Positions 1-64,000 of a DNA stretch of 64,000 bases are shown piece after piece. A program made the position numbers and the translations under genes. Position 1 is the first letter of the stretch, and each line of letters begins with the position of its first letter. The stretch lies in NCBI GenBank assembly GCA_963785725.1, contig CAWAWS010000005.1, positions 128,001-192,000 of the forward strand. Direction: 5' to 3'. The DNA is from an uncultured delta proteobacterium. GTDB lineage: Bacteria; Myxococcota_A; Polyangia; Palsa-1104. The notes under the pieces are model-generated. The model made no database searches. It saw only the letters and a program-made list of their open reading frames with translations, and was not told where the DNA came from.

Positions 1-1383
1 ACCTGACGGCGTGTAGAGCTCGGCGCCGGGACCGCCACCGACGACCAGCACCGTGCCGTCGCACAGCGGCACGGCCACGTGCGAGGCGCGCGCCGTGCCG
101 AGCGAGCGCTCGGACACGAAGCCGACGCCGGGCACGAACAGCTCCACCGACGACAGCGGCATCTGATTGCTGCCGACACCGCCGACCACGAGCACGCGTC
201 CGTCGGGCAACAGCGTGGCCGAGTGGCGTCGCCGCGCGGTGCCGAGCGCGTAGGACGTCGTCTCGCGCGTGATCGGGTTGTAGACCTCGGCGTCGCCGGC
301 GGGCGTGCGCGCGCTGTCGATGGCGCCGCCGACGACGAGGATGGTGCCGTCTTGCAAGAGCGTGGCGGTGGCGTCGGCGCGCGGCTGCCGCAAGGCGGAG
401 ATCTCGCTCCACGCCGTCGGGCTGCCGTCGCCGTCGCTGTCGGGGACGAGCGCCTCGATCGACGCCGTCGGGCTGCCGGTCGCGTCGTAGCCGCCGATGA
501 CCACCGCGATGCCGATGGCGACGACGGCGGCGTGATCGCGACGCGCCACGTTCATGGCCGGCCCGGCGTCGACGGTGGCCGTGCCGTCGTCCTGCACCTG
601 CACGAGCGCCGCCGAAGCCAAGGGCGCGCCGCCCGAGACGGCGATGCCGCCGGTGACGAGCACGCGTCCGTCGGGCAGAACGACGGCGCGGTGGCCCATG
701 CGCGGGCCGAGCAGATCGTTCTCGAAGGCGACGAAGCTGCCGTTGCTGGCGAGGTAGACCTCGGAGCTGCCGATGGGCGCGTGGCTGGCGTCGCTGCCGC
801 CGACGACGAGCGCGCCGACGCCGGCCACCGGGACGAGCTGCGAGTTCTCGCGCGCCTGGTTGAGCGCCGGCGCCGCCAGCGTGAAGCGGCCCGTCGGCGG
901 CGAGTAGAGCTCGGCGTTCGTCAGCGCCTGCTCGTTCAGCATGTCGATGCCGCCGGCCAAGAGGATGCTGCCGTCGGCGAGCGCCAGCACCAACGGATCG
1001 TCGCGCTGCTCGAGCGGCGCGCCCACGGTGGGGCCGAAGAAGTTGGTGGGGGCGAAGTAGATCGACGCGGTCTCGCCGCGGCCCTCGAAATCGAAGGGGC
1101 AGCTCTGTCCGCGCGCCTGCACGTCGCCCGACGCGGTCACGCCTTCCAGCGTCAGCACCGTGCGCGGGCCTTCGGTCACGCCGGAGAGCGACAGATAGCG
1201 CGCGCCGCCGGCGCTGAAGCGTCGCTGCGCCAGCACGTGGTCGTCGCGCTCGGCGCTCAGGTTGAGCGCCGAGACCGCGGCCAACAGCCGGCGATCGGCG
1301 GGCAGGCGGATGTCGAGCGCGACGTCGGGTTTCGGGCTGCACGCCGCGAAGGCCAAGGCGGCGCCGAGCCACGCGCGCTTCAT
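1..1383 (-). CDS. Kelch-repeat (beta-propeller) lipoprotein, 3' end runs off the window
   Basis: Absent from the ORF track because it has no stop in the window. Translated by hand from ATG 1383, which overlaps the upstream stop as ATGA: MKRAWLGAALAFAAC lipobox, then repeated Kelch motifs (DGSILLAGG..AELYSP, DGRVLVTGG, HSATLLPDGRVLVVGG..VELF). In frame to position 1. Confidence 0.85.
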   Translation of the reverse strand, partial: MKRAWLGAALAFAACSPKPDVALDIRLPADRRLLAAVSALNLSAERDDHVLAQRRFSAGGARYLSLSGVTEGPRTVLTLEGVTASGDVQARGQSCPFDFEGRGETASIYFAPTNFFGPTVGAPLEQRDDPLVLALADGSILLAGGIDMLNEQALTNAELYSPPTGRFTLAAPALNQARENSQLVPVAGVGALVVGGSDASHAPIGSSEVYLASNGSFVAFENDLLGPRMGHRAVVLPDGRVLVTGGIAVSGGAPLASAALVQVQDDGTATVDAGPAMNVARRDHAAVVAIGIAVVIGGYDATGSPTASIEALVPDSDGDGSPTAWSEISALRQPRADATATLLQDGTILVVGGAIDSARTPAGDAEVYNPITRETTSYALGTARRRHSATLLPDGRVLVVGGVGSNQMPLSSVELFVPGVGFVSERSLGTARASHVAVPLCDGTVLVVGGGPGAELYTPSG

Positions 1384-2453
1384 CGCAGCGCTCCGATCGT
1401 GCCGCCGACGCTGGCGCCGTTCGGCTGTCCGTAGACGACGGCGATGGGCACGACGATCGCCGCGGTCGCCGCGCCCGCGGCAATGGTCCAGACCCACCAC
1501 GGCACATGCTTACGCCGCGGGGCTGCCCGCGCGACGGGCACGGGATCGAGGAGCTGATGCAAGGCCGCGTCGACCGCGCGCTCGGCCGAATCGGCGTCGA
1601 CGGCGGTATCGACCGTGCCGCCGCCGGGCGCGAGATCGTGGACGCGCAGTCGCCAGCCGGCGCCCTCACGCGTCACGGCGACGGTGAGCGCGCGGCCGCC
1701 GCCGGCCAGCGCCGTCAGCCGCTCGTCCGCCGGTCGCAGCGGCGTCAGCGACAGCGCCACCCGCTGCTGCGCCGTCGTGACGTCGATCGTGCCCGACCAG
1801 GGCGCGAGGCCTTCGTCGACGGCGCGGACGAAGTGGGTGCCCGGCGTCAGCGCCAGCGGGCCGTCGACGTCGCGGCCGTCGACGCGCACGTGGGCGACGG
1901 CGGGAGCGAGCGCGACGTTGACCGGCGCGACCGCCAGCGCCTCGGCCGCGGCGCGATGGTAGGCGGCGACCGCGCGTGGCGCGAAGCGCGCCGGATCGAG
2001 CACGCGCGCCGGCTCCAGCCGCGCCGCGCGCACGAAGTCGTCCCAAGCCGCATCCGCCGACCCGAGCTCGCTGCGCGCCAGCCCACGATAGAGGTAGACG
2101 TCGCTCAGCGATCGCGCGTCCAAGTCGCCACCGCCGGCCGCGCGCGCCGCTTCGGCCAGGGTCTCGAGGCGCGCCACCGCGTCGGCGAAGCGAAAGGCGC
2201 GATAATCGTCGAGCGCCGCCGCCAGCGCCGGCTGCAGCGACGCGACCACCGGCGCCGCGTCAGTGCCGTCGACGAAGACGGCGCCGCGCGCCGCCACGTT
2301 GCGCAACAGCGCGCCGCGCACGCGTCCGGGCGCGGCCGCGCTGCCGGCGCTGTACGGCTGCCAATAGACGACGTGAACGCGCGTCTCCGCGGCGACCGAA
2401 TGGGCGCCGGTCGCGACGACCACAGCGACGAAAAGTGGCGCGAGCCTCGACAC
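1380..2453 (-). CDS. Secreted TPR/PEGA-like protein with C-terminal membrane anchor
   Basis: Signal peptide, TPR-like helices (YLYRGLARSELG..AWDDFVRAARLEP), PEGA-like VRVDG..LTPGTHFVR and C-terminal PWWVW TM. Typical partner of myxobacterial kinases. Confidence 0.7.
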   Translation of the reverse strand: MSRLAPLFVAVVVATGAHSVAAETRVHVVYWQPYSAGSAAAPGRVRGALLRNVAARGAVFVDGTDAAPVVASLQPALAAALDDYRAFRFADAVARLETLAEAARAAGGGDLDARSLSDVYLYRGLARSELGSADAAWDDFVRAARLEPARVLDPARFAPRAVAAYHRAAAEALAVAPVNVALAPAVAHVRVDGRDVDGPLALTPGTHFVRAVDEGLAPWSGTIDVTTAQQRVALSLTPLRPADERLTALAGGGRALTVAVTREGAGWRLRVHDLAPGGGTVDTAVDADSAERAVDAALHQLLDPVPVARAAPRRKHVPWWVWTIAAGAATAAIVVPIAVVYGQPNGASVGGTIGALR

Positions 2454-2476
2454 GGGCGGAGTGTATCATGTGCCTC

Positions 2477-3931
2477 GTGGGAGTCCGTTTCGGCCGCTAC
2501 GATCTCGTGCGCAGGCTCGGACGCGGCGGTATGGCCGAAGTCTTCTTGGCCCGGCTGCGGGGTCCCGAGAACTTCGAGAAGCTCTTGGTCATCAAGCGCG
2601 TGCTGCCGTCGCGGAGCCAAGATCGTAAGTTCCTCGACCTGTTCTTCGAGGAGGCGCGCACGCAGGTCTCGCTGTCGCAGGGCAATCTCGTGCCCATCTT
2701 CGACTTCGGCCGCGTCGGCAACGTCTACTTCATCGCCATGGAGTACGTGGCCGGCGTCGATCTGGCGACGCTGCTGGCGGTCGAAAAGCGCGCCCAGCGC
2801 ACCTTGCCGCCGGCGGTCGTGGCGTACCTCGGCATCGAGCTGTGCCGCGGTCTCGCGTACGTCCATCGGCGCCGGCTCGTGCATCGCGACGTCACCCCGC
2901 GCAACGTGCTCTTGTCGCTCGACGGCGAGGTCAAGCTCTCCGATTTCGGCGTGGCGCTGGCGCCCGACAGCCCCGCCGCCGCGGGCGTGCGCGGCACGCT
3001 GGCCTACATGGCGCCGGAGCAGGCCGACGGCGAGCCCCTCGACGGCCGCGCCGACCTGTACGCGCTCGGCCTCGTGCTGATCGAAGCGGCGACGGGAGCT
3101 CGCGTGCGGCAGCCGGGCGACGCGGCGCCGCCGCCGGCCATCGACGGACCGCTCGGCGCCGTGCTGACCCGCGCCACGCAGCCGCGTGCCGTCGACCGCT
3201 TCGCCGACGCGGACGAGCTGATGGCGGCGCTGGAGCAGGCCTCGCGGCTGTTGCCGGCGACGGCCGAGGGGCCGGCGCGCCTGCTGGCGGCGCGCGTCGC
3301 CGACGCGGCGCCGGCCAACGCAGCGGCGGAGCTCGTCGACGTCGTGCCGACGCCCGGCCCCGAGACGTCGTTTCGCGAGGCGGCGACGGCGGACGACGCC
3401 GTGCGCGCGCTGCGCGGCGCCGCCACGCGCGATCGGCTGCGGCGTCGCCTGCTCGTCGGCCTGACGCTGCTGGCGCTGATCGCCGCCGCCGTTGCCGCGC
3501 CACGCGTCATCCGGCGACGGCGCCAGCCCCTACGACGAGCCGAGCAAACGATGACACCGGCCGCGACGAGCCCGGGCGCGACCGCTGCGAGCGTGCACCG
3601 GCCCGCGGTTCCCGCGCAGGAATCGCCGACGCCGACGCCAGCGGACGGCGCCGCGCCCGCGCCGGACGAGGCGAGGCGCGCCACGGCCGCGCGAAGCGTG
3701 CGTCCTCGTGCGGTTTCGACCGCGGAGCCCGGCGTCGTGCGACTGCGCTGCACGCCGTGGTGCTTCGTCTTCGTCGACGGCGTGCGGCGCGGTGATGATG
3801 GGCGCGAGCATGTGCTGCCGCTGAGCGCCGGTCACCACGTCGTCGCCGTGCAGCGGCTCGATGACCGACAGGAGCGCGCGGTCGAGGTTTCACCCGATCA
3901 TGCGCTCGACCTACGCTTCGACTTCGACTGA
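2477..3931 (+). CDS. Membrane Hanks-type Ser/Thr protein kinase with C-terminal PEGA-like domain
   Basis: GRGGMAEV, VIKRV, HRDVTPRN, DFG, GTLAYMAPE, TM helix, PWCFVFVDG. Start is GTG 2477 or ATG 2468; the upstream part of ORF 1976 is spurious. Confidence 0.9.
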   Translation: MGVRFGRYDLVRRLGRGGMAEVFLARLRGPENFEKLLVIKRVLPSRSQDRKFLDLFFEEARTQVSLSQGNLVPIFDFGRVGNVYFIAMEYVAGVDLATLLAVEKRAQRTLPPAVVAYLGIELCRGLAYVHRRRLVHRDVTPRNVLLSLDGEVKLSDFGVALAPDSPAAAGVRGTLAYMAPEQADGEPLDGRADLYALGLVLIEAATGARVRQPGDAAPPPAIDGPLGAVLTRATQPRAVDRFADADELMAALEQASRLLPATAEGPARLLAARVADAAPANAAAELVDVVPTPGPETSFREAATADDAVRALRGAATRDRLRRRLLVGLTLLALIAAAVAAPRVIRRRRQPLRRAEQTMTPAATSPGATAASVHRPAVPAQESPTPTPADGAAPAPDEARRATAARSVRPRAVSTAEPGVVRLRCTPWCFVFVDGVRRGDDGREHVLPLSAGHHVVAVQRLDDRQERAVEVSPDHALDLRFDFD

Positions 3932-3980
3932 CGACCAACCTGGCACGCTCCTTTCATTCACGACGGGTCGCGGAGGGAAC

Positions 3981-4688
3981 ATGAAGACGATCGAGGAGCG
4001 AACGCGGCGGCGGTTCTTGCAGGAGGCGGTCGGCGTCGGGGCGGCGCTGGCGCTGGCGGCGCATCCGGCCGGCGTCAGCGCCAAGCCGAAGGACGACGAC
4101 GATGACGTGTCGCCGACTGAAGATCTGATGCGCGAGCACGGTGTGCTGCGGCGGCTGCTGCTGGTCTACGGCGAGGTCATCCGGCGCGTCGAGGCCAACC
4201 AGGAGGTCGCGGCGGATTCGGTGGCGCATTCGGCGCAGATCATCCGCGTCTTCATCGAGGACTATCACGAGCGCGACGAAGAGGAGTTCATCTTCCCGCG
4301 CTTCCAACGGGCGGGAAAGCTGACCGACCTCGTCGGCGTCTTGCTGCAGCAACACCAGGCCGGGCGCAAGCTGACGGCGACCATCGAGCGGCTGGCCACG
4401 GTGCCGGCGCTCAAGAGCGCGACCAGCCGGCACGAGCTGACCGACGCCATGCGCCAGTTCATTCGCATGTACGAGCCGCACGCCGCGCGTGAAGACACGG
4501 TCCTGTTTCCCGCGTTCGCCAAGCTCGTCGGCGACAAGGAGCTGCACAAGCTGCAGGAGACGTTCGAGCAGAAGGAGAAGGCGCTGCCGCTCGGCGACTT
4601 CGAGAAGATGGTCGCCGACGTGGCGGGCATCGAGAAGACGCTCGGCATCGACGACCTCGCTGCGTTTACGCCGGCCACGAAGCGCTGA
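3981..4688 (+). CDS. Tat-exported hemerythrin/HHE cation-binding protein
   Basis: RBS GGAGGG. RRRFL twin-arginine signal. HHE motifs EHG, YHERDEEEFIFP, QHQAGR, HAAREDTVLFP. Confidence 0.85.
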   Translation: MKTIEERTRRRFLQEAVGVGAALALAAHPAGVSAKPKDDDDDVSPTEDLMREHGVLRRLLLVYGEVIRRVEANQEVAADSVAHSAQIIRVFIEDYHERDEEEFIFPRFQRAGKLTDLVGVLLQQHQAGRKLTATIERLATVPALKSATSRHELTDAMRQFIRMYEPHAAREDTVLFPAFAKLVGDKELHKLQETFEQKEKALPLGDFEKMVADVAGIEKTLGIDDLAAFTPATKR

Positions 4689-4779
4689 ACGTCAGCGCGC
4701 CGCGGCCACCTTCAATCCAGCTAACATCGAGCTGTGCTCGACCGAGGCGACGCTGCGCTTGGATCGCCGCCTCGATCGT

Positions 4780-4815
4780 GATATTACTAAATTGAAATAT
4801 GATGATTCGATATTG
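4780..4815 (+). promoter_or_regulatory. AT-rich arsR promoter/operator region
   Basis: ATATTACTAAATTGAAATATGATGATTCGATATT, an AT island in 70% GC DNA directly upstream of arsR. Confidence 0.5.
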
Positions 4816-5192
4816 TGGAGACTGAGTTGGCCTACGCCGCTGTCGATACCGACGTCGCGCCTTTGTCGCGCATGTTTCGCGCGCTCGGCGACGACGTCCG
4901 CCTGCGCATCGTGGCGCTGCTCGCGCACGGCGAGCTCTGCGTCTGTCACATCGAGAAGGCGCTGCGCTTGACGCAGCCGAACGCGTCGCGGCAGCTCGGC
5001 ATCCTGCGCGCCGCCGGCCTCGTCGCGCGCGACCGGCGCGACAAGTGGGTCTACTACCGCTTGGCGTCGCAGGTCGATGCCGATTGTCGTCGCCATTTGA
5101 GATCGCTCGTGGCCTCGTTCGCCAAGCGCGACGTGCTGCGGGCGGACGTCGCGCGACTGGTGCGCGTCTGCGGGCCGGACGCATGCAAGTAG
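4815..5192 (+). CDS. arsR: ArsR/SmtB family As(III)-responsive repressor
   Basis: FRALGDDVRLRI, ELCVCHI metal site, HTH SRQLGILRAAGLV, WVYY. Start uncertain (4815 or ATG 4872). Confidence 0.9.
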   Translation: METELAYAAVDTDVAPLSRMFRALGDDVRLRIVALLAHGELCVCHIEKALRLTQPNASRQLGILRAAGLVARDRRDKWVYYRLASQVDADCRRHLRSLVASFAKRDVLRADVARLVRVCGPDACK

Positions 5193-5587
5193 CGCTCGTC
5201 GTCTTCGCGTGCGTGCACAACGCGGGGCGCTCGCAGATGGCCGCCGCGTTCTTCAACAAGCTGGCCCGTCCGTCGTGCGCGCGCGCGGTTTCAGCGGGGA
5301 CGCGACCCGGTGCGCACGTTCATCCCGAGGTCATCGCCGTCATGCGGGACAAAGGCGTCGACCTCGTCGCCGCCGTCCCGCGGCAGCTGACGCCCGAGCT
5401 GGCGGCCGGCGCGCAGTGGCTCGTCACGATGGGCTGCGGCGAGCAGTGCCCGGTCGTGCCCGGCGCGCGCCGCGACGATTGGCCGATCGAAGATCCGAAG
5501 GGAAAGCCGCTCGATCGCGTGCGCGCGATTCGCGACGAGATCGAGGCGCGCGTGCGGCAGCTCGTCGTCGCCAACGGCTGGTCATGA
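5183..5587 (+). CDS. arsC: Arsenate reductase, LMW-PTP family
   Basis: CVHNAGRSQMA P-loop, TMGCGEQCP resolving cysteines, DWPIEDPKG. Lies in an ars operon. Confidence 0.92.
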   Translation: MQVALVVFACVHNAGRSQMAAAFFNKLARPSCARAVSAGTRPGAHVHPEVIAVMRDKGVDLVAAVPRQLTPELAAGAQWLVTMGCGEQCPVVPGARRDDWPIEDPKGKPLDRVRAIRDEIEARVRQLVVANGWS

Positions 5588-6643
5588 CGACATCGCCGAC
5601 CAGGCGGCTCTCCAGGCTCGATCGCTATCTGCCGCTCTGGATTTTCGCCGCGATGACGCTCGGCCTCGCGCTCGGGCGCATCTGCCCCGGCATCGGTCCG
5701 GCGCTCGATCGCGTCCGGCTCGACACGGTCTCCTTGCCGATCGCCATCGGCCTCTTGTGGATGATGTACCCGGTGCTGGCCAAGGTGAGCTACGGCAAGC
5801 TCGGCCGGCTGACGACGCGCGGCCCGCTCATCGGCACGTCTCTCGTGTTCAACTGGATCGTCGGACCGATCTTGATGTTCGCGCTCGCCTGGCTCTTTCT
5901 GCCCGACCTGCCGCACTACCGCAACGGCCTCATCCTCATCGGCCTGGCGCGCTGCATCGCGATGGTGCTGATCTGGAACATGCTGGCGTGCGGCTCGGGC
6001 GAGCTGGCGGCGGTGCTGGTGGCGCTCAACTCGATCTTTCAGATCGCGTTCTATTCGCTCTTGGGCTGGCTGTTCCTCACCGCGATCCCGCGCTGGCTTG
6101 GCTCGGATGCGCTGCAATTCCACGTCTCGATGGCGGCGATCGCCAAGAGTGTGGCCCTCTTCCTCGGCGTGCCGCTGGTGGCAGGCGCGCTGACGCGCTG
6201 GCTCTTGGTTCGACGTCGCGGCGAAGCTTGGTATGAGACGCGGTTCTTGCCACGCATCGGTCCGACGGCGCTGATCGGGCTCCTTTATACGATCGTCATC
6301 ATGTTCGCGATGCAGGGCGATCAGATCCTCGCCCACCCGCTCGACGTCGCTGCGCATCGCGCTGCCGCTCATCGTCTACTTCCTCGTCACGTTCGTGGCG
6401 GCGTTCCTGGTCAGCCGCAAGCTCGGCTTCTCCTACGAAGAGACCGCGGCGGTTTCCTTTACGGCCGCGGGCAACAACTTCGAGCTGGCGATCGCGGTCG
6501 CCGTCGGCCTCTTCGGCATCCGCTCGGGCGAGGCGCTGGCGGGGGTCGTCGGGCCGCTGATCGAGGTGCCGGCGCTCGTCGCGCTCGTCTATCTTTCGTT
6601 GTGGCTGCGCGACCGGCTGTACCGGACGCCGCGTGCGCGTTAG
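5584..6643 (+). CDS. acr3: Acr3 arsenite efflux permease (+1 frameshift near 6348)
   Basis: LDRYLPLWI, MMYPVLAKV, GLARCIAMV, then FTAAGNNFELAIAVA and GPLIEVP in the next frame. Removing one G near 6348 restores DVLRIALPLIVYF. Confidence 0.9.
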
Positions 6644-8223
6644 ACGGCCGGCTTCGCCGGCGCGCCATTCGTAATCGCGTCGATCAGCTGACGGACATCG
6701 ATTGGCTTGACCAAGTGCGCATCGAAGCCCACGTCGAGGGTGCGCTCGCGGTCGCTCGCCTGCCCGTAGCCCGTCAGGGCGATCAGCCGCGTCCGCAGGA
6801 GCGACGGTCGGGTGCGGATCTTCCGCGCGACCTCATACCCGTCCATGATGGGCAGGCCGATATCGAGCACGATCGCCGAGGGCTCGATGCGATCGAGCAG
6901 CGCCAGCGCCGACGGTCCGTCGTGCGCGACCTCGACCTCGTAGCCTTCCATGCGCACCACTTCGGCCAGCATCTCCACGCTGTCCTCGTTGTCGTCGACC
7001 AATAAGACGCGACCGCGTCGGACAGCCGGGTCGCGCGGTCGCGCGTCGGCGGCGACCCGCTTTTGTGCTTCGGTGACCTCCGCGGCGACGCGCGGCAAGC
7101 GAACCGTGAACTGACTGCCGCGCTCCTTGCCTTCGCTCTCCACCGCGACGGCGCCACCGTGCAGCTTGACGAGATTGCGCACGAGCGCGAGGCCGAGGCC
7201 GAGGCCGCCTTCGCTGCGCGCGAGCGGTCGTGAGCCTTGAACGAACAGGTCGAAGATGCGCGGCAACAGCTCGGCTTCGATGCCGATTCCGTTGTCGCGC
7301 ACGCGGATGACCGCGCTCTCGCCTTCCGCGTCGAGCGTCAGCGCGATGTCCCCGCCCGGATTCGTGTAGCGACAGGCGTTCGTCAAGAGGTTCGCCACGA
7401 CCTGCGCCAGCCGGGCTTCGTCGCCGTTGACGAAGATCGTACGCGGGAGCGCTTCGACCCGGAAATGATGGGCCCGATGCTCGAACATCGGGCTGGCCAT
7501 CTCGACCCCTTTGGCGACCACTTCCGCCAGGTCGAGCGTGCGGGTCTTGAGCTCGACCTTGCCGCGCGCGATCTTGGCCACGTCCAGCAGATCGTCGACC
7601 AGCCTGGTCAGATGGCTCACTTGACGCTCGATGATCGCGTATTCGCGGCTGGGTCGCCCATCGCCGCGGAGCTTGAGCAGCTGCAACGCCGTCACGATCG
7701 GCGCCAACGGGTTGCGCAGCTCGTGCCCGAGCATGGCCAAGAACTCGTCTTTGGCGCGATTGGCCGCTTCCAGCTGCGTCAGGATCCGTTCACGGTCGGC
7801 GAAGACCAACTCGCGCTCCGACTCCGCGCGACGACGCGCGCGACGGTTCTCGGCGGCGCGCAGCTCGCGCCGGATGATCGGCTCGAGCCGCGCCGGCGTC
7901 TCCTTCGAGACGAAGTCGTGCGCGCCCGCGCGCATCATCTCGACGGCGACATCATGACTGACCGCGCCCGACATCACCACGAACGGCAGATCGAGGTTGT
8001 GCTGGCGCAGGAGCTCGAGCGCGTGCGGCGCCTCGAAGCCCGGCACCAAATGGTCGGCGACGACGACGTCCCACTGCGCGCTCTGCAGCGCCGCGAGAAA
8101 CTCCGGCGCCGCCTGGACGCGCTGAATGTGCGCGTCGAACCCGGCGCGCCGGAGCTGCACGCGCAAGAGCTCGGCGTCGTCGTCCGAGTCTTCGATGTGG
8201 ATGACCCGCAGCGAGACGATCAC
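6640..8223 (-). CDS. Hybrid sensor histidine kinase (REC-HisKA-HATPase-REC)
   Basis: N-terminal receiver, HELRNPL H-box, NLLTNA, DNGIGI, GLGLGL, C-terminal receiver. GTG 8223 overlaps the upstream stop (GTGA). Confidence 0.9.
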   Translation of the reverse strand: MIVSLRVIHIEDSDDDAELLRVQLRRAGFDAHIQRVQAAPEFLAALQSAQWDVVVADHLVPGFEAPHALELLRQHNLDLPFVVMSGAVSHDVAVEMMRAGAHDFVSKETPARLEPIIRRELRAAENRRARRRAESERELVFADRERILTQLEAANRAKDEFLAMLGHELRNPLAPIVTALQLLKLRGDGRPSREYAIIERQVSHLTRLVDDLLDVAKIARGKVELKTRTLDLAEVVAKGVEMASPMFEHRAHHFRVEALPRTIFVNGDEARLAQVVANLLTNACRYTNPGGDIALTLDAEGESAVIRVRDNGIGIEAELLPRIFDLFVQGSRPLARSEGGLGLGLALVRNLVKLHGGAVAVESEGKERGSQFTVRLPRVAAEVTEAQKRVAADARPRDPAVRRGRVLLVDDNEDSVEMLAEVVRMEGYEVEVAHDGPSALALLDRIEPSAIVLDIGLPIMDGYEVARKIRTRPSLLRTRLIALTGYGQASDRERTLDVGFDAHLVKPIDVRQLIDAITNGAPAKPAV

Positions 8224-8675
8224 GGGACCTCGATCCGCACGCCCGGCGGCTGATTGCGCGTCATCCAGAAGGCGCCGACGTCCGCGATCAGTTTCTTGTA
8301 TTCGCCGAAGTCGGTCGGCTTGCGGACGTAGGCGTTGGCGCCGCGCCGGTAGCTCTCTTGAAGGTCCTTGTCCTCGTTCGACGACGTGAAGACGACGACC
8401 GGCAACAGACGCGTCCGCTCGTCGTGACGCATGGCCGCCAGCACTTCGATGCCGTTGACCTTGGGCAGCTTCAGATCGAGGAGCACCACGCGCGGCGCCG
8501 CGGCCGGATCGCGGCCGGCGTGCGCGCCCTCCGCGAACAGCCACTCGAGCGCCTCGGCGCCGTCATGGGCCACGCGCAGGAGATGCGGAATGCCGATGCG
8601 CTGCAGCGCCAGGCGCGCCAGCTCCTCGTCGTTGGGATCGTCGTCCACGAGCAGTAAGAGCGGCAGATCAGCCAT
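8220..8675 (-). CDS. Single-domain response regulator (Rcp1/CheY-like)
   Basis: LLVDDDPND, LLDLKLPKVNG, FTSS, GANAYVRKP. Confidence 0.92.
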   Translation of the reverse strand: MADLPLLLLVDDDPNDEELARLALQRIGIPHLLRVAHDGAEALEWLFAEGAHAGRDPAAAPRVVLLDLKLPKVNGIEVLAAMRHDERTRLLPVVVFTSSNEDKDLQESYRRGANAYVRKPTDFGEYKKLIADVGAFWMTRNQPPGVRIEVP

Positions 8676-10512
8676 GCGCCGCCCCACCCTTCAACGTGAA
8701 CGAGAACGTCGCGCCCTGTTCCGGCGCGCCGACGGCGAAGACTTCGCCGCCGTGACGATGAATGATGCGCTTGACGCTCGCGAGGCCGATGCCCATCCCG
8801 GGAAACTGATTGACGCCGTGGAGCCGCTGGAACGGGCCGAACAGCTTCTCCAGATAGCGCATGTCGAAGCCGGCGCCGTCGTCGCGGACGAAGTAGCGCG
8901 GCGTTCCCTGCACGACCTCCACGCCGAACTCGATGCGCGCCGTGGCGTGCTGCGACGTGTACTTCCACGCGTTGCCGATGAGGTTCTCCAAGACGGCGCG
9001 AATCAGCGCCGGATCGGCGCTGTCGACGAGACCGGGCGCGATGACGAACTCGACCTTCCGCTCCGGCTGCGAGCTCGTCAGGTCAGCCGCGGTCTTGCGC
9101 GCCAGGTCGCTCAGGTCGACAGTCTCGCGATTGAGCTTGGCGCGACCGAGCCGCGCCAAATTCAGGAGGTCGTCGATGAGCCGCGCCATCCGCTGCGACG
9201 ACTGCCGGATGCGCCCGAGGTAGTCGCGGCCGACGGCGTCGAGCTTGTCCGCGTACATGTCGCAGAGCTCGCTGGCGAAGCCATCCATGCTGCGCAAGGG
9301 CGCGCGCAGATCGTGCGACACGGAGTAGCTGAAGGCTTCCAGCTCGTCGTACGCCTTGCGCAGCGCCTCCTCGGCGATCTTGCGCTCGGTGATGTCGCGC
9401 GTGACCTTGGAGTAGCCGCGCAGCGTGCCCGACGTGTCGCGCAGCGCGGTGATGATGACGTTGGCCCAAAAACGGGTGCCGTCCTTGCGCACGCGCCAGC
9501 CGTAGTCTTCGAAGGTGCCCTCGGCGGCGGCGACGCGCAGCTCGGTGGCGGTCTTGCCGGCGGCGACGTCTTCGACGGGATAGAAGCGCTCGAAGCTCTG
9601 CCCGATGATCTCATCGGCGGTCCAGCCTTTGATGCGCTCGGCGCCGGCATTCCAGCTGATGATATGGCCGGTCGGGTCGAGCATGATGATGGCGTAGTCC
9701 TTGACGCTGGCCACCATCGAGCGGAAGCGCTCCTCGCTCTCGCGCAGCTGCTGCTCGGCGCGCCGCCGCTCACTCAGATCGCGCGTGACCTTGGAGTAGC
9801 CGATGAGGTCGCCGTTGTCGTCGCGGAGCGCGGTGATGACGACGTTGGCCCAAAAGCGGCTGCCGTCCTTGCGCACGCGCCAGCCTTCGTCCTCGTAGCG
9901 TCCCACCTCGGCCGCGACCTCGAGCTCGTGCTGCGGATGGTTACGGGCCAAGTCCTCTTCGGTGTAAAACCGCGTAAAGTTCTTGCCCACGATCTCGTGC
10001 GCTTGATAGCCCTTGAGCGCCTGCGCGCCGGCGTTCCAGCTCTGGATCGTGCCGTCCACGCCCAAGAGCAAGATGGCGTAGTCTCGAACGCTGTCGACGA
10101 GCAGGCGATGTTTTTGCTCGTTCGCGCGCCGCTCCGACAGGTTGCGCGTGACCATGCCGTAGCCGCGGACGATGCCGCTCTCGTCGTACAGCGGCGTAAC
10201 GATGACGTTGGCCCAGAAGCGGCTGCCGTCTTTGCGCAGTCGCCAGCCTTCTTCCTCGAAGCGGCCGACTTCGCGCGCGATCTCCAGCTCGTGATCGGGC
10301 TTGTGCGCGGCGACGTCTTCGGGCGGATAGAACGTGGAAAAGTGGCGACCGATGATCTCGGCGCCCGAGAACCCGTTCATGCGCTCGGCGCCACGGTTCC
10401 AGGTCCGTACTCGACCGGTCGTATCGAGCATGCAGATCCCGTAGTCGCCGATGCCATCGACGAGCAGTCGGAAGTCCTCTTCGCCAGCTTCTGGGACGAA
10501 GGCTGGAATCAT
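8668..10512 (-). CDS. Cytoplasmic sensor histidine kinase with three tandem PAS/PAC domains
   Basis: Three copies of WNxGA..EIxG..F..FY..GWRxRKDGxRFWANV; SHDLRAPLR H-box, NLIGNAWKY, GxGIGL. Confidence 0.92.
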   Translation of the reverse strand: MIPAFVPEAGEEDFRLLVDGIGDYGICMLDTTGRVRTWNRGAERMNGFSGAEIIGRHFSTFYPPEDVAAHKPDHELEIAREVGRFEEEGWRLRKDGSRFWANVIVTPLYDESGIVRGYGMVTRNLSERRANEQKHRLLVDSVRDYAILLLGVDGTIQSWNAGAQALKGYQAHEIVGKNFTRFYTEEDLARNHPQHELEVAAEVGRYEDEGWRVRKDGSRFWANVVITALRDDNGDLIGYSKVTRDLSERRRAEQQLRESEERFRSMVASVKDYAIIMLDPTGHIISWNAGAERIKGWTADEIIGQSFERFYPVEDVAAGKTATELRVAAAEGTFEDYGWRVRKDGTRFWANVIITALRDTSGTLRGYSKVTRDITERKIAEEALRKAYDELEAFSYSVSHDLRAPLRSMDGFASELCDMYADKLDAVGRDYLGRIRQSSQRMARLIDDLLNLARLGRAKLNRETVDLSDLARKTAADLTSSQPERKVEFVIAPGLVDSADPALIRAVLENLIGNAWKYTSQHATARIEFGVEVVQGTPRYFVRDDGAGFDMRYLEKLFGPFQRLHGVNQFPGMGIGLASVKRIIHRHGGEVFAVGAPEQGATFSFTLKGGAAHG

Positions 10513-10804
10513 TCGGCTCGTAAACGCATGCAGAATTTGAAGTATACGCCGCGAAACTCCGATGGCCAGGGCTCGACCCTACGTAGCGTCGGGCCAATCG
10601 CGTCGTGACGCTCGCGTCCCAGCGAGCGTATTGGCGGAGGTCCATGGCCCGAGGCGAGCCAGCCCTCGGACCGGCATTTGCCGAGCACGAAGGTGTTTGC
10701 GTTGGCGATTCGCTTCTGGCTAAGAATGTGTGGAAACGCCAAGGCCGCTCGCGGGCTGCGTGACCGCCGAGCATGAAGAGGCCGCTGAGGCAGAGGAGTT
10801 AGGC

Positions 10805-11143
10805 ATGCCGCGATACCTGATCTCGTTCGACGATGGAGCGATGACCTTCCCCGAAGAGGATCTGCCCGCCGTCGGCGAAGCCGCACACGCGGTGGTCCGG
10901 CAGGCCCAGGAGGCAGGCGTATGGATCTTCGGCGGCGGAGTCAGAAGCCAGCGAGCGAGCATCGTGGCGACCGACGGCAAGGTCACCGACGGCCCGTCGC
11001 CTGAGACCAAGGCGATCATCGGCGGATTCTCGATCATCGACGTGCCCTCACGCGAAGAGGCGCTCGCTTGGGCTGCCAAGATAGCCGTCGCCTGCCGCTG
11101 CGCACAGGAGGTCCGGGAGCTCATGTTCGATCCGCTCGTCTGA
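10805..11143 (+). CDS. YciI/DGPF-family protein
   Basis: RBS GAGGAG; VTDGPSPETKAIIGGFSII..SREEALAWA..QEVRE. Confidence 0.85.
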   Translation: MPRYLISFDDGAMTFPEEDLPAVGEAAHAVVRQAQEAGVWIFGGGVRSQRASIVATDGKVTDGPSPETKAIIGGFSIIDVPSREEALAWAAKIAVACRCAQEVRELMFDPLV

Positions 11144-11173
11144 TCCATCCCCTCAGTCGCTGACTCGGTCTGT

Positions 11174-11338
11174 TTAGCGCGGCCGGACGTCGCTGACGAA
11201 CGTCGCGCGGGCCGTGGCGACCGGCGCGGCTCGGGCGTCGACCGTACAGCCCGAGCAAGCCATCAGCGCCAGCATCGCCAGCCCCAGCATCGCCAGCATG
11301 GCCAGCATCGCCAGCGTTTGGAGATATCGCGTCGTCAC
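11174..11338 (-). CDS. Putative small (54 aa) lipoprotein with LAM-repeat signal peptide
   Basis: GTG 11338: MTTRYLQTLAMLAMLAMLGLAMLALMACSGC. The hydrophobic core is built from 9-bp repeats. Confidence 0.3.
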   Translation of the reverse strand: MTTRYLQTLAMLAMLAMLGLAMLALMACSGCTVDARAAPVATARATFVSDVRPR

Positions 11339-11622
11339 CGTCGTCGGTCTAGGCACTCGCGGCGACGTGTCTATAAAGCGGCCATGCGCTGCTGCTCGCG
11401 ACGCACGTTCGCCCTGCTCGTCCGCGGCACCGGCAGCGCGCTCGCCGCCTGCGCACGCTCGACGCCGACGGTCACCGCCTCGGGGAGTCAGCTGACGTCG
11501 AGCGACGCGGCCTCTCCGGCGCCGGCCGAGCCGGATCCCGCGATGCCCGGCGACGCGAGCCGCTCCGCTGTCTGCGCGCTTCGGTCGCGCCACGTCGGCC
11601 ACCGAACCAAGGAGAGCGATCG

Positions 11623-12078
11623 ATGAGTACGATGCTGTCGAAGCTGGCGCTCGTCGCCGCGTTGGACTGCGCCTGCGCGCTACCCGCCGCTGCGCAAGCG
11701 CCGCCAGCCGCCAAGAAGGCGGCACGGGTGACGATTGCGCAGCCGCCGGCGACGGAGCTGGTGCAGGCCGAGATGGCCGTCATCCGCTGGACGACCAACA
11801 ATCCGGGCGGGACCGACCTGCACTTCGCGGCCGTCTACTACGGCGTCGATCCCGCGCACCTGAACCTGGCCGCGACGGCGCCGATTCGCATCAATCGCGA
11901 CGAGAGCGAGACGACGTTTCGCGTGCGCCTGGGCGGCCTCGCGCCCTACACCACCTATTACTACCGGGTCGGATCGTTCGAGAGCACCGGCGTCAGCGAC
12001 GGCGTGACCAGCGCCGTCGCGCAATTCACGACGCCCGGCGTCGGCGAGCGCGTCGCCACCCGGCCGCAGCGGCCGTAG
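11623..12078 (+). CDS. Secreted fibronectin type III-like domain protein
   Basis: RBS GGAG, signal peptide, AVIRWTTN..VYYG..VRLGGLAPYTTYYYRVGS. Confidence 0.75.
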   Translation: MSTMLSKLALVAALDCACALPAAAQAPPAAKKAARVTIAQPPATELVQAEMAVIRWTTNNPGGTDLHFAAVYYGVDPAHLNLAATAPIRINRDESETTFRVRLGGLAPYTTYYYRVGSFESTGVSDGVTSAVAQFTTPGVGERVATRPQRP

Positions 12079-12144
12079 CCGACGCGTCGGCGTCGCACGC
12101 CTCGGCCTGACGCGACGCTTCAATCGGCTGTGCGCGCTCGACCG

Positions 12145-13281
12145 CTAGAATCCGCCGTCCGGCTTCGCGTTCCGCGCGCGGATCGCCTCTTCCGTCCGCG
12201 GAACCAGCGTCTCGAGCCCGACCCGCACCGCTTCCGCCTGAACCTCGTCGATGAACGGGCGCAGCTTCTCCTCGTACTCACGAAAGGCCGCCGCGTAGTC
12301 GCCGCCGTGCGCGCGCATGGCGTCCGCCAGCGCGGCCGCGCCGTCGATGGCGAGCGAGCCGCCCATCCCGGCTGCCGGCGACGGGCAGTAGCCGGCATCG
12401 CCCACCAGCGCCACTCGGCCGCGCGACCAGGCGGGCATTCGAATCTGGCACAGCTTGTCGAAGTAGAAGCTCGTCGAGCCCTCGACCTCGCGCAACAGCT
12501 CGGCGGTCCGCCAGCCCACGCCGGCGAACGCTTCGCGGATGATGCGCCGCTGCTGCGCCTCGTCGCGATAATCGTACGGCAGCTCGGCCTCGGCGACGAA
12601 GCCGAAGATGACGTCGGTCTTGTTCTTGTAGGCGTTGAGCATCACGGCCTTGCCCGGCACGTTGAACAGCTGCGCCGTGTCGCGCTCGATGAGCAGCTTG
12701 TCCACGATCGTGATCGAGAAGTACTGCTGCAAAAAGTGCGTGTACTGCGCCTCGTCGCCGAACCAGAGCTTGCGCACGCCCGAATGCACGCCGTCGCAGC
12801 CGAGCACCAAGTCGAACGAGCGGCGTGCGCCCTTGGCGAACGTGACGTCGACGCCACCGACGCCATCCGCCGCCTCGCTCAGCGCGACGATGCTGTCGCC
12901 GAAGACGAGCTCACAGCGGCCTCCGACGGCCTCGAACAGGATGTGCAAGAGCGCGTTGCGCTCGATCTCGAACTCATCCTCCGACGGCGGCGCGCCCTCC
13001 GCCCGCACGATGAGCGCGCGCTCGGTGCGGTCGTCGGCGTTCTTCAGCTCCCACCGCTGTAGGCTGAGGCGATTGGCGCGGATGGGCTCGAAGATCCCCA
13101 TGCGCTTGACGATGTCGACGGTGTTGCCGCGGATGTCGACCGCCGTGCCGCCGGTCCGCAGCCCCGGGCCGATCTCGACGACGGTCACGTCGTAGCCGAG
13201 CTGGCTCATCCAATACGCCGACGAGAGGCCGGCGAAGCTCGCTCCCGAGACGAGGACCTTCTTGCCGTTAGACGCGCTCAT
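12145..13281 (-). CDS. FAD-dependent monooxygenase (class A; tetracycline-destructase/MabTetX-like family)
   Basis: SGASFAG Rossmann motif, GGTAVDIRG, DLVLGCDGVHS, FYFD, WSRGRVALVGDAGYCPSPAAGMG. Confidence 0.85.
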   Translation of the reverse strand: MSASNGKKVLVSGASFAGLSSAYWMSQLGYDVTVVEIGPGLRTGGTAVDIRGNTVDIVKRMGIFEPIRANRLSLQRWELKNADDRTERALIVRAEGAPPSEDEFEIERNALLHILFEAVGGRCELVFGDSIVALSEAADGVGGVDVTFAKGARRSFDLVLGCDGVHSGVRKLWFGDEAQYTHFLQQYFSITIVDKLLIERDTAQLFNVPGKAVMLNAYKNKTDVIFGFVAEAELPYDYRDEAQQRRIIREAFAGVGWRTAELLREVEGSTSFYFDKLCQIRMPAWSRGRVALVGDAGYCPSPAAGMGGSLAIDGAAALADAMRAHGGDYAAAFREYEEKLRPFIDEVQAEAVRVGLETLVPRTEEAIRARNAKPDGGF

Positions 13282-13326
13282 GGGTTGTCCCTTTTCCATC
13301 GCGCCGCCATCGCAGCGCTCGACTCG

Positions 13327-13383
13327 AGAAATATTATACTCAATAAAACTTTCTGCCAGGATATTTTTACCGGACACAAAATT
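13327..13383. promoter_or_regulatory. Tandem AT-rich TetR operator-like sites
   Basis: Two related imperfect palindromes, ATATTATACTCAATAAAACT and ATATTTTTACCGGACACAAAATT, between the divergent monooxygenase and TetR genes. Confidence 0.6.
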
Positions 13384-13422
13384 CGTCATTTGCCGGGCGG
13401 GCTTCGGCTATGCTCGACGGCC

Positions 13423-14037
13423 ATGGGCGAGCTGCGCGAGAGCAAGAAGCGGAAGACCCGGCAGCGAATCTCCGACGTGGCCACCGTGCTGTTCTTCGCG
13501 CGCGGCTTCGACGAGGTGACGCTCGACGAGATCGCGCTCGCCGCGAAGGTGTCGAAGATGACGGTCTTCAACTACTTCGCCCGCAAAGAAGAGCTGATGC
13601 TCGATCGCGAGGACGACCTCAAGCTGCTGCCCTTCCGGCAAGCGCTGCGCGAGCGGCCAAAAGGACAGGCGCCCATCGACGCGCTGCGCGCCCTCGTCGC
13701 GGCGCTGAGCGCGGCCAGGCATCCGCTCTTGCACGTCGATGGCCAGACGGTGGGCTGGTGGCGCATCATCGCCGCCAGCGCGCCGCTCAAGGCGCGCCTG
13801 CGCGAGCTCGCGGACGAGGCGGCCGAGGGGCTGGCGGTCGAGCTCGGGGGGGCGAAGCCCGACGGCCGGGCGCGGCTCACGGCCGGGATGATCGTGCTGA
13901 CGATGCGCACGGCGCGCGAAGAGGCGATTCGCCTAGTCGAGCGCGGCGCGTCGGCCAAGAAGGCGAATGCGGCACTCCTGGCCTTGATGGAGCGCGGCTT
14001 TTCGGCGGTCGAAGCGCTGGCGGCGAGCGCGAGGTAA
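13423..14037 (+). CDS. TetR/AcrR family transcriptional regulator
   Basis: LRESKKRKTRQRI..LFFARGFDEVTLDEIA..VSKMTVFNYFARKEEL HTH. Confidence 0.92.
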   Translation: MGELRESKKRKTRQRISDVATVLFFARGFDEVTLDEIALAAKVSKMTVFNYFARKEELMLDREDDLKLLPFRQALRERPKGQAPIDALRALVAALSAARHPLLHVDGQTVGWWRIIAASAPLKARLRELADEAAEGLAVELGGAKPDGRARLTAGMIVLTMRTAREEAIRLVERGASAKKANAALLALMERGFSAVEALAASAR

Positions 14038-14066
14038 AGCGCGGCGAGCGCGCTGGCGGCGCGGAA

Positions 14067-15452
14067 TCAAGCCGACGGCAGGCGAACGACGAAGGTCGAT
14101 CCGGCGCCGAGCTCGCTGCGCACCGCGACCCGTCCGCCGTGGGCCTCGACGATCGCCTTGACGAAGCTGAGGCCGAGACCGAGACCGCGCGCGCTGCGAC
14201 TTTGGTCGGCGCGATAGAGCCGCAGCCAGATGCGCGGCAGGTCGTCGGCGGCGATCCCGAGGCCACGGTCGGCCACGGTCAAGGTCGTGAAGTCGCCGTC
14301 ACGCGCCGTCGTGAGCTCGACCTGCGCGCCGAGCGGCGAGTATTTGATGGCGTTGTCGAGCAGGTTCGCGACCACCTGGCGCAGCCGATTGGCATCGGCC
14401 GCGACGGTGGTCCCCGCTTCGAGGTGCGTCACGATGCGAACGCCACGCTCGTCGGCGACGTGCTGATAGAGCTCGATGGTCTCACGCACGAGCGCGCTCA
14501 GCTCGACCGCCGTCCGGTCGAGCTTCATGACGCCCGTCTCCGCCTCCGAGATGTCCATCAGCGTCTGCAACATCGCCAGCACCCGCTCGGACTCCTCGAT
14601 CGTGTCGGCCAGCGCGTCGCGCAGCTGTCCGCCGGCGGCGGGGCCGGCGAGCGCGACCTCGGCGCCGGTGCGCAGCCGCGTCAGCGGCGTCCGTAGATCG
14701 TGGGCGACGTTGTCGAGCGCCTCGCGCATGCCGCGCACCAGCGCCTGATTGCGCGCCAACACGCCGTTGAACAGCCGCGCCAGCACGTCGAGCTCGTCGC
14801 GCGTGCCGCGCTCGGGCAGGCGCAGCGACAGGTCGCCCGACGTCAGCACCGCGTCGGCGGTGGCGGCGAACGCCTGCACGGGCCGCAGCGCGCGGCGCAT
14901 GAGGAAGAAGCCGCCGATGAGACCGAGCACGACGGCGCCCATCCAGACGGCGACGAGCCCGGCGCGCAGGTGACCGACCAGCTCGCGCGTCTGATCGTCG
15001 CTGATGGCGAGCTCGAGCCAGCGTCCGTGGCTGAGCGGCGTCGCGGCCATGCTCCACGTCGACCCATCGCTCGACGCGTGCACGGCGCGCACGTGGGGCG
15101 AGCCGCTCTTGGAATCGACCGTCGCGGCGTCGAAGGCCAGCGCCGCCACCGACCGGTGCTCGAAGAGCGTGACGTCGGCGCCGTCGCTGACGCGCACGTA
15201 GAGTGCCCGCGGCGCGTTGGCCGCACTCTCGCTGAGCGCCTGCACGCCGGCCAGCCCGCGCGTCTCGAACGCCACTTTGTGCGCGTTCAAGTCGGCGGTG
15301 ACGGTCTCGACGATCTGCCGATGAATCGACGCGTGAATGCGGAAGACGGCGAGACCGGCGATGAGCGCGGTGCTGCCGACGAAGACGAGCGCGTACCAAG
15401 CGGTCAGACGCAGCCCAATCGAGCGCAGCCAGTCAGTCTTTGCGGAGGACAT
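14067..15452 (-). CDS. Membrane sensor histidine kinase (2TM-HAMP-HisKA-HATPase)
   Basis: Two TM segments, HAMP, AHDLRTPL, NLLDNAIKY, DRGLGI, GLGLGL. Confidence 0.92.
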   Translation of the reverse strand: MSSAKTDWLRSIGLRLTAWYALVFVGSTALIAGLAVFRIHASIHRQIVETVTADLNAHKVAFETRGLAGVQALSESAANAPRALYVRVSDGADVTLFEHRSVAALAFDAATVDSKSGSPHVRAVHASSDGSTWSMAATPLSHGRWLELAISDDQTRELVGHLRAGLVAVWMGAVVLGLIGGFFLMRRALRPVQAFAATADAVLTSGDLSLRLPERGTRDELDVLARLFNGVLARNQALVRGMREALDNVAHDLRTPLTRLRTGAEVALAGPAAGGQLRDALADTIEESERVLAMLQTLMDISEAETGVMKLDRTAVELSALVRETIELYQHVADERGVRIVTHLEAGTTVAADANRLRQVVANLLDNAIKYSPLGAQVELTTARDGDFTTLTVADRGLGIAADDLPRIWLRLYRADQSRSARGLGLGLSFVKAIVEAHGGRVAVRSELGAGSTFVVRLPSA

Positions 15453-16110
15453 AGCCGACTCCGCGCAGCGTATGGATGAGCTTCACCGGGAAATCGCGAT
15501 CGACCTTGCGCCGCAGCCGGCTGACCAGCACGTCGACGACGTTGGTCTGCGGATCGAACGAGTAGCTCCACACGTGCTCGAGGATCATCGTCTTCGAGAG
15601 CACGCGGTCGGCGTTGCGCAGGAGATAGGCCAGCAACGTGAACTCGCGCGCCTGCAGCTCGATGGAGTGACCGTCGCGGGTGACGCGCCGCGACTCGAGG
15701 TCGAGCGCGAGGTCGGCGTAGACGAGCTGCTTGGCCTGCTCGGCCGCGCTGCTCGAGCGACGGACGAGCGCGTGCAGGCGCGCCAGCAGCTCGGCGAACG
15801 AGAACGGCTTGGTCAGGTAGTCGTCGGCGCCCGCGGACAGGCCGGTGACGCGGTCGGCGACGTCGCTCTTGGCGCTGAGGATGAGGACCGGCACGTGCCG
15901 GCGCAGGCGACGGACCTCGCCGAGGACGCTCAGCCCATCGCGTCCAGGCAGCATGAGGTCGAGGATGATGGCTTCGAACGGACCGTCGAGCGCCAGGCGG
16001 CAGCCCGCTTCGCCGTCGCGGCTCCAGTCGACGACGTGGCCCTCCTGACGCAAGCCGTGGACGATGAACTGGCCGATCTTGTCATCGTCCTCGATGACGA
16101 GGATTCGCAT
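15433..16110 (-). CDS. OmpR-family response regulator (CusR/CzcR-like)
   Basis: MRILVIEDD, DLMLPGRDG, GADDYLTKPF, FDPQTNVVDVLVSRLRRK, HTLRGVGY. Confidence 0.93.
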   Translation of the reverse strand: MRILVIEDDDKIGQFIVHGLRQEGHVVDWSRDGEAGCRLALDGPFEAIILDLMLPGRDGLSVLGEVRRLRRHVPVLILSAKSDVADRVTGLSAGADDYLTKPFSFAELLARLHALVRRSSSAAEQAKQLVYADLALDLESRRVTRDGHSIELQAREFTLLAYLLRNADRVLSKTMILEHVWSYSFDPQTNVVDVLVSRLRRKVDRDFPVKLIHTLRGVGYVLRKD

Positions 16111-16166
16111 GGCGCTCGCTCATGAATGTACGCCGCCGGACGGTCGTCGCCATGTGCGGCGCCCGA

Positions 16167-16948
16167 TCACGAGCGGCGGGCGAGGATGGGCTCGACGCTG
16201 CCCGCCGCCGCCCAGCCGACGTGGCCGGCGCGGTCGTCGACGCGGACGAAGTCGCCATGGCGCGCGACGACCGCGACGGACGCGCCTTCGCCGACGTTGG
16301 CTTCGACGGCGGCGTTGGCGATGGGCGACAACAAGAGCGGCGTGCCGCCGCGCGCGATGACGATGGCGTCGTCGGCGCGCGGCCCGGCGAGCGCGAGCCC
16401 GGCCGTCGCGACCGCGCCGGCCACGAGCGCGGCGTAGGCCACGCGCCGGCACACGTGACGCCAGCGCGGTCGCATGACGACGCCGGCGACCGCCAGCGCC
16501 AGCAGCCACGCCGTCGCCACGACCCCACCGCCCCACTCGCGCGCCGACAGGAGCTGCGCCGCGCGCCGATAGGAGGGCGGCGTCGGCGACGGCAAGCCGG
16601 CGGCGAGCCGCGCCGCCGTCAGGTTGGCGACGACGGCCGGGTCGCGCGGCGCCAGCAGCTGCGCGCGCTCGTAGCTGACGATGGCGCGCCCGAGGCTGCC
16701 GTCCTTCTGGTAGGCGCTGCCGAGCTCGGAGAGCAGCGGCGCCGACCAGCCGGACTGGCGCACGATCGCTTCGTAGTCGGCGATGGCGTCGCGGTAACGT
16801 CCTTGGCTGACCGCGCGCTCGGCGTCGGCGCCGCGGTCGTTCTCGGCGGCCGCGGCATGCCGCCCAAGGTCGCGCCGCCGACCGCGAGCGCCAAAAGCCC
16901 GACGACCGCCAGGCGACGCGACGCGACGAAAGAGTGGCGAGTCGTCAT
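16167..16948 (-). CDS. batE: BatE-like TPR/SH3 protein (frameshift near 16860)
   Basis: ATG 16948 overlaps the batD stop. Signal peptide, then in another frame YRDAIADYEAIV..LGRAIVSYERAQLLAPRD, TM segments and an SH3-like end (HGDFVRV..GHVGW). Confidence 0.75.
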
Positions 16949-18774
16949 GGTCTCTCCTCCAATTGCTCGAGCTCGCGTGCGATCAGCGCCTCGTATTTGG
17001 GCAGCGTCGCGGCGGGCGGCAGGCGGCCGGCATAACGAATCTGCTCCGCCATCGACAGCGTCGCGACGATCGGGCGCGCCGGCTCGCCGAGGCGCCGCTC
17101 GACCTCGGCCGCCGTCACCTCGGCGGGCGCGACGCCCCAACGCGCGCCCAGCCGCTCCTGCAGCGCGGTTTGGGCGGCGGCGAAGAAGCGCGGCGGATCT
17201 TGCGCCTGCGCGGCCTCGTGCAGCGCCGCGCGTTGGGCCACGAGCCGGCCGCGGCGTCGGCGCCGTTGGGCGCGCGCGCTCGGCCGCCGCGGCCGACGGC
17301 TGGCCGCGAGCGCGGCGACCGCGAGCAGCGGCAGCGCGAGCAGCAGCCAGAACCACGCCTGTCGCGTCGGCGGCGTCAGCGTGGCCACGAAGTGCGGCGT
17401 CGTGGACCTCGCGACCGGCGACGGCGTGCCGGCGCCGGCGGCACGATCGTCCGCAGCCGCGACGGGAGGCGCCGTGGCGTCGCCGGTCGCCGGGGCCACG
17501 GCGACCGTCAAGGCCGCGGTCGAGCGCGTCACGTAGCGGCGCTGATCGGGATCGAAGAAGCTGAAGGCGATGGGCGGCAGCGCCACGTCACCGCTCGTCT
17601 GCGGCACGACCGCTTGCTCGAAGACCTTGCCGGCGACCGGCGCGCCGTTGGCCGGCGGCGGCACCGCGCGCGGCGGATAGCTCTTCCAGCGCGACGACGC
17701 CGGCAGCCCGGCGAGCGCCACGCGATCGAAGCTGCCCTTGCCGCTGACCGCGAGCTGCAGCGTCATCGGCTCGAAGGCGACGCCGGCGCTCGGCTGCAAG
17801 GTGGCGCGAAGGTCGAATTGGCCGACGGCGCCGCTGAAACCGGCCGGTGCGCCGGCCGGCAGCGGCTGCACGTCGATCATCTGCGGCGTCGAGCGCAGGG
17901 TCATCTCGCGCTCGCGCACCGGCGCGAACAGATCGTCGGCGTCGACGCCGAACGGCGAGCGGCTCATGAACGAGCGCAGCAGCGCCGACGAGGTCAAATC
18001 GTCGTCGGCCAAGCCCGCGAACGGATCGGACGCGGCCCGCCGCGAGGCCTCGCGATAGCGGGCGACGATGGGCAAGCTGACCTCGGCCGACTGGCTCCCC
18101 GACAACGCCGCCGTCGCGACGCCGGTCCAGGTGGCGACGCGATAGGGCACGCCGCCGACCGCTTCGACGCTCTGGCGCGGCTCGGTCGAGAGCTGGCTCA
18201 GCGTAAAGGCGGCGTTCGTCAGGCTCGGCGGCCCCGTCAAGGTCACCTCGGTGCCAGGGCGGAAGTAGGCCTTCAGCGTCACCGGCACCGCCTGCCCGAC
18301 GTAGAGCGACCGCTTGGGCCAGGCGACCCGCAAGAGCGCCACCGGCGAGCGCGCATCGGGCGCGTCGGGCTCGCTCACACCGCCGCGCTGCCGGTTGCCG
18401 GCCGCGGGCGCGCGACCCGCCGGCGCGACCTCGAGCCGCAGCGTCTGCCCGCCGACGGGAATGGCGAAGCTGCCCGGCCGCGAAGCCACCACCTGATACA
18501 GCTGGAACGTGTGCTGCGAGACGGCGCCGTTGATGACGGTCATCTCGCTGCTCTGTCCGCTCGGCTGAAAGCGCAGCCCGTCCACCGCCGGCAGCGCCGG
18601 CGACCGACCGCCGTCCGTCGCCACACGCAGCGTCGCCGCCTCGTCGAGCGCGATGCGCGGCGGCTGGAGCTCGGCGCTCGCCGCCGCCGCCCGGGCGACG
18701 CTGCCCGTGCCCAGCATCAGCAGCGCCAACGCGACGCCCAGCCCAAGCCCCACCCACTGTCGATTCCGTTTCAT
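16945..18774 (-). CDS. batD: BatD family protein
   Basis: Signal peptide, SSEMTVING, YVGQAV, PLPAGAPAGFSGAVGQF, FSFFDP..Y, C-terminal TM. Bat operon context. Confidence 0.88.
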   Translation of the reverse strand: MKRNRQWVGLGLGVALALLMLGTGSVARAAAASAELQPPRIALDEAATLRVATDGGRSPALPAVDGLRFQPSGQSSEMTVINGAVSQHTFQLYQVVASRPGSFAIPVGGQTLRLEVAPAGRAPAAGNRQRGGVSEPDAPDARSPVALLRVAWPKRSLYVGQAVPVTLKAYFRPGTEVTLTGPPSLTNAAFTLSQLSTEPRQSVEAVGGVPYRVATWTGVATAALSGSQSAEVSLPIVARYREASRRAASDPFAGLADDDLTSSALLRSFMSRSPFGVDADDLFAPVREREMTLRSTPQMIDVQPLPAGAPAGFSGAVGQFDLRATLQPSAGVAFEPMTLQLAVSGKGSFDRVALAGLPASSRWKSYPPRAVPPPANGAPVAGKVFEQAVVPQTSGDVALPPIAFSFFDPDQRRYVTRSTAALTVAVAPATGDATAPPVAAADDRAAGAGTPSPVARSTTPHFVATLTPPTRQAWFWLLLALPLLAVAALAASRRPRRPSARAQRRRRRGRLVAQRAALHEAAQAQDPPRFFAAAQTALQERLGARWGVAPAEVTAAEVERRLGEPARPIVATLSMAEQIRYAGRLPPAATLPKYEALIARELEQLEERP

Positions 18775-18777
18775 GGC

Positions 18778-20929
18778 TCACCAATCCTTGTGGTTGACGT
18801 CAGCGGTCGCGGCGCGCTCCCGTCCGGCCGTGGCCATCGGCAGCACGCGCTCGTCGCCGCGCAGCGAGTCGAGCAGCTGGCGCGCATCCCCGCGCGACAG
18901 CCGGCCCGGCGCCGCGGGCTCAGCCGCTTCGCCGTCCGCGTCGGCTCGCTCGCCGTTGGGTCCGCGTGCCGCCGGCTGTCGCGGCTGGCCGAGCGCCGTC
19001 GCGCCCGACGGCGCCTGCCCCATCGGCGGCGAGCTCCCCGCGTTCTCTTGCTGCGCCTGCGCACGCTGCTGCCCGTTCTGTGACTGCCCGCTTTGCGCTT
19101 GCTGCCCGCTCTGCCGATTCCGGGCCTGCTGGTCGTGCCCGGCGGCGTTCGCGCTCGATTGCTCGTGACCGCCTTGCTTCTGCGCCTGCTCTGCGCCTTT
19201 ACCTTGTCCCTGTTGACCTGGCTGCTGCTGCCCGCCCTGGCGCTGCGCCTCTTGCGGCTGCGCCCCGCCCTGCCCGCTCTGATTTTGCGGACCCTTTTGA
19301 TTCTGCGCGCCCTCGGATTGCGCACCCGATTGGCCCTTTTGGCCCTTCCCGCTCTTTTGCGACTTCTTGTCATCATTGCGCGCCTGCTGCTGCTGCTGCT
19401 GCTGCCGCTCGAGCGCCGCCAGCTGACGCTTGACGAGATCGCGATTGAAGACGGCATCGGCATCTTTGCCGTCGAGCGCGATCGCCGACTCGTACGCGCC
19501 GATCGCCCGCTTCCACTGCTCGCGCGTCTGCTCGGGCTTCAGCTGCGCGCTCTTTTGACCGTCGCGATAGAGCGCGTTGCCGAGGTCGTAGTAGGCCTCT
19601 TGCTGCAGCTCCGGCCGATCGGAGTGCAGCGCCCGCTCGAACGCCGTCTGCGCCGCGCCGAAGTCGCCCGCTTTGTACGCCGCGGCGCCGCTGTTGTACT
19701 GCAGCTGCGCGTCGCTCGGTCGCTTGGCGATCGCCCGGTCGTACTCCTTGGCGGCCTCGCGGTAATGCCCGGTGTGATAGGCGCGCTCGGCGTCGGCGGG
19801 CGACGCCTGCGCCAGCCGCGCGCCGCCGACGCAGAGGCCGACCGCCAAGACCGTCGCCCCGCGGCGCGCCAAGCCGGCGAACGCCCGTCCGTGCGGCGGC
19901 GGCTCGGCGGCCCGACGGCTGCCGCGCCGGCGCTCGCGAATCAGCGGCTCGAGCCCCAGACACAACACGGCCAACCCGAGCGGCCACTGGATACTGCTCG
20001 AGCGGCACGCGGCGCATCCGCGATGCCAGCGCCGCTTGCGGCAGACGCGCCAGCACGTCCGCATACAGCGCGTCGAGCCCGCGACCGTCGGCGCCGAGCC
20101 GGCGATAGTCGCCGCCGCTGACGCGCGCCATCGTCTGCAGCGTCCGCTCGTCGAGCCGCGAGCGCACGAACGCGCCCGCCGGATCGCGCACGAAGCGGCC
20201 GTCGCGACCGTCGCCGACGGGGATGAGCTCGCCCGTGGCCGTTCCCACGCCGACGGTATAGATGCGCACGCCGGCGGCGGCCGCCTGCTTCGCGGCGTCG
20301 ACGGCGTGCGCCTCCAGATCTTCCCCGTCGGTCAGAAACACCAGGATCTTCTGATTGGCGGGCTCGTTCTTCAGGGCCGCGCGCGCGACGTCGATGGCGC
20401 GGCCGACATCGGTCCCGCCGCGCGCGATGAGCGACGTATCGACCGCGTCGAGCGTCTGCGCGAACATGTCGCGGTCGAGCGTCAGCGGACACTGCAAGAA
20501 CGCGTCGCCGGCGAAGGCGACGAGCCCGACGCGGTTGCCCTCGAACTTGCCGACCAGATCGGCGACCGCCAGCTTGGCGCGCGTCAGCCGATCGGGCTTG
20601 AGGTCGGGCGCGCGCATGCTCTTCGACGTGTCGATGGCGAACAAGAGGTCGATGCCGCGTCGCTGCGTCTCCTCCCAGCGATAGCCGCGCTGTGGCCGCG
20701 CCAGCGCCACGCAGGCGGCGAGCAGCCCCAGCATCAAGAGCGCGCGCTTGGCCAGCCGCCGCGGCCGCGACAGCGACGACAGCGCGCCGGCGCGACGGGC
20801 GCCGAACGAGGCCAGGGCGCGCCGTCGCTGGCGGTCGGCGCGCAGGCCGAGCACGAGCAGCAGCGCCGCCGCCAAGAGCCCCACCAACAGCCACAGCGGC
20901 CGCGCGAACGTGAGCGAATGGAAGGTCAT
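18778..20929 (-). CDS. batB: BatB-BatC fusion: vWA + TPR + Gln/Gly-rich linker (+1 frameshift near 19992)
   Basis: DTSKSMRA MIDAS, RVGLVAFAG, TDGED; after the shift QWPL, TPRs (YNSGAAAYKAG, YYDLGNALYR), poly-Q linker and terminal KDW. Confidence 0.85.
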
Positions 20930-21925
20930 GGGATCCTCTTGAAGCGAGTGAGGCCGAGCGCCATTTCGCCGGCCAACAGCAACAGCGCCGGATAGAGCAG
21001 CCAGGCGAAGCGCTCTTCGTGATGCTCGTACTTCTTGAGCTTGCGCGTGGTCTTCTCGAGCTTGTCGATGGCGCCGTAGATGCGTTCGAGCGAGTCGGCG
21101 TCGGTCGCGCGGTAGAAGGCCGCGCCGGTGGTGGCGGCGATCTTCTGCAGCGTGGCTTCGTCGACGTCGACCTTGGTCATCACCATGCGCGTACGGCCGC
21201 GCTCGTCGGTGATCGGCATCGGCGCCTCGCCTTTGCCGCCGACGCCGATGGTGTAGACCTTGACGCCGAGCGCCCGCGCCGCTTCGGCCGCCAGCTGCGG
21301 CTGCACCTGTCCGGCGTTGTTCTGCCCGTCGGTGAGCAAGACGACCAGCTGCGACTTCGACGGCTGACCGCGCAGCCGATTGACGCTCGCCGCCAGCGCC
21401 GAGCCGATGGCGGTGCCGTCTTGAATCATCCCCGGCTGCAGCCGCTGCAGGTTCTGCAAGAGCCAGTCGTGATCGAGCGTCAGCGGGCTCACCAGATAGG
21501 GCTCGCCGGCGAAGGCCACCAGCGCGATGCGATCGTTGGGCCGGCTGCGAATGAACTTCGCCACCACCGATTTGACGACGTCGAGCCGGCTGCGCGCCTG
21601 GTCGCCTTCGGCCAGGTCGAGCGCCTGCATCGAGCCCGAGACGTCGACCGCGAGCACGAGGTCGACGCCGCTCGCCTCCACCTCCGTCGCCGCGTGGCCG
21701 AGCTGCGGCCGCGCCAAGGCGACGATGAGGAGCGCCACGCCGAGCCAGCGCGCGAGGTGCAGCACGCGGCCCCAGCGACTGCGCGTCGCGCGCGCGACGG
21801 CTCGGGCCGGCTCGATGCTGGAGTAGACGACGGCCGGCTGCGCACCGGTGCGACCGAGCCACCAGCCAAAGCGGCGGCAAGAGCGCCAAGAGCCACAGCA
21901 GCTGCGGATTGTGCAGCGTGATCAT
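20926..21925 (-). CDS. batA: BatA vWA-domain protein (+1 frameshift near 21860)
   Basis: N-terminal PQLLWLLALLP, ALARPQ, DVSGSM MIDAS, PLTLD, GTAIG, LLTDGQNNAG. Confidence 0.88.
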
Positions 21926-22554
21926 GACGACGCCCTCCTTGATGACGCGCCGCCGCCGTCGGCGGGCTGCGCGGTGGTCAGGACGAACTGCCGCGCCAGC
22001 GCGCTGAGCGCGTGCATGCCGCCGAGCGGCAGCTCGAGTCGCGCGAACTTCGCCAGGTCGCAGGCCGAGAGGAGCTGCGCCAGCGGCCGGCGATGCTCAC
22101 CGAGCGGCGAGCCCGACTGCGCGACGAGCTGCTGCAGGAACTCGTCGGTGGTCGCGTGCGTCGCCAAGAGGCCGAAGCGCGCCTCGATGTAGTCGCGCAC
22201 GGCATCGGACGCCGCCGCCGCGTAGGCCGCGGCGTCGCCGGCTTCGGCCAGCTGCTCGGCTTCGGCCAGCCGCGCCAGCGCGCGCTCGTCGGCGGTCGGC
22301 GGCCGCGCTCGCCGTCGCCGCGCGATCGCGGCGAGCGTGAGCCCGACGGCCGCGCAGGCGACGACGGCGCCGCCGAGCGCGACCCAGCGCCACGGATTGG
22401 CGATGGCGATCGGGCCGCGAATGTCGCGAATGTCCTCGGCCGGCGCCGCGTGCGCAGCGGCCGGCGGCACCGCCGGCGCCGCCAGCAACGCCGCCGAAGA
22501 GAGCGAGAGCGCCGCCGCCAACAGCGCCGTACACAACAGCCGTGACCGACTCAT
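21922..22554 (-). CDS. DUF4381-like bat-operon membrane protein
   Basis: Signal peptide, EDIRDIRGPI, TM, VRDYIEARFG..TTDEF, CDLAKFA. Confidence 0.75.
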   Translation of the reverse strand: MSRSRLLCTALLAAALSLSSAALLAAPAVPPAAAHAAPAEDIRDIRGPIAIANPWRWVALGGAVVACAAVGLTLAAIARRRRARPPTADERALARLAEAEQLAEAGDAAAYAAAASDAVRDYIEARFGLLATHATTDEFLQQLVAQSGSPLGEHRRPLAQLLSACDLAKFARLELPLGGMHALSALARQFVLTTAQPADGGGASSRRASS

Positions 22555-23472
22555 CGCCGCCTCCTGCCGCGGGCGCGAAAGAGCTGGACCAGCGCCGGCA
22601 AATAGGGGACCGACGTGTCGATGGGGACGCTGTCGATCGACTCTTGCCGCAGCGTGTGCTCGAGCTCGGCTTCGCGCGCGGCCGTTCGCGCGGCGAACTC
22701 GGCGAGCACGCGCGGCGAGCCGGTGTCGATCTCGATCAGCTCGCCGGTCTCGGCGTCCTCGACGGTCAAGAGCCCGACGTCGGGCAGCTCGCGCTCGCGC
22801 GGATCGGTCACGCGCAGCGCCACGACGTCGTGGCGGCGGCGCGCCATGCGCAAAGCCCGCCGCAGCTTCGCCGTCGCCGCCGCCGGATCGCCCGCGCTCT
22901 GGAAGTCGGAGAGGACGAAGACCATGGCCCGCCGCCGCGTCACGGCGTCGATGAGCGCGAGCGCGCGGGCGACGTCGGTGCCGCGCTGTTCCGGCCGGCA
23001 GCTCAGGACCTCGCGCACCAGCCGGAGCACGTGCTGACGCCCTTTGCGCGGCGGCACGAACGTCTCGACCTGATCCGAGAACAAGCACGCAGCCCGACGC
23101 GATCGCTGTTGCGCACCGCCGACAGCGCCAGCACGCAGGCGATCTCGGCCTCGATCTCGCGCTTGGTGCGTCCGGCCGAGCCGAAGTCGCCCGAGGCGCT
23201 GACGTCGACCGCGAGCAGGATCGTGAGCTCGCGCTCTTCGCGGTACTTCTTGACGAAGGGATGGCCGGCGCGCGCGGTGACGTTCCAGTCGATGGTGCGC
23301 ACCTCGTCGCCGGGCACGTATTCGCGCACCTCGTCGAAGTCCATGCCGCGACCGCGAAACACCGAGTGGAAGCGGCCGGCGAAGGCGTCGTTGGCGAGCC
23401 GGCGCGTGCGAATGTCGATGCGCCGCACCTGTTTCAGGATCTCTTTGAGGTCGGTTTCCATGGGCCGCTCCA

Positions 23473-23473
<1 letters not shown>
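22551..23473 (-). CDS. DUF58 family protein (frameshift near 23088)
   Basis: HSVFRGRGMDFDEVREYVPGDEVRTIDWNVTAR, EERE, DVSASG; continues FSDQVE..SDF..HDVV in another frame. Start 23473 or 23461. Confidence 0.88.
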
Positions 23474-24550
<1,077 letters not shown>

Positions 24551-25011
24551 GGCTTCTCTCTCCTGTAGTGGCTGGGTCATGGAGGAGAAGATGGCGGACC
24601 GACCCATGCGGCCGCCTGTCCGGAACATTACAGGCGTGAAAGGTCGGACGAAGGCGGCGTTTCAGCCGCGCGGCGCCCGCACGTCGTGATCGACGCCCAA
24701 GAACGGCGCCGGCCGCGTTGTGGCCGACCGAAACGGCGCCATCCAGTGCGCGTTGAAGTAGCCCTTGGGCTCGACGCCGTAGCTCTTCATGAATGCGTGA
24801 AAGACCGATGCTGCGGCTCGCCTTGGCGATGCTGACGATTCGAGCCGGAACTGCGGCGGTGTTCGAAAGATTCCTGAGGTCGCGCCGAAAGTCGACGCGC
24901 GCGGCCTCGGATTGCGCGAGGTCACATGATCGATCGGCGTGACGTTGAGCGCGAACGAACCGCGAAGGGCGTGGCGCTTAGCGAAGCAAGTCGAACGCGA
25001 CGCTCAGGAGA

Positions 25012-26490
25012 CTACGGTCCCGGATAGGGCCACGCCGTGCCGTAGAGCTGCTTGTAATTGGCGAGCGCGTCTTTGACGTACGACAGGCCGGCACCGCTCA
25101 AGGTGCACGACTTGGTCGCATCTCCCGTCAGCCAGAAGGCGAGCGAGAGATACCATTGCTGGTAGACCGAGCAGCCCGTGGCGCCGGCGTTCGCGTCGAG
25201 GAAGTTATATTTCCACGTGTAGCTGATGTAGAGGTAGATCTGATACGCGGGGTTGAAGACGGACGTCGCGTAGAGTGGGCTCGTGGTGTCCTGCCACGCG
25301 TTGATATAGCCCTTGACCTGCTTGCCCTCGAGATCGGTCACGCCGTTCGAGGTCGCGCTCTCGCAGTAAAAGCGGTTCACGCCCGCGGCGAATGGGATGT
25401 TGTCGACCGTGGTCGTGCCCGTGCAAGTGACGCCGGGCGGCAGGGTCGGCGTCAAGAACGTGCCCTCGCACGCCGGCGTCGACTGGAAGAGGCCATAGCT
25501 GTGCGAGTAGTCGACGGTGCCGGTGATCGGATCCTTCGCCGACGAGCCGCACGGCCCCGGCGGATCGTCGCCCGAGGAGGCGCCGGCGCTGATCGCCCAA
25601 GGTCCGCAGTTCTGGCCGCCGCACGGACCGTCGTCGGTGGAGATCGAAGGCGTGATGCCGCTCTCGTTCACGGCCTGCGCCTTGAGCAGCTGCGCCATCC
25701 AGGTCTCGGTCAGGCCCGCCTGCTGGCACGCGGCGAGGATGCAGCCGTCGTACAGATCGAGGTCTTTGTTTCCGGTCGCGATCGGATCGTTGGCGGGCGG
25801 CGCGCAGTTGGCCACGCAGCCGGCGTCCTTGCTGCAATTGCCGAACAGGCCGCCCGACGAGGTGCCGCCACCGGCGCTGCCGCCGCCGCCCGCGGTGCCG
25901 CCGCCACCGGCCGTGCCGCCGCCGCCGGCGGTGCCGCCACCGCCGGCGCTCCCGCCGCCACCGAGCGCACCCGCGCTCAGCTGCCACTGCTGCGCGTTCG
26001 TGCCGTTGCACGTGTAGAGCTGCACAGCGGCGCCGCTGGCGTTGCTGGCCGAAGCCACGTCGAGACACTTGTTGCTGCTCGGATTGCGCAGCTGCCAATA
26101 GCCGGCCGTCTCGTCCTCGGCCACCCACGTCTGCGCGGCGCTGCTGCTGCAGGTGTACGTCTCGATCTTGCTGCCGTTGGCCGTGCCGACGGCATCGACG
26201 CACTTGCCGCTGTGCGAGTTGACGATGTGCACGCCGCCCGCGATCGGCTCGAGCAGGAACGACTGCGCGCCCAAGCCGTTGCACGTCGCCTGCTGGATCT
26301 TGGTGCCGTCGGCGGTGCCGGCGTTGACGGCGTCGAGGCACTTGCCGCTGCCCTGCCGCACGATGGGACCGCCGCTGGTCACGGCGTCGGGCGGGCCGCT
26401 GCCTTCGGCATCGACGGAGCCGCCGCTGCAGCCGGCGATCGCCAGCGCGGCGGTGAAAAACAATGTAGCAGAGCTGAGCTTCTGGACCAT
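25012..26490 (-). CDS. Lipoprotein: ricin-B beta-trefoil lectin + Gly linker + lysozyme/SLT-like domain
   Basis: RBS GGAG, LAIAGC lipobox, SGKCLD..CNG..AQxF/W ricin repeats, (GGGGTA)n linker, AQAVNESG..SYGLFQ..FNPAYQI. Confidence 0.8.
   Translation of the reverse strand: MVQKLSSATLFFTAALAIAGCSGGSVDAEGSGPPDAVTSGGPIVRQGSGKCLDAVNAGTADGTKIQQATCNGLGAQSFLLEPIAGGVHIVNSHSGKCVDAVGTANGSKIETYTCSSSAAQTWVAEDETAGYWQLRNPSSNKCLDVASASNASGAAVQLYTCNGTNAQQWQLSAGALGGGGSAGGGGTAGGGGTAGGGGTAGGGGSAGGGTSSGGLFGNCSKDAGCVANCAPPANDPIATGNKDLDLYDGCILAACQQAGLTETWMAQLLKAQAVNESGITPSISTDDGPCGGQNCGPWAISAGASSGDDPPGPCGSSAKDPITGTVDYSHSYGLFQSTPACEGTFLTPTLPPGVTCTGTTTVDNIPFAAGVNRFYCESATSNGVTDLEGKQVKGYINAWQDTTSPLYATSVFNPAYQIYLYISYTWKYNFLDANAGATGCSVYQQWYLSLAFWLTGDATKSCTLSGAGLSYVKDALANYKQLYGTAWPYPGP
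25862..25963 (-). repeat. 18-bp coding tandem repeat (GGGGT/SA linker, about 5 copies)
   Basis: ccggcggtgccgccgcca-like units encoding GGGGSAGGGGTAGGGGTAGGGGTAGGGGSA. Confidence 0.8.
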
Positions 26491-26785
26491 GTCCTGCTCC
26501 TTTCCCAGAGCACGACCGGCAACACCCCGCCGCCCGCGCATGCTTGCAACCGTGCGCTGGCCCTGCGAAAATGGGTCCAACTTCACGAGCGACGCAAACC
26601 ACCGCGGTTCCGTCTCCTATTGGAGTCACACCGTCTCCGCTAGTTGGAATGGGTGATGGAGCGAACCCCCAACTGTCCACTCCGGCTTTCCGCTCCGCCG
26701 GCCGTCGTGCGATCGGCGTCACGCTCGGTTTTCCGCGAATGATCACGGCTGTGGGCAGCTCGTGACGGAAAAGTGCAGCGGCCCG

Positions 26786-26812
26786 TGTCGATCTCGGATG
26801 GGCCCGATCGTC
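26786..26812 (+). promoter_or_regulatory. ECF42-type promoter motif TGTCGA-N17-CGTC
   Basis: TGTCGA 26786-26791, 17-nt spacer, CGTC 26809-26812, upstream of a DGPF/YciI remnant. ECF42 sigma factors are known to drive DGPF genes. Confidence 0.55.
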
Positions 26813-26857
26813 GCGTCGTGGCAGCAGGGATTTTCCACCCGAGACAGGAGCATCGCG

Positions 26858-27157
26858 ATGCGACTCATGGTGATCGTCAAGGCCACCAAAGAGCTCGAGC
26901 CGGACGCGCCCGCCGATACCAAGATGCTGGCGGAGATGGGCCGTTAGTCGCTGGCGGAGTGCATCGAGTGGGTCAAGCGCGCGCCCAACCCCGATGCGAC
27001 AGGCGCCGACCACGAGCTCGAGATCCGCCAAGTGCACGAGCTCGACGACATCCCGCAGCTCCCGCTGCAAGCCGAACCATTCGTAGCGCGCGCGTCGAAT
27101 GGCCGCGTGCCGTCGCGTACGACGGCTCCGACCGTCGTTCCGCTGCTCGCAGGATGA
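26858..27157 (+). pseudogene. YciI/DGPF-family pseudogene with internal deletion and in-frame TAG
   Basis: RBS AGGAG; MRLMVIVKATKE..MLAEMGR*SLAECIEWVKRAPNP..ELEIRQV. The central DGPF segment is missing. Confidence 0.75.
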
Positions 27158-27367
27158 TACGACCGCCACATGGCAGCTCGGCGCGACTGATCGATCTCGC
27201 GAGCCTGCGACAAGTTGCTGCAGCTGGAATGCGACGGTCGTCGTCATCGACGGAGCCCTCGTAAAATGCGGCCGGTCGGACGACAGCGCAGGCGCTGCCG
27301 AGGTGTTGCACGGCCCATCTGCGCGTGTTAACCGTCTTGGCGGCTGGCGCTGTCGACCCATGTCCTC

Positions 27368-29422
27368 TTGCTCCACGGTGCTCCTCTGACCAAGAACGCT
27401 GCGGGTTCCACTGCGCTGACGTATCGTCCAGACGTCGACGGATTGCGCGCCGTCGCCGTCCTTGCCGTCATCCTCTTCCACGCCTTTCCCAGCCTCGCCC
27501 CGGGCGGATTCGTGGGCGTCGACATCTTCTTCGTCATCTCCGGCTTCCTCATCACCGGGATCCTGGCGGCGGAGATTCGGGCCGGACAGTTCCGCATCGC
27601 CACCTTCTATGCGCGACGCGTGCGCCGCATCTTCCCGGCGCTGATCGTCGTCCTCGCGTTCACCTTCGCCGTCGGCTGGCTGCTGCTGTTTCCCGAGGAG
27701 CTCAAGGCGCTCGGCCGCGATATCGCCGCCAGCGCCGGCTTCGTCGGCAATCTCTCGCTGTGGAGCGAGACCGGCTACTTCGACCGCGCGGCCGAGACCA
27801 AGCCGCTGCTTCACTTGTGGTCGCTCGGCGTCGAGGAGCAGTTCTACATCGTCTGGCCGTTGGTGCTGGCGCTGGTGTTGCGCAGCCACGCGCGGCTGCG
27901 CGTGGTGGCGGCGACGCTGCTCGTCGCCTCGTTCGTCGCCAACGTCGTGCTCATCGGGCCGCACCCGGCGGCCGCCTTCTTTTCGCCGTTCACGCGCTTC
28001 TGGCAGCTCATGGCGGGCGCGCTCTTGGCGCTGCGCGGGCCGGCGGCGACGGACGTCTCGCTGCGCGCGCGCCACGCCCTGTCGCTGGCCGGCACCGCGC
28101 TCTGCGTCGGCTCGATGCTGCTCTTGAGCGACCAGGTCCGCTATCCCGGCTGGTGGGCGCTGCCGCCGACGCTGGGCGCGTGTCTGCTGCTGGCGGCGGG
28201 GCCGAGCGGCATCGTCAATCGGACGGTGCTGTCGCATCCGGCCGCGGTGTGGCTCGGCAAGATCAGCTATCCGCTCTACCTGTGGCACTGGCCGCTGTTG
28301 ACGTTCGACCGCATCCTCGTCGGCAGCGCGCTCACCTTGACCGCGCGCGCGGCGCTCATGCTGCTGAGCGTGCTTCTGGCCTGGCTCACCTACGTCATCA
28401 TCGAGACGCCGGTGCGACATCGCGTCTGGCGGGCCACCAGCACGGCGCTGACGTGCGGCCTCCTCGTCGCGCTCGGCCTCGACGGCGCCGTCGTCTACGC
28501 GCTCGACCTCGAAGGCGTGGGCAAGCCGTACAGCGCCGAGGCCGACGCCAGCACGGCGGTGTTCGGCGCCGGCAAGGTCTTCACCAGCCAGCAATGCGGC
28601 CTGTCGGCGGCCGAGCGCGGGCTGGTCCTGTGCATCGCCGACACGCGCGAGCCGCCGGTCTTCGCCATGGTCGGCGACAGCAAGGCGGGCGCGCTCATCT
28701 GGGGCACCTACCGCGAATCGACGCCGGGGCGGCGCTGGGAGCTGCTCGAGCATGCGGCCTGCGCGCCGACGACCGGCACCGTGCGCGTGTCGAGCTATGC
28801 CGCCGACAATCCGCAGGACTGCACCGACGCCAATCGCCTGGCGCTGCGCACGGTCATCGCCGACCCGCACATCGCGCTGGTGGCGCTGGTCACCGCGCGC
28901 CGCATCCTCATCGGGCCCGACTACGCCAAGGAGGGCTCGCGCGTTCCCTACGCCGACGGCGCGCTCGACGGGCTCGACGGCACCGTCAGCCTGCTGACGC
29001 GCGCGGGGAAGAAGGTGGCGCTGGTGCTCGACAACCCGACGCTGCCGGATCCGTCGACGTGCCTGCAGCGCAACGTCACGCAGTACGGCGTCGTCCGCGC
29101 GCTGGCCGAGCTCAGCGGCAGCCGGCCGCGCTGCACCATCACGTACGCCGAGTACCTCGAGAGCGCCAAGGACTACCTGGCGCTCGTCGGCAAGCTCCGC
29201 GCGCGCCACCCCGAGCTCATCGTGTACGACCCGACCTCGTTCTTCTGCGACATCGACAAGGGCGTCTGTCCGATCAGCAAGGACGGCAGCTTCCTCTACA
29301 GCGTCACCGACCATATGTCGGACTTCGCCAACGGCGCCATCGCCAAGCAGCTCTTACCGATGCTCGACGCCGCCATCTCGGCGCACGCGGACGGGGTCGG
29401 GCAGCTGCCCGCCACACCGTAG
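27368..29422 (+). CDS. OafA/YrhL-type O-acyltransferase (AT3 + SGNH domain)
   Basis: YRPDVDGLRAVAV, GFVGVDIFFVISGFLI, FYARRVRRIFP, HLWSLGVEEQFY, ISYPLYLWHWP, GDS..DH. Start approximate. Confidence 0.92.
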   Translation: MLHGAPLTKNAAGSTALTYRPDVDGLRAVAVLAVILFHAFPSLAPGGFVGVDIFFVISGFLITGILAAEIRAGQFRIATFYARRVRRIFPALIVVLAFTFAVGWLLLFPEELKALGRDIAASAGFVGNLSLWSETGYFDRAAETKPLLHLWSLGVEEQFYIVWPLVLALVLRSHARLRVVAATLLVASFVANVVLIGPHPAAAFFSPFTRFWQLMAGALLALRGPAATDVSLRARHALSLAGTALCVGSMLLLSDQVRYPGWWALPPTLGACLLLAAGPSGIVNRTVLSHPAAVWLGKISYPLYLWHWPLLTFDRILVGSALTLTARAALMLLSVLLAWLTYVIIETPVRHRVWRATSTALTCGLLVALGLDGAVVYALDLEGVGKPYSAEADASTAVFGAGKVFTSQQCGLSAAERGLVLCIADTREPPVFAMVGDSKAGALIWGTYRESTPGRRWELLEHAACAPTTGTVRVSSYAADNPQDCTDANRLALRTVIADPHIALVALVTARRILIGPDYAKEGSRVPYADGALDGLDGTVSLLTRAGKKVALVLDNPTLPDPSTCLQRNVTQYGVVRALAELSGSRPRCTITYAEYLESAKDYLALVGKLRARHPELIVYDPTSFFCDIDKGVCPISKDGSFLYSVTDHMSDFANGAIAKQLLPMLDAAISAHADGVGQLPATP

Positions 29423-29501
29423 CAGCCGCTTCGTACGTCCAGCTCGTTCCGTCTACCAACGCATTCGTTCTCACCGTTCGCGCGATCGAGCCGGCGTGGT
29501 C

Positions 29502-31289
29502 TTACAAGTCGAGGACGAGGTCGCGCGTCGGTCGTGAGCAGCACACGAGGAGGTTGCCGTCGGCGGGTCTGTCGAGCGGCTCCGGTCCGTAGACGACCGC
29601 GCCGGAAATGAGCCCGCTCTCGCAGCTGTGGCACACGCCGGCCCGGCACGCCCAGCGGACCGGGACATCGCAGGCCTCGGCCAGCTCCAAGAGGCTCTGA
29701 TAGGCCGACGGCTTCCAATGCGCCGCGATGCCGCTGCGCGCGAACGACACCAGCGGACCGGTCTCGGCGTCGTCTTTGGGCAGATGCGGCGCTCGCGTCG
29801 CCGCGCCGACGACGCCCGGGGTCAGCGACTCCGAGCCGACGAAGATCTCGAGATGGATCCGCTCCGACGCGACGCCCAAGGCGGCCAGATCCTCTTTCAT
29901 GCCGGCCATGAAGCGCGTCGGCCCGCACAGGTAGACCTCGGCGTCGCGGGGCACGCCGACGGTCTCGAGGAGCGATCGCGACAGGTGGCCGGCCGCGTCG
30001 AAGTCGTCGCCGAGCGTGTCGCGCGCGCCCGGCCGCGAGTAGCAGACGAAGCTGCGGCCGTGCGGCAGCGCCTGCATGAGGCCGCGGGCCTCGACGGCGA
30101 ACGGATGATGCCGGCGGTCGCGCGCGCCGTGAAGCCACCACACCGGTCGCGTCGAGCGGGCCGCGGCCAGCGCGTGCAGCATGGCCAGCACCGGCGTCAC
30201 GCCGATGCCGGCGCTGAGGAGCACGACCGGCCGCTCGCCCGACTGCAGGACGAAGCTGCCGCGCGGCGCGCTGACGTCGAGCACATCGCCGACCCGGACC
30301 CGATCGCGCAGGAAGCCTCCGGCGGCGCCGTTGGGCTCGAGCTTGACGCTGATGCGATAGCGCTCCGTCGAGACCGGACCCGACAGTGAATAGCTGCGAA
30401 AGAGCGGCTTGCCGGCGACCGTCGGCTGCAGGCGCAAGACGACGAACTGCCCGGGAAGCGCCGTCGGCAGCGGCCGGCCGTCCGCGCGCTGCAGCGTCAG
30501 CGACAGCACGTCCGCGGACTCTTGGTCGATCGCCGTCACCGCCAGCGGCGCGAATCCCGGCGCCGGCGGATGCGCAGCCGCTGCCGGCACGAGCCCCGCG
30601 TTACCGCTCCCCGCGCTCGCCTGGCTCTGCAACAACGCGGCGAAGGACGCGCGCCAGCCGGGTGCGAGCGCCTCGATGCGCAACGCCTGCTCCAGGCGAT
30701 CGCGCGCGTGATGGGGCAGATAGAGCAGCGCATTGATCTCGGCGACGGTCATGCGCACCGTCGCCTCGCCGACCTTCACGATCTCGTCGCCGGCCCCGAC
30801 CTCGCCTTCGCGGAGGACGCGGAAGTAGAAGCCGGGGCGTCCGCTCGAGGTCAAGCAGGGCCGGCATGCGCGGACTCGTTCATGCGGATGCCGACGCGGT
30901 AGCAGGTGACCCGCGGCTGCGGTGACCTCGAAGAGCGCGCTGCCGATCGCGAAGCGGTCGCCGATGCACACCGAATCGTCGGGCAGCCCCTCGATCGTGA
31001 AGTTCTCGCTGAACTGCCCATAGGCGAAGTCGGTCCGCTGCAGCCGCTCCTGCCAATAGCGGTACGATTCGATTTGGTAGACGAAGACGGCGCGCTGCTC
31101 GCCGCCGTGACCGGCCAGGTCGCCCTGACCGTCGCCGTCGAGGTGCAAGCGGCCGACGCGACAGCGGCCGGGCACCGGATCCTTCCAGATCCCGGTGTGC
31201 ACCGTGCGCCCATTCCACGGCAGGTCGCGCGGAAGCCCGACGTTCACCGATAGGAGTCGCGCGCTGTCGCCTGGCCTTTGCGCACCCAT
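29502..31289 (-). CDS. MOSC + 3-alpha + FAD/NAD-binding reductase + 2Fe-2S ferredoxin fusion
   Basis: GDGQGDL..HGG, ENFTIEG, RPGFYFRVLREG, RSYSLS, SAGIGVTP, CGP, CRAGVCHSC..C. Three compensating +1 insertions at 30853-30920. Confidence 0.9.
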   Translation of the reverse strand: MGAQRPGDSARLLSVNVGLPRDLPWNGRTVHTGIWKDPVPGRCRVGRLHLDGDGQGDLAGHGGEQRAVFVYQIESYRYWQERLQRTDFAYGQFSENFTIEGLPDDSVCIGDRFAIGSALFEVTAAAGHLLPRRHPHERVRACRPCLTSSGRPGFYFRVLREGEVGAGDEIVKVGEATVRMTVAEINALLYLPHHARDRLEQALRIEALAPGWRASFAALLQSQASAGSGNAGLVPAAAAHPPAPGFAPLAVTAIDQESADVLSLTLQRADGRPLPTALPGQFVVLRLQPTVAGKPLFRSYSLSGPVSTERYRISVKLEPNGAAGGFLRDRVRVGDVLDVSAPRGSFVLQSGERPVVLLSAGIGVTPVLAMLHALAAARSTRPVWWLHGARDRRHHPFAVEARGLMQALPHGRSFVCYSRPGARDTLGDDFDAAGHLSRSLLETVGVPRDAEVYLCGPTRFMAGMKEDLAALGVASERIHLEIFVGSESLTPGVVGAATRAPHLPKDDAETGPLVSFARSGIAAHWKPSAYQSLLELAEACDVPVRWACRAGVCHSCESGLISGAVVYGPEPLDRPADGNLLVCCSRPTRDLVLDL

Positions 31290-31296
31290 GTCGTCC

Positions 31297-32193
31297 TCAG
31301 GGCGCGTGCGCCGGCTCGGGCGCGTGCGCCGGGCGCAGCGCCGCGGCGTAGTCGCGGGCGAATTGCTCGAGCGTGCGCGGCGCGTGCCCGGTCACGCGCT
31401 GCACGTCGTCGGTCACCACGGCCAGCGCCGTATGGCCCGCACGCAGCGTCGAGAAGTAGTCAATCCAGTGCTCGGCGACCGCCGCTGACGCGCCGGCCTC
31501 ACGGACGATCGCGCGCAGCTCGCGCGGCGCCACCACGCGGAAGCCGATGCGCTCGCCGATGCCGAGCGACAGCCGCTCCGCCACCTCCGCGTAGGTGACG
31601 AGCCCCGGTCCGGTGACCGTATACACCTGCCCAATCTCGGCGCCGCCGGTGAGCGCGATGGCCTCGACCTCGGCGACGTCGTCGACGTCCACGAGACTGA
31701 CGCGCACCTGCGCGTCGACGAGCGGCACTAAAAAGGCGCCCATCTGCGCGATCGGTGGCGACCACTGCAAAAGGACCTGCATGAACTGCGTCGGACGCAC
31801 CACGATGTGCGGCAGCTTCGTCCGTTGCAGATACCGTTCGACGTTGCTATGCGCGCCCGGCATCCCGGTCGCCGTCGGATTTGCGCCGACCGCCGAGTGC
31901 TTCACCAGGAGCGACACGCCGGCGGCCCGCGCCGCGTCGATGAAGCCGATCTCGGCCTCGGTCTGCCGCGGCATCGCCGGCGTGAGCAGAAACGCCGTGT
32001 CGACGCCGGCGAACGCCGACCCGTAGGTGCCGGGCTGCGTGAGGTCGCCGGCGCGCACGTCGACGCCCAGTCGCGCGAGCGCGTCACTCCCCTTCGGGCC
32101 GTGGACGAGCGCGCGCACGCTCGCTCCACGCGCGCGCAGCTGGCGAACGAGACGGCTGCCGACCGTCCCTGTGGCGCCCGTCATCAAGATCAT
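31297..32193 (-). CDS. NmrA-like / atypical SDR NAD(P)H-binding protein
   Basis: RBS GAGGAG; MILMTGATGTVGS, RPTQFMQ, VDVDDVA, YTVTGP. Confidence 0.88.
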   Translation of the reverse strand: MILMTGATGTVGSRLVRQLRARGASVRALVHGPKGSDALARLGVDVRAGDLTQPGTYGSAFAGVDTAFLLTPAMPRQTEAEIGFIDAARAAGVSLLVKHSAVGANPTATGMPGAHSNVERYLQRTKLPHIVVRPTQFMQVLLQWSPPIAQMGAFLVPLVDAQVRVSLVDVDDVAEVEAIALTGGAEIGQVYTVTGPGLVTYAEVAERLSLGIGERIGFRVVAPRELRAIVREAGASAAVAEHWIDYFSTLRAGHTALAVVTDDVQRVTGHAPRTLEQFARDYAAALRPAHAPEPAHAP

Positions 32194-32420
32194 CGTGGCC
32201 TCCTCGCGACAGATCAGATGCAACGCGCGATCCGCTCCGCTCGCGCCTGACGCTGACAGTCGCGCGCCTGCTGTCGCCCGGTTCGCGGAAGGCTTACGAC
32301 GACACCGCGTGCGGTGCCGCCGTGCGAATCGGCGCGGCGCGACGCCGGTCGGCTTCCTCGGCGACGACCCGAGGCGTTGCTCGTCGAACGGTTATGCGTA
32401 CACTGCGCCCGGAGGTAACG

Positions 32421-32897
32421 ATGAACGAGCGGAAACGGTGGCGATTCACGATTGGGCTCGGCGCGGCGGGGCTGCTCGCGCTGTCGGCGCTGACGCTTCC
32501 GCGGCTCGGGCATGCCACGACCCCGCCGCCGGAGCGCTCGCCGTTCGAGTACGTGGGCGGGCTGGCGCTGCACGCCAATCAGCCGCAAGAGCTCGCCCGT
32601 TGGTACTCGGACGTGCTCGGGCTTCCCATTCGAACGGTATTTCCCGGCGGCGTCTTCGGTGGCTTTCGCTCGGGGACGGTCGACTTCCACATGGCGATCG
32701 TCGCGGCGAGCTCGAAGCATCCGGGACCGCCGCCCGGCACGACGTACGTGGTCCTGCGCGTCACCGACCTCGATGGGCGCGTTCGCGACCTGGCGAGCCA
32801 CGGCGTCGTGCCGTACGAGACCACGCAAGACAAGAGCGGCCGCTTTGCCATGATTCACGATCCCGAGGGCAATACGATCGGGCTGTGGTCGCAATAG
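32421..32897 (+). CDS. VOC/glyoxalase family protein with N-terminal signal peptide
   Basis: RBS GGAGGT; hydrophobic signal; LARWYSDVLG, LRVTDLD, GRFAMIHDPEGNTIGLW. Confidence 0.8.
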   Translation: MNERKRWRFTIGLGAAGLLALSALTLPRLGHATTPPPERSPFEYVGGLALHANQPQELARWYSDVLGLPIRTVFPGGVFGGFRSGTVDFHMAIVAASSKHPGPPPGTTYVVLRVTDLDGRVRDLASHGVVPYETTQDKSGRFAMIHDPEGNTIGLWSQ

Positions 32898-32989
32898 CAG
32901 CGGGCCTGCGCGCCGACGTCCGAAATGGTCGGAGACCACGCGCACAACGCGATAGTCGCAGCGTCCTCGTAGCGGCGCTCGCGCGTCGG

Positions 32990-33691
32990 TCAGCCGGGCG
33001 GCACGCAGCCGCCGGCGCCGTCGCACATCGTGCCGTTGCCGACGCTGCAGGGCGTGCCCGGCGCCGCCGGCGCGCTGCCGCACGTGTGCGCCGTCGGATC
33101 GCAGGCGCTGACGAGGCAGGGGTTCGACTGCGGCGGGCAGTTGCTGTCCATCAAGCAGCCGACGCAGGTGCCGCTGCCGTCGCAGACGGCGCCGTTGTCG
33201 TCGTCGCACTGGATGCCCGCGGGCGCGTCGACCACCATGCACATGAAGACCGTCGGGTTGCACAAGTTGGCCTGGCAGGCGGTGGTCGTGATGGGCGCGC
33301 AATCGGCCGGGCTGGCGCAGCCGAGGAAGCAAACGCCATGGCCGTCGCACACGTTGCCGCCGCTGTCGCTGCAGGGCGTGCCGGCGACGGCGTCGCTCAG
33401 GCCGCACATGCCGTTGGTCAGGCACGTGCTGCTCTGGCACGCGGTCGGCGGCGTCGGGCAGTCGCTCGGCACGTGGCACATGCCGCCGCCGTCGCCCGGG
33501 CTGGTCATGTCGAGCGGCGCGCCGGGACAGATCATGGCGCTGTCGATGCACGATCCGTTGCACGGCGATTGGCCGCTGAGACACGCGATCTCCGCCGGCG
33601 TCGAGCAGCCGCCGAGCCCGAGGCCGACCGCGGCTGCGACCACGACGCCGACGACCGCGCGCGCGATCATCAACCGCATCGGCGACTGCAT
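32990..33691 (-). CDS. Cys-rich repeat lipoprotein (myxobacterial type)
   Basis: LGLGGC lipobox; three repeats of DC..C..C..C..GTPC..G..CDGxGxC. Confidence 0.75.
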   Translation of the reverse strand: MQSPMRLMIARAVVGVVVAAAVGLGLGGCSTPAEIACLSGQSPCNGSCIDSAMICPGAPLDMTSPGDGGGMCHVPSDCPTPPTACQSSTCLTNGMCGLSDAVAGTPCSDSGGNVCDGHGVCFLGCASPADCAPITTTACQANLCNPTVFMCMVVDAPAGIQCDDDNGAVCDGSGTCVGCLMDSNCPPQSNPCLVSACDPTAHTCGSAPAAPGTPCSVGNGTMCDGAGGCVPPG

Positions 33692-33806
33692 CGGCGTTCT
33701 TCCCCCGTCAATGGCTCGCGCAATCAGCGAACGGTCGCTCCCCGCTTCATCTTGTCATTCGCGTGATCGCCGAGCCAAGAGAAAAGTTCGGTCTTGGAAT
33801 GGGGCG

Positions 33807-33815
33807 TGATAAAGT
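33807..33815 (+). promoter_or_regulatory. Extended -10 promoter candidate for fecR-ompA
   Basis: TGaTAAAGT about 140 nt upstream of the FecR start. Confidence 0.35.
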
Positions 33816-33956
33816 GGCGCATCCCGGATGACTACGACACCTCTCGATTCGAGCGGTAGCGCGGCGCCGGGCGCGCGCGGCCTGCGCGGCGGACTGCGAG
33901 CCGCGTGGCGGTCGGATCAGGCGGCCGCGGCGTTCCGTTTCATTTCATGGGGGGAG

Positions 33957-34409
33957 ATGATGCGGCATTCGTTCCGAGCGGCGCTCGCAGTGGCAGCGGT
34001 CGCGGCGCTCTCGACGGGCGCGCGGGCCGAGCCGACGGCGATCGGCAAGGCCAAGATCGTGAACGGCAAGGTGACCATCATCCGCGGCGCCAACAAGCTC
34101 GCGGTGAAAGTGGCCGACGCCATCAACGAGCACGATGTCTTCGAGACCGGGCCCGACGGCAGCGTCGGCATCACCTTCACCGACAACACGTCGTTCTCGA
34201 TCGGGCCCAACAGCCGCGTCGCCATCGACACCTACTTCTTCGATCCCAAGAACTTGAAGGGCAACCTCTTGGCGCAGCTCAAGAAGGGGACGATGATGGT
34301 GCGCTCGGGCGAGCTGACGCGACAGCAGCCGGGCTCGGTGCAGGTCAAGACGCCACGAACCGTGCTCGGCGTGCGCGGCACGACCTTCGTCGTCTCTGTT
34401 GACGAATAG
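33957..34409 (+). CDS. Stand-alone periplasmic FecR-domain protein
   Basis: RBS GGGGAG, signal peptide, TGPDGSVGITFTDNTSFSIGPNS, LKKG..SG, VKTPRTVLGVRGT. Confidence 0.88.
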   Translation: MMRHSFRAALAVAAVAALSTGARAEPTAIGKAKIVNGKVTIIRGANKLAVKVADAINEHDVFETGPDGSVGITFTDNTSFSIGPNSRVAIDTYFFDPKNLKGNLLAQLKKGTMMVRSGELTRQQPGSVQVKTPRTVLGVRGTTFVVSVDE

Positions 34410-34414
34410 GCCCT

Positions 34415-37093
34415 GTGCTTCGCGCGCCTCGGTTCGGCTGGCCTCTGTGCATCGGTCTCGGCCTCGCGTGCGCGGTCGCGCGGCTGCCGTCGGCCGGCGC
34501 GCAGTCGGCGGGCTATCAGCTCAACCGCTACGAGCCGACGCCGGCCGGTGATCCGTTTACGCTCGTCGAGTATCCCTGGTACTCGGCGACGCGCTGGTTC
34601 GCCGGCGGGCTGACGCTCGACTATGCGCACCAACTGCTCGTCGCGCACGGCGCGCCGGCGCCGATCGCCAATCAGCTCGACGGACACCTCGACCTCGCCG
34701 GCTCGCTGTTCGATCGCGTCGCCGTGACGCTGAGCGTGCCGATGGTGCTGTACGAAGGCGGCACCGCCTTCAACGGCATCGGGCCGACCGGCGCCGTCGC
34801 CGGCAATCCGCGGCTCGGCGTGCGCGCGCGCCTCGTCGGCCAGCCCGACTCGCGCGTCTCGCTGAGCGCCAGCGCCTATCTCTGGATCCCCGTTGGCGAG
34901 CAGCACAACTTGGCCGGCGACGCGGGCGTGCGCTTCATGCCGCGGCTCAGTCTCGGCGGGCTCATGCTCGCGCAGCTGCCGTGGCAGCTGCGCTGGGCGG
35001 TCAACGCCGCGTTCCTCTATCGCGGGACGGCGCGGGTGGCGACCAGCGTCTCGCCGGTCGGCAACACGGTCGGCTCCGAGCTGCAGCTCTCGGCCGGCCT
35101 CAGCTTCGTGGCGCTCGAGCGCCGCTTCAGCATCGGTCCCGAGGCGCTCTTGTCGATCGCAGTGGCCGGCGATCTGCCGAGCGGACAGCAGCTGGCGACG
35201 CTGGAGCTGCTCGGCGCCGCGCACTATCTGGTGGCCGACACGGTGCAGCTCGGGCTCGGCATCGGCGGCGGCGTGGCCGGTGCGCCCGGTCCGCCCGACC
35301 TCCGCTTCATCTTCTCGCTCGCCTATGCGCCGCTGCGCCGGCGGACCTCGACGTTCGAGCGGGTGGTCGTGCTGCCCGACGAAGACGGTCACGTGGGCGG
35401 CGTCGTCGTCGACGACGGCAAAGCGCGCACGGTGCTCGACCAGGCTTACGCCGCGACGGAGATCGGCAGAAAGGACAAGCGCGCGCGGGCGGTGCAGAGC
35501 TCGGCGCAGGCGCTGCCGCCGGGCGTGGCGGCGTTGGCGCGCGCGCTGCCGCCGTCCGATCGCGACGGCGACGGCATCGTCGACGCGCAGGACGCCTGCC
35601 CCGATCGCGCCGGCGTGGCCTCGGCCGATCCGATTCGCCACGGCTGCCCCAAAGCGTCGGAGAAGGTGGTCGTGCTGCCCGACGCCGATGGACACGTGGG
35701 CGGCGTCGAGGTCGATGACGGCCGGACGAAGACGCTCATCGATCGGCCTTACGCCGGCGTCGAGGTCGGCGCCGACGGCCACGCGCAGGCGGTGGCGCCG
35801 CCGCCGGCCAAAGCCGTGGCTCGCTCGGTCGCGGCCGTCGCCGGCGCGCTGCCGCCGCCCGATGCCGACGACGACGGCGTGCGCGACAACGAGGACGCCT
35901 GCCCCGACCGCGCCGGCGTCGCCTCCGACGATCCCTTGCGCAACGGCTGCCCGGCGGCGCTCGAGCGGATGGTGGTGCTGCCCGATCCCGATGGGCACGT
36001 CGGCGGCGTCGAGGTCGACGACGGCAAGCGGCGCACGCTCGTCGATCAGCCCTACGCCAGCGCCGAGGTCGGCGGCGATGGCCACGTGCGCGCCGTGCCG
36101 CCTTCGCTGCGGTCGGCGGTCGAGCGCTCGGTGGCGGCCATCGCGCGTACGCTGCCGGCCGCCGACGATGACGCCGACGGCATCGCCGACGCCGACGATG
36201 CCTGCCCGGGTCGCGCCGGCGTCGCCGCGCCCGACGCCCTGCGCAACGGCTGCCCGAGCGTGCGCGAGCGCGTCATCGTCCTGCCCGACGCCGACGGGCA
36301 CGTCGGCGGCGTCGAAGTCGACGATGGCCAGTCGAAGACCGTGCTCGATCGCGCCTACGCGACCGCCGAGGTCGGCGCCGACGGGCGCGCGCAGCTGGCG
36401 CCGACCTCGCCGGTGTACGCCGTGACGCGGTCGATCCGCGCCATCGCCACGACGATGCCGCCGCCCGACCGCGACGACGACGGCGTCGCCGATCAAGACG
36501 ACGCCTGCCCCGATCGCGCCGGCGCGCCCAGCGCCGACTCCCTCCGCAGCGGCTGCCCGCGCACCGTCGAGCAGGTGGTCGTATTGCCCGACGAAGACGG
36601 CCACGTCGGCGGCGTCGAGGTCGATGACGGCCACGGCAAGACGCTGCTCGCCGAGGCCTACGCCACGTCCGAGACCGGCAGCGACGGCCGCGCCCGCGGC
36701 TTGAAGACGCTGCCGGCCGAGGTGGCGAAGACCTTCGCGCAGGCGATGGCCGCGCAGCCGCCGGGCGCGCGCCTCATCATCTACTTCGACAAGCGCGCCG
36801 AGCCGGTGCGCGACTTGACCGGCCCCATCGCCAACGTCGTCGCCGAGGTCAAGGCGCGCGCCACCTATTCGATCGACGTCGTCGGCCACACCGACGAGCG
36901 CGGCTCGCGCGCCGCCAATCAGCGCATCGGCCTCGAGCGCGCGCAGCTCATCGCCGACCGCCTGATCGCGGCCGGCGTTCCCGTCGAGCGCGTGCACGTC
37001 ATCTCCAAGGGAATGACCGAGCCGTCGGTGTCGGTGAAGAAGAAGAGCGTCGCCGAATTCCGCAACCGCCGCGTCGAAGTCTTCGTTCGTTAG
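34415..37093 (+). CDS. OmpA-family outer-membrane protein: beta-barrel + five 101-aa repeats with TSP3-like Ca-binding motifs + OmpA peptidoglycan-binding domain
   Basis: Signal peptide, amphipathic beta-strands, repeats ExVVVLPDxDGHVGGVEVDDG..DxDxDGxxDxxDACP..GCP, C-terminal GHTDERG..NQRIGLERA..NRRVEV. Confidence 0.88.
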   Translation: MLRAPRFGWPLCIGLGLACAVARLPSAGAQSAGYQLNRYEPTPAGDPFTLVEYPWYSATRWFAGGLTLDYAHQLLVAHGAPAPIANQLDGHLDLAGSLFDRVAVTLSVPMVLYEGGTAFNGIGPTGAVAGNPRLGVRARLVGQPDSRVSLSASAYLWIPVGEQHNLAGDAGVRFMPRLSLGGLMLAQLPWQLRWAVNAAFLYRGTARVATSVSPVGNTVGSELQLSAGLSFVALERRFSIGPEALLSIAVAGDLPSGQQLATLELLGAAHYLVADTVQLGLGIGGGVAGAPGPPDLRFIFSLAYAPLRRRTSTFERVVVLPDEDGHVGGVVVDDGKARTVLDQAYAATEIGRKDKRARAVQSSAQALPPGVAALARALPPSDRDGDGIVDAQDACPDRAGVASADPIRHGCPKASEKVVVLPDADGHVGGVEVDDGRTKTLIDRPYAGVEVGADGHAQAVAPPPAKAVARSVAAVAGALPPPDADDDGVRDNEDACPDRAGVASDDPLRNGCPAALERMVVLPDPDGHVGGVEVDDGKRRTLVDQPYASAEVGGDGHVRAVPPSLRSAVERSVAAIARTLPAADDDADGIADADDACPGRAGVAAPDALRNGCPSVRERVIVLPDADGHVGGVEVDDGQSKTVLDRAYATAEVGADGRAQLAPTSPVYAVTRSIRAIATTMPPPDRDDDGVADQDDACPDRAGAPSADSLRSGCPRTVEQVVVLPDEDGHVGGVEVDDGHGKTLLAEAYATSETGSDGRARGLKTLPAEVAKTFAQAMAAQPPGARLIIYFDKRAEPVRDLTGPIANVVAEVKARATYSIDVVGHTDERGSRAANQRIGLERAQLIADRLIAAGVPVERVHVISKGMTEPSVSVKKKSVAEFRNRRVEVFVR
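35357..36780 (+). repeat. 303-nt (101-aa) coding tandem repeat, 4 full copies + 1 partial
   Basis: Unit starts at 35357, 35660, 35963, 36266 and 36569, an exact 303-nt period. Confidence 0.92.
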
Positions 37094-37097
37094 CGCC

Positions 37098-38504
37098 TTA
37101 GTGGTCGGAGCCGCCTTGCAGCTCGGACAGCCGCGCGTCGTGCTCGAGGAAGCGGTCGGCGAGCGCCTTGACGAACTGCCCCAAGAACGAGCTGCGCACC
37201 AGCTCCTCCAGCGCGTGACGCTCGACGACGACGGCGCTGACCTCGTCGATGGCGATGACGCTGGCCGAGCGCGGCGCGTCGGCGAAGATGGCCGTCTCGC
37301 CGAACACCTGCCCCGCTTCCAGCGTTCGCACCGTCACCGTGCGCGTCGGATCGGCGGCGTCGCGCTTGCGCACCTCGCAGCGGCCGCCGGTGATGATGAA
37401 GGCGGCGCGCGCCGGCTCGCCCTCGGCCACGATCACCTCGCCCGCGTGGAACTTCTGCATCGCGAACCAGTTGCCGCCGCGCAAGAACGCGCGCAGCTCT
37501 TCGGCCAGCTCCTCGACCGTTTGATGACGCTTGTTCGGGTCGGCCTCCATCGCCTTCATGGCGATGCGGCTCAGCTTCGGCGGCGGCTTGATGGCGACGC
37601 CGGTGCTCTCCTCGGGCGGCTTGAGCTGCCGGCGCTGCGCCAGCGGCAGCGCCTCCGGCACCGGGCCCGGATAAGGCGGCGAGCCGGTCAACATCTTGTA
37701 GAGGATGCCGCCGATCGCGAACACGTCGGTGCGCTGATCGATCTGCTGGATGTGACCCCAGGCCTGCTCGGGCGCCATGTACTGCACGGTGCCGATGACG
37801 GTGCCTTCGGGATCGGCGCGGCGCGGAATCTGCGAGCGGTGGCCGGCGCACACGTGCGCGCAGCCCCAGTCCATGACGTAGACCTGACCGAAGCCGCCGA
37901 CCATGATGTTGTCGGGCTTCAAGTCGCGATGAATGATGCCGCGGCTGTGCGCGAAGGCCATGGCGTCGCAGACCTTGACCAGGATCTCGAGCAGCCGCTC
38001 GAGGTCGCGCTGCGTCTTCTGCGCGGCGATGAGGCGCGTCAGCGTCTCGCCGTCGACCAGCTTCATCGTGAAGTAGCTGGGCACGCCGCGCGCGTCGAGC
38101 ACCAGCTCGTGCACGGGGACGATGTTGGGGTGGTCGAGCTGCCCGGTGATGCGCGCCTCGTCGAGAAAGCGCTCTTTGGAGTCCGGCTGCGCCGCCAGCT
38201 CGTTGTCGAGCACCTTCATGGCGATGTGGCGCAAGAGCTCGGTGTCGTAGAGGCGGCGAATCGAGCCCATGCCGCCGCGCGCGATCTCGCCCTCGTCGCG
38301 CAGGCGATCTTTGCCGCGCAAGGACGGCGGCGCCGCGGCCGGCGTCGGCGGCGGACCGGCGCCCTCGGCGCGCTCCGACTCCCAGGTGTCCACCGAGCCT
38401 TCGAACCAGGGGACATCGCTGGCCTCGTCGTCGACGGCGGAGCTGGGCTTGGCGCGCTGCAGACGGCCGACGGCGGTGACCGGATCATCGTGGCTCATAG
38501 ACAC
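37098..38504 (-). CDS. Soluble Hanks-type Ser/Thr kinase with C-terminal cyclic-nucleotide-binding domain
   Basis: ARGGMG, AMKV, HRDLKPDN, DWG, GTVQYMAPE; cNMP domain FHAGEVIVAEGE..FGETAIFADAPRSASV. Confidence 0.92.
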   Translation of the reverse strand: MSMSHDDPVTAVGRLQRAKPSSAVDDEASDVPWFEGSVDTWESERAEGAGPPPTPAAAPPSLRGKDRLRDEGEIARGGMGSIRRLYDTELLRHIAMKVLDNELAAQPDSKERFLDEARITGQLDHPNIVPVHELVLDARGVPSYFTMKLVDGETLTRLIAAQKTQRDLERLLEILVKVCDAMAFAHSRGIIHRDLKPDNIMVGGFGQVYVMDWGCAHVCAGHRSQIPRRADPEGTVIGTVQYMAPEQAWGHIQQIDQRTDVFAIGGILYKMLTGSPPYPGPVPEALPLAQRRQLKPPEESTGVAIKPPPKLSRIAMKAMEADPNKRHQTVEELAEELRAFLRGGNWFAMQKFHAGEVIVAEGEPARAAFIITGGRCEVRKRDAADPTRTVTVRTLEAGQVFGETAIFADAPRSASVIAIDEVSAVVVERHALEELVRSSFLGQFVKALADRFLEHDARLSELQGGSDH

Positions 38505-38533
38505 TCCCGGTCGTCATCATACCCTCGCCGCGA

Positions 38534-38563
38534 TTGACAGGTCCATAGCGCCGCTTCTACGAT
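38534..38563 (+). promoter_or_regulatory. sigma70-like promoter upstream of the cyclase
   Basis: TTGACA (38534-39), N18, TACGAT (38558-63). A divergent TATGAT -10 lies on the minus strand at 38522-38517 for the kinase. Confidence 0.55.
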
Positions 38564-38628
38564 GAGAACGCCGTCGGCATCGGCCGGGAGTCATTCGTGC
38601 GTCTGGGGACGAGAGCGTTCGAGCGCTG

Positions 38629-41082
38629 ATGGGCAACCGCCGCGTCTGGCTCGTGCAACTGCCGCTGGTGCTGGTGTGGACGCTGGCGTTCACGATCGCG
38701 CAGCGCGGCGACGAGCGGACGCTGACGAGCCCGCTGCTGCGCGATCGCGTCTATCGGACGCTGCGCATGATGGAGGGCTTCGCCACCGACCTGAAGTTTC
38801 GCCTGCGCGGGCCGCGGCCGCTGACGCCCAAGATCGTGATGGTCGAGATCGACGAAGACGCCATCAACCAAGTCGGCCGCTGGCCCTGGCACCGCGACGC
38901 GATGGCGGTCCTCATTCAGTCGGCGTTCGACGCCGGCGCGCGCGTCGTCGGGCTCGACATCGTCTTCTCCGAGCCCGACGTGCGCGTGCCCGAAGCGGTC
39001 GGTGAGCTCTTGCGCGGGCACGGCCTCGGCGACCAGATCCCGGCGTTCGAGACCGATCTGACGTTACAGCGCATCATCGCGCTCCATCGCGATCGGCTCG
39101 TGCTCGGCTGGATGAGCGACGACGCCTGCGTGCCCGCCTGGGAACATTGCGATCCGATGCTGGCGCTGCCCAAAGGCTTCGAGAAGTTCGCCTACGGCCA
39201 CCTGAGCGGCACGTTTCGTCAGGACGGGACGGCGCTCGTGACCGTCCCCACCATCACCGCCAACATCGACGGCTTCGACGAGGCGGCCGCGCACTCGGGC
39301 TACTTCCAAGGCTGGCCCGATCCCGACGACGTGACGCGCCGGACCTTCTTGGCCGTCACCGCGAACGGGCACCTCTTTCCGTCGCTGCCTCTCGAGATGG
39401 CGCGCGTCGGCCTCGACGACGAGCTCGGCGCCGACCTCGACGGCCGCGGCGAGATCGCCAGCCTCTCGCTCTTGCGCGCGGGGCGGCGCCTGCCGGTCTC
39501 GAAGCACGGCGTCCTGCCGATCAACTTCCTCGGGCCCGGCTATCAAGAAGGCGCGTTTCCGTGGGTGCCGGCGATGCAGCTCATCGGCGACGCCGAGCGC
39601 ATCCAGTTCGTGCGCAAGCACAAGGTGGAGTCGGTGGCGCGCTCGGCGCTGTTTCAGGACGCCTACGTCTTCATCGGCTTGTCGGCGCAGGGTGTGAACG
39701 ATCTGCGTAACTTTCCCTTCGCCTCGCACGGGCCCGGCGTCGAAGGCCACGCGACGGTCTTGGAGAACATCCTGTCGCAGCAGTTCCTGCGCACCGGCGC
39801 CGGGCTCTGCGATGGACGGCTGGTGCTGGCGCTGATGACGCTGGGCGCGCTCCTGTTCGGCTGGGCGATGGTGCGGCTGGCGGCGCTGCCGGCGCTCTTG
39901 CTGTCGGTCGCGGTCATCGGTGCGCTGGCGGTCGTGGACGTGGCGCTGTTCAGCCGGCGCAACATCGATCTCGACTCCGTCTTCCTCTTCGGCGAGCTGA
40001 CGACGCTCTTCGTGGCGACGCTGGCGGTGAAGTACGTCCAAGAGGAGCGCGGCAAGCAGCTCATCCGCGGCACCTTCTCGAAGTACCTCGCGCCCGCCGT
40101 CGTCGACGAGATGCTCAAGGACCCGGGCAACGTCAAGCTGGGCGGCGAGACGCGCAAGCTGACCATCATGATGTCCGATCTGCGCGGCTTCACCGCCACC
40201 GCCGAGCGCCTGCGGCCGGAACAGGTGCTGGGCCTGCTCAACAATTACTTGGGGACGATGGCGGACATCATCGTCGACCATCAAGGCACGATCGACGAGT
40301 TCATCGGCGACGCCATCCTCGTCATCTTCGGTGCGCCGCTGGCGCGCGCCGACGACGCGCGCCGCGCCGTGGCCTGCGCGGTGGCGATGCAGCGGGCGAT
40401 GAAGGGCATCAACGAGCACAACGCGCGGCTCGGGCTGCCGGCGATCGAGATGGGCGTCGCGCTCAACACCGGCGAGGTCATCGTCGGCAACATCGGCTCG
40501 CAGCAGCACATCAAGTACGGCGTCGTCGGCAGCCACGTGAACCTGACGGCGCGCATCGAGTCCAACACCGTCGGCGGGCAGGTGCTGATCTCGGGCACGA
40601 CGCTGGCGTTGGCGGGCGCCGACCTCGTGCTCGGCGACCAGCAGCTGATCGTCGCCAAGGGCTTTCCGCAGCCGATTCCGGCGTTCGAGGTCCGTGGCAT
40701 CGGCGGCGAGTACGACCTCATGCTCGACGAGGTGGACCTGGCGCTGGTGACGCTCGAACGCCCGCTCGACGTGCGCTACCGGCTCGTCATGAGCAAGAAC
40801 GAGGAAGGGCCGGAAGCGGTCGGACAGCTGCGCGCGCTGTCCGCCAAGGGCGCCGTGCTCGCCGGCGACGGCGCGCTCGACGCCTTCGCCAACCTCAAGC
40901 TCACGATGGTGGCGCCCACCGGTGTCGCCATCGAGGGCGCGCTCTACGCCAAAGTCGTCGCCGGCGGCGCGGCGTGCACGCTGCGCTTCACGGCGGTGCC
41001 GCCGGAGGTCGAGCGCTTCGTCGCGCAGCAGCTCGAGCCGGCGACGCCCGAGCGTTCGAGCGAGCTGGCCGGACGCTCCTGA
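38629..41082 (+). CDS. CHASE2-domain class III nucleotidyl cyclase (Cya2-like, putative guanylate/adenylate cyclase) with degenerate PilZ-like C-terminus
   Basis: CHASE2 (IDE..GRWPW..GLDIVFSEP, GVEGHA), 3 TM, SDLRGFT, TIDEFIGDA, GNIGS, KYGVVGSHVNLTARIES. Confidence 0.92.
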   Translation: MGNRRVWLVQLPLVLVWTLAFTIAQRGDERTLTSPLLRDRVYRTLRMMEGFATDLKFRLRGPRPLTPKIVMVEIDEDAINQVGRWPWHRDAMAVLIQSAFDAGARVVGLDIVFSEPDVRVPEAVGELLRGHGLGDQIPAFETDLTLQRIIALHRDRLVLGWMSDDACVPAWEHCDPMLALPKGFEKFAYGHLSGTFRQDGTALVTVPTITANIDGFDEAAAHSGYFQGWPDPDDVTRRTFLAVTANGHLFPSLPLEMARVGLDDELGADLDGRGEIASLSLLRAGRRLPVSKHGVLPINFLGPGYQEGAFPWVPAMQLIGDAERIQFVRKHKVESVARSALFQDAYVFIGLSAQGVNDLRNFPFASHGPGVEGHATVLENILSQQFLRTGAGLCDGRLVLALMTLGALLFGWAMVRLAALPALLLSVAVIGALAVVDVALFSRRNIDLDSVFLFGELTTLFVATLAVKYVQEERGKQLIRGTFSKYLAPAVVDEMLKDPGNVKLGGETRKLTIMMSDLRGFTATAERLRPEQVLGLLNNYLGTMADIIVDHQGTIDEFIGDAILVIFGAPLARADDARRAVACAVAMQRAMKGINEHNARLGLPAIEMGVALNTGEVIVGNIGSQQHIKYGVVGSHVNLTARIESNTVGGQVLISGTTLALAGADLVLGDQQLIVAKGFPQPIPAFEVRGIGGEYDLMLDEVDLALVTLERPLDVRYRLVMSKNEEGPEAVGQLRALSAKGAVLAGDGALDAFANLKLTMVAPTGVAIEGALYAKVVAGGAACTLRFTAVPPEVERFVAQQLEPATPERSSELAGRS

Positions 41083-41101
41083 GCTCCGCGCGCGCCGCCG
41101 C

Positions 41102-41975
41102 TCAGCGGCGAACGAAGCGGCCGAGCGACGGCTGCCACACCTCGACGGCGCCCTCGACGGCGATGGCGACGTTGGCGCAGCCGGCGGCGTGACGCGCGAA
41201 CGCGTCTTCGATGAGCCGATCCGACTGCAGCGGACCGTGATGGCCGGCGAGCACGCGCGTCTGCGGATGGCGCCGCGCCAGCTCGGCCGCGTACTCGATC
41301 GAATCCGTGCCCGAAGGTGTGCTGCGCGACGTCGCTGTGGTTGGCGTCGACGATGACGAGCTGCGCGGTCGCGACCACGGCGTCCTCCAGCGCGCGCGTC
41401 GCCGCCGTCGGCTCGTGATCACTCAGGTAGGCGACGGTCGGGCCGTCGGTGACGGCCAGCCGATAGCCGAGCGTGTCGAGGTAGCGCCGGTTGGGCTCGA
41501 GGCCGCTGTAGTGGTGGAGCGCCACGGTCTCGAGCGTCGCGCCCGGCAACGCCACGCTCGCGCCGGCCGCGAGCGCGACGAACGACAGGCGTCGCAGCGT
41601 GCCCAGCGCCAGCACCTCGAGCGGGACGAACGCCGGCGGCGCGTGCCCGGCGGCAATCGTGTCGAGCGCCTCTTGCGGGCCGAGCACCGTCAACTCGAGG
41701 CCGTTGTCGCGGCGCCACATCCACTCGGCGTCCTTGAGCCCTTCCCAATGATCGAGGTGCGCGTGCGTAACGAGCACGTGCAGTCGCTCGATCGCGCGCA
41801 GGCGCTCGTCGCCGGCGAGCGCGGCGGCGAGCGCGCCCAGGCCGCGACCGGCGTCGAAGACGAAGAGGTCGGCGCCGACCGCCAGCGAGTAGCACGACGT
41901 CGCGTTGCCGATCCGCGAATGCCACGTGTTGCGGCCGCCGCGACAACCCCAAATGTGCAGCTGCGTCTCGTTCAC
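41102..41975 (-). CDS. Metallo-beta-lactamase-fold hydrolase, putative cyclic-nucleotide phosphodiesterase (+1 frameshift near 41303)
   Basis: WGCRG, GNATSC, FDAGRG, THAHLDH, YLSDHE, GH; after the shift LAGHHGP..D..EG. Confidence 0.82.
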
Positions 41976-41998
41976 GATGGCGGGCGTGGCCAACGCGC

Positions 41999-42982
41999 TC
42001 AGGCCCAGCCGAGCCGGTTGCGACCGGCGCGCTTGGCGGCGTAAAGGGCTTCGTCGGCGCGCTTCAGGAGCTCGGCGGCGCTCTCGCCGGCGCGGTATTG
42101 CGTGCCGCCCATCGTGGTCGTGATGCGGATGCCGCGGTCGTTGCCGGGATGGGGAAAGCTGCCGATGGCGGCGCGCAGCGTCTCGGCGCGGGTGCGCGCC
42201 TCCGCTTCGTCGAGGTCGGCGAGCAAGAGGATGAACTCGTCGCCGCCGACGCGGCACGGCAAATCGGACTTGCGCACGCCGTCCTGCAAGATGGCGCCGA
42301 CGGCTTTGAGCACGAAGTCGCCGGCGGCGTGACCGAGCGTGTCGTTGACGGGCTTGAAGTGGTCGAGGTCCATCGCGATGAGGACGAGCCCGCCGCCGAT
42401 GGCCCGCGCGCGCTCCATGAAGCCGTGCACCTCGGCGTCGAAGCAGCGGCGGTTGAAGAGGCCGGTGAGCGCGTCGGTGCGCGCCGTCTCCTCCTCTTGC
42501 GTCAGCCGCTTGCGCGTGAACTCGAGGCTCTTGATGGTGTCCTGCAGCTCGACGTTGCGCCGCCGCAGATCGGCGATCAAGTTGCGCTCGGCGTCGACCA
42601 AGAAGGCGCAGGCGCGGCGCAAGAGCGTGAAGATGGCACGCGGATGGGTCGCCAGCAGCGACTGAATGCTCGACTGGTCGACGACCTGCAGGCGCGCCGC
42701 GCTCGTGGCGACGATCGAAATGCTGCGCTGGTGGCCGGGGTTGATGAACGAGAGCTCGCCGAAGTAGCTGCCGGGGCTGTACGTGCGCACGACCTTGCCG
42801 GTGTCGAGGACGGCCTCGGCCTCGCCGGCGACGAGGAAGAACATCGAATCGCCGGGCTCGCCTTGCGTCAGGATGCGCTCGCCGGCCGCGCAGTGGCGCA
42901 GCGCGCCCGCCGCGAAGATGGCGTCGACCTCGTCATCGGTGAAGGCGTGCAACGGGGAATCGGCCGGGAATGCACTACGCAC
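41999..42982 (-). CDS. cNMP-binding domain + coiled coil + GGDEF diguanylate cyclase
   Basis: GERILTQGEPGDSMFF..FGELSF..RS; TDALTGLFNRR, DLDHFKPVNDTLGHAAGD, RKSD I-site, GGDEF. Start is GTG 42982 (extended -10 upstream) or ATG 43021. Confidence 0.92.
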   Translation of the reverse strand: MRSAFPADSPLHAFTDDEVDAIFAAGALRHCAAGERILTQGEPGDSMFFLVAGEAEAVLDTGKVVRTYSPGSYFGELSFINPGHQRSISIVATSAARLQVVDQSSIQSLLATHPRAIFTLLRRACAFLVDAERNLIADLRRRNVELQDTIKSLEFTRKRLTQEEETARTDALTGLFNRRCFDAEVHGFMERARAIGGGLVLIAMDLDHFKPVNDTLGHAAGDFVLKAVGAILQDGVRKSDLPCRVGGDEFILLLADLDEAEARTRAETLRAAIGSFPHPGNDRGIRITTTMGGTQYRAGESAAELLKRADEALYAAKRAGRNRLGWA

Positions 42983-43117
42983 GCGCTCGATTTTAACACC
43001 AATCGCGCGCCGGTGGCTCATCCCGATGGCGCCGGGCCGGGTTTGCCGAGGCGCCATCGCGCCGGGCGCCTGACGGTCTTGCCGTCGGAGCGCACCCGTG
43101 TATACCTTTCGCAAAGC

Positions 43118-43543
43118 ATGGCAGCACTCGGTGAAGTCGGTTCCGTCACGAGCGTGCACTTTCGCGTCAGCACCGCCAATCAGGCCGCTTTCCGCGCGCT
43201 CAGCGGTGACGACAACCCGCTCCATTTCGACGACGCCTTCGCCCGAGCGCGCGGCTTTGCCGGCCCGGTCGTCTATGGTGGGCTCATCGTCGCCGCCATC
43301 TCGCGCCTGCTCGGCAACGAGGTCCCCGGCGCCGGCTGCGTCTGGCACTCGCTCAAGCTCGACTTTCGCGCGCCGCTCTACGTCGACGAGCCGGCCACCG
43401 TGCAGGCGACCTTGACGCACTTTACCGAGGCGCTCGGGCTGTGGCGCCTCGGCCTCGACGTCGCCGTCCCCGGCCGGCGCATCGCCAAGGGCGAGGCCTC
43501 GGCGATGCTGCGCGACACCACCACCCGCGCCACCGCCGAATGA
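43118..43543 (+). CDS. MaoC-like (hotdog) dehydratase
   Basis: FRALSGDDNPLHFD..A..GF.GPVVYG..PG..F.APLY. Confidence 0.88.
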   Translation: MAALGEVGSVTSVHFRVSTANQAAFRALSGDDNPLHFDDAFARARGFAGPVVYGGLIVAAISRLLGNEVPGAGCVWHSLKLDFRAPLYVDEPATVQATLTHFTEALGLWRLGLDVAVPGRRIAKGEASAMLRDTTTRATAE

Positions 43544-44202
43544 AAGCGGTCCTCGTCACCGGCGCCGGCGGCGCCATCGGCTCGGCCATCGCCAGCCTAG
43601 CGCGCGCGCGCGGCTGGGCCGTCATCGCCGCGCAGCGCGATCGAGCGGCGACGCTGCAGCTGCCGCTCGACGAGCCCGACCGCTTCGCCGACGTCTTGGC
43701 CACCGTCGATGCGTCGTTGGATGTGGCGGCGCTGGTGCTGTGCGCGTCGCCGCCGCCGCTGGTGTCGTCGTTCACGAAGACGCCGAGCGACGCGCTCGTG
43801 CAGCAGCTCCAAATCAATGTCGTCGCCGCGCATCGCCTGCTGGCCGAGTGCTGGAAGCGCTTTTTCCGGCCGCGCAAAGGCGGCCACGTCGTCGCCTTCT
43901 CGACGGCGGCGCTGGGTCCGCCGCCGACGCCGCACCTGGTCTCGTACTTGGTCGGCAAGGCGGCGGTCGAGGCGCTGGTCGAGGCGGCGCTCGCCGAGCT
44001 CGGCCCGGCCGGGCTGCGCGGCACGGTCATTCGTCCCGGGTTCACCGAGACGCCGATGCTGCGCGCATTTCCGACGCCCATCCTCGACGCCGCGCGCCAG
44101 TCGACGCGCTTTCTGACGCCGGCCGAGGTCGCGGCGGCCACCGTCGACGCGCTCGACCAACCGCCGGCCGAGCCGCTCCTGCGTAGGATTGAGCTGCCAT
44201 GA
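43540..44202 (+). CDS. Short-chain dehydrogenase/reductase
   Basis: VLVTGAGGAIG, S-T, YLVGK (YxxxK), PGFTETPM. ATGA-coupled on both sides. Confidence 0.85.
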   Translation: MKAVLVTGAGGAIGSAIASLARARGWAVIAAQRDRAATLQLPLDEPDRFADVLATVDASLDVAALVLCASPPPLVSSFTKTPSDALVQQLQINVVAAHRLLAECWKRFFRPRKGGHVVAFSTAALGPPPTPHLVSYLVGKAAVEALVEAALAELGPAGLRGTVIRPGFTETPMLRAFPTPILDAARQSTRFLTPAEVAAATVDALDQPPAEPLLRRIELP

Positions 44203-46073
44203 AGTGGTTACCCGCGCTCCCCAGCCACGACGCCTTCGCCGAGCTCCGCGCGCACACCAATCCGACGACGCGCCTGGCCGCCATCGTTCGCCTCGCCCAC
44301 TTCGATCTCGATTTTCTGCAGACGGCCAAGCTCGATCGCCTGCTGGAAAAGACCGTGCGCGAGCTCGATGGGCCGGCGCCGCTGCCGAATCTGACGCGCG
44401 TGCGGCTGGCCTGGCTGGCCTCCTCCACCGTCGAGCAGCTGCTGCCGGGCGCGCGCATCGCCGGCTTGCGTCGCGGGCTGTATCTCGACATCCATTTGGC
44501 GCCTTACGGCCAATATCAGCAGGCGCTGCTCGCGGACGAAGGCGCGCTCGTCGACTTTCAGCCCGAGGCGGTGTTCATCCAGCTCGCGCCCGAGGACGCG
44601 CTGCCCGAGCTGCCGCTGGCCGCCACCGCCGCCGAGGCCGCCACCGCCGTCGCCGAGCGCGTGGCCGAGCTGACGCAGCTGTGGTCGCGCGCGCGCGAGC
44701 GCCATCGCGCGCTCGTCATCCACGCCACCGTGCCCAACTTGGCCGAGCGCCTCTTCGGCTCGTACGAGCTGCAGATTCCCGGCGCGCGCTCGAGCCTCAT
44801 CGCGCGCCTCAACCGCGCGCTCGTCGACGCGGCGCCGGCGGCCGGCGCGATCGTGTGCGACCTCGACGGCTGGTTCGCGCGCCTCGGCCACGACGCGTTC
44901 GACCCGGTGCGCTGGTTCCAGGCCAAGCAGCTGGTCGCGCCCGCGCTCGGTCCCTTGTTCGGCGAAGAGCTGGCGCGTCTCGTCGCCGCCGCGCGCGGCC
45001 GCTCACGCAAGGCGCTCGTCCTCGATCTCGACAACACGCTGTGGGGCGGCGTGGTCGGCGATGATGGCGTCGACGGCTTGATCCTCGGTCAAGGCGACGC
45101 CGCCGGCGAAGCGTTCGTCGCCTTCCAGCGCTACGTCAAGCAGCTGGCGACGCGCGGCATCGTGCTCGCCGTCTGCTCCAAGAACAACGCCGACACGGCG
45201 TTGGCGCCCTTTGCCCTCCATCGCGAGATGGTCCTGTCGCGCGACGACATCGCCGTCTTCGTCGCCAACTGGACCGACAAGGCGACCAACCTGCGCACCA
45301 TCGCGGCCACGCTCAACCTCGGGCTCGACGCGCTCGTCTTCGTCGACGACAACCCGGTCGAGCGCGATCAGGTGCGGCGCGAGCTGCCCGAGGTCGCGGT
45401 GCCGGAGATGCCCGAGGATCCGGCCTATTTCGTGCGCACGCTCGCCGCCGCCGGCTACTTCGAGACCGTCGCCTTCTCCGCCGAGGATTGGCAGCGCAGC
45501 GAGCAATATCAGACCAACGCCAAGCGCCAGCGACTGCAAGAAGGCAGCTCCGACATGGACGGCTTTCTGCAGAGCCTGGGCATGACGATGGTGACGTCGC
45601 CGGTCGGCGGCAACAACCTGACGCGCGTCGTCCAGCTCATCAACAAGACCAACCAGTTCAACCTGACGACGCGCCGCTACACCGAGGCCGAGGTCGAGGC
45701 CGTCGCCGGCTCGCCCGACCACATCGCGCGCTGCTTTCGCCTGCGCGATCGCTTCGGCGACAACGGCATCATCTCGGTCGTCATCGCGGCGCGCGAGCAC
45801 GACGCCTGGAACATCGAGACCTGGCTCATGAGCTGCCGCGTCCTCGGCCGTAAAGTCGAGCAGGCGGTGCTGGCCGAGCTGGCGCGCGCGGTGCAATCGC
45901 ACGGCGGCCGCGCGCTCGTCGGCCGCTACCTGCCGACAGCCAAGAACGGGCTCGTCGCCAATCACTACCGAGACTTGGGCTTCCAAAAGGCTGACGCGAC
46001 CGATCAGCGCTGGACGCTCGACCTCGACACCTTCGTCCCCGCCCTCCTACCCATCGAGCTCATCCATGACTGA
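44199..46073 (+). CDS. fkbH: FkbH-like HAD-IIIC glyceryl-ACP transferase/phosphatase with C-terminal GNAT-like domain
   Basis: DLDNTLWGG, CSKN, ANW.DK, FVDDNPVER, KTNQFNLTT, DRFGDNG, MSCRVLGR. Confidence 0.92.
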   Translation: MKWLPALPSHDAFAELRAHTNPTTRLAAIVRLAHFDLDFLQTAKLDRLLEKTVRELDGPAPLPNLTRVRLAWLASSTVEQLLPGARIAGLRRGLYLDIHLAPYGQYQQALLADEGALVDFQPEAVFIQLAPEDALPELPLAATAAEAATAVAERVAELTQLWSRARERHRALVIHATVPNLAERLFGSYELQIPGARSSLIARLNRALVDAAPAAGAIVCDLDGWFARLGHDAFDPVRWFQAKQLVAPALGPLFGEELARLVAAARGRSRKALVLDLDNTLWGGVVGDDGVDGLILGQGDAAGEAFVAFQRYVKQLATRGIVLAVCSKNNADTALAPFALHREMVLSRDDIAVFVANWTDKATNLRTIAATLNLGLDALVFVDDNPVERDQVRRELPEVAVPEMPEDPAYFVRTLAAAGYFETVAFSAEDWQRSEQYQTNAKRQRLQEGSSDMDGFLQSLGMTMVTSPVGGNNLTRVVQLINKTNQFNLTTRRYTEAEVEAVAGSPDHIARCFRLRDRFGDNGIISVVIAAREHDAWNIETWLMSCRVLGRKVEQAVLAELARAVQSHGGRALVGRYLPTAKNGLVANHYRDLGFQKADATDQRWTLDLDTFVPALLPIELIHD

Positions 46074-46308
46074 ACCCGAGATTTACGCGGTTTTACAGAC
46101 GCTCTTCCACGACATCTTCGACGACGAGTCGATCACGCTCACGCCCACGACCAGCGCCAAAGACATCGCCGAGTGGGACTCGTTCAACCACGTCAACATC
46201 ATCGTCGGCGCCGAGACCAAGTTCAAAATCAAGTTCACCACGTCGGAGATCGGCGGCCTCAAGAACGTGGGTGACTTCGTGCACCTCATCGCCCGAAAAA
46301 CCGCGTAG
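46066..46308 (+). CDS. Acyl carrier protein
   Basis: 80 aa, acidic, with WDSFNH phosphopantetheine motif. Confidence 0.9.
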   Translation: MTEPEIYAVLQTLFHDIFDDESITLTPTTSAKDIAEWDSFNHVNIIVGAETKFKIKFTTSEIGGLKNVGDFVHLIARKTA

Positions 46309-47801
46309 TGCTCTTCAATTCCTACACCTTCCTGTTCCTGTTTCTGCCGATCACGCTGGCGTTGGTGCTGGGCGCGAGCGCGCTCGGCTTGCGGCGCACG
46401 GCCAAAGTGTCGCTGCTCGTGGCGTCGCTGTTCTTCTACGGCTGGGCCAACCCGCGCTACCTGATCGTGCTCGGCGCGCTCGTCGCCTTCAACTACGGCA
46501 TCTGCCGCCTGCTCATGGCCGACGCCGGCGACGACGGCCGCCGCAAGGCCGTCTTCATCCTCGGCGTCGTCGCCAACGTCGCCACGCTGGCCTACTTCAA
46601 GTACACCAACTTCACCGTCACCACCGTCGACGAGCTCTTCGGCTGGCAGCTGCGGGTGGCGCGCATCGCGCTGCCGCTCGGCCTGTCGTTCATCACGTTC
46701 CAGAAGATCGCGCTCTTGGTCGACGTCTACGATCGCAGCGTCACGTCGTTCGGGCTGCTCGACTACTGCCTGTTCGTGACGTTCTTCCCGCAGCTCATCG
46801 CCGGTCCCATCGTCCATCACCGCGAGGTCTTTCCGCAGCTCGCCGACCCGAAGACGCTGCATTACTCGGCCGACGGCTTCGCGGCCGGCATCGCGCTCTT
46901 TTGCATCGGCTTCTTCAAGAAGGCCATGCTCGCCGACAGCGTCGCGAGCTTGGCCGGCCGCGTCTTCGACGGCGCCGCGCACGGCCAGCACCAAGGCGCG
47001 CCGATGCTCTGGCTCGGCGCCGTCGCCTACACGCTGCAGCTCTATTTCGACTTCTCGGGCTACTGCGACATGGCCATCGGGCTCGGCCGGCTGTTCGGCA
47101 TCCGCCTGCCCATCAACTTCGACTCGCCCTTCAAGGCCACCAACATCATCGACTTCTGGCGTCGCTGGCACATGACGCTGACGCGCTTTTTGACCGCCTG
47201 CATCTACAACCCGATCTTGCTCGCCATCAATCGCCGTCGCGCCGCCCAAGGTCTGTCGAGCGGCCGCCGCGGCATGACGCTGCCGGCGTTTACGCAGCTC
47301 GTGGTCCTGCCGACGATGGTGACGATGTGCATCGCCGGCATTTGGCACGGCGCCGGCTTCCAGTTCGCCGTCTTCGGCGCGCTGCACGGCCTGTACCTCG
47401 TGTGCAACCACGCCTGGCGCACGTTCGGCAAGAAGCGCAAAGCCTCGCCTCGCTTCGACATCCCCAAGACCGCCGGCACCTTCCTGCTCGTGGTCGTGGC
47501 GTTCGTCTTCTTCCGCGCCGACTCGGTGCACACGGCGCTGCGCATGCTCGGCGAGATGACCGGGCTGCACGGTCCCAACCCGCGCCCGCAGCTGACGTCG
47601 ATCGCCGGCACGGTGGTGCTGGCGGCGATCGCCTTCGCCGCGCCCAACTCCAACCGCGTCGTCGACGGCGCGGCCGGCGAGGCGAGCCGCTGGTGGGACT
47701 TCCGCCCGTCGCTGGCGTGGGGCTTGTGCATCGGCGCCATCGCGCTGGCGGCGATGCTGCAGCTCGACGCCTCCACCGAGTTTCTCTACTTCAATTTTTG
47801 A
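46308..47801 (+). CDS. MBOAT family O-acyltransferase (AlgI/DltB-like)
   Basis: MLFNS..FLP, LPLGLSFITFQ, FFPQLIAGPI, QLYFDFSGY, FWRRWH, GIWHGA, C-terminal FLYFNF. Confidence 0.93.
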   Translation: MLFNSYTFLFLFLPITLALVLGASALGLRRTAKVSLLVASLFFYGWANPRYLIVLGALVAFNYGICRLLMADAGDDGRRKAVFILGVVANVATLAYFKYTNFTVTTVDELFGWQLRVARIALPLGLSFITFQKIALLVDVYDRSVTSFGLLDYCLFVTFFPQLIAGPIVHHREVFPQLADPKTLHYSADGFAAGIALFCIGFFKKAMLADSVASLAGRVFDGAAHGQHQGAPMLWLGAVAYTLQLYFDFSGYCDMAIGLGRLFGIRLPINFDSPFKATNIIDFWRRWHMTLTRFLTACIYNPILLAINRRRAAQGLSSGRRGMTLPAFTQLVVLPTMVTMCIAGIWHGAGFQFAVFGALHGLYLVCNHAWRTFGKKRKASPRFDIPKTAGTFLLVVVAFVFFRADSVHTALRMLGEMTGLHGPNPRPQLTSIAGTVVLAAIAFAAPNSNRVVDGAAGEASRWWDFRPSLAWGLCIGAIALAAMLQLDASTEFLYFNF

Positions 47802-48780
47802 GCAGCTTGAGCGCGCTCAGCGCTTGCGCGAACAGCTCGGTGAACGGCGTCGCGTCGTGCCCGTCGATGTGCGTGCCGTCGGGACAGGCGAACGCCTGCA
47901 TCGCCGGGAAGTCTTGAAACGAGAGGCTGGGGAAGGTCTTTTGAATGAGCGCCCAATAGCGGGCATCGGGAAAGCGCTCCTCCTCGGCGGCCAGGACCGC
48001 CTGCGTCGCCAGCATGCGGAAGAAGATGACGTGGCCGCCGCGCGCGGTGATGGCGGCGACCCAGGCTTGCAGCTGGCTCAGGCGCGCGGCCATCTCGGCG
48101 TCGCTGGCGACGGTGCCGTAGTTGCGCAGCGCATCGGCGAAGAAGCGCTTTTTCTCGGCTAGGTCGGCGAGCGCGAAGCTCATCCGCAGCTGCCGCCGCG
48201 CGTCCATGCGGTAATAGGGCACGGGCGGCGCGCGATGGCGCTCGAGCGCGAAATGCGGGATCGAGGCCATGCCGAGCTCGGGCAAGAGGCTCACGAGCCG
48301 GCTCGAGAACCACGTGCGCACCGACGTCTCCACGCCGTCGAGCGGCGCGCGCGCGTGATACTTCTCGACCCACGTGTTGGTGGCGGTGTTGTCGCTGGTG
48401 AAGAGGTCGGCCGGCAGCACCTCGACGACGAGCGTGCCGTGAAACGTCGGATCCTCGGCGAAGTCGCGCAGCATGCCGAGCAGATGGCCGCTGTTGACCG
48501 ACAGCTGAATGAACTCGCGGCCGGGAAAATGGCGCTCGAGCACGTCGAGATCCATGGCCGCTTGCAGGCGCGACGAGCCGACCAGCGCCACCACGCGCGG
48601 ATCTTTGGAGGCGGCCGCGCGCCACACCGACCACAGCCCGTTGCTGTTGGACACCGAGGGGACGAAACCTTTGGCACGCCAGGTCAATTCCCAGCCGGCC
48701 GCCAGCGTCAGCGCCAGCGCCATCCCCAGGAAAAAGCGCCGCGGCCGCACGCCAACCGGCGCTGAAGAAGGTTCGGCCAT
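47791..48780 (-). CDS. SGNH-like (DltD/AlgJ-type) membrane-anchored acyltransferase
   Basis: N-terminal TM, VALVGSSR nucleophile block, C-terminal DGTH (DxxH). Convergent with the MBOAT gene. Confidence 0.7.
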   Translation of the reverse strand: MAEPSSAPVGVRPRRFFLGMALALTLAAGWELTWRAKGFVPSVSNSNGLWSVWRAAASKDPRVVALVGSSRLQAAMDLDVLERHFPGREFIQLSVNSGHLLGMLRDFAEDPTFHGTLVVEVLPADLFTSDNTATNTWVEKYHARAPLDGVETSVRTWFSSRLVSLLPELGMASIPHFALERHRAPPVPYYRMDARRQLRMSFALADLAEKKRFFADALRNYGTVASDAEMAARLSQLQAWVAAITARGGHVIFFRMLATQAVLAAEEERFPDARYWALIQKTFPSLSFQDFPAMQAFACPDGTHIDGHDATPFTELFAQALSALKLLKN

Positions 48781-48896
48781 GAGCGGTGAAGCGTTACGCG
48801 GCGGCGGCGGAAGGTCAAGGAGCGACCGCTTCGTCTACGTCGCGCCACTGATTGCAAGCGGCTCGTCGCCCCTTATCTGGTCGGCGGAGGTGCGGC

Positions 48897-50108
48897 ATGC
48901 GGATCTGGCTGGCCTGTCTCGTGCTCTGCGGCTGTGACGGCGCGAGCGATCTCGGCTCCAACGCTTCCGCCAAGCTCGTCACCGCCGACAGCCAGGCCGC
49001 GGACACCGCGGTGCCCGAAGGTCAGACGCTCTCGACCGACAGCGTGCGCCCCTTTGCCGTCGGCACCCTGCCCAACCCCGAGCACGCGCCCTGTCTGTGG
49101 GGCACGAGCGACGCCGCCGGTCACGTCGCCCTCGGCCGCGGCACCGACCTCGACGCCGTCTGGTCCTTCTATTCGCGCACCGGCACCGCGCTCGGCAGCG
49201 CCGTCAGCAACCCCGATCCGCTGCACGGCGACACGCTCGTGAGCGCGATCTTCCCGGGCAAGTCGAGCTTCCAGGTCGTCTCGCGGCAATTCGGCCTCGG
49301 CGACGGCGGGCTGCTCATCGAGTTCGCGCCGAGCGGCACGCGGCTCGTGCAGCTGCCGATCTACGGACGCCTCGACGATCTCCTCTACCTGCAGTCGATT
49401 CCGGCCGGCGGGGTCAACGCCACCACCTTCTCGAACCTGCAGCACGCCAACGACGTCCGCTGGATCGACGTCGCCGACGCGCTCGACGACGACGACGATA
49501 TCTTCGTCACGGTGCCCTACGACGATCTGCGGACCTTCGCGGTCACCGACCTCTTGGCGCACACGCTGGCGCTCTATCCCGGCCTCGGGACGCTGCGCGC
49601 GCAGTGGCTCAACGCCGACGGCTCGACCCGCGTCGGCGAATTCGCGCTGGCGCTGCCGGCGAACGCGCGCCTGTCGCCGCTCATCGGCGGCGGCTTCGCC
49701 GTGCGCAGCGGCGACGACTGGGTCGGCACCCTCGCCTCCGACGCCACGGCCATCGCCGCCGCGCCGACGTGGCTGGCCCATCGCCCGCGCACGCGCTTGG
49801 CCATCGTCGAGCACGGACGGCGCTATGCGCTCCTCTTCGACGACGGCGCGACCAGCCCCGGCCTGCCGCAGACGATCGAGCTGCGCCGCCGCAACGGTGA
49901 ATGGGCCGGGGCGCTGCTCGCTTGGCCGGCCGCGGGCAGCTTCGCGAGCCAGCAGACGCGCATCGGGCGCGATGGCACGGTGGTGCAGCTGTTGAGCCGC
50001 CCGCAGCCGACGGGCCTGCAGTGCGCCTATCGCTGGTGGCCGGGGCTGTTGCGCTCGGGCATCAACGGCGACGGCACCTCCGTCTGCGTCGCCGGCTCCT
50101 GCCCCTAA
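48897..50108 (+). CDS. Hypothetical beta-rich lipoprotein
   Basis: RBS GGAGGT, MRIWLACLVLCGC lipobox, GC-rich third codon positions. Confidence 0.7.
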   Translation: MRIWLACLVLCGCDGASDLGSNASAKLVTADSQAADTAVPEGQTLSTDSVRPFAVGTLPNPEHAPCLWGTSDAAGHVALGRGTDLDAVWSFYSRTGTALGSAVSNPDPLHGDTLVSAIFPGKSSFQVVSRQFGLGDGGLLIEFAPSGTRLVQLPIYGRLDDLLYLQSIPAGGVNATTFSNLQHANDVRWIDVADALDDDDDIFVTVPYDDLRTFAVTDLLAHTLALYPGLGTLRAQWLNADGSTRVGEFALALPANARLSPLIGGGFAVRSGDDWVGTLASDATAIAAAPTWLAHRPRTRLAIVEHGRRYALLFDDGATSPGLPQTIELRRRNGEWAGALLAWPAAGSFASQQTRIGRDGTVVQLLSRPQPTGLQCAYRWWPGLLRSGINGDGTSVCVAGSCP

Positions 50109-50190
50109 TCGACGTCACCGGCCGCGTCGCGCCGACTGCGGCGCGCCTGGCCGGGCTTGGCCACGCCGCGCGCGCGTGCGACTCTGCGGC

Positions 50191-50742
50191 ATGCACGCGA
50201 ACCGGCGGCGCGCATTCGGCACGTGGGCGCTCATCGTGGCCGCCGGCTGCGGCGCCGACGGCGGTGGCGCGACCGACCTGTCGGGATCGGCCGCGCTCGA
50301 TCTCGGCGGCGGCCTGTCCGACGCGCTCGCGCCGGCAGCCGACGGCAGCGCAGCGGACGGCGGCGCGACGCCGTGCCAATGGGGCGGCGCGCCGGGCCAG
50401 TGTCTGCCATCGAGCGTGTGCGCCGCCATGGCCGACCATAGCCCGGAAGTCGGCAGCTGCCCGGGGCCGGCGAACATCCAGTGCTGCATCGTCACGCCCG
50501 CGGTCGCCGATAATCCGCCGCTGCCGGTGGGCTATCAGCTGATGGCGCAGTCGCAGGTGACGGCGGCGATGACCAGCTGGGCGGTCATGATCCTCGACGA
50601 TCCCACGGACTATCCGATGTTCGCGACCGCGCAGCAGACATTCGGGACGCAGCCGGTGCTGGCCCGCGTCGAGTGGCATCCGCCCGACTTCCAGAACAGC
50701 GTCGTGCATCGCGGCGTGACGCTGTATGTCCCGATTAGTTGA
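50191..50742 (+). CDS. Hypothetical lipoprotein with a six-Cys defensin-like module
   Basis: LIVAAGC lipobox; C-x8-C-x5-C-x12-CP-x6-CC. Confidence 0.65.
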   Translation: MHANRRRAFGTWALIVAAGCGADGGGATDLSGSAALDLGGGLSDALAPAADGSAADGGATPCQWGGAPGQCLPSSVCAAMADHSPEVGSCPGPANIQCCIVTPAVADNPPLPVGYQLMAQSQVTAAMTSWAVMILDDPTDYPMFATAQQTFGTQPVLARVEWHPPDFQNSVVHRGVTLYVPIS

Positions 50743-50752
50743 GCGCCGGCGG

Positions 50753-51775
50753 TCAGCGCGGGCGGCGGCCGCGTCGCGTGCGCTGACGCTCGTCGTCGGC
50801 GAGCTCGGCGCGCAGCCGCGTGTACTCGCTCCATCGTCGCGCCGGCAAGCGGCCGTCGGCGAGCTCGGCGCGCACCGCGCAGTCGGGCTCGCTCGCGTGC
50901 CGGCAGTCGCGGTGCGCACAGCGCTGCGCCGCGGCCAGCACGTCGGGGAACGCGTCGTCGAGCGTCTCGGCTTCGCCCGACAGGGCCAGCTCGCGGATGC
51001 CGGGACCGTCGATGATGAGCGCGCCGTTGGGCAGGCGAAACAGCTCGCGATGGGTCGTCGTGTGGCGCCCTTTGTGATCGTGCTCGCGAATCGCGCCCGT
51101 CCGCGTGATGGCATCGCCGAACAGCTGGTTGACGAGCGACGACTTGCCGACGCCGGACGGGCCCATCATCGTCGCCGTTCGGCGCGCACCGATGGCGTCG
51201 GCGACGGCGTCGGCGCCCTGTCCCGTCTGCGCGCTCAGCGTGCGCGTCAAGACGCCCGGCAGCCGCGCCTGCACCTCGGCCACATAGCTCGCCGGATCGG
51301 CGCACAGATCGGCCTTGTTGAGGACGACGATGGGCTCGATGCCGGCGGCGCGCGTGAGCGCGACGGCGCGCTCGACGAGGCCGAGGTTGAGCGCATGGTC
51401 GAGCGCCAGCACGACCAGCACGACGTCGACGTTGGCCGCCAGCGGCTGGGCGTCGGGCGCGCGACCGACGCGCCGGCGCGCCAGCAGCGTCTTGCGCGCC
51501 AGCACGTGGTCCATGAGCGCGCCTTCGGGACGCGGCGGATGCACGAGGAGCACCCAATCGCCGACGATGGGCAGCTCCGACGCCGAGGTCGCTTCATGCT
51601 TCAGCCGACCGGAGACGCTCGCCGGCATCGTCAGGCCGCCGAGGTCGACGACGAACGCGCCCTCTTGCCGCACGACGCGCGCCGGCACGTGCGTCCCGGC
51701 CGCCGGATGCAGGCGCAGGCGCTCCTCGAACGTCGCGTCCCAGCCGAGCGCCGCCAGCGGATCGTCGCCGTTCAC
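50753..51775 (-). CDS. rsgA: Ribosome small-subunit-dependent GTPase A
   Basis: VGDWV OB fold, AANVD, NKAD, GPSGVGKSSL, GRHTTT, DGPG, C..RDCRH..EPDC Zn site. Confidence 0.93.
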   Translation of the reverse strand: MNGDDPLAALGWDATFEERLRLHPAAGTHVPARVVRQEGAFVVDLGGLTMPASVSGRLKHEATSASELPIVGDWVLLVHPPRPEGALMDHVLARKTLLARRRVGRAPDAQPLAANVDVVLVVLALDHALNLGLVERAVALTRAAGIEPIVVLNKADLCADPASYVAEVQARLPGVLTRTLSAQTGQGADAVADAIGARRTATMMGPSGVGKSSLVNQLFGDAITRTGAIREHDHKGRHTTTHRELFRLPNGALIIDGPGIRELALSGEAETLDDAFPDVLAAAQRCAHRDCRHASEPDCAVRAELADGRLPARRWSEYTRLRAELADDERQRTRRGRRPR

Positions 51776-51828
51776 GCGCGGTGAGCCGCGGTTGGTGCCG
51801 AGGGGATGACTAGATTGACGACGTTCAT
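51772..51828 (-). CDS. Putative 18-aa leader peptide upstream of rsgA
   Basis: ATG 51828 gives MNVVNLVIPSAPTAAHRA. Its TGA overlaps the rsgA GTG (GTGA). Confidence 0.35.
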   Translation of the reverse strand: MNVVNLVIPSAPTAAHRA

Positions 51829-51898
51829 GGGTCACGAGAGCAAGGCGCCGACGCGGCGCGATTGTCAACTGCCCCAAGCGGCGCAGGCGGCGGGCTGT

Positions 51899-53548
51899 TC
51901 ACTGCGAGCCAACTTCGCGCTCGATTCGCGCCAGATCATCGAGCGAGCGCTCACCCGGCCGCTCTTCGACGAGCTGGTGGATGCGTTCGAGCGTTCCCTT
52001 GAGCTGCTCGATGCGCACCGCCGCGTGGTCGACTCGGTCGAGCAGCACGGCCGCCGTCGGATGCTGCTGCCGCATCGCCGCCGCATTGCGACGCAGCGTC
52101 TGCAGCGGCACGTCCGTCAGCTCGCGGACCAAGAGCGACAGCTGCACGAAACGCTCGAGCCAATCGCGTTGCGCCCGCGTCCGCGCGACCGCGCGCGCGA
52201 GGGCCGCGTGGCGACGGCGCGCCCACAGCACCGCGGCGGCGACGGCGAGAATCGTCGCCGTCATGAACGGCTCGAGGTTGGGCATGCGCGCGTTGGTTCC
52301 GGCGGGCCAGCGCAGCGGCTGCACGATCGGCCCCAACATCGACAGGCCGAGGATCGCCGCGCCCAGCCAGCCCGACGGAGCGCTCATGGCGACGACCAGC
52401 GCCAGCACGCGGTTGGGGTTGAAGGGCACGAAATAGCCGCCGCTCGCCGCTTGCAGCTCGCTCGACAGCCAGCTGGCCAACAAGACTGCCAGCGACTGCA
52501 GCAGAATGAGGAGGAGGCTCACCCAGCGCGCCAGCCGCGGCAGCGCGAGCGTCACGCCCAGGCCGGCGAGGCCGAGCCCCGTGGCCAACATCCAGGTTCG
52601 GCGCGGATAACCACGCCACTCGGCCGTCGCGACCGAGATGAGCCCGCCCATCGCGCAGGCCCACGACATGTAGACGAGGCCGCCGCGCGCTTCGCTCCGC
52701 GGCTCGAGCTCGGCCGCGCGATGGCTGAGGTGCTGGCTCATCTCGTCGTGAATGGCGCCGACCGCGTCGAACGAGAGGCCTTCTTGGGGCCAGTCGCCGG
52801 CGGCCGCGAGCGGCGCCAACTTTTGGTCCAGCTGGCGCAGCTGCGTGATCGCGCCTTGCATATGACCCAGCGACGGACCGGCCGAGTCGAGCTCGAGGCG
52901 CAAGAGCTCCGTCGTCAGCGTGAGCGTCTGCAGCGGCGTATTCGCCAGATGGCGCACGAATCGCGACAGCCGGGCGGCGCGCTCGCTCCAGGCCCGATCG
53001 GCCATGGCCTGCGCGGCCTCCTTGCGCACGATTCGCTGGCGCTGCCGGCTGTAGCAGAGCGCGAGCGCCGTCAGGCCGATGGTCACGGTCTGCCAAGGCT
53101 CGAAGGGCGGCAAGAGCGCGCGCGACTCCGGCGACCACGCGAGCCACTGGATCAGCGGCAGAGCGGTGGTGAGCCCGACCAGCGCGACGCCGAGCCCGAG
53201 CGACGGCGCCAGGATGGCGACCATGACGACGGCGACCTTCTGCCCGCTGAACGCGGTAAATGGTCGGCCCGTCCGGCTCATCGCGGCGTTGTTGAGCCAG
53301 ACCGCTTGATTGGCGAACAAGACCGGCAGCGCGAACAGCGCCTGCATGGCGGTCGCGGGCAGCTTCCGACCCAACGTCGCGCACACGAGCACGGCGCCGC
53401 TGACGGTCGCGGCCACTTCCCACGGCCGCGTCGGGTAGCCCTTGACCCACAACACGACCGAGCAGAGCGCGCCGCCGAAGACGCAGATGCCGGCGAGATA
53501 AATCGTCGCGCGGCGTCGCTCGGCGTCCGACGCGTCGGGACCGTTCAC
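51899..53548 (-). CDS. Internally duplicated multi-TM protein with two HisKA-like helices and no ATPase domain
   Basis: Two homologous halves ending VRHLANTPLQTL and VRELTDVPLQTL. Coupled (GTGA) to the upstream receiver gene. Confidence 0.7.
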   Translation of the reverse strand: MNGPDASDAERRRATIYLAGICVFGGALCSVVLWVKGYPTRPWEVAATVSGAVLVCATLGRKLPATAMQALFALPVLFANQAVWLNNAAMSRTGRPFTAFSGQKVAVVMVAILAPSLGLGVALVGLTTALPLIQWLAWSPESRALLPPFEPWQTVTIGLTALALCYSRQRQRIVRKEAAQAMADRAWSERAARLSRFVRHLANTPLQTLTLTTELLRLELDSAGPSLGHMQGAITQLRQLDQKLAPLAAAGDWPQEGLSFDAVGAIHDEMSQHLSHRAAELEPRSEARGGLVYMSWACAMGGLISVATAEWRGYPRRTWMLATGLGLAGLGVTLALPRLARWVSLLLILLQSLAVLLASWLSSELQAASGGYFVPFNPNRVLALVVAMSAPSGWLGAAILGLSMLGPIVQPLRWPAGTNARMPNLEPFMTATILAVAAAVLWARRRHAALARAVARTRAQRDWLERFVQLSLLVRELTDVPLQTLRRNAAAMRQQHPTAAVLLDRVDHAAVRIEQLKGTLERIHQLVEERPGERSLDDLARIEREVGSQ

Positions 53549-53940
53549 GGAGCGCGGTTGGATTCCGCCGGCGCCGCTTGGAACAGGCGACGGAACGCAT
53601 CGAGCTCGATCGGCTTGCGCAGGCTCTCGATGCCGCCGAGCTGCGAGACGCGCCGGACCAGCGGATGATCGCCGGCGTGACCGGTGAGGAACACGATGCG
53701 ACCTGCAAAGCCCGCCGCGACGAGCAGCTCGTAGGCATCGAGACCACTCGGCTGATTGGCGCCGAGGTGAATGTCGAGGATGGCCAGCGCGCAGCCGAGC
53801 GCTGCCTCGCGTTGGCTGCGCAATTCGGCGACGTTCCGCAGCTTGAGTGAAGGGCGGCCACTGACGAGCCGGACGGTGTCGGCGAGCGTGTCGAGCAGGT
53901 CCTGATCGTCGTCGAGCAGCAACACGCCTTCAGCCGCCAT
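53545..53940 (-). CDS. Single-domain response regulator
   Basis: VLLLDDD, ILDIHLG, FLTGH, LRKP; RBS GGAGG. Confidence 0.88.
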   Translation of the reverse strand: MAAEGVLLLDDDQDLLDTLADTVRLVSGRPSLKLRNVAELRSQREAALGCALAILDIHLGANQPSGLDAYELLVAAGFAGRIVFLTGHAGDHPLVRRVSQLGGIESLRKPIELDAFRRLFQAAPAESNRAP

Positions 53941-54151
53941 TGGCCCGCCTCCCCCGATGAACAGTCGCCCGCTCGGTCAGTTTCGCCGATTCCCCAGGGA
54001 AAGCAATAAGGCGCGCGCCCGAGAGGCGAAGCTCGCCGGACGATATGACGGGGTCTCGCCGCAATAAACCGGCGCTCACGGCGAGCTGGGTCACACGATT
54101 GCGCGGCTCGTGCGGCAAGATCGAGCTGGTCTCTCGTGCGTTCCTCTATCC

Positions 54152-55246
54152 ATGGATGATTCGTCGATGAGCGCCTCTTGCCATGCTCGGCCGCGAACCC
54201 GCTGGCGCGCGCTGCGGCGACTGCCGTGGCTCGGCGTCGGGCTCGTCGTCGCCGGGATCGGCCTGCGCGACGCCGCCGCCGACGTCAGCGTGCCGCGCGA
54301 CGGCCACGCCGCCGACAGCCACGCGCGCGACGACCATGCCCTCGACGGCTGCGCCGGTCCAAGCGGCGCCAAGCGTCCGGGCTGCGCCGGTGTCGGCGTC
54401 ATCAAAGCGGCCAAGCCGACCGCCGCGTTCGTCTGCGGCGAGACGTACGGCCGCGGCCGCGTCGTCAGCGGCGTCAGCGACAGCGGCGTGCAAGAGGCGC
54501 TCCTCGGCGCGTCGGCGAGCGGCGCCACCCTCCTTTACCTGCGCGGCCCCAGCCACGCCTGCGTCGGCGGCCCGGGCTACGGCACCGCGTTGCTGGTCGC
54601 CGATCGCGTGGACGACAGCGGGAGCGCCTATACCATCACCGACGTGACGGGGCTGCCGGCGTTCGCGCGCTTCACCCGCCGCGAGGCCACGATGACCGTG
54701 AGCCCCGACGGCACCGGCGTCATCGGCGCCGCCACCAGCGGCGACGGCTTCCTCGTCTCCATCCGCAGCGGCAGCGACGGCACCGACTTCGGCACGCCCT
54801 CGGCCGGCCCATTTGCGACGATCAATGCCGCGCTGCCCAAGCCGGCGTGGGTCGGCTGGCCCGTCCTGTCCGCAGACGGCCTCGCGTTTTATTACAAGAT
54901 CCAAGACAGCGGCGACTCCGCCCGCGACGGCATCTACGAATCGGTACGCGGCAGTACCAGCGCTGCTTTTCCCGCCGGAACACGCATGCCGGAGCTGGTG
55001 CAAAAATGGGGCAGCGTCACCGGCGTCGCCCCCGATCATTTGACGCTGTACGTGACGCGCGACTTCGGCACCTGGCAGCTGACGCGCGCGTCGACGAGCG
55101 AGCCGTTCGCGGAGCACGCCACCGGCGTCTCGCCGACGTCGGCTTACCGCGTCTCGCCCGTCGGCGGCTGCCGGCTCATCGGCACCTGCGAGCCGGGCGG
55201 CTGCTGGCGCGAGGACATCTGCGTCTGGAGCGCCACCGCCAAGTAA
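54152..55246 (+). CDS. Hypothetical secreted protein with TolB/PD40-like repeats
   Basis: Hydrophobic signal; VSPDG, PVLSADGLAFYY, APDHLTLY, R.ST..AF motifs. Start uncertain. Confidence 0.6.
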   Translation: MDDSSMSASCHARPRTRWRALRRLPWLGVGLVVAGIGLRDAAADVSVPRDGHAADSHARDDHALDGCAGPSGAKRPGCAGVGVIKAAKPTAAFVCGETYGRGRVVSGVSDSGVQEALLGASASGATLLYLRGPSHACVGGPGYGTALLVADRVDDSGSAYTITDVTGLPAFARFTRREATMTVSPDGTGVIGAATSGDGFLVSIRSGSDGTDFGTPSAGPFATINAALPKPAWVGWPVLSADGLAFYYKIQDSGDSARDGIYESVRGSTSAAFPAGTRMPELVQKWGSVTGVAPDHLTLYVTRDFGTWQLTRASTSEPFAEHATGVSPTSAYRVSPVGGCRLIGTCEPGGCWREDICVWSATAK

Positions 55247-55474
55247 TCGCGCGCCCGGTCAGTGCCGTCGTGCGCTGCAATAGGCGACGCTCTCGGTAAG
55301 CGACGGTGCGTGCAGTCCCTGGTTTGCCAATCGACCCGCTCTGGCCGCGGCGCCTTTGCTCGTCGCCGTCGCGGCGCTCGTCTTCACTTGCGAATCGGGC
55401 CGTTCGGCCCACATCCGCCATCAGGAGCCGATGCGAGCTTCCGTCGCGCGCATTTTCGCTCACAGGAGGCGCCC

Positions 55475-56174
55475 ATGGGCACGAACATACTGATGGTGCT
55501 GACCTCGCACGACCAATTGGGGGATACCGGACAAAGGACCGGCTTTTGGCTGGAGGAGTTCGCCGCTCCGTACTTCGTGTTCCGCGATGCGGGGGTCCAT
55601 TTGACGCTGGCCTCGCCGCGAGGCGGGCAGCCGCCGCTCGATCCGCAGAGCGACGGGCCCGAGAATTGGAGCCTGGCCACGGCGCGCTTCAAAAAGGATG
55701 ACGCCGCGAAAAAGGCGCTCGCCCACACGCGCCGGCTCGCCGACCTCGACCCCGGAGATTACGACACCGTCTTCTACGTCGGCGGCCACGGCCCGATGTG
55801 GGATTCTGGTCGACAATCCGGTCTCCATCTGTTTGATCGAGTCCATTTACAATTCCGGTAAGCCGGTGGCCGCCGTTTGTCATTCGCCGGCCGTGTTCCA
55901 TCGCGTCAAATACCGGGGCGTGCCGCTCGTGCAGGGCAAGCGGGTCACCGGCTTCACCAACGGCGAGGAGGAGACCTCCCATCTGACGCGCGTGGTGCCG
56001 TTCTTGGTCGAGGACGAGCTCAAGCGAGTGGGCGCGCGCTACGAGAAAGCGCCCGATTGGAAGAGCTTCTCGATCATCGACGGCCGGCTCATCACCGGCC
56101 AAAACGCCGCCTCGTCGACCGCCGCCGCCCAATCGCTGCTGCAGGTCCTCGGCGACCATCCGATGGTGGGATGA
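55475..56174 (+). CDS. DJ-1/PfpI (type 1 glutamine amidotransferase-like) protein (+1 frameshift near 55805)
   Basis: RBS AGGAGG; TGFWLEEFAAPY, GGHGPMWD, then AVCH, VTGFTNGEE, LITGQN in the next frame. Confidence 0.88.
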
Positions 56175-56346
56175 CCGCAGTCGCTGGCCACGGCGAGACC
56201 GAGCGCGCCGCCGATAGTCGCGACGCCGGTCGCCGCGGCTGAAGCGCCGTTTGCCCCACGTCGATGAAATTCCTCGGTCGCGGCCAGCTCGATAGCCTGC
56301 CGCCGGCGCTCATCGCGCCCTCCATCACGACAAAAATGCGCGAAGC

Positions 56347-56373
56347 GGTCACATTCGTGCGGCGCCATCCGTC
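56347..56373 (+). promoter_or_regulatory. ECF41-type autoregulatory promoter GTCACA-N16-CGTC
   Basis: GTCACA 56348-53, 16-nt spacer, CGTC 56370-73, upstream of a SnoaL-fused ECF sigma. Confidence 0.65.
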
Positions 56374-56445
56374 ATAGGGGTGAAGCGGGCGGGGTTTGGT
56401 GATAGCTCTCAGCTACGCCCCGTCGGTGAGGAACGAGGAGATCGG

Positions 56446-57336
56446 ATGCCCGAGAACGACTGGCTGGCCAAGCGCTTCGACGAGAGCCGGTCGCGGCTGG
56501 AGGCGGTCGCCTACCGGATGCTGGGCTCGGCCAGCGAGGCCGAGGACGCCGTGCAAGAGGCCTGGCTGAAGCTGAGCCGCGCCGACACGCGCGAGGTCGA
56601 GAACTTAGGCGGCTGGTTGACGACCGTCGTCGCGCGCGTCTGTCTCGACGCGCTGCGCGCACGCAAGTCGCGGCGCGAGGAGACGCTCGGGCAGGTGGCC
56701 GAGGTCGAAGCCGGCAGCACGCCCGAGAACGAGGTCGGGTTGGCGGATGCGATCGGCCCTGCCCTGCTCGTCGTCTTGGACCTGCTGGCGCCCGCCGAGC
56801 GCGTCGCGTTCGTGCTGCACGACATGTTCGATCTGTCGTTCGACGAGATCGCGCCCATCGTCAGTCGCACGCCGGAAGCGGCGCGGCAGCTCGCCAGTCG
56901 CGCGCGGCGTCGCGTGCGCGGCTCGGCGGCGCCGGCCGCCGACGTGGCGCGGCATCGAGCGCTGGTGGGCGCGTTCCTGGCGGCGTCGCGCGACGGCAAC
57001 TTCGAGCGGCTGGTCGCCGTCCTCTCGCCCGACGTCGTGCTGCGCGCCGACGCGCCGGCGGTACGGATGGCCGCCGCGAATCAGGGACACGGCGCGCCCA
57101 GCCTGGCGCCCGAGGCGCGCGGCGCCGAGCGGGTCGCCGACGCGTTCAAAGGGCGCGCGCGGGCCGCGTTGCCCGCGCTCATCGACGGCCACGCCGGCGC
57201 GGTCTGGCTCGGCGGCGGACAGGTGCGCGCCGCGTTCGCCTTTACGATCGAAGACGGCGAGCACGGCAAGATCACCGCCATCGACGTCATCATGGAGCCG
57301 ACGCAGCTGGCCCGGTTCGCCATCGAGCTCGATTAG
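56446..57336 (+). CDS. ECF sigma factor with C-terminal SnoaL-like extension (SigJ/ECF41-like)
   Basis: AYRMLGSASEAEDAVQEAWL, WLTTVVARVCLD, ERVAFVLHDMF, RQLASRAR, LSPDVVLRAD. Confidence 0.9.
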   Translation: MPENDWLAKRFDESRSRLEAVAYRMLGSASEAEDAVQEAWLKLSRADTREVENLGGWLTTVVARVCLDALRARKSRREETLGQVAEVEAGSTPENEVGLADAIGPALLVVLDLLAPAERVAFVLHDMFDLSFDEIAPIVSRTPEAARQLASRARRRVRGSAAPAADVARHRALVGAFLAASRDGNFERLVAVLSPDVVLRADAPAVRMAAANQGHGAPSLAPEARGAERVADAFKGRARAALPALIDGHAGAVWLGGGQVRAAFAFTIEDGEHGKITAIDVIMEPTQLARFAIELD

Positions 57337-57448
57337 CGGCTCACGACAAACGAGGCCGGCGACGCTCGCGCGCCGAGCGCGCCACGCAGCTGCGAGATGG
57401 CCTCCCACGGCGCACGCAACACGACGACGACACGACGGAGGGAACGCA

Positions 57449-57838
57449 ATGAAGATCAAATGGACGACCGTGTATGTGAACGATCAGGACAAGGCGCTGC
57501 GGTTTTATACCGACGTCCTCGGCTTCCAGAAGAAGGCCGATTTTTCGCAGGGCCCGTATCGCTGGCTGACGCTGACGTCGGCGGAAGATCCGAACGGCGT
57601 CGAGCTCGTGCTGGAGTCGATCGGCAATCCGGCGGGGAAAGCGTATCAGGAGGCGCTGTACGGGCAGCAGATGCGGGCGGCGCAGTTCCTCGTCAGCGAC
57701 GTTCAGGCGGAGCACGATCGGCTGGCGGCCAAAGGCGTGAAGTTCACGATGCCGGTCACGAAAGTCACCGGCTCGGTGATCGCGGTGCTCGATGACACCT
57801 GCGGGAATTTGATTCAGCTCGTTCAGCTGGCCTGGTGA
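57449..57838 (+). CDS. VOC/glyoxalase family protein
   Basis: VNDQDKALRFYTDVLGF, RWLT, DDTCGNLIQL; RBS GGAGG. Confidence 0.9.
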   Translation: MKIKWTTVYVNDQDKALRFYTDVLGFQKKADFSQGPYRWLTLTSAEDPNGVELVLESIGNPAGKAYQEALYGQQMRAAQFLVSDVQAEHDRLAAKGVKFTMPVTKVTGSVIAVLDDTCGNLIQLVQLAW

Positions 57839-57977
57839 GCGCGCGACGGCCGCGGCCCGTGCCACTTGGACTGCGGCTGTGGCCACCTCCTGCACGGCAG
57901 CGCTCGCGCGACGTCCTCCGCGCTATGCTGCGGCGGCTGGCATCAGGCTGGCCGGCGCAACGGAGGATGGAGAGAAC

Positions 57978-58394
57978 ATGAAGCCGACAAGTCGTCCCGA
58001 CGGCGATGCCGCCGCGGCGAACATCACGAAGCGGATCGAGGAGCTCGGCGATTGGCGCGGCGAGACGCTGGCGCAGGCCCGTCGGCTCATCCACGCGGCC
58101 GAGCCGGCAATCGTCGAGGAGTGGAAGTGGCGCGGCGTCCCCGTCTGGTCGCATGACGGCATCGTGTGCACCGGGGAATCGTACAAAGAGGTCGTGAAGC
58201 TCACGTTCGCGCGCGGCGCTGCCCTCGCCGATCCGAAGAAGCTGTTCAATTCGAGCCTGGAGGGCAACACGCGGCGGGCGATCGACTACCGCGAGGGCGA
58301 CAAGATCGACGAAGCGGCCTTCAAGCAGCTCGTGCGCGCGGCCGTGGCGGCCAACGCGGCGGCGCGGCCCGCCAAGCCGACGAAGAAGAAGTGA
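57978..58394 (+). CDS. DUF1801 (YdhG-like) protein
   Basis: DWRGETL, EEWKWRGVPVW, KLTFARGA.L.DP..LFNSSLEGNTRRAID. Confidence 0.88.
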   Translation: MKPTSRPDGDAAAANITKRIEELGDWRGETLAQARRLIHAAEPAIVEEWKWRGVPVWSHDGIVCTGESYKEVVKLTFARGAALADPKKLFNSSLEGNTRRAIDYREGDKIDEAAFKQLVRAAVAANAAARPAKPTKKK

Positions 58395-58543
58395 GCCGAC
58401 CGGCGCGGTTGGCGTTTGGGGTACACGTCGGCGCTTCGCGCGTGCGGCCGGAATAAACCTTCCACAGACTTGCCCGACTCCAAGCTGGCCGGTGCGTCGG
58501 AGCGGGGCCGCGCGCGCCCACCGGGCGCACGCCGCGGCCCCGC

Positions 58544-58668
58544 CAATCGTCAACCGCCCGCCAAGCCGCGCTCGTCAACCGCTCGCCAATTCACGCTCGT
58601 CAACCGCTCGCCAATTCACGCTCGTCAACCGCCCGCCCATTCGCGCTCGTCAACCGCCGGCGAATCCG
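58544..58668. repeat. 25-bp intergenic tandem repeat, 5 copies
   Basis: Unit CGCTCGTCAACCGCTCGCCAATTCA, starting at 58544, 58569, 58594, 58619 and 58644. Confidence 0.9.
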
Positions 58669-58683
58669 CGTCGGGCGCGCCGC

Positions 58684-60477
58684 TCAGCCCTTCTTGGCCA
58701 GCTGCAGGTCGATCCACGCCTTGACCCGCGACTCCAACACGTCGAGCGGCAACGCGCCGCCGCCGAGCACGACGTCGTGAAAGCCGCGCACGTCGAACCG
58801 CGCGCCCAGCCGCGTCTCCGCCAGCGTCCGCAGCTCGCGAATCTTCAGCTGCCCGATCTTATAAGCCAGCGCCTGTCCCGGCCAGACGATATAGCGGTCG
58901 ACCTCGACCTCGATATCGTGCTGCGGCCGCGCCGCGTGCGAGCGGAAATAGTCGATCGCCTGCTCGCGCGTCCACCCTTTGGAATGAATCCCGGTATCGA
59001 CCACCAAGCGAATCGCGCGCCACATCTCGAACGTCAATTGCCCGATCTTCGCATAAGGATCGGTATACAGCCCGAGCTCGCCGCCCAACGACTCGGCATA
59101 CAGTCCCCAGCCTTCGACGAACGCCGTATAGCCGCCGTTCTGCCGGAACTTGGGCAGCTCGCCCTGCTCTTGTCCCAACGCGATCTGCAGATGATGACCC
59201 GGCACCGCTTCATGCAAGACGAGCGCTTCCATCTCCCATTTCATTCGCGACTTCAAATCATAACAATTGGCATAGAAGATTCCGGCGCGACCGACATCGG
59301 GCGAGCCGGCATTGTAATAAGCGGCCGTCTGCGTCTTCTCATTCTCAGCCGGCACCGCGTCGACGCCGTAGGTGAGGCGCGGCAACTTGCCGAAGAGATG
59401 CGGCAGCTGCGGATCGACGCGCTTGGCGATGTCGCGATAACCAATCAACAACGACTGGCGATCGCCATAGACGAACTTCGGATCGCTGCGCAGATATTTG
59501 AAGAAGTCGGGCATCGTGCCTTTGAAGCCGGTGGCGCGCATCGCCTTGTCGAGCTCGCCGCCGATCCGCGCCACTTCGTCGAGCCCGATCTGATGGATGC
59601 GCTCGGGCGGCAGCTCGGTCGTCGTCGAGGCGCGCGCGTTGAACGCGTACCACGCGGCGCCGTCGGGGAGCGCCGACAGGCCGATCGTCTGCCGCGCGTG
59701 CGGCACGTATTCGCCGACGACGTAGCTGCGCAGCTGCTTGAGCGCCGGCATGACCTTGTCGGCCAGCACCTGCTTGGCCGCCGCTTGCAGTCGCTGCTGC
59801 TCGGCCGGCGCGATGCTGTCCGGCAGATGCGCGAACTCGATCTGATAGAGCGGCGTCTTCGTCACGTCATCGTTGATCTGATTGCCGATGAGCTCGCCGA
59901 GGCTCACCAAGGTCACCTTCGGCGGCGTCAAGCCCTTGGCCAAGCCGCGCTTCATGAGCGCCGTCGTCTGCTCGATGAGCCTCGGATAGAGCGCCAATCG
60001 CTTGAGGAAGCTCTCGTAGTCGCCGACGTTGCGATGCGGCGCCGCGCGGGCCAGCTCGCTCAGCCAATTGTAGACGCCGCCCATCTGCGTGATCGGCATC
60101 AGCTCGTCGGGAAAGCGCGCGCCTTCGACGTCGAGCTTGGCATTGCGCAAGAACAGATCGTAGTTGAGCTGATCGGCGGCGCTCAGCTTGGCGCGCGCGA
60201 TCTTCTGAATGCGCGGCACGAGCTCGCGCGCATGCCGCCGCCGCCGCTCGATCGCTTCGGGCGAGACATCGTCCAGCTTGTCGTCGTAACGCGGATCGCC
60301 GAGATAAGTGGCGCTGGTCGGCGACTCGCGCAGGCCATATTCCCACTCGTCATCGAGCAGCTGGTGAAAGCGGCGGCCTTCGGGATCGGCCGGCGCCGCC
60401 TGGGCGCGACCGGCGAACGGCAGCGCGGCGACGGACCACACGACCCACGCGACTACGAACGAGCGACTTCGGCGCAT
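58684..60477 (-). CDS. DUF885 family secreted protein (HExxxxH metallopeptidase-like)
   Basis: Signal peptide, IHQIGLDEV, HEAVPGHHLQ, AFVEGWGLYAE, RLVVDTGIH, RYIVWPGQALAYKIG. Confidence 0.92.
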   Translation of the reverse strand: MRRSRSFVVAWVVWSVAALPFAGRAQAAPADPEGRRFHQLLDDEWEYGLRESPTSATYLGDPRYDDKLDDVSPEAIERRRRHARELVPRIQKIARAKLSAADQLNYDLFLRNAKLDVEGARFPDELMPITQMGGVYNWLSELARAAPHRNVGDYESFLKRLALYPRLIEQTTALMKRGLAKGLTPPKVTLVSLGELIGNQINDDVTKTPLYQIEFAHLPDSIAPAEQQRLQAAAKQVLADKVMPALKQLRSYVVGEYVPHARQTIGLSALPDGAAWYAFNARASTTTELPPERIHQIGLDEVARIGGELDKAMRATGFKGTMPDFFKYLRSDPKFVYGDRQSLLIGYRDIAKRVDPQLPHLFGKLPRLTYGVDAVPAENEKTQTAAYYNAGSPDVGRAGIFYANCYDLKSRMKWEMEALVLHEAVPGHHLQIALGQEQGELPKFRQNGGYTAFVEGWGLYAESLGGELGLYTDPYAKIGQLTFEMWRAIRLVVDTGIHSKGWTREQAIDYFRSHAARPQHDIEVEVDRYIVWPGQALAYKIGQLKIRELRTLAETRLGARFDVRGFHDVVLGGGALPLDVLESRVKAWIDLQLAKKG

Positions 60478-60559
60478 GAGGAACGGCATAACACGTCAGG
60501 TCCGCTCGCGTCATCGCCCGGCGCTGGAGTCGCGGCCGGTTTTGTCGCTACAATGGCCA

Positions 60560-61108
60560 ATGCCCGAAGAGATCGAAGTCCCGACCGAGCACTTGCACGA
60601 GACACTGCACGAGCATGCCGAGCAGCACGAGCACGGCGGCGGTCCGCCGTGGACGTCGGCGGTGGCGCTGAGCGCGGCCATCCTCGCGGTGCTGGCGGCC
60701 GTGGCGTCGCTGCTCGCCGGCCATCACGCCAACGAGGCCATGCTCGAGCAGATGCAAGCGAGCGATTCGTGGGCCTATTATCAGGCCAAGAGCATCAAGG
60801 CGTCGGTGCTCGAGACGCGGCTGCAGCTGCTGTCGGCGCTGGGCAAGCCGGGCAGCGACGGCGACCGCCAGAAGCTGGCGACCTACGAAGACGACGGCAA
60901 GAAGATCGAAGAGCAAGGCAAAGAGAACGAAGCCTCGTCCAAGAAGCACATGGAGCGGCACAATGGCCTGGCGCGCGCGGTGACGGTGCTGCAGGTCGCC
61001 ATCGCGCTGGCCGCCATCGCCGTCCTGACGCGGCGGCGCAACGTGTGGTTCGGCAGCCTCGGCTTGGGCGCCATCGGCGCCGTCTTCATCGCGCTGGCCG
61101 TCGTCTGA
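60560..61108 (+). CDS. DUF4337 family membrane protein
   Basis: VALSAAILAV, ASDSWAYYQAKSIK, LQVAIALAAIAVL. Confidence 0.85.
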   Translation: MPEEIEVPTEHLHETLHEHAEQHEHGGGPPWTSAVALSAAILAVLAAVASLLAGHHANEAMLEQMQASDSWAYYQAKSIKASVLETRLQLLSALGKPGSDGDRQKLATYEDDGKKIEEQGKENEASSKKHMERHNGLARAVTVLQVAIALAAIAVLTRRRNVWFGSLGLGAIGAVFIALAVV

Positions 61109-61120
61109 CCGGCGGCGCGA

Positions 61121-61157
61121 CACTGAAGCAGTCACTTCACTAAAGCATTCACTTCAC
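61121..61157. repeat. 17-bp direct repeat, two copies, AT-rich and intergenic
   Basis: CACTGAAGCAGTCACTT / CACTAAAGCATTCACTT / CAC. Confidence 0.6.
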
Positions 61158-61328
61158 GATCGTGATGGCCGCGACCAGGCGGATCCTTCGTGGGCGCCGA
61201 GCGTATCGTGGGTGATGCGTCCGCGGCTGATGGCGCTCCTGCTCGTCTACGGCTGGCGGCGCGCGACCGACTTGGCGCGCGGCCGCATTGGCGTCAGCCA
61301 CGCGCAGCGCGCCCACACGCCGACACCT

Positions 61329-62303
61329 TCACGAAGCGGCAGAAGTAGCGAACATCATGCGGTAGGCGTGCGGCGCGACGCCGAGGGCGCGCTCGAAGGC
61401 GCGCGTCATGCGCGGCGGCGAGCCGAACCCGCAGCGCGCGGCGATCGCCTTGGTGCCGAGCTGCGTCGTCGCCAGCAGCGTTCGCGCCTGCTCCACGCGC
61501 AGCTTCTCGACGAGCTTGGCCGGCGTCGTGTCGAGCGCGTGCAAGCAGTGACGATGCAGCGAGCGCACCGACATGCCCGCGCGGCGCGCCAGCTTGCCGA
61601 CGTCGACCGCGCCGCGCAGGTTGGCGCGCAGCCAGGCGACGACGGGACCGAGCGGATCGGACGCCGAGGTCTGCGCCACCAGCGCCTCCGAGAACTGCGA
61701 CTGAAAGCCGGGCCGGCGCGCGTACAGGACGAGGTGCGCGGCGACCGTGTCGGCGAGCTGGCGGCCGTGATCGTCCTCGACCATCGCCAGCGCCATGTCG
61801 ATGCCGGTCGAGACGCCGGCGGCCGTCCAGACGCGGCCGTCGCGCACGAAGATGGCCTCGGCGTCGACCTCGACCGACGGATATTGGCGCGCCAAGCGAT
61901 CGCACGACGACCAGTGCGTGGCCGCGCGCTTGCCGTCGAGGATGCCGGCGCCGGCGACGATGAACGCGCCGTCGCACACCGAGCCGATGCGGCGCACGAC
62001 GCGCGCCGCCCGCGTAAGCCAACGCGTCAGCGCCGCGTCGGCGACGGCCGTTTCGATGGCGCGATCGTCGCCGCCGGCCACGAGCACGGTGTCATCGGCT
62101 TTGGCGCGCAGCGTCTCCAGATTGCGCGCGGCGACCGACACGCCCGAGGTGAGCGTGATCACGCCGCCGCCGACCGCGGCCACGATCACGTCGTACGCCG
62201 GCGCGCCCAGCCGCCGCGACGCGCTCGAAAACACCTCGGCCGGGCCGAACAAGTCGAGCCCATCGGCGCCCTCGTAAGCGACGAGCAGCACACGTTTACC
62301 CAT
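61329..62303 (-). CDS. GlxA/FtrA family AraC regulator (DJ-1/PfpI + AraC HTH)
   Basis: LDLFGPAEVF, SVCDGAF, ATHW, WTAAGVSTGIDM, RPGFQSQFS, MSVRSLHR, CGFGS. Confidence 0.92.
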   Translation of the reverse strand: MGKRVLLVAYEGADGLDLFGPAEVFSSASRRLGAPAYDVIVAAVGGGVITLTSGVSVAARNLETLRAKADDTVLVAGGDDRAIETAVADAALTRWLTRAARVVRRIGSVCDGAFIVAGAGILDGKRAATHWSSCDRLARQYPSVEVDAEAIFVRDGRVWTAAGVSTGIDMALAMVEDDHGRQLADTVAAHLVLYARRPGFQSQFSEALVAQTSASDPLGPVVAWLRANLRGAVDVGKLARRAGMSVRSLHRHCLHALDTTPAKLVEKLRVEQARTLLATTQLGTKAIAARCGFGSPPRMTRAFERALGVAPHAYRMMFATSAAS

Positions 62304-62338
62304 TGGCAGAAAATAGACTCTGTTTGTCATTCGTGCCA
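62304..62338. promoter_or_regulatory. Inverted-repeat operator between the GlxA regulator and the divergent gene
   Basis: TGGCAGAAAATAGAC-N7-GTCATTCGTGCCA imperfect palindrome. Confidence 0.55.
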
Positions 62339-62376
62339 GCGCGTTTCGTCGTATCGGTGACGACAGGGAGGTTCAC

Positions 62377-63183
62377 ATGACGACCACGCGGCAAGATGGG
62401 ACGAGTCGGCCGAAGCTTTTGACGGTGACGGTGACGGTGACGGCGGCGGCCTTGGCGCTGGGCTGCGCCGGCGGTTGTGGCGCGCCGCCGAGCGGCGACG
62501 GCGGCGGCGCGACGGCGGTGACCGAGTCACTGTCGACCGACGCGCGGCACGGCAATCCGAATCCGGCGCTGTTCGCTAAAGAGGCGCGGCCGTTCGGCCT
62601 CGACATGACGCGCTGGTCCGAAGATTGGTGGCGCTGGGCCTATTCCCTGCCGACGGCGAGCAATCCCAATACGACGCTGACGGCCGCCTGCGACGCCGGC
62701 CAAGCGGGGCCGATGTTCTTCCTGCCCGGCTATTTCGCGGGCGGGCAGACGACGCGCACGTGCACGGTGTCGCGGCATCAGCCGATCGCGGTGTCGCTGG
62801 TGAGCCTGCTCAACGACTATCCCTGCCCCGATCCGACGTTCGCGCCGGCGCCGGGGCAGTCGCTCTACGACTTCCTGCTCGCGGGCGCGACCGCGGCGCA
62901 GACGGCGGAGGTGGCGTCGGTGGCCGCCAGCCTCGACGGCCGGCCGTTCACGGATCTGGCGAGCTACCACTACGATTCGCAGGCGCTGTTCTATCTGACG
63001 GGCGATCCGAGCCTGACGGCCATCGACAGCTGCGTGACCGGGACGCGGCAAGCGGCGGTCGCGGAGTCGTACTTCATCGTGCTCCAGCCGCTGACGCCGG
63101 GCCGGCACGTGTTGACGGCGAGCGTGACGACGCCGGCCGGCGCCACGCTCAGCCAAGCGACGACGACGCTCGACGTGCGTTAA
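62377..63183 (+). CDS. Hypothetical lipoprotein (WWRWA / GPMFFL family)
   Basis: RBS GGAGG, lipobox LALGC, WWRWA..CDAGQAGPMFFL..PLTPGRH. Confidence 0.75.
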   Translation: MTTTRQDGTSRPKLLTVTVTVTAAALALGCAGGCGAPPSGDGGGATAVTESLSTDARHGNPNPALFAKEARPFGLDMTRWSEDWWRWAYSLPTASNPNTTLTAACDAGQAGPMFFLPGYFAGGQTTRTCTVSRHQPIAVSLVSLLNDYPCPDPTFAPAPGQSLYDFLLAGATAAQTAEVASVAASLDGRPFTDLASYHYDSQALFYLTGDPSLTAIDSCVTGTRQAAVAESYFIVLQPLTPGRHVLTASVTTPAGATLSQATTTLDVR

Positions 63184-63238
63184 GGGCCGCCACTTCCGCG
63201 GCGCCGCCTGCGACCGCCGTGTTAGGCTCGCAAACCCG

Positions 63239-63982
63239 GTGATTGTCGAGGTCCGCGCGCTAACGAAACGGTTCGGCGCCGAGCACGCGCTCGGGCCCAT
63301 CGATCTCGTCTTCGATCCCGGCACCACCGCGCTCATCGGGCCGAGCGGCTGTGGCAAGTCGACGCTCTTGCGCCTGCTCGTCGGCCTCATTCGCCCCGAC
63401 GAAGGCGAGGTCCGCTTCGACGACGCGCCGCTCACCGACGCCAACGTCGCCGCCCTGCGCCGCCGCATCGGCTACGTCATCCAAGACGGCGGCCTCTTCC
63501 CGCACTTGAGCGGTGCCGACAACGTCGCCCTGATGGCGCGGCAGATCGGCTGGGACAAAGCGCGCATCCAGGCGCGCCTCGGGGAGCTGGCGCTGCTCGT
63601 GCACTTGTCGGACGAGGCGCTGCTGCGCTATCCGCGGCAGTTGTCGGGCGGCCAGCGCCAGCGCGTCAGCCTCATGCGCGCGCTGATGCTCGATCCCGAC
63701 GTCATCCTGCTCGACGAGCCGCTAGGCGCGCTCGATCCGCTGGTGCGCTCGGAGCTGCAGGTCGACTTGAAGGGAATCTTCGCGCGCCTCGGCAAGACGG
63801 TGGTGCTCGTGACCCACGATCTCGGCGAGGCGGGCTTCCTGGCGCAGCGGATCGCGCTCATGCAGAGCGGTCGCGTGCTGCAGCTCGGGTCGATCGCGTC
63901 GCTGTACGAGACGCCGGCCGATCCCTTCGTCACCCACTTCGTGCGCGCGCAGACCTACAAATTGCCGTGGTCGCCGCAATGA
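63239..63982 (+). CDS. ABC transporter ATP-binding subunit, osmoprotectant (ProV/OpuA/YehX) type
   Basis: GPSGCGKST, IGYVIQDGGLFPH, LSGGQRQR, DEPLGALDP, VTHD, PADPFV. The next gene appears to start at the ATGA at 63979. Confidence 0.9.
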   Translation: MIVEVRALTKRFGAEHALGPIDLVFDPGTTALIGPSGCGKSTLLRLLVGLIRPDEGEVRFDDAPLTDANVAALRRRIGYVIQDGGLFPHLSGADNVALMARQIGWDKARIQARLGELALLVHLSDEALLRYPRQLSGGQRQRVSLMRALMLDPDVILLDEPLGALDPLVRSELQVDLKGIFARLGKTVVLVTHDLGEAGFLAQRIALMQSGRVLQLGSIASLYETPADPFVTHFVRAQTYKLPWSPQ

Positions 63983-64000
63983 CGAGGCCAATGATGAGAC

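Follow-up and report, generated by a model that had tools for sequence, protein, structure and literature searches.

A Glu/Gly-type CHASE2 receptor cyclase and its conserved gene cluster as a candidate cGMP system in Myxococcota

Does the gene cluster around a CHASE2 receptor cyclase in an uncultured Myxococcota-type bacterium form a cGMP signalling system? The cluster lies in a window of 64,000 nucleotides (contig CAWAWS010000005.1, positions 128,001 to 192,000 of the forward strand), and its first-pass annotation had suggested that the locus may be such a system, a reading supported by the Glu/Gly match to Synechocystis Cya2 and by conserved cNMP-binding neighbours. That annotation also regarded bacterial cGMP signalling as rare; few systems are indeed documented, but enzymes of this type are commoner than that suggests, since the Cya2-type clade is large and spread over many phyla. 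By itself, the cyclase is unremarkable and falls in a subgroup that an earlier publication had put forward (PMC6005667). The enzyme type is known and the cluster is new; no description of the cluster was found in the open-access papers searched.

The receptor cyclase and its resemblance to Cya2

The cyclase gene (38629..41082, + strand) encodes a CHASE2 receptor class III nucleotidyl cyclase of the Glu/Gly (Cya2-clade) type with 817 aa, and this ORF gave the single CHASE2 match in the whole genome. The extracytoplasmic CHASE2 sensor domain (residues 45-402; 38761..39834, + strand; Pfam E 2.7e-44) is flanked by hydrophobic segments at residues ~6-24 and 397-443 according to hydropathy, giving the Cya2-type combination of a CHASE2 sensor and transmembrane segments. 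A PDB sequence search with the CHASE2 domain found no relative. The catalytic domain (residues 505-701; 40141..40731, + strand), delimited by the Cya2 alignment and a structural model, has the class III features, matching PF00211 with an E of 6e-22 and retaining intact catalytic residues, including the metal-binding Asp517 and Asp561, Asn638, Arg642 and the phosphate-binding Lys677. The C-terminal domain (residues 700-805; 40726..41043, + strand) is predicted to adopt a PilZ fold, its model matching 3KYF (Z 10.9, rmsd 2.9, 101 aligned) and 5VX6 (Z 10.8), and Pfam PilZ matches occur in relatives. The c-di-GMP motifs of PilZ receptors are RxxxR and D/NxSxxG. Both are absent from this domain, in which the D/N site is Ala, and RxxxR occurs in 3 of 63 aligned relatives. 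Feedback by c-di-GMP through this domain was therefore rejected, and the domain is probably structural.

Two motifs, TIDEFIGDA (40288-40314, + strand) and KYGVVG (40513-40530, + strand), both in frame in the cyclase ORF as first reported, hold the base-specifying residues. Glu557 (40297..40299, + strand) is the first of these and corresponds to Cya2 Glu488, a position occupied by Lys in adenylyl cyclases. Lys629 and Gly631 (40513..40521, + strand; Gly631 codon, 40519-40521) correspond to Cya2 Lys560, by register, and to Gly562 at the second base-specifying site, with Cya2 numbering taken from Table 1 of PMC6005667, where the role of the supporting Lys two residues before the Gly is also given. 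The canonical class III adenylyl cyclase pair (Lys plus Asp/Thr/Ser) is not present, nor is the eukaryote-type guanylyl cyclase pair (Glu plus Cys/Ser), and identity to eukaryote-type guanylyl cyclase structures is 23-25%. The adenylyl cyclases CyaB and CyaC carry DKF and Y-T at the two sites in the alignment, in agreement with the difference described in the first-pass annotation. Within this genome the Glu/Gly pair is found in one of 10 cyclases, while both residues are kept in all 120 top homologues (query counted) and the supporting Lys in 117 of them.

The closest characterised relative is Cya2 of Synechocystis sp. PCC 6803 (PDB 2W01; E488K variant in 6FHT), which has the same CHASE2-membrane-class III layout. 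The catalytic stretch aligns to 2W01 without gaps (phmmer E 4e-65), and in the alignment Cya2 reads TIDEFMGD and KYGVVG, as the first-pass annotation states. In the AlphaFold model of the cyclase (pLDDT 88.7), residues 505-701 align with Cya2 436-632 over 197 positions without gaps (Z 32.1, rmsd 1.4, 54% identity), the shared features comprising Glu/Gly, the supporting Lys, the Asp pair, Asn/Arg and the phosphate Lys; 6FHT and 2W01 rank first in a Foldseek search with the model. Glu557 of the model superposes on Glu488 and would thus sit inside the purine pocket, the placement that the first-pass annotation had asked to be checked. Its view of Lys/Glu as a base switch also agrees with the report that wild-type Cya2 is GTP-specific and becomes an adenylyl cyclase upon the E488K exchange (PMC5995499). 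Cya2 is also reported to depend on its C-terminal extension for good activity (PMC5995499), and a Clr promoter reporter responds to Cya2.

The same comparisons bear on the idea that the domain is nearly inactive, or yields a different product, for example a cyclic pyrimidine nucleotide as in Pycsar, and mainly serves as a scaffold. Gly at the second site gives no polar contact, pyrimidine cyclases have the same fold (7R65, Z 19.8; 8JSF, Z 19.4), and MBL-fold enzymes, like one encoded in this cluster, have been tied to Pycsar (PMC9117128). However, the pyrimidine cyclases are only 14-18% identical to the cyclase and score far under Cya2, and the catalytic residues are all conserved. This idea is very improbable.

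The cyclase differs from Cya2 in reading GDA for GDG and in the residue before the catalytic Arg, where VNLTYR of Cya2 is replaced by VNLTAR, so that Ala641 (40549..40551, + strand) is the counterpart of Tyr572. This difference is absent from the first-pass annotation. Because of it, the cyclase belongs in the wider Glu/Gly clade and is not a strict Cya2 orthologue by sequence; Tyr was found at this site in none of the 120 top homologues. Tyr572 enhances the guanylyl cyclase activity of Cya2, and its lack lowers the certainty on base preference. The enzyme might be dual-specific or prefer ATP for want of Tyr572, with the cluster using cAMP or both nucleotides. Engineered Mycobacterium avium Ma1120 with Glu/Gly and Ala at the Tyr site still favours ATP, with reported kcat/Km values of 1.92 (ATP) and 0.29 (GTP) x 10^6, and added Tyr only equalises the preference (PMC4215837), in a scaffold distant from the cyclase (23% identity). 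The selectivity of Cya2 is also reported to stem from turnover, not affinity (PMC4284465), and may therefore be sensitive to small changes, and at locus L106 of a related genome the same CHASE2 and FecR pair accompanies a Lys/Thr cyclase. On the other side, the catalytic domain is 36% identical to the nearest solved adenylyl cyclase, against 54% for Cya2. In eukaryotic guanylyl cyclases, too, the position of the Tyr is taken by a small residue, which counts against a preference for ATP. Moreover, the Glu/Gly pair and its supporting Lys hardly vary over a large clade whose stem is long and well supported, suggesting selection for a non-adenine base; the tree was a quick build lacking Cya2 itself, from which insertions relative to the query had been removed, along with duplicate sequences, a truncated locus and four divergent rows. 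ATP preference or dual specificity is unlikely, though a serious contender, and the residues and model together indicate that the cyclase probably prefers GTP. The open-access papers searched report no assay of an enzyme from the Ala/Ser/Gly subclade.

Candidate readers and hydrolase in the neighbouring genes

Upstream of the cyclase lie a gene for a small FecR-domain protein whose N-terminus resembles a signal peptide (33960..34409, + strand; Pfam E 9.5e-12 and an alignment of 12 orthologues; the longest ORF begins at 33828) and one for a TraB-like outer-membrane protein (34415..37093, + strand). The latter, recognised from Pfam, NCBIfam and its repeats, consists of a TraB-resembling N-terminal part (NCBIfam E 1.8e-20, far under the NCBIfam cut-off), 101-aa repeats with TSP3-like motifs and a C-terminal OmpA domain. 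Divergent from the cyclase, a gene at 37098..38504 (- strand) encodes a Ser/Thr kinase with one C-terminal cNMP-binding domain, whose phosphate-binding cassette (PBC) Arg-Ser lies at 37274-37263 and whose C-helix RFLEHD lies at 37154-37137. Downstream, a gene for a metallo-beta-lactamase (MBL)-fold hydrolase (41102..41978, - strand; HxHxDH at 41765-41748) is frameshifted in the assembly by one extra base near 41302, and is followed by one for a cNMP-GGDEF diguanylate cyclase (41999..42982, - strand) with intact GGDEF and RxxD sites. GC3 is 0.91-0.93 in five genes of the cluster and GC is even over the window, giving no sign of horizontal transfer either way. A plasmid search returned weak matches only, and a search of sequencing runs listed no RNA run and small shares.

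Both cNMP domains, of the kinase and of the cNMP-GGDEF protein, carry a C-helix acid resembling Glu146 of Xanthomonas XC_0249, which binds guanine N1/N2 (PMC3770947; PDB 5H5O). In the cNMP-GGDEF protein this is Glu132, in LVDAE (42601-42587), invariant in 9/9 sequences and located 56 residues past the PBC Glu, the same spacing as from Glu90 to Glu146 in XC_0249; the match is made by spacing, not by a residue-level alignment to 5H5O, and the position of XC_0249 Asn145 is Ala. The C-helix register was set by counting without gaps from the PBC Arg, a distance of 46 residues in the cNMP-GGDEF protein as in E. coli CAP, instead of by a MAFFT alignment, which moved the C-helix by one relative to CAP. 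In the kinase of the cluster the acid is Asp456; 28 of 30 kinase sequences carry Asp or Glu there, and the same acid occurs in two of nine cleanly anchored other cNMP domains of the genome. As a strict cGMP marker the acid was rejected after comparison across genomes, being common to the whole kinase family, most of whose host genomes gave no Cya2-type match. For the cNMP domain of the cNMP-GGDEF protein, AlphaFold modelling followed by Foldseek failed to tell cAMP binders apart from cGMP binders. PKG chains are the top PDB sequence matches for both cNMP domains with PKA close behind, a ranking of little weight, as tandem domains add up in score.

The hydrolase combines a PF12706 MBL fold with HxHxDH and the downstream metal ligands, and its His/Asp columns are invariant in 20 aligned sequences. 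PF12706 is reported to include known cNMP phosphodiesterases (PMC9293780), namely atypical class II enzymes such as M. tuberculosis Rv1339, C. glutamicum CpdA and B. subtilis YhfI, which share fold and motif with the hydrolase. In contrast to these, the hydrolase is without a close solved relative, and its profile matched only the arylsulfatase 8GYG in the PDB (E 7e-9). Its sequence features lean slightly towards its being the phosphodiesterase of the cluster.

Conservation of the cluster

The FecR-like, TraB/OmpA-like, kinase-cNMP, metallo-hydrolase and cNMP-GGDEF genes recur near the cyclase in related Myxococcota. Among 14 orthologous loci, several of which stop at a contig edge, the OmpA-like gene is present in 12, FecR in 10, the hydrolase in 10, cNMP-GGDEF in 8 and the kinase in 8. 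A kinase-cNMP gene lies within 10 kb of 23 of the 51 Cya2-clade cyclases in 301 genomes of the class (own genome included), these 23 places spanning 12 genera and 8 families, with Glu at the first site in all 22 sequences read. When every locus was given flanks of 1.5 kb, a member of the kinase family adjoined 12/30 Cya2-type loci, versus 1 (possibly 2) among 60 loci of other cyclases in genomes that carry the kinase; related genomes are not independent, and a single genus accounts for seven of the 12. One locus set had been chosen by a Glu-containing pattern; its Glu count is circular and was excluded from the evidence.

These distributions also bear on the reading that the enzyme makes cGMP while its neighbours are generic cNMP readers, the cluster being a pool of cyclic-nucleotide genes. 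The kinase family is present in 89 of the 301 genomes, 54 of which are without a Cya2-type match at E <= 1e-48, and in 10 of these, where 60 of the 78 matching cyclase loci were read, Glu was found at one locus. At locus L265, an acid-type kinase adjoins a Gln-type cyclase. Partners are missing from loci whose DNA is covered, such as L008 (hydrolase and GGDEF) and L105 (GGDEF), and no cyclase was present within the 11.5-16.5 kb examined in three of six hydrolase-bearing genomes of the order. Both PBCs read Arg-Ser, as in E. coli CAP, and the genome has seven Lys-type cyclases, a possible cAMP source for the same sensors. Nevertheless, the kinase is linked far more often to Glu-type cyclases than to others, regardless of their input domain (CHASE2, a receiver or no recognised domain), and the XC_0249-like Glu is kept in all nine cNMP-GGDEF sequences. 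We therefore regard a mere pool of generic readers as improbable.

A possible cGMP pathway and its relation to known systems

From the order of the domains, the identity of the key residues, the structural match to Cya2 and the linkage of the genes, all of which are shown here, we favour the reading that the CHASE2 receptor cyclase makes cGMP, to which the predicted readers of the conserved cluster respond and which the hydrolase removes. An envelope cue might reach CHASE2 by way of first the TraB/OmpA-like and then the FecR-like protein, a tentative route suggested by gene linkage. The cyclase homodimer would then convert GTP to cGMP by preference, with Glu557 reading guanine N1/N2. Binding of cGMP to the cNMP domain of the cNMP-GGDEF protein, whose C-helix is predicted to continue into a coiled coil before GGDEF, would raise c-di-GMP, a step that its sequence makes reasonably plausible; binding to the cNMP domain of the kinase could alter kinase activity, which is conceivable but less assured. 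The metallo-hydrolase would finally destroy cGMP.

Compared with Cya2, the cyclase here has a Myxococcota-type host and is linked to candidate readers and a candidate phosphodiesterase, whereas the cGMP receptor of Synechocystis still awaits discovery according to a 2023 review (PMC10187061). Xanthomonas campestris XC_0250/XC_0249 (PMC3770947; PDB 5H5O) likewise links a guanylyl cyclase to a cNMP-GGDEF protein, which shares with its counterpart here the C-helix Glu at equal spacing from the PBC Glu and a His at +8. However, XC_0250 is a cyclase-TPR protein without the Asn/Arg pair, unlike the Glu/Gly CHASE2 receptor, and the Xanthomonas study, the one study on which this comparison rests, has no kinase or hydrolase. 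A CHASE2 cyclase and a FecR-domain protein are reported in one pathway in Sinorhizobium meliloti CyaD1/CyaD2/CyaK - Clr (PMC5498481), and bacterial cGMP is reported to be read by a cNMP domain in Rhodospirillum centenum Gcy - CgrA (PMC10187061); the readers there are CRP transcription factors, whereas the candidates here are the kinase and the cNMP-GGDEF protein. The kinase resembles eukaryotic PKG in fusing a Ser/Thr kinase to cNMP sensing. PKG has tandem N-terminal cNMP domains, whereas the kinase of the cluster is a Hanks-type bacterial enzyme with one C-terminal cNMP domain and a CRP-like C-helix, and is at most an analogue by its sequence. No cGMP-regulated kinase of bacteria was found in the open-access papers searched.

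In summary, documented examples of cGMP signalling in bacteria are few, and the reader of Cya2-type cGMP is described as an open question (PMC10187061). The cluster supplies candidates for every step, with three soluble domains open to cheap assay, and whether the large Ala/Ser/Gly subclade, which is without the Tyr of Cya2, is guanylyl-specific decides the annotation of many genes. More speculatively, a cGMP pathway might be widespread in Myxococcota and Acidobacteriota, with Glu/Gly cyclases acting on a Ser/Thr kinase that cGMP regulates. Such a kinase would be a bacterial analogue of PKG that joins a Hanks kinase to a CRP-like sensor, and this cluster would hold the whole pathway, including an envelope input, a phosphodiesterase and a branch to c-di-GMP. 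The cluster may include a bacterial cGMP-regulated kinase.

The cyclase and its base-specifying residues

The ORF at 38629-41082 (+ strand) encodes an 817-aa protein with a CHASE2 domain (residues 45-402), hydrophobic segments, a class III cyclase domain (residues 505-701) and a C-terminal domain. The motifs TIDEFIGDA (40288-40314) and KYGVVG (40513-40530), from which the first-pass annotation had proposed Cya2-type specificity and a possible cGMP system, were both located in this ORF. In the PDB it matches Synechocystis Cya2 (2W01) best (E 4e-65, gap-free alignment), then 6FHT, an E488K variant whose motif is DKF, and then the adenylyl cyclases CyaB and CyaC (E 2e-36 and 4e-26). In an AlphaFold model of residues 476-805 (63-sequence alignment; pLDDT 88.7), residues 505-701 align to Cya2 436-632 at 197/197 positions (Z 32.1, rmsd 1.4, 54% identity), with Asp517, Glu557, Asp561, Gly631, Asn638, Arg642 and Lys677 corresponding to Cya2 positions 448, 488, 492, 562, 569, 573 and 608, respectively, in agreement with the register in Table 1 of PMC6005667. 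The model thus sets Glu557 on Cya2 Glu488, bearing out the assignment of this Glu to the purine pocket. Residues 700-805 adopt a PilZ fold in structure model comparison, and a motif check of this domain found no c-di-GMP motifs. Because the C-terminal extension of Cya2 itself is reported to increase activity (PMC5995499), the domain likely has a structural role.

A homologue search with the cyclase returned 4617 proteins, the best 120 of which, query included, have Glu (120/120), Gly (120/120) and Lys629 (117/120), with Ala (104), Gly (11) or Ser (5) and never Tyr at position 641. Among the 10 PF00211 matches in the same genome, only the window's cyclase carries Glu/Gly, seven carry Lys and two are of other types. 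In a quick tree from which Cya2 itself was left out, the Glu/Gly enzymes form a single clade (SH-aLRT 99) separate from the Lys types and spanning Cyanobacteriota, Acidobacteriota, Pseudomonadota, Myxococcota and further phyla; the window's cyclase falls among sequences assigned by their records to Kofleriaceae, Haliangiales and Polyangiaceae, and the sole Tyr-bearing row sits in a separate small subclade. The enzyme is a new member of the known Glu/Gly subgroup rather than a strict Cya2 orthologue. In a same-order subclade of the Cya2 clade (L094-L097, L100, L101 and L103), Ala, Gly or Leu replaces the first base-specifying Glu and the catalytic Arg is preceded by Phe; L102, which groups with it, has Glu/Gly/Tyr like Cya2.

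Wild-type Cya2 fusions are reported to be GTP-specific and E488K fusions ATP-specific, each converting the other nucleotide to a minor extent (PMC5995499), and the Tyr of Cya2 is cited second-hand in PMC4215837 as strongly enhancing guanylyl cyclase activity. Use of ATP is suggested by a Ma1120 variant with an engineered Glu/Gly pair and Ala at the Tyr site, which is reported still to prefer ATP (kcat/Km 1.92 vs 0.29 x 10^6; PMC4215837), and the window's cyclase has the identical Glu/Gly/Ala set. However, it differs from Ma1120 (23% identity) in its Cya2-like scaffold and supporting Lys, and a preference for GTP is fairly probable.

Gene neighbourhood and kinase linkage

The genes upstream of the cyclase encode a FecR-domain protein, a TraB/OmpA-like protein (34415-37093) and, in divergent orientation, a Ser/Thr kinase with a C-terminal cNMP domain (37098-38504); an MBL-fold hydrolase gene and a cNMP-GGDEF gene lie downstream in convergent orientation. 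Across 14 orthologous loci, several of which end at contig edges, the OmpA-like gene is present in 12, FecR in 10, the hydrolase in 10, GGDEF in 8 and the kinase in 8, in varying order, and partners are genuinely missing at L008 and L105. In 67 more remote Glu-type loci, the same hydrolase was found in four (acidobacterial) and the kinase in one, and some cNMP domain in 26, a count without a background rate.

The TraB-like protein carries 101-aa repeats (four by pattern at 317, 418, 620 and 721, a fifth near 519 by eye) as well as an OmpA domain and four TSP3-like motifs; by its NCBIfam name, TraB functions in myxobacterial outer-membrane exchange. A Cys-rich lipoprotein-like repeat gene (32990-33691) adjoining the FecR gene is retained in the two closest relatives only. 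The region 43097-48780, with a MaoC-like frame (by eye), SDR, FkbH-like, an acyl-carrier-sized small ORF (46066-46308), MBOAT and a possible partner gene, is likely a cell-surface acylation locus; it shows no linkage to the cyclase in relatives, and a search of 106 loci found no FkbH, MBOAT or similar flanking genes. A related genome shows a natural exchange of the output domain at L106:9391-13841: the same FecR gene accompanies a CHASE2 sensor much like that of the window's cyclase (52% identity across residues 2-648), which is fused to an adenylyl-type domain with Lys/Thr, and the 19 kb around that cyclase contain neither a hydrolase nor a kinase nor a GGDEF partner.

Of 301 genomes surveyed in the class, 89 have the kinase family (126 places) and 46 have a Cya2-clade cyclase (51 places), with both in 35, the cyclase only in 11, the kinase only in 54 and neither in 201. 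The kinase lies within 10 kb of 23 of the 51 Cya2-clade places, in 12 genera and 8 families (own genome counted), and all 22 linked cyclases that were read have Glu, with CHASE2, receiver or no recognised input domain. When 20 kinase loci, some sharing contigs with the set gathered from the cyclase side, were widened to up to 19.5 kb, six contained a cyclase, all Glu-type and none Lys-type. With equal short flanks, the kinase adjoins 12/30 Cya2-type loci vs 1 (possibly 2)/60 other cyclase loci; such linkage counts are inflated by kinship, 7 of the 12 flank matches coming from one genus. The window's kinase has DWG instead of DFG, with GxGxxG-like loop, Lys, HRD and APE motifs present.

Candidate readers and hydrolase

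Xanthomonas campestris XC_0249 is reported to bind cGMP via C-helix Asn145 and Glu146 (PMC3770947). In the cNMP-GGDEF neighbour, Glu132 is invariant (9/9) and lies, as in XC_0249, 56 residues past the PBC Glu (phmmer matched ranges are of equal length), whereas the Asn145 position is Ala; E. coli CAP has Ser128 at the Glu132 site. The kinases, read by eye, have Asp or Glu at this site in 28/30 loci, and a C-helix Asp is reported to disfavour cAMP in an engineered channel (PMC12662207). In both exceptions, L128 and L130 of a single genus, the PBC reads Arg-Ala-Ala and the acid is replaced by Asn or Ser, and these two are possibly cAMP-type members that could serve as natural controls; a third Arg-Ala-Ala kinase retains Asp. 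The acid is not a strict cGMP marker, because acid-type kinases occur in Lys-cyclase genomes (8 of 10 kinase-bearing genomes lacking a Cya2-type match; of the 78 cyclase matches in the ten, 60 were read, of which 53 have Lys and 1 has Glu) and beside a Gln-type cyclase (one case), and the acid recurs in 2/9 cleanly anchored other cNMP domains of the own genome. In acidobacterial L015-L023, HisKA-receiver-Glu/Gly cyclases have two cNMP neighbours, a cNMP-GGDEF with Ser at the acid site and a TPR-cNMP protein with Asp there.

The hydrolase retains HxHxDH and belongs to PF12706, a family whose members Rv1339 and CpdA, among others, are reported cNMP phosphodiesterases (PMC9293780). A hydrolase-first search found it in 6/42 genomes of the order, beside the cyclase in three and with no cyclase in the stretch examined around it in the other three. 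A single additional base near 41302 shifts the hydrolase frame. Aligned to L001 over 874 bases, the gene shows no other gap, one short contig of run X2 (depth 2.7) lacks the base, and the orthologues are intact; an assembly error is likely and a strain-specific break possible. In L001, the kinase gene and the OmpA-like gene are broken in a similar way.

A candidate cGMP pathway

The observed domain layout, residues and gene linkage most likely reflect a pathway in which an envelope cue would reach CHASE2, the cyclase would produce cGMP, cGMP would switch the diguanylate cyclase and kinase, and the hydrolase would terminate the signal; in this scheme the substrate, the readers' ligand preference, the activity of the hydrolase and the input are putative. 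In the main text of the open-access papers searched, no description of the cluster or the kinase link was found. The cluster differs in makeup from known bacterial cGMP modules and is a new form of them, the kinase link being its least precedented part.
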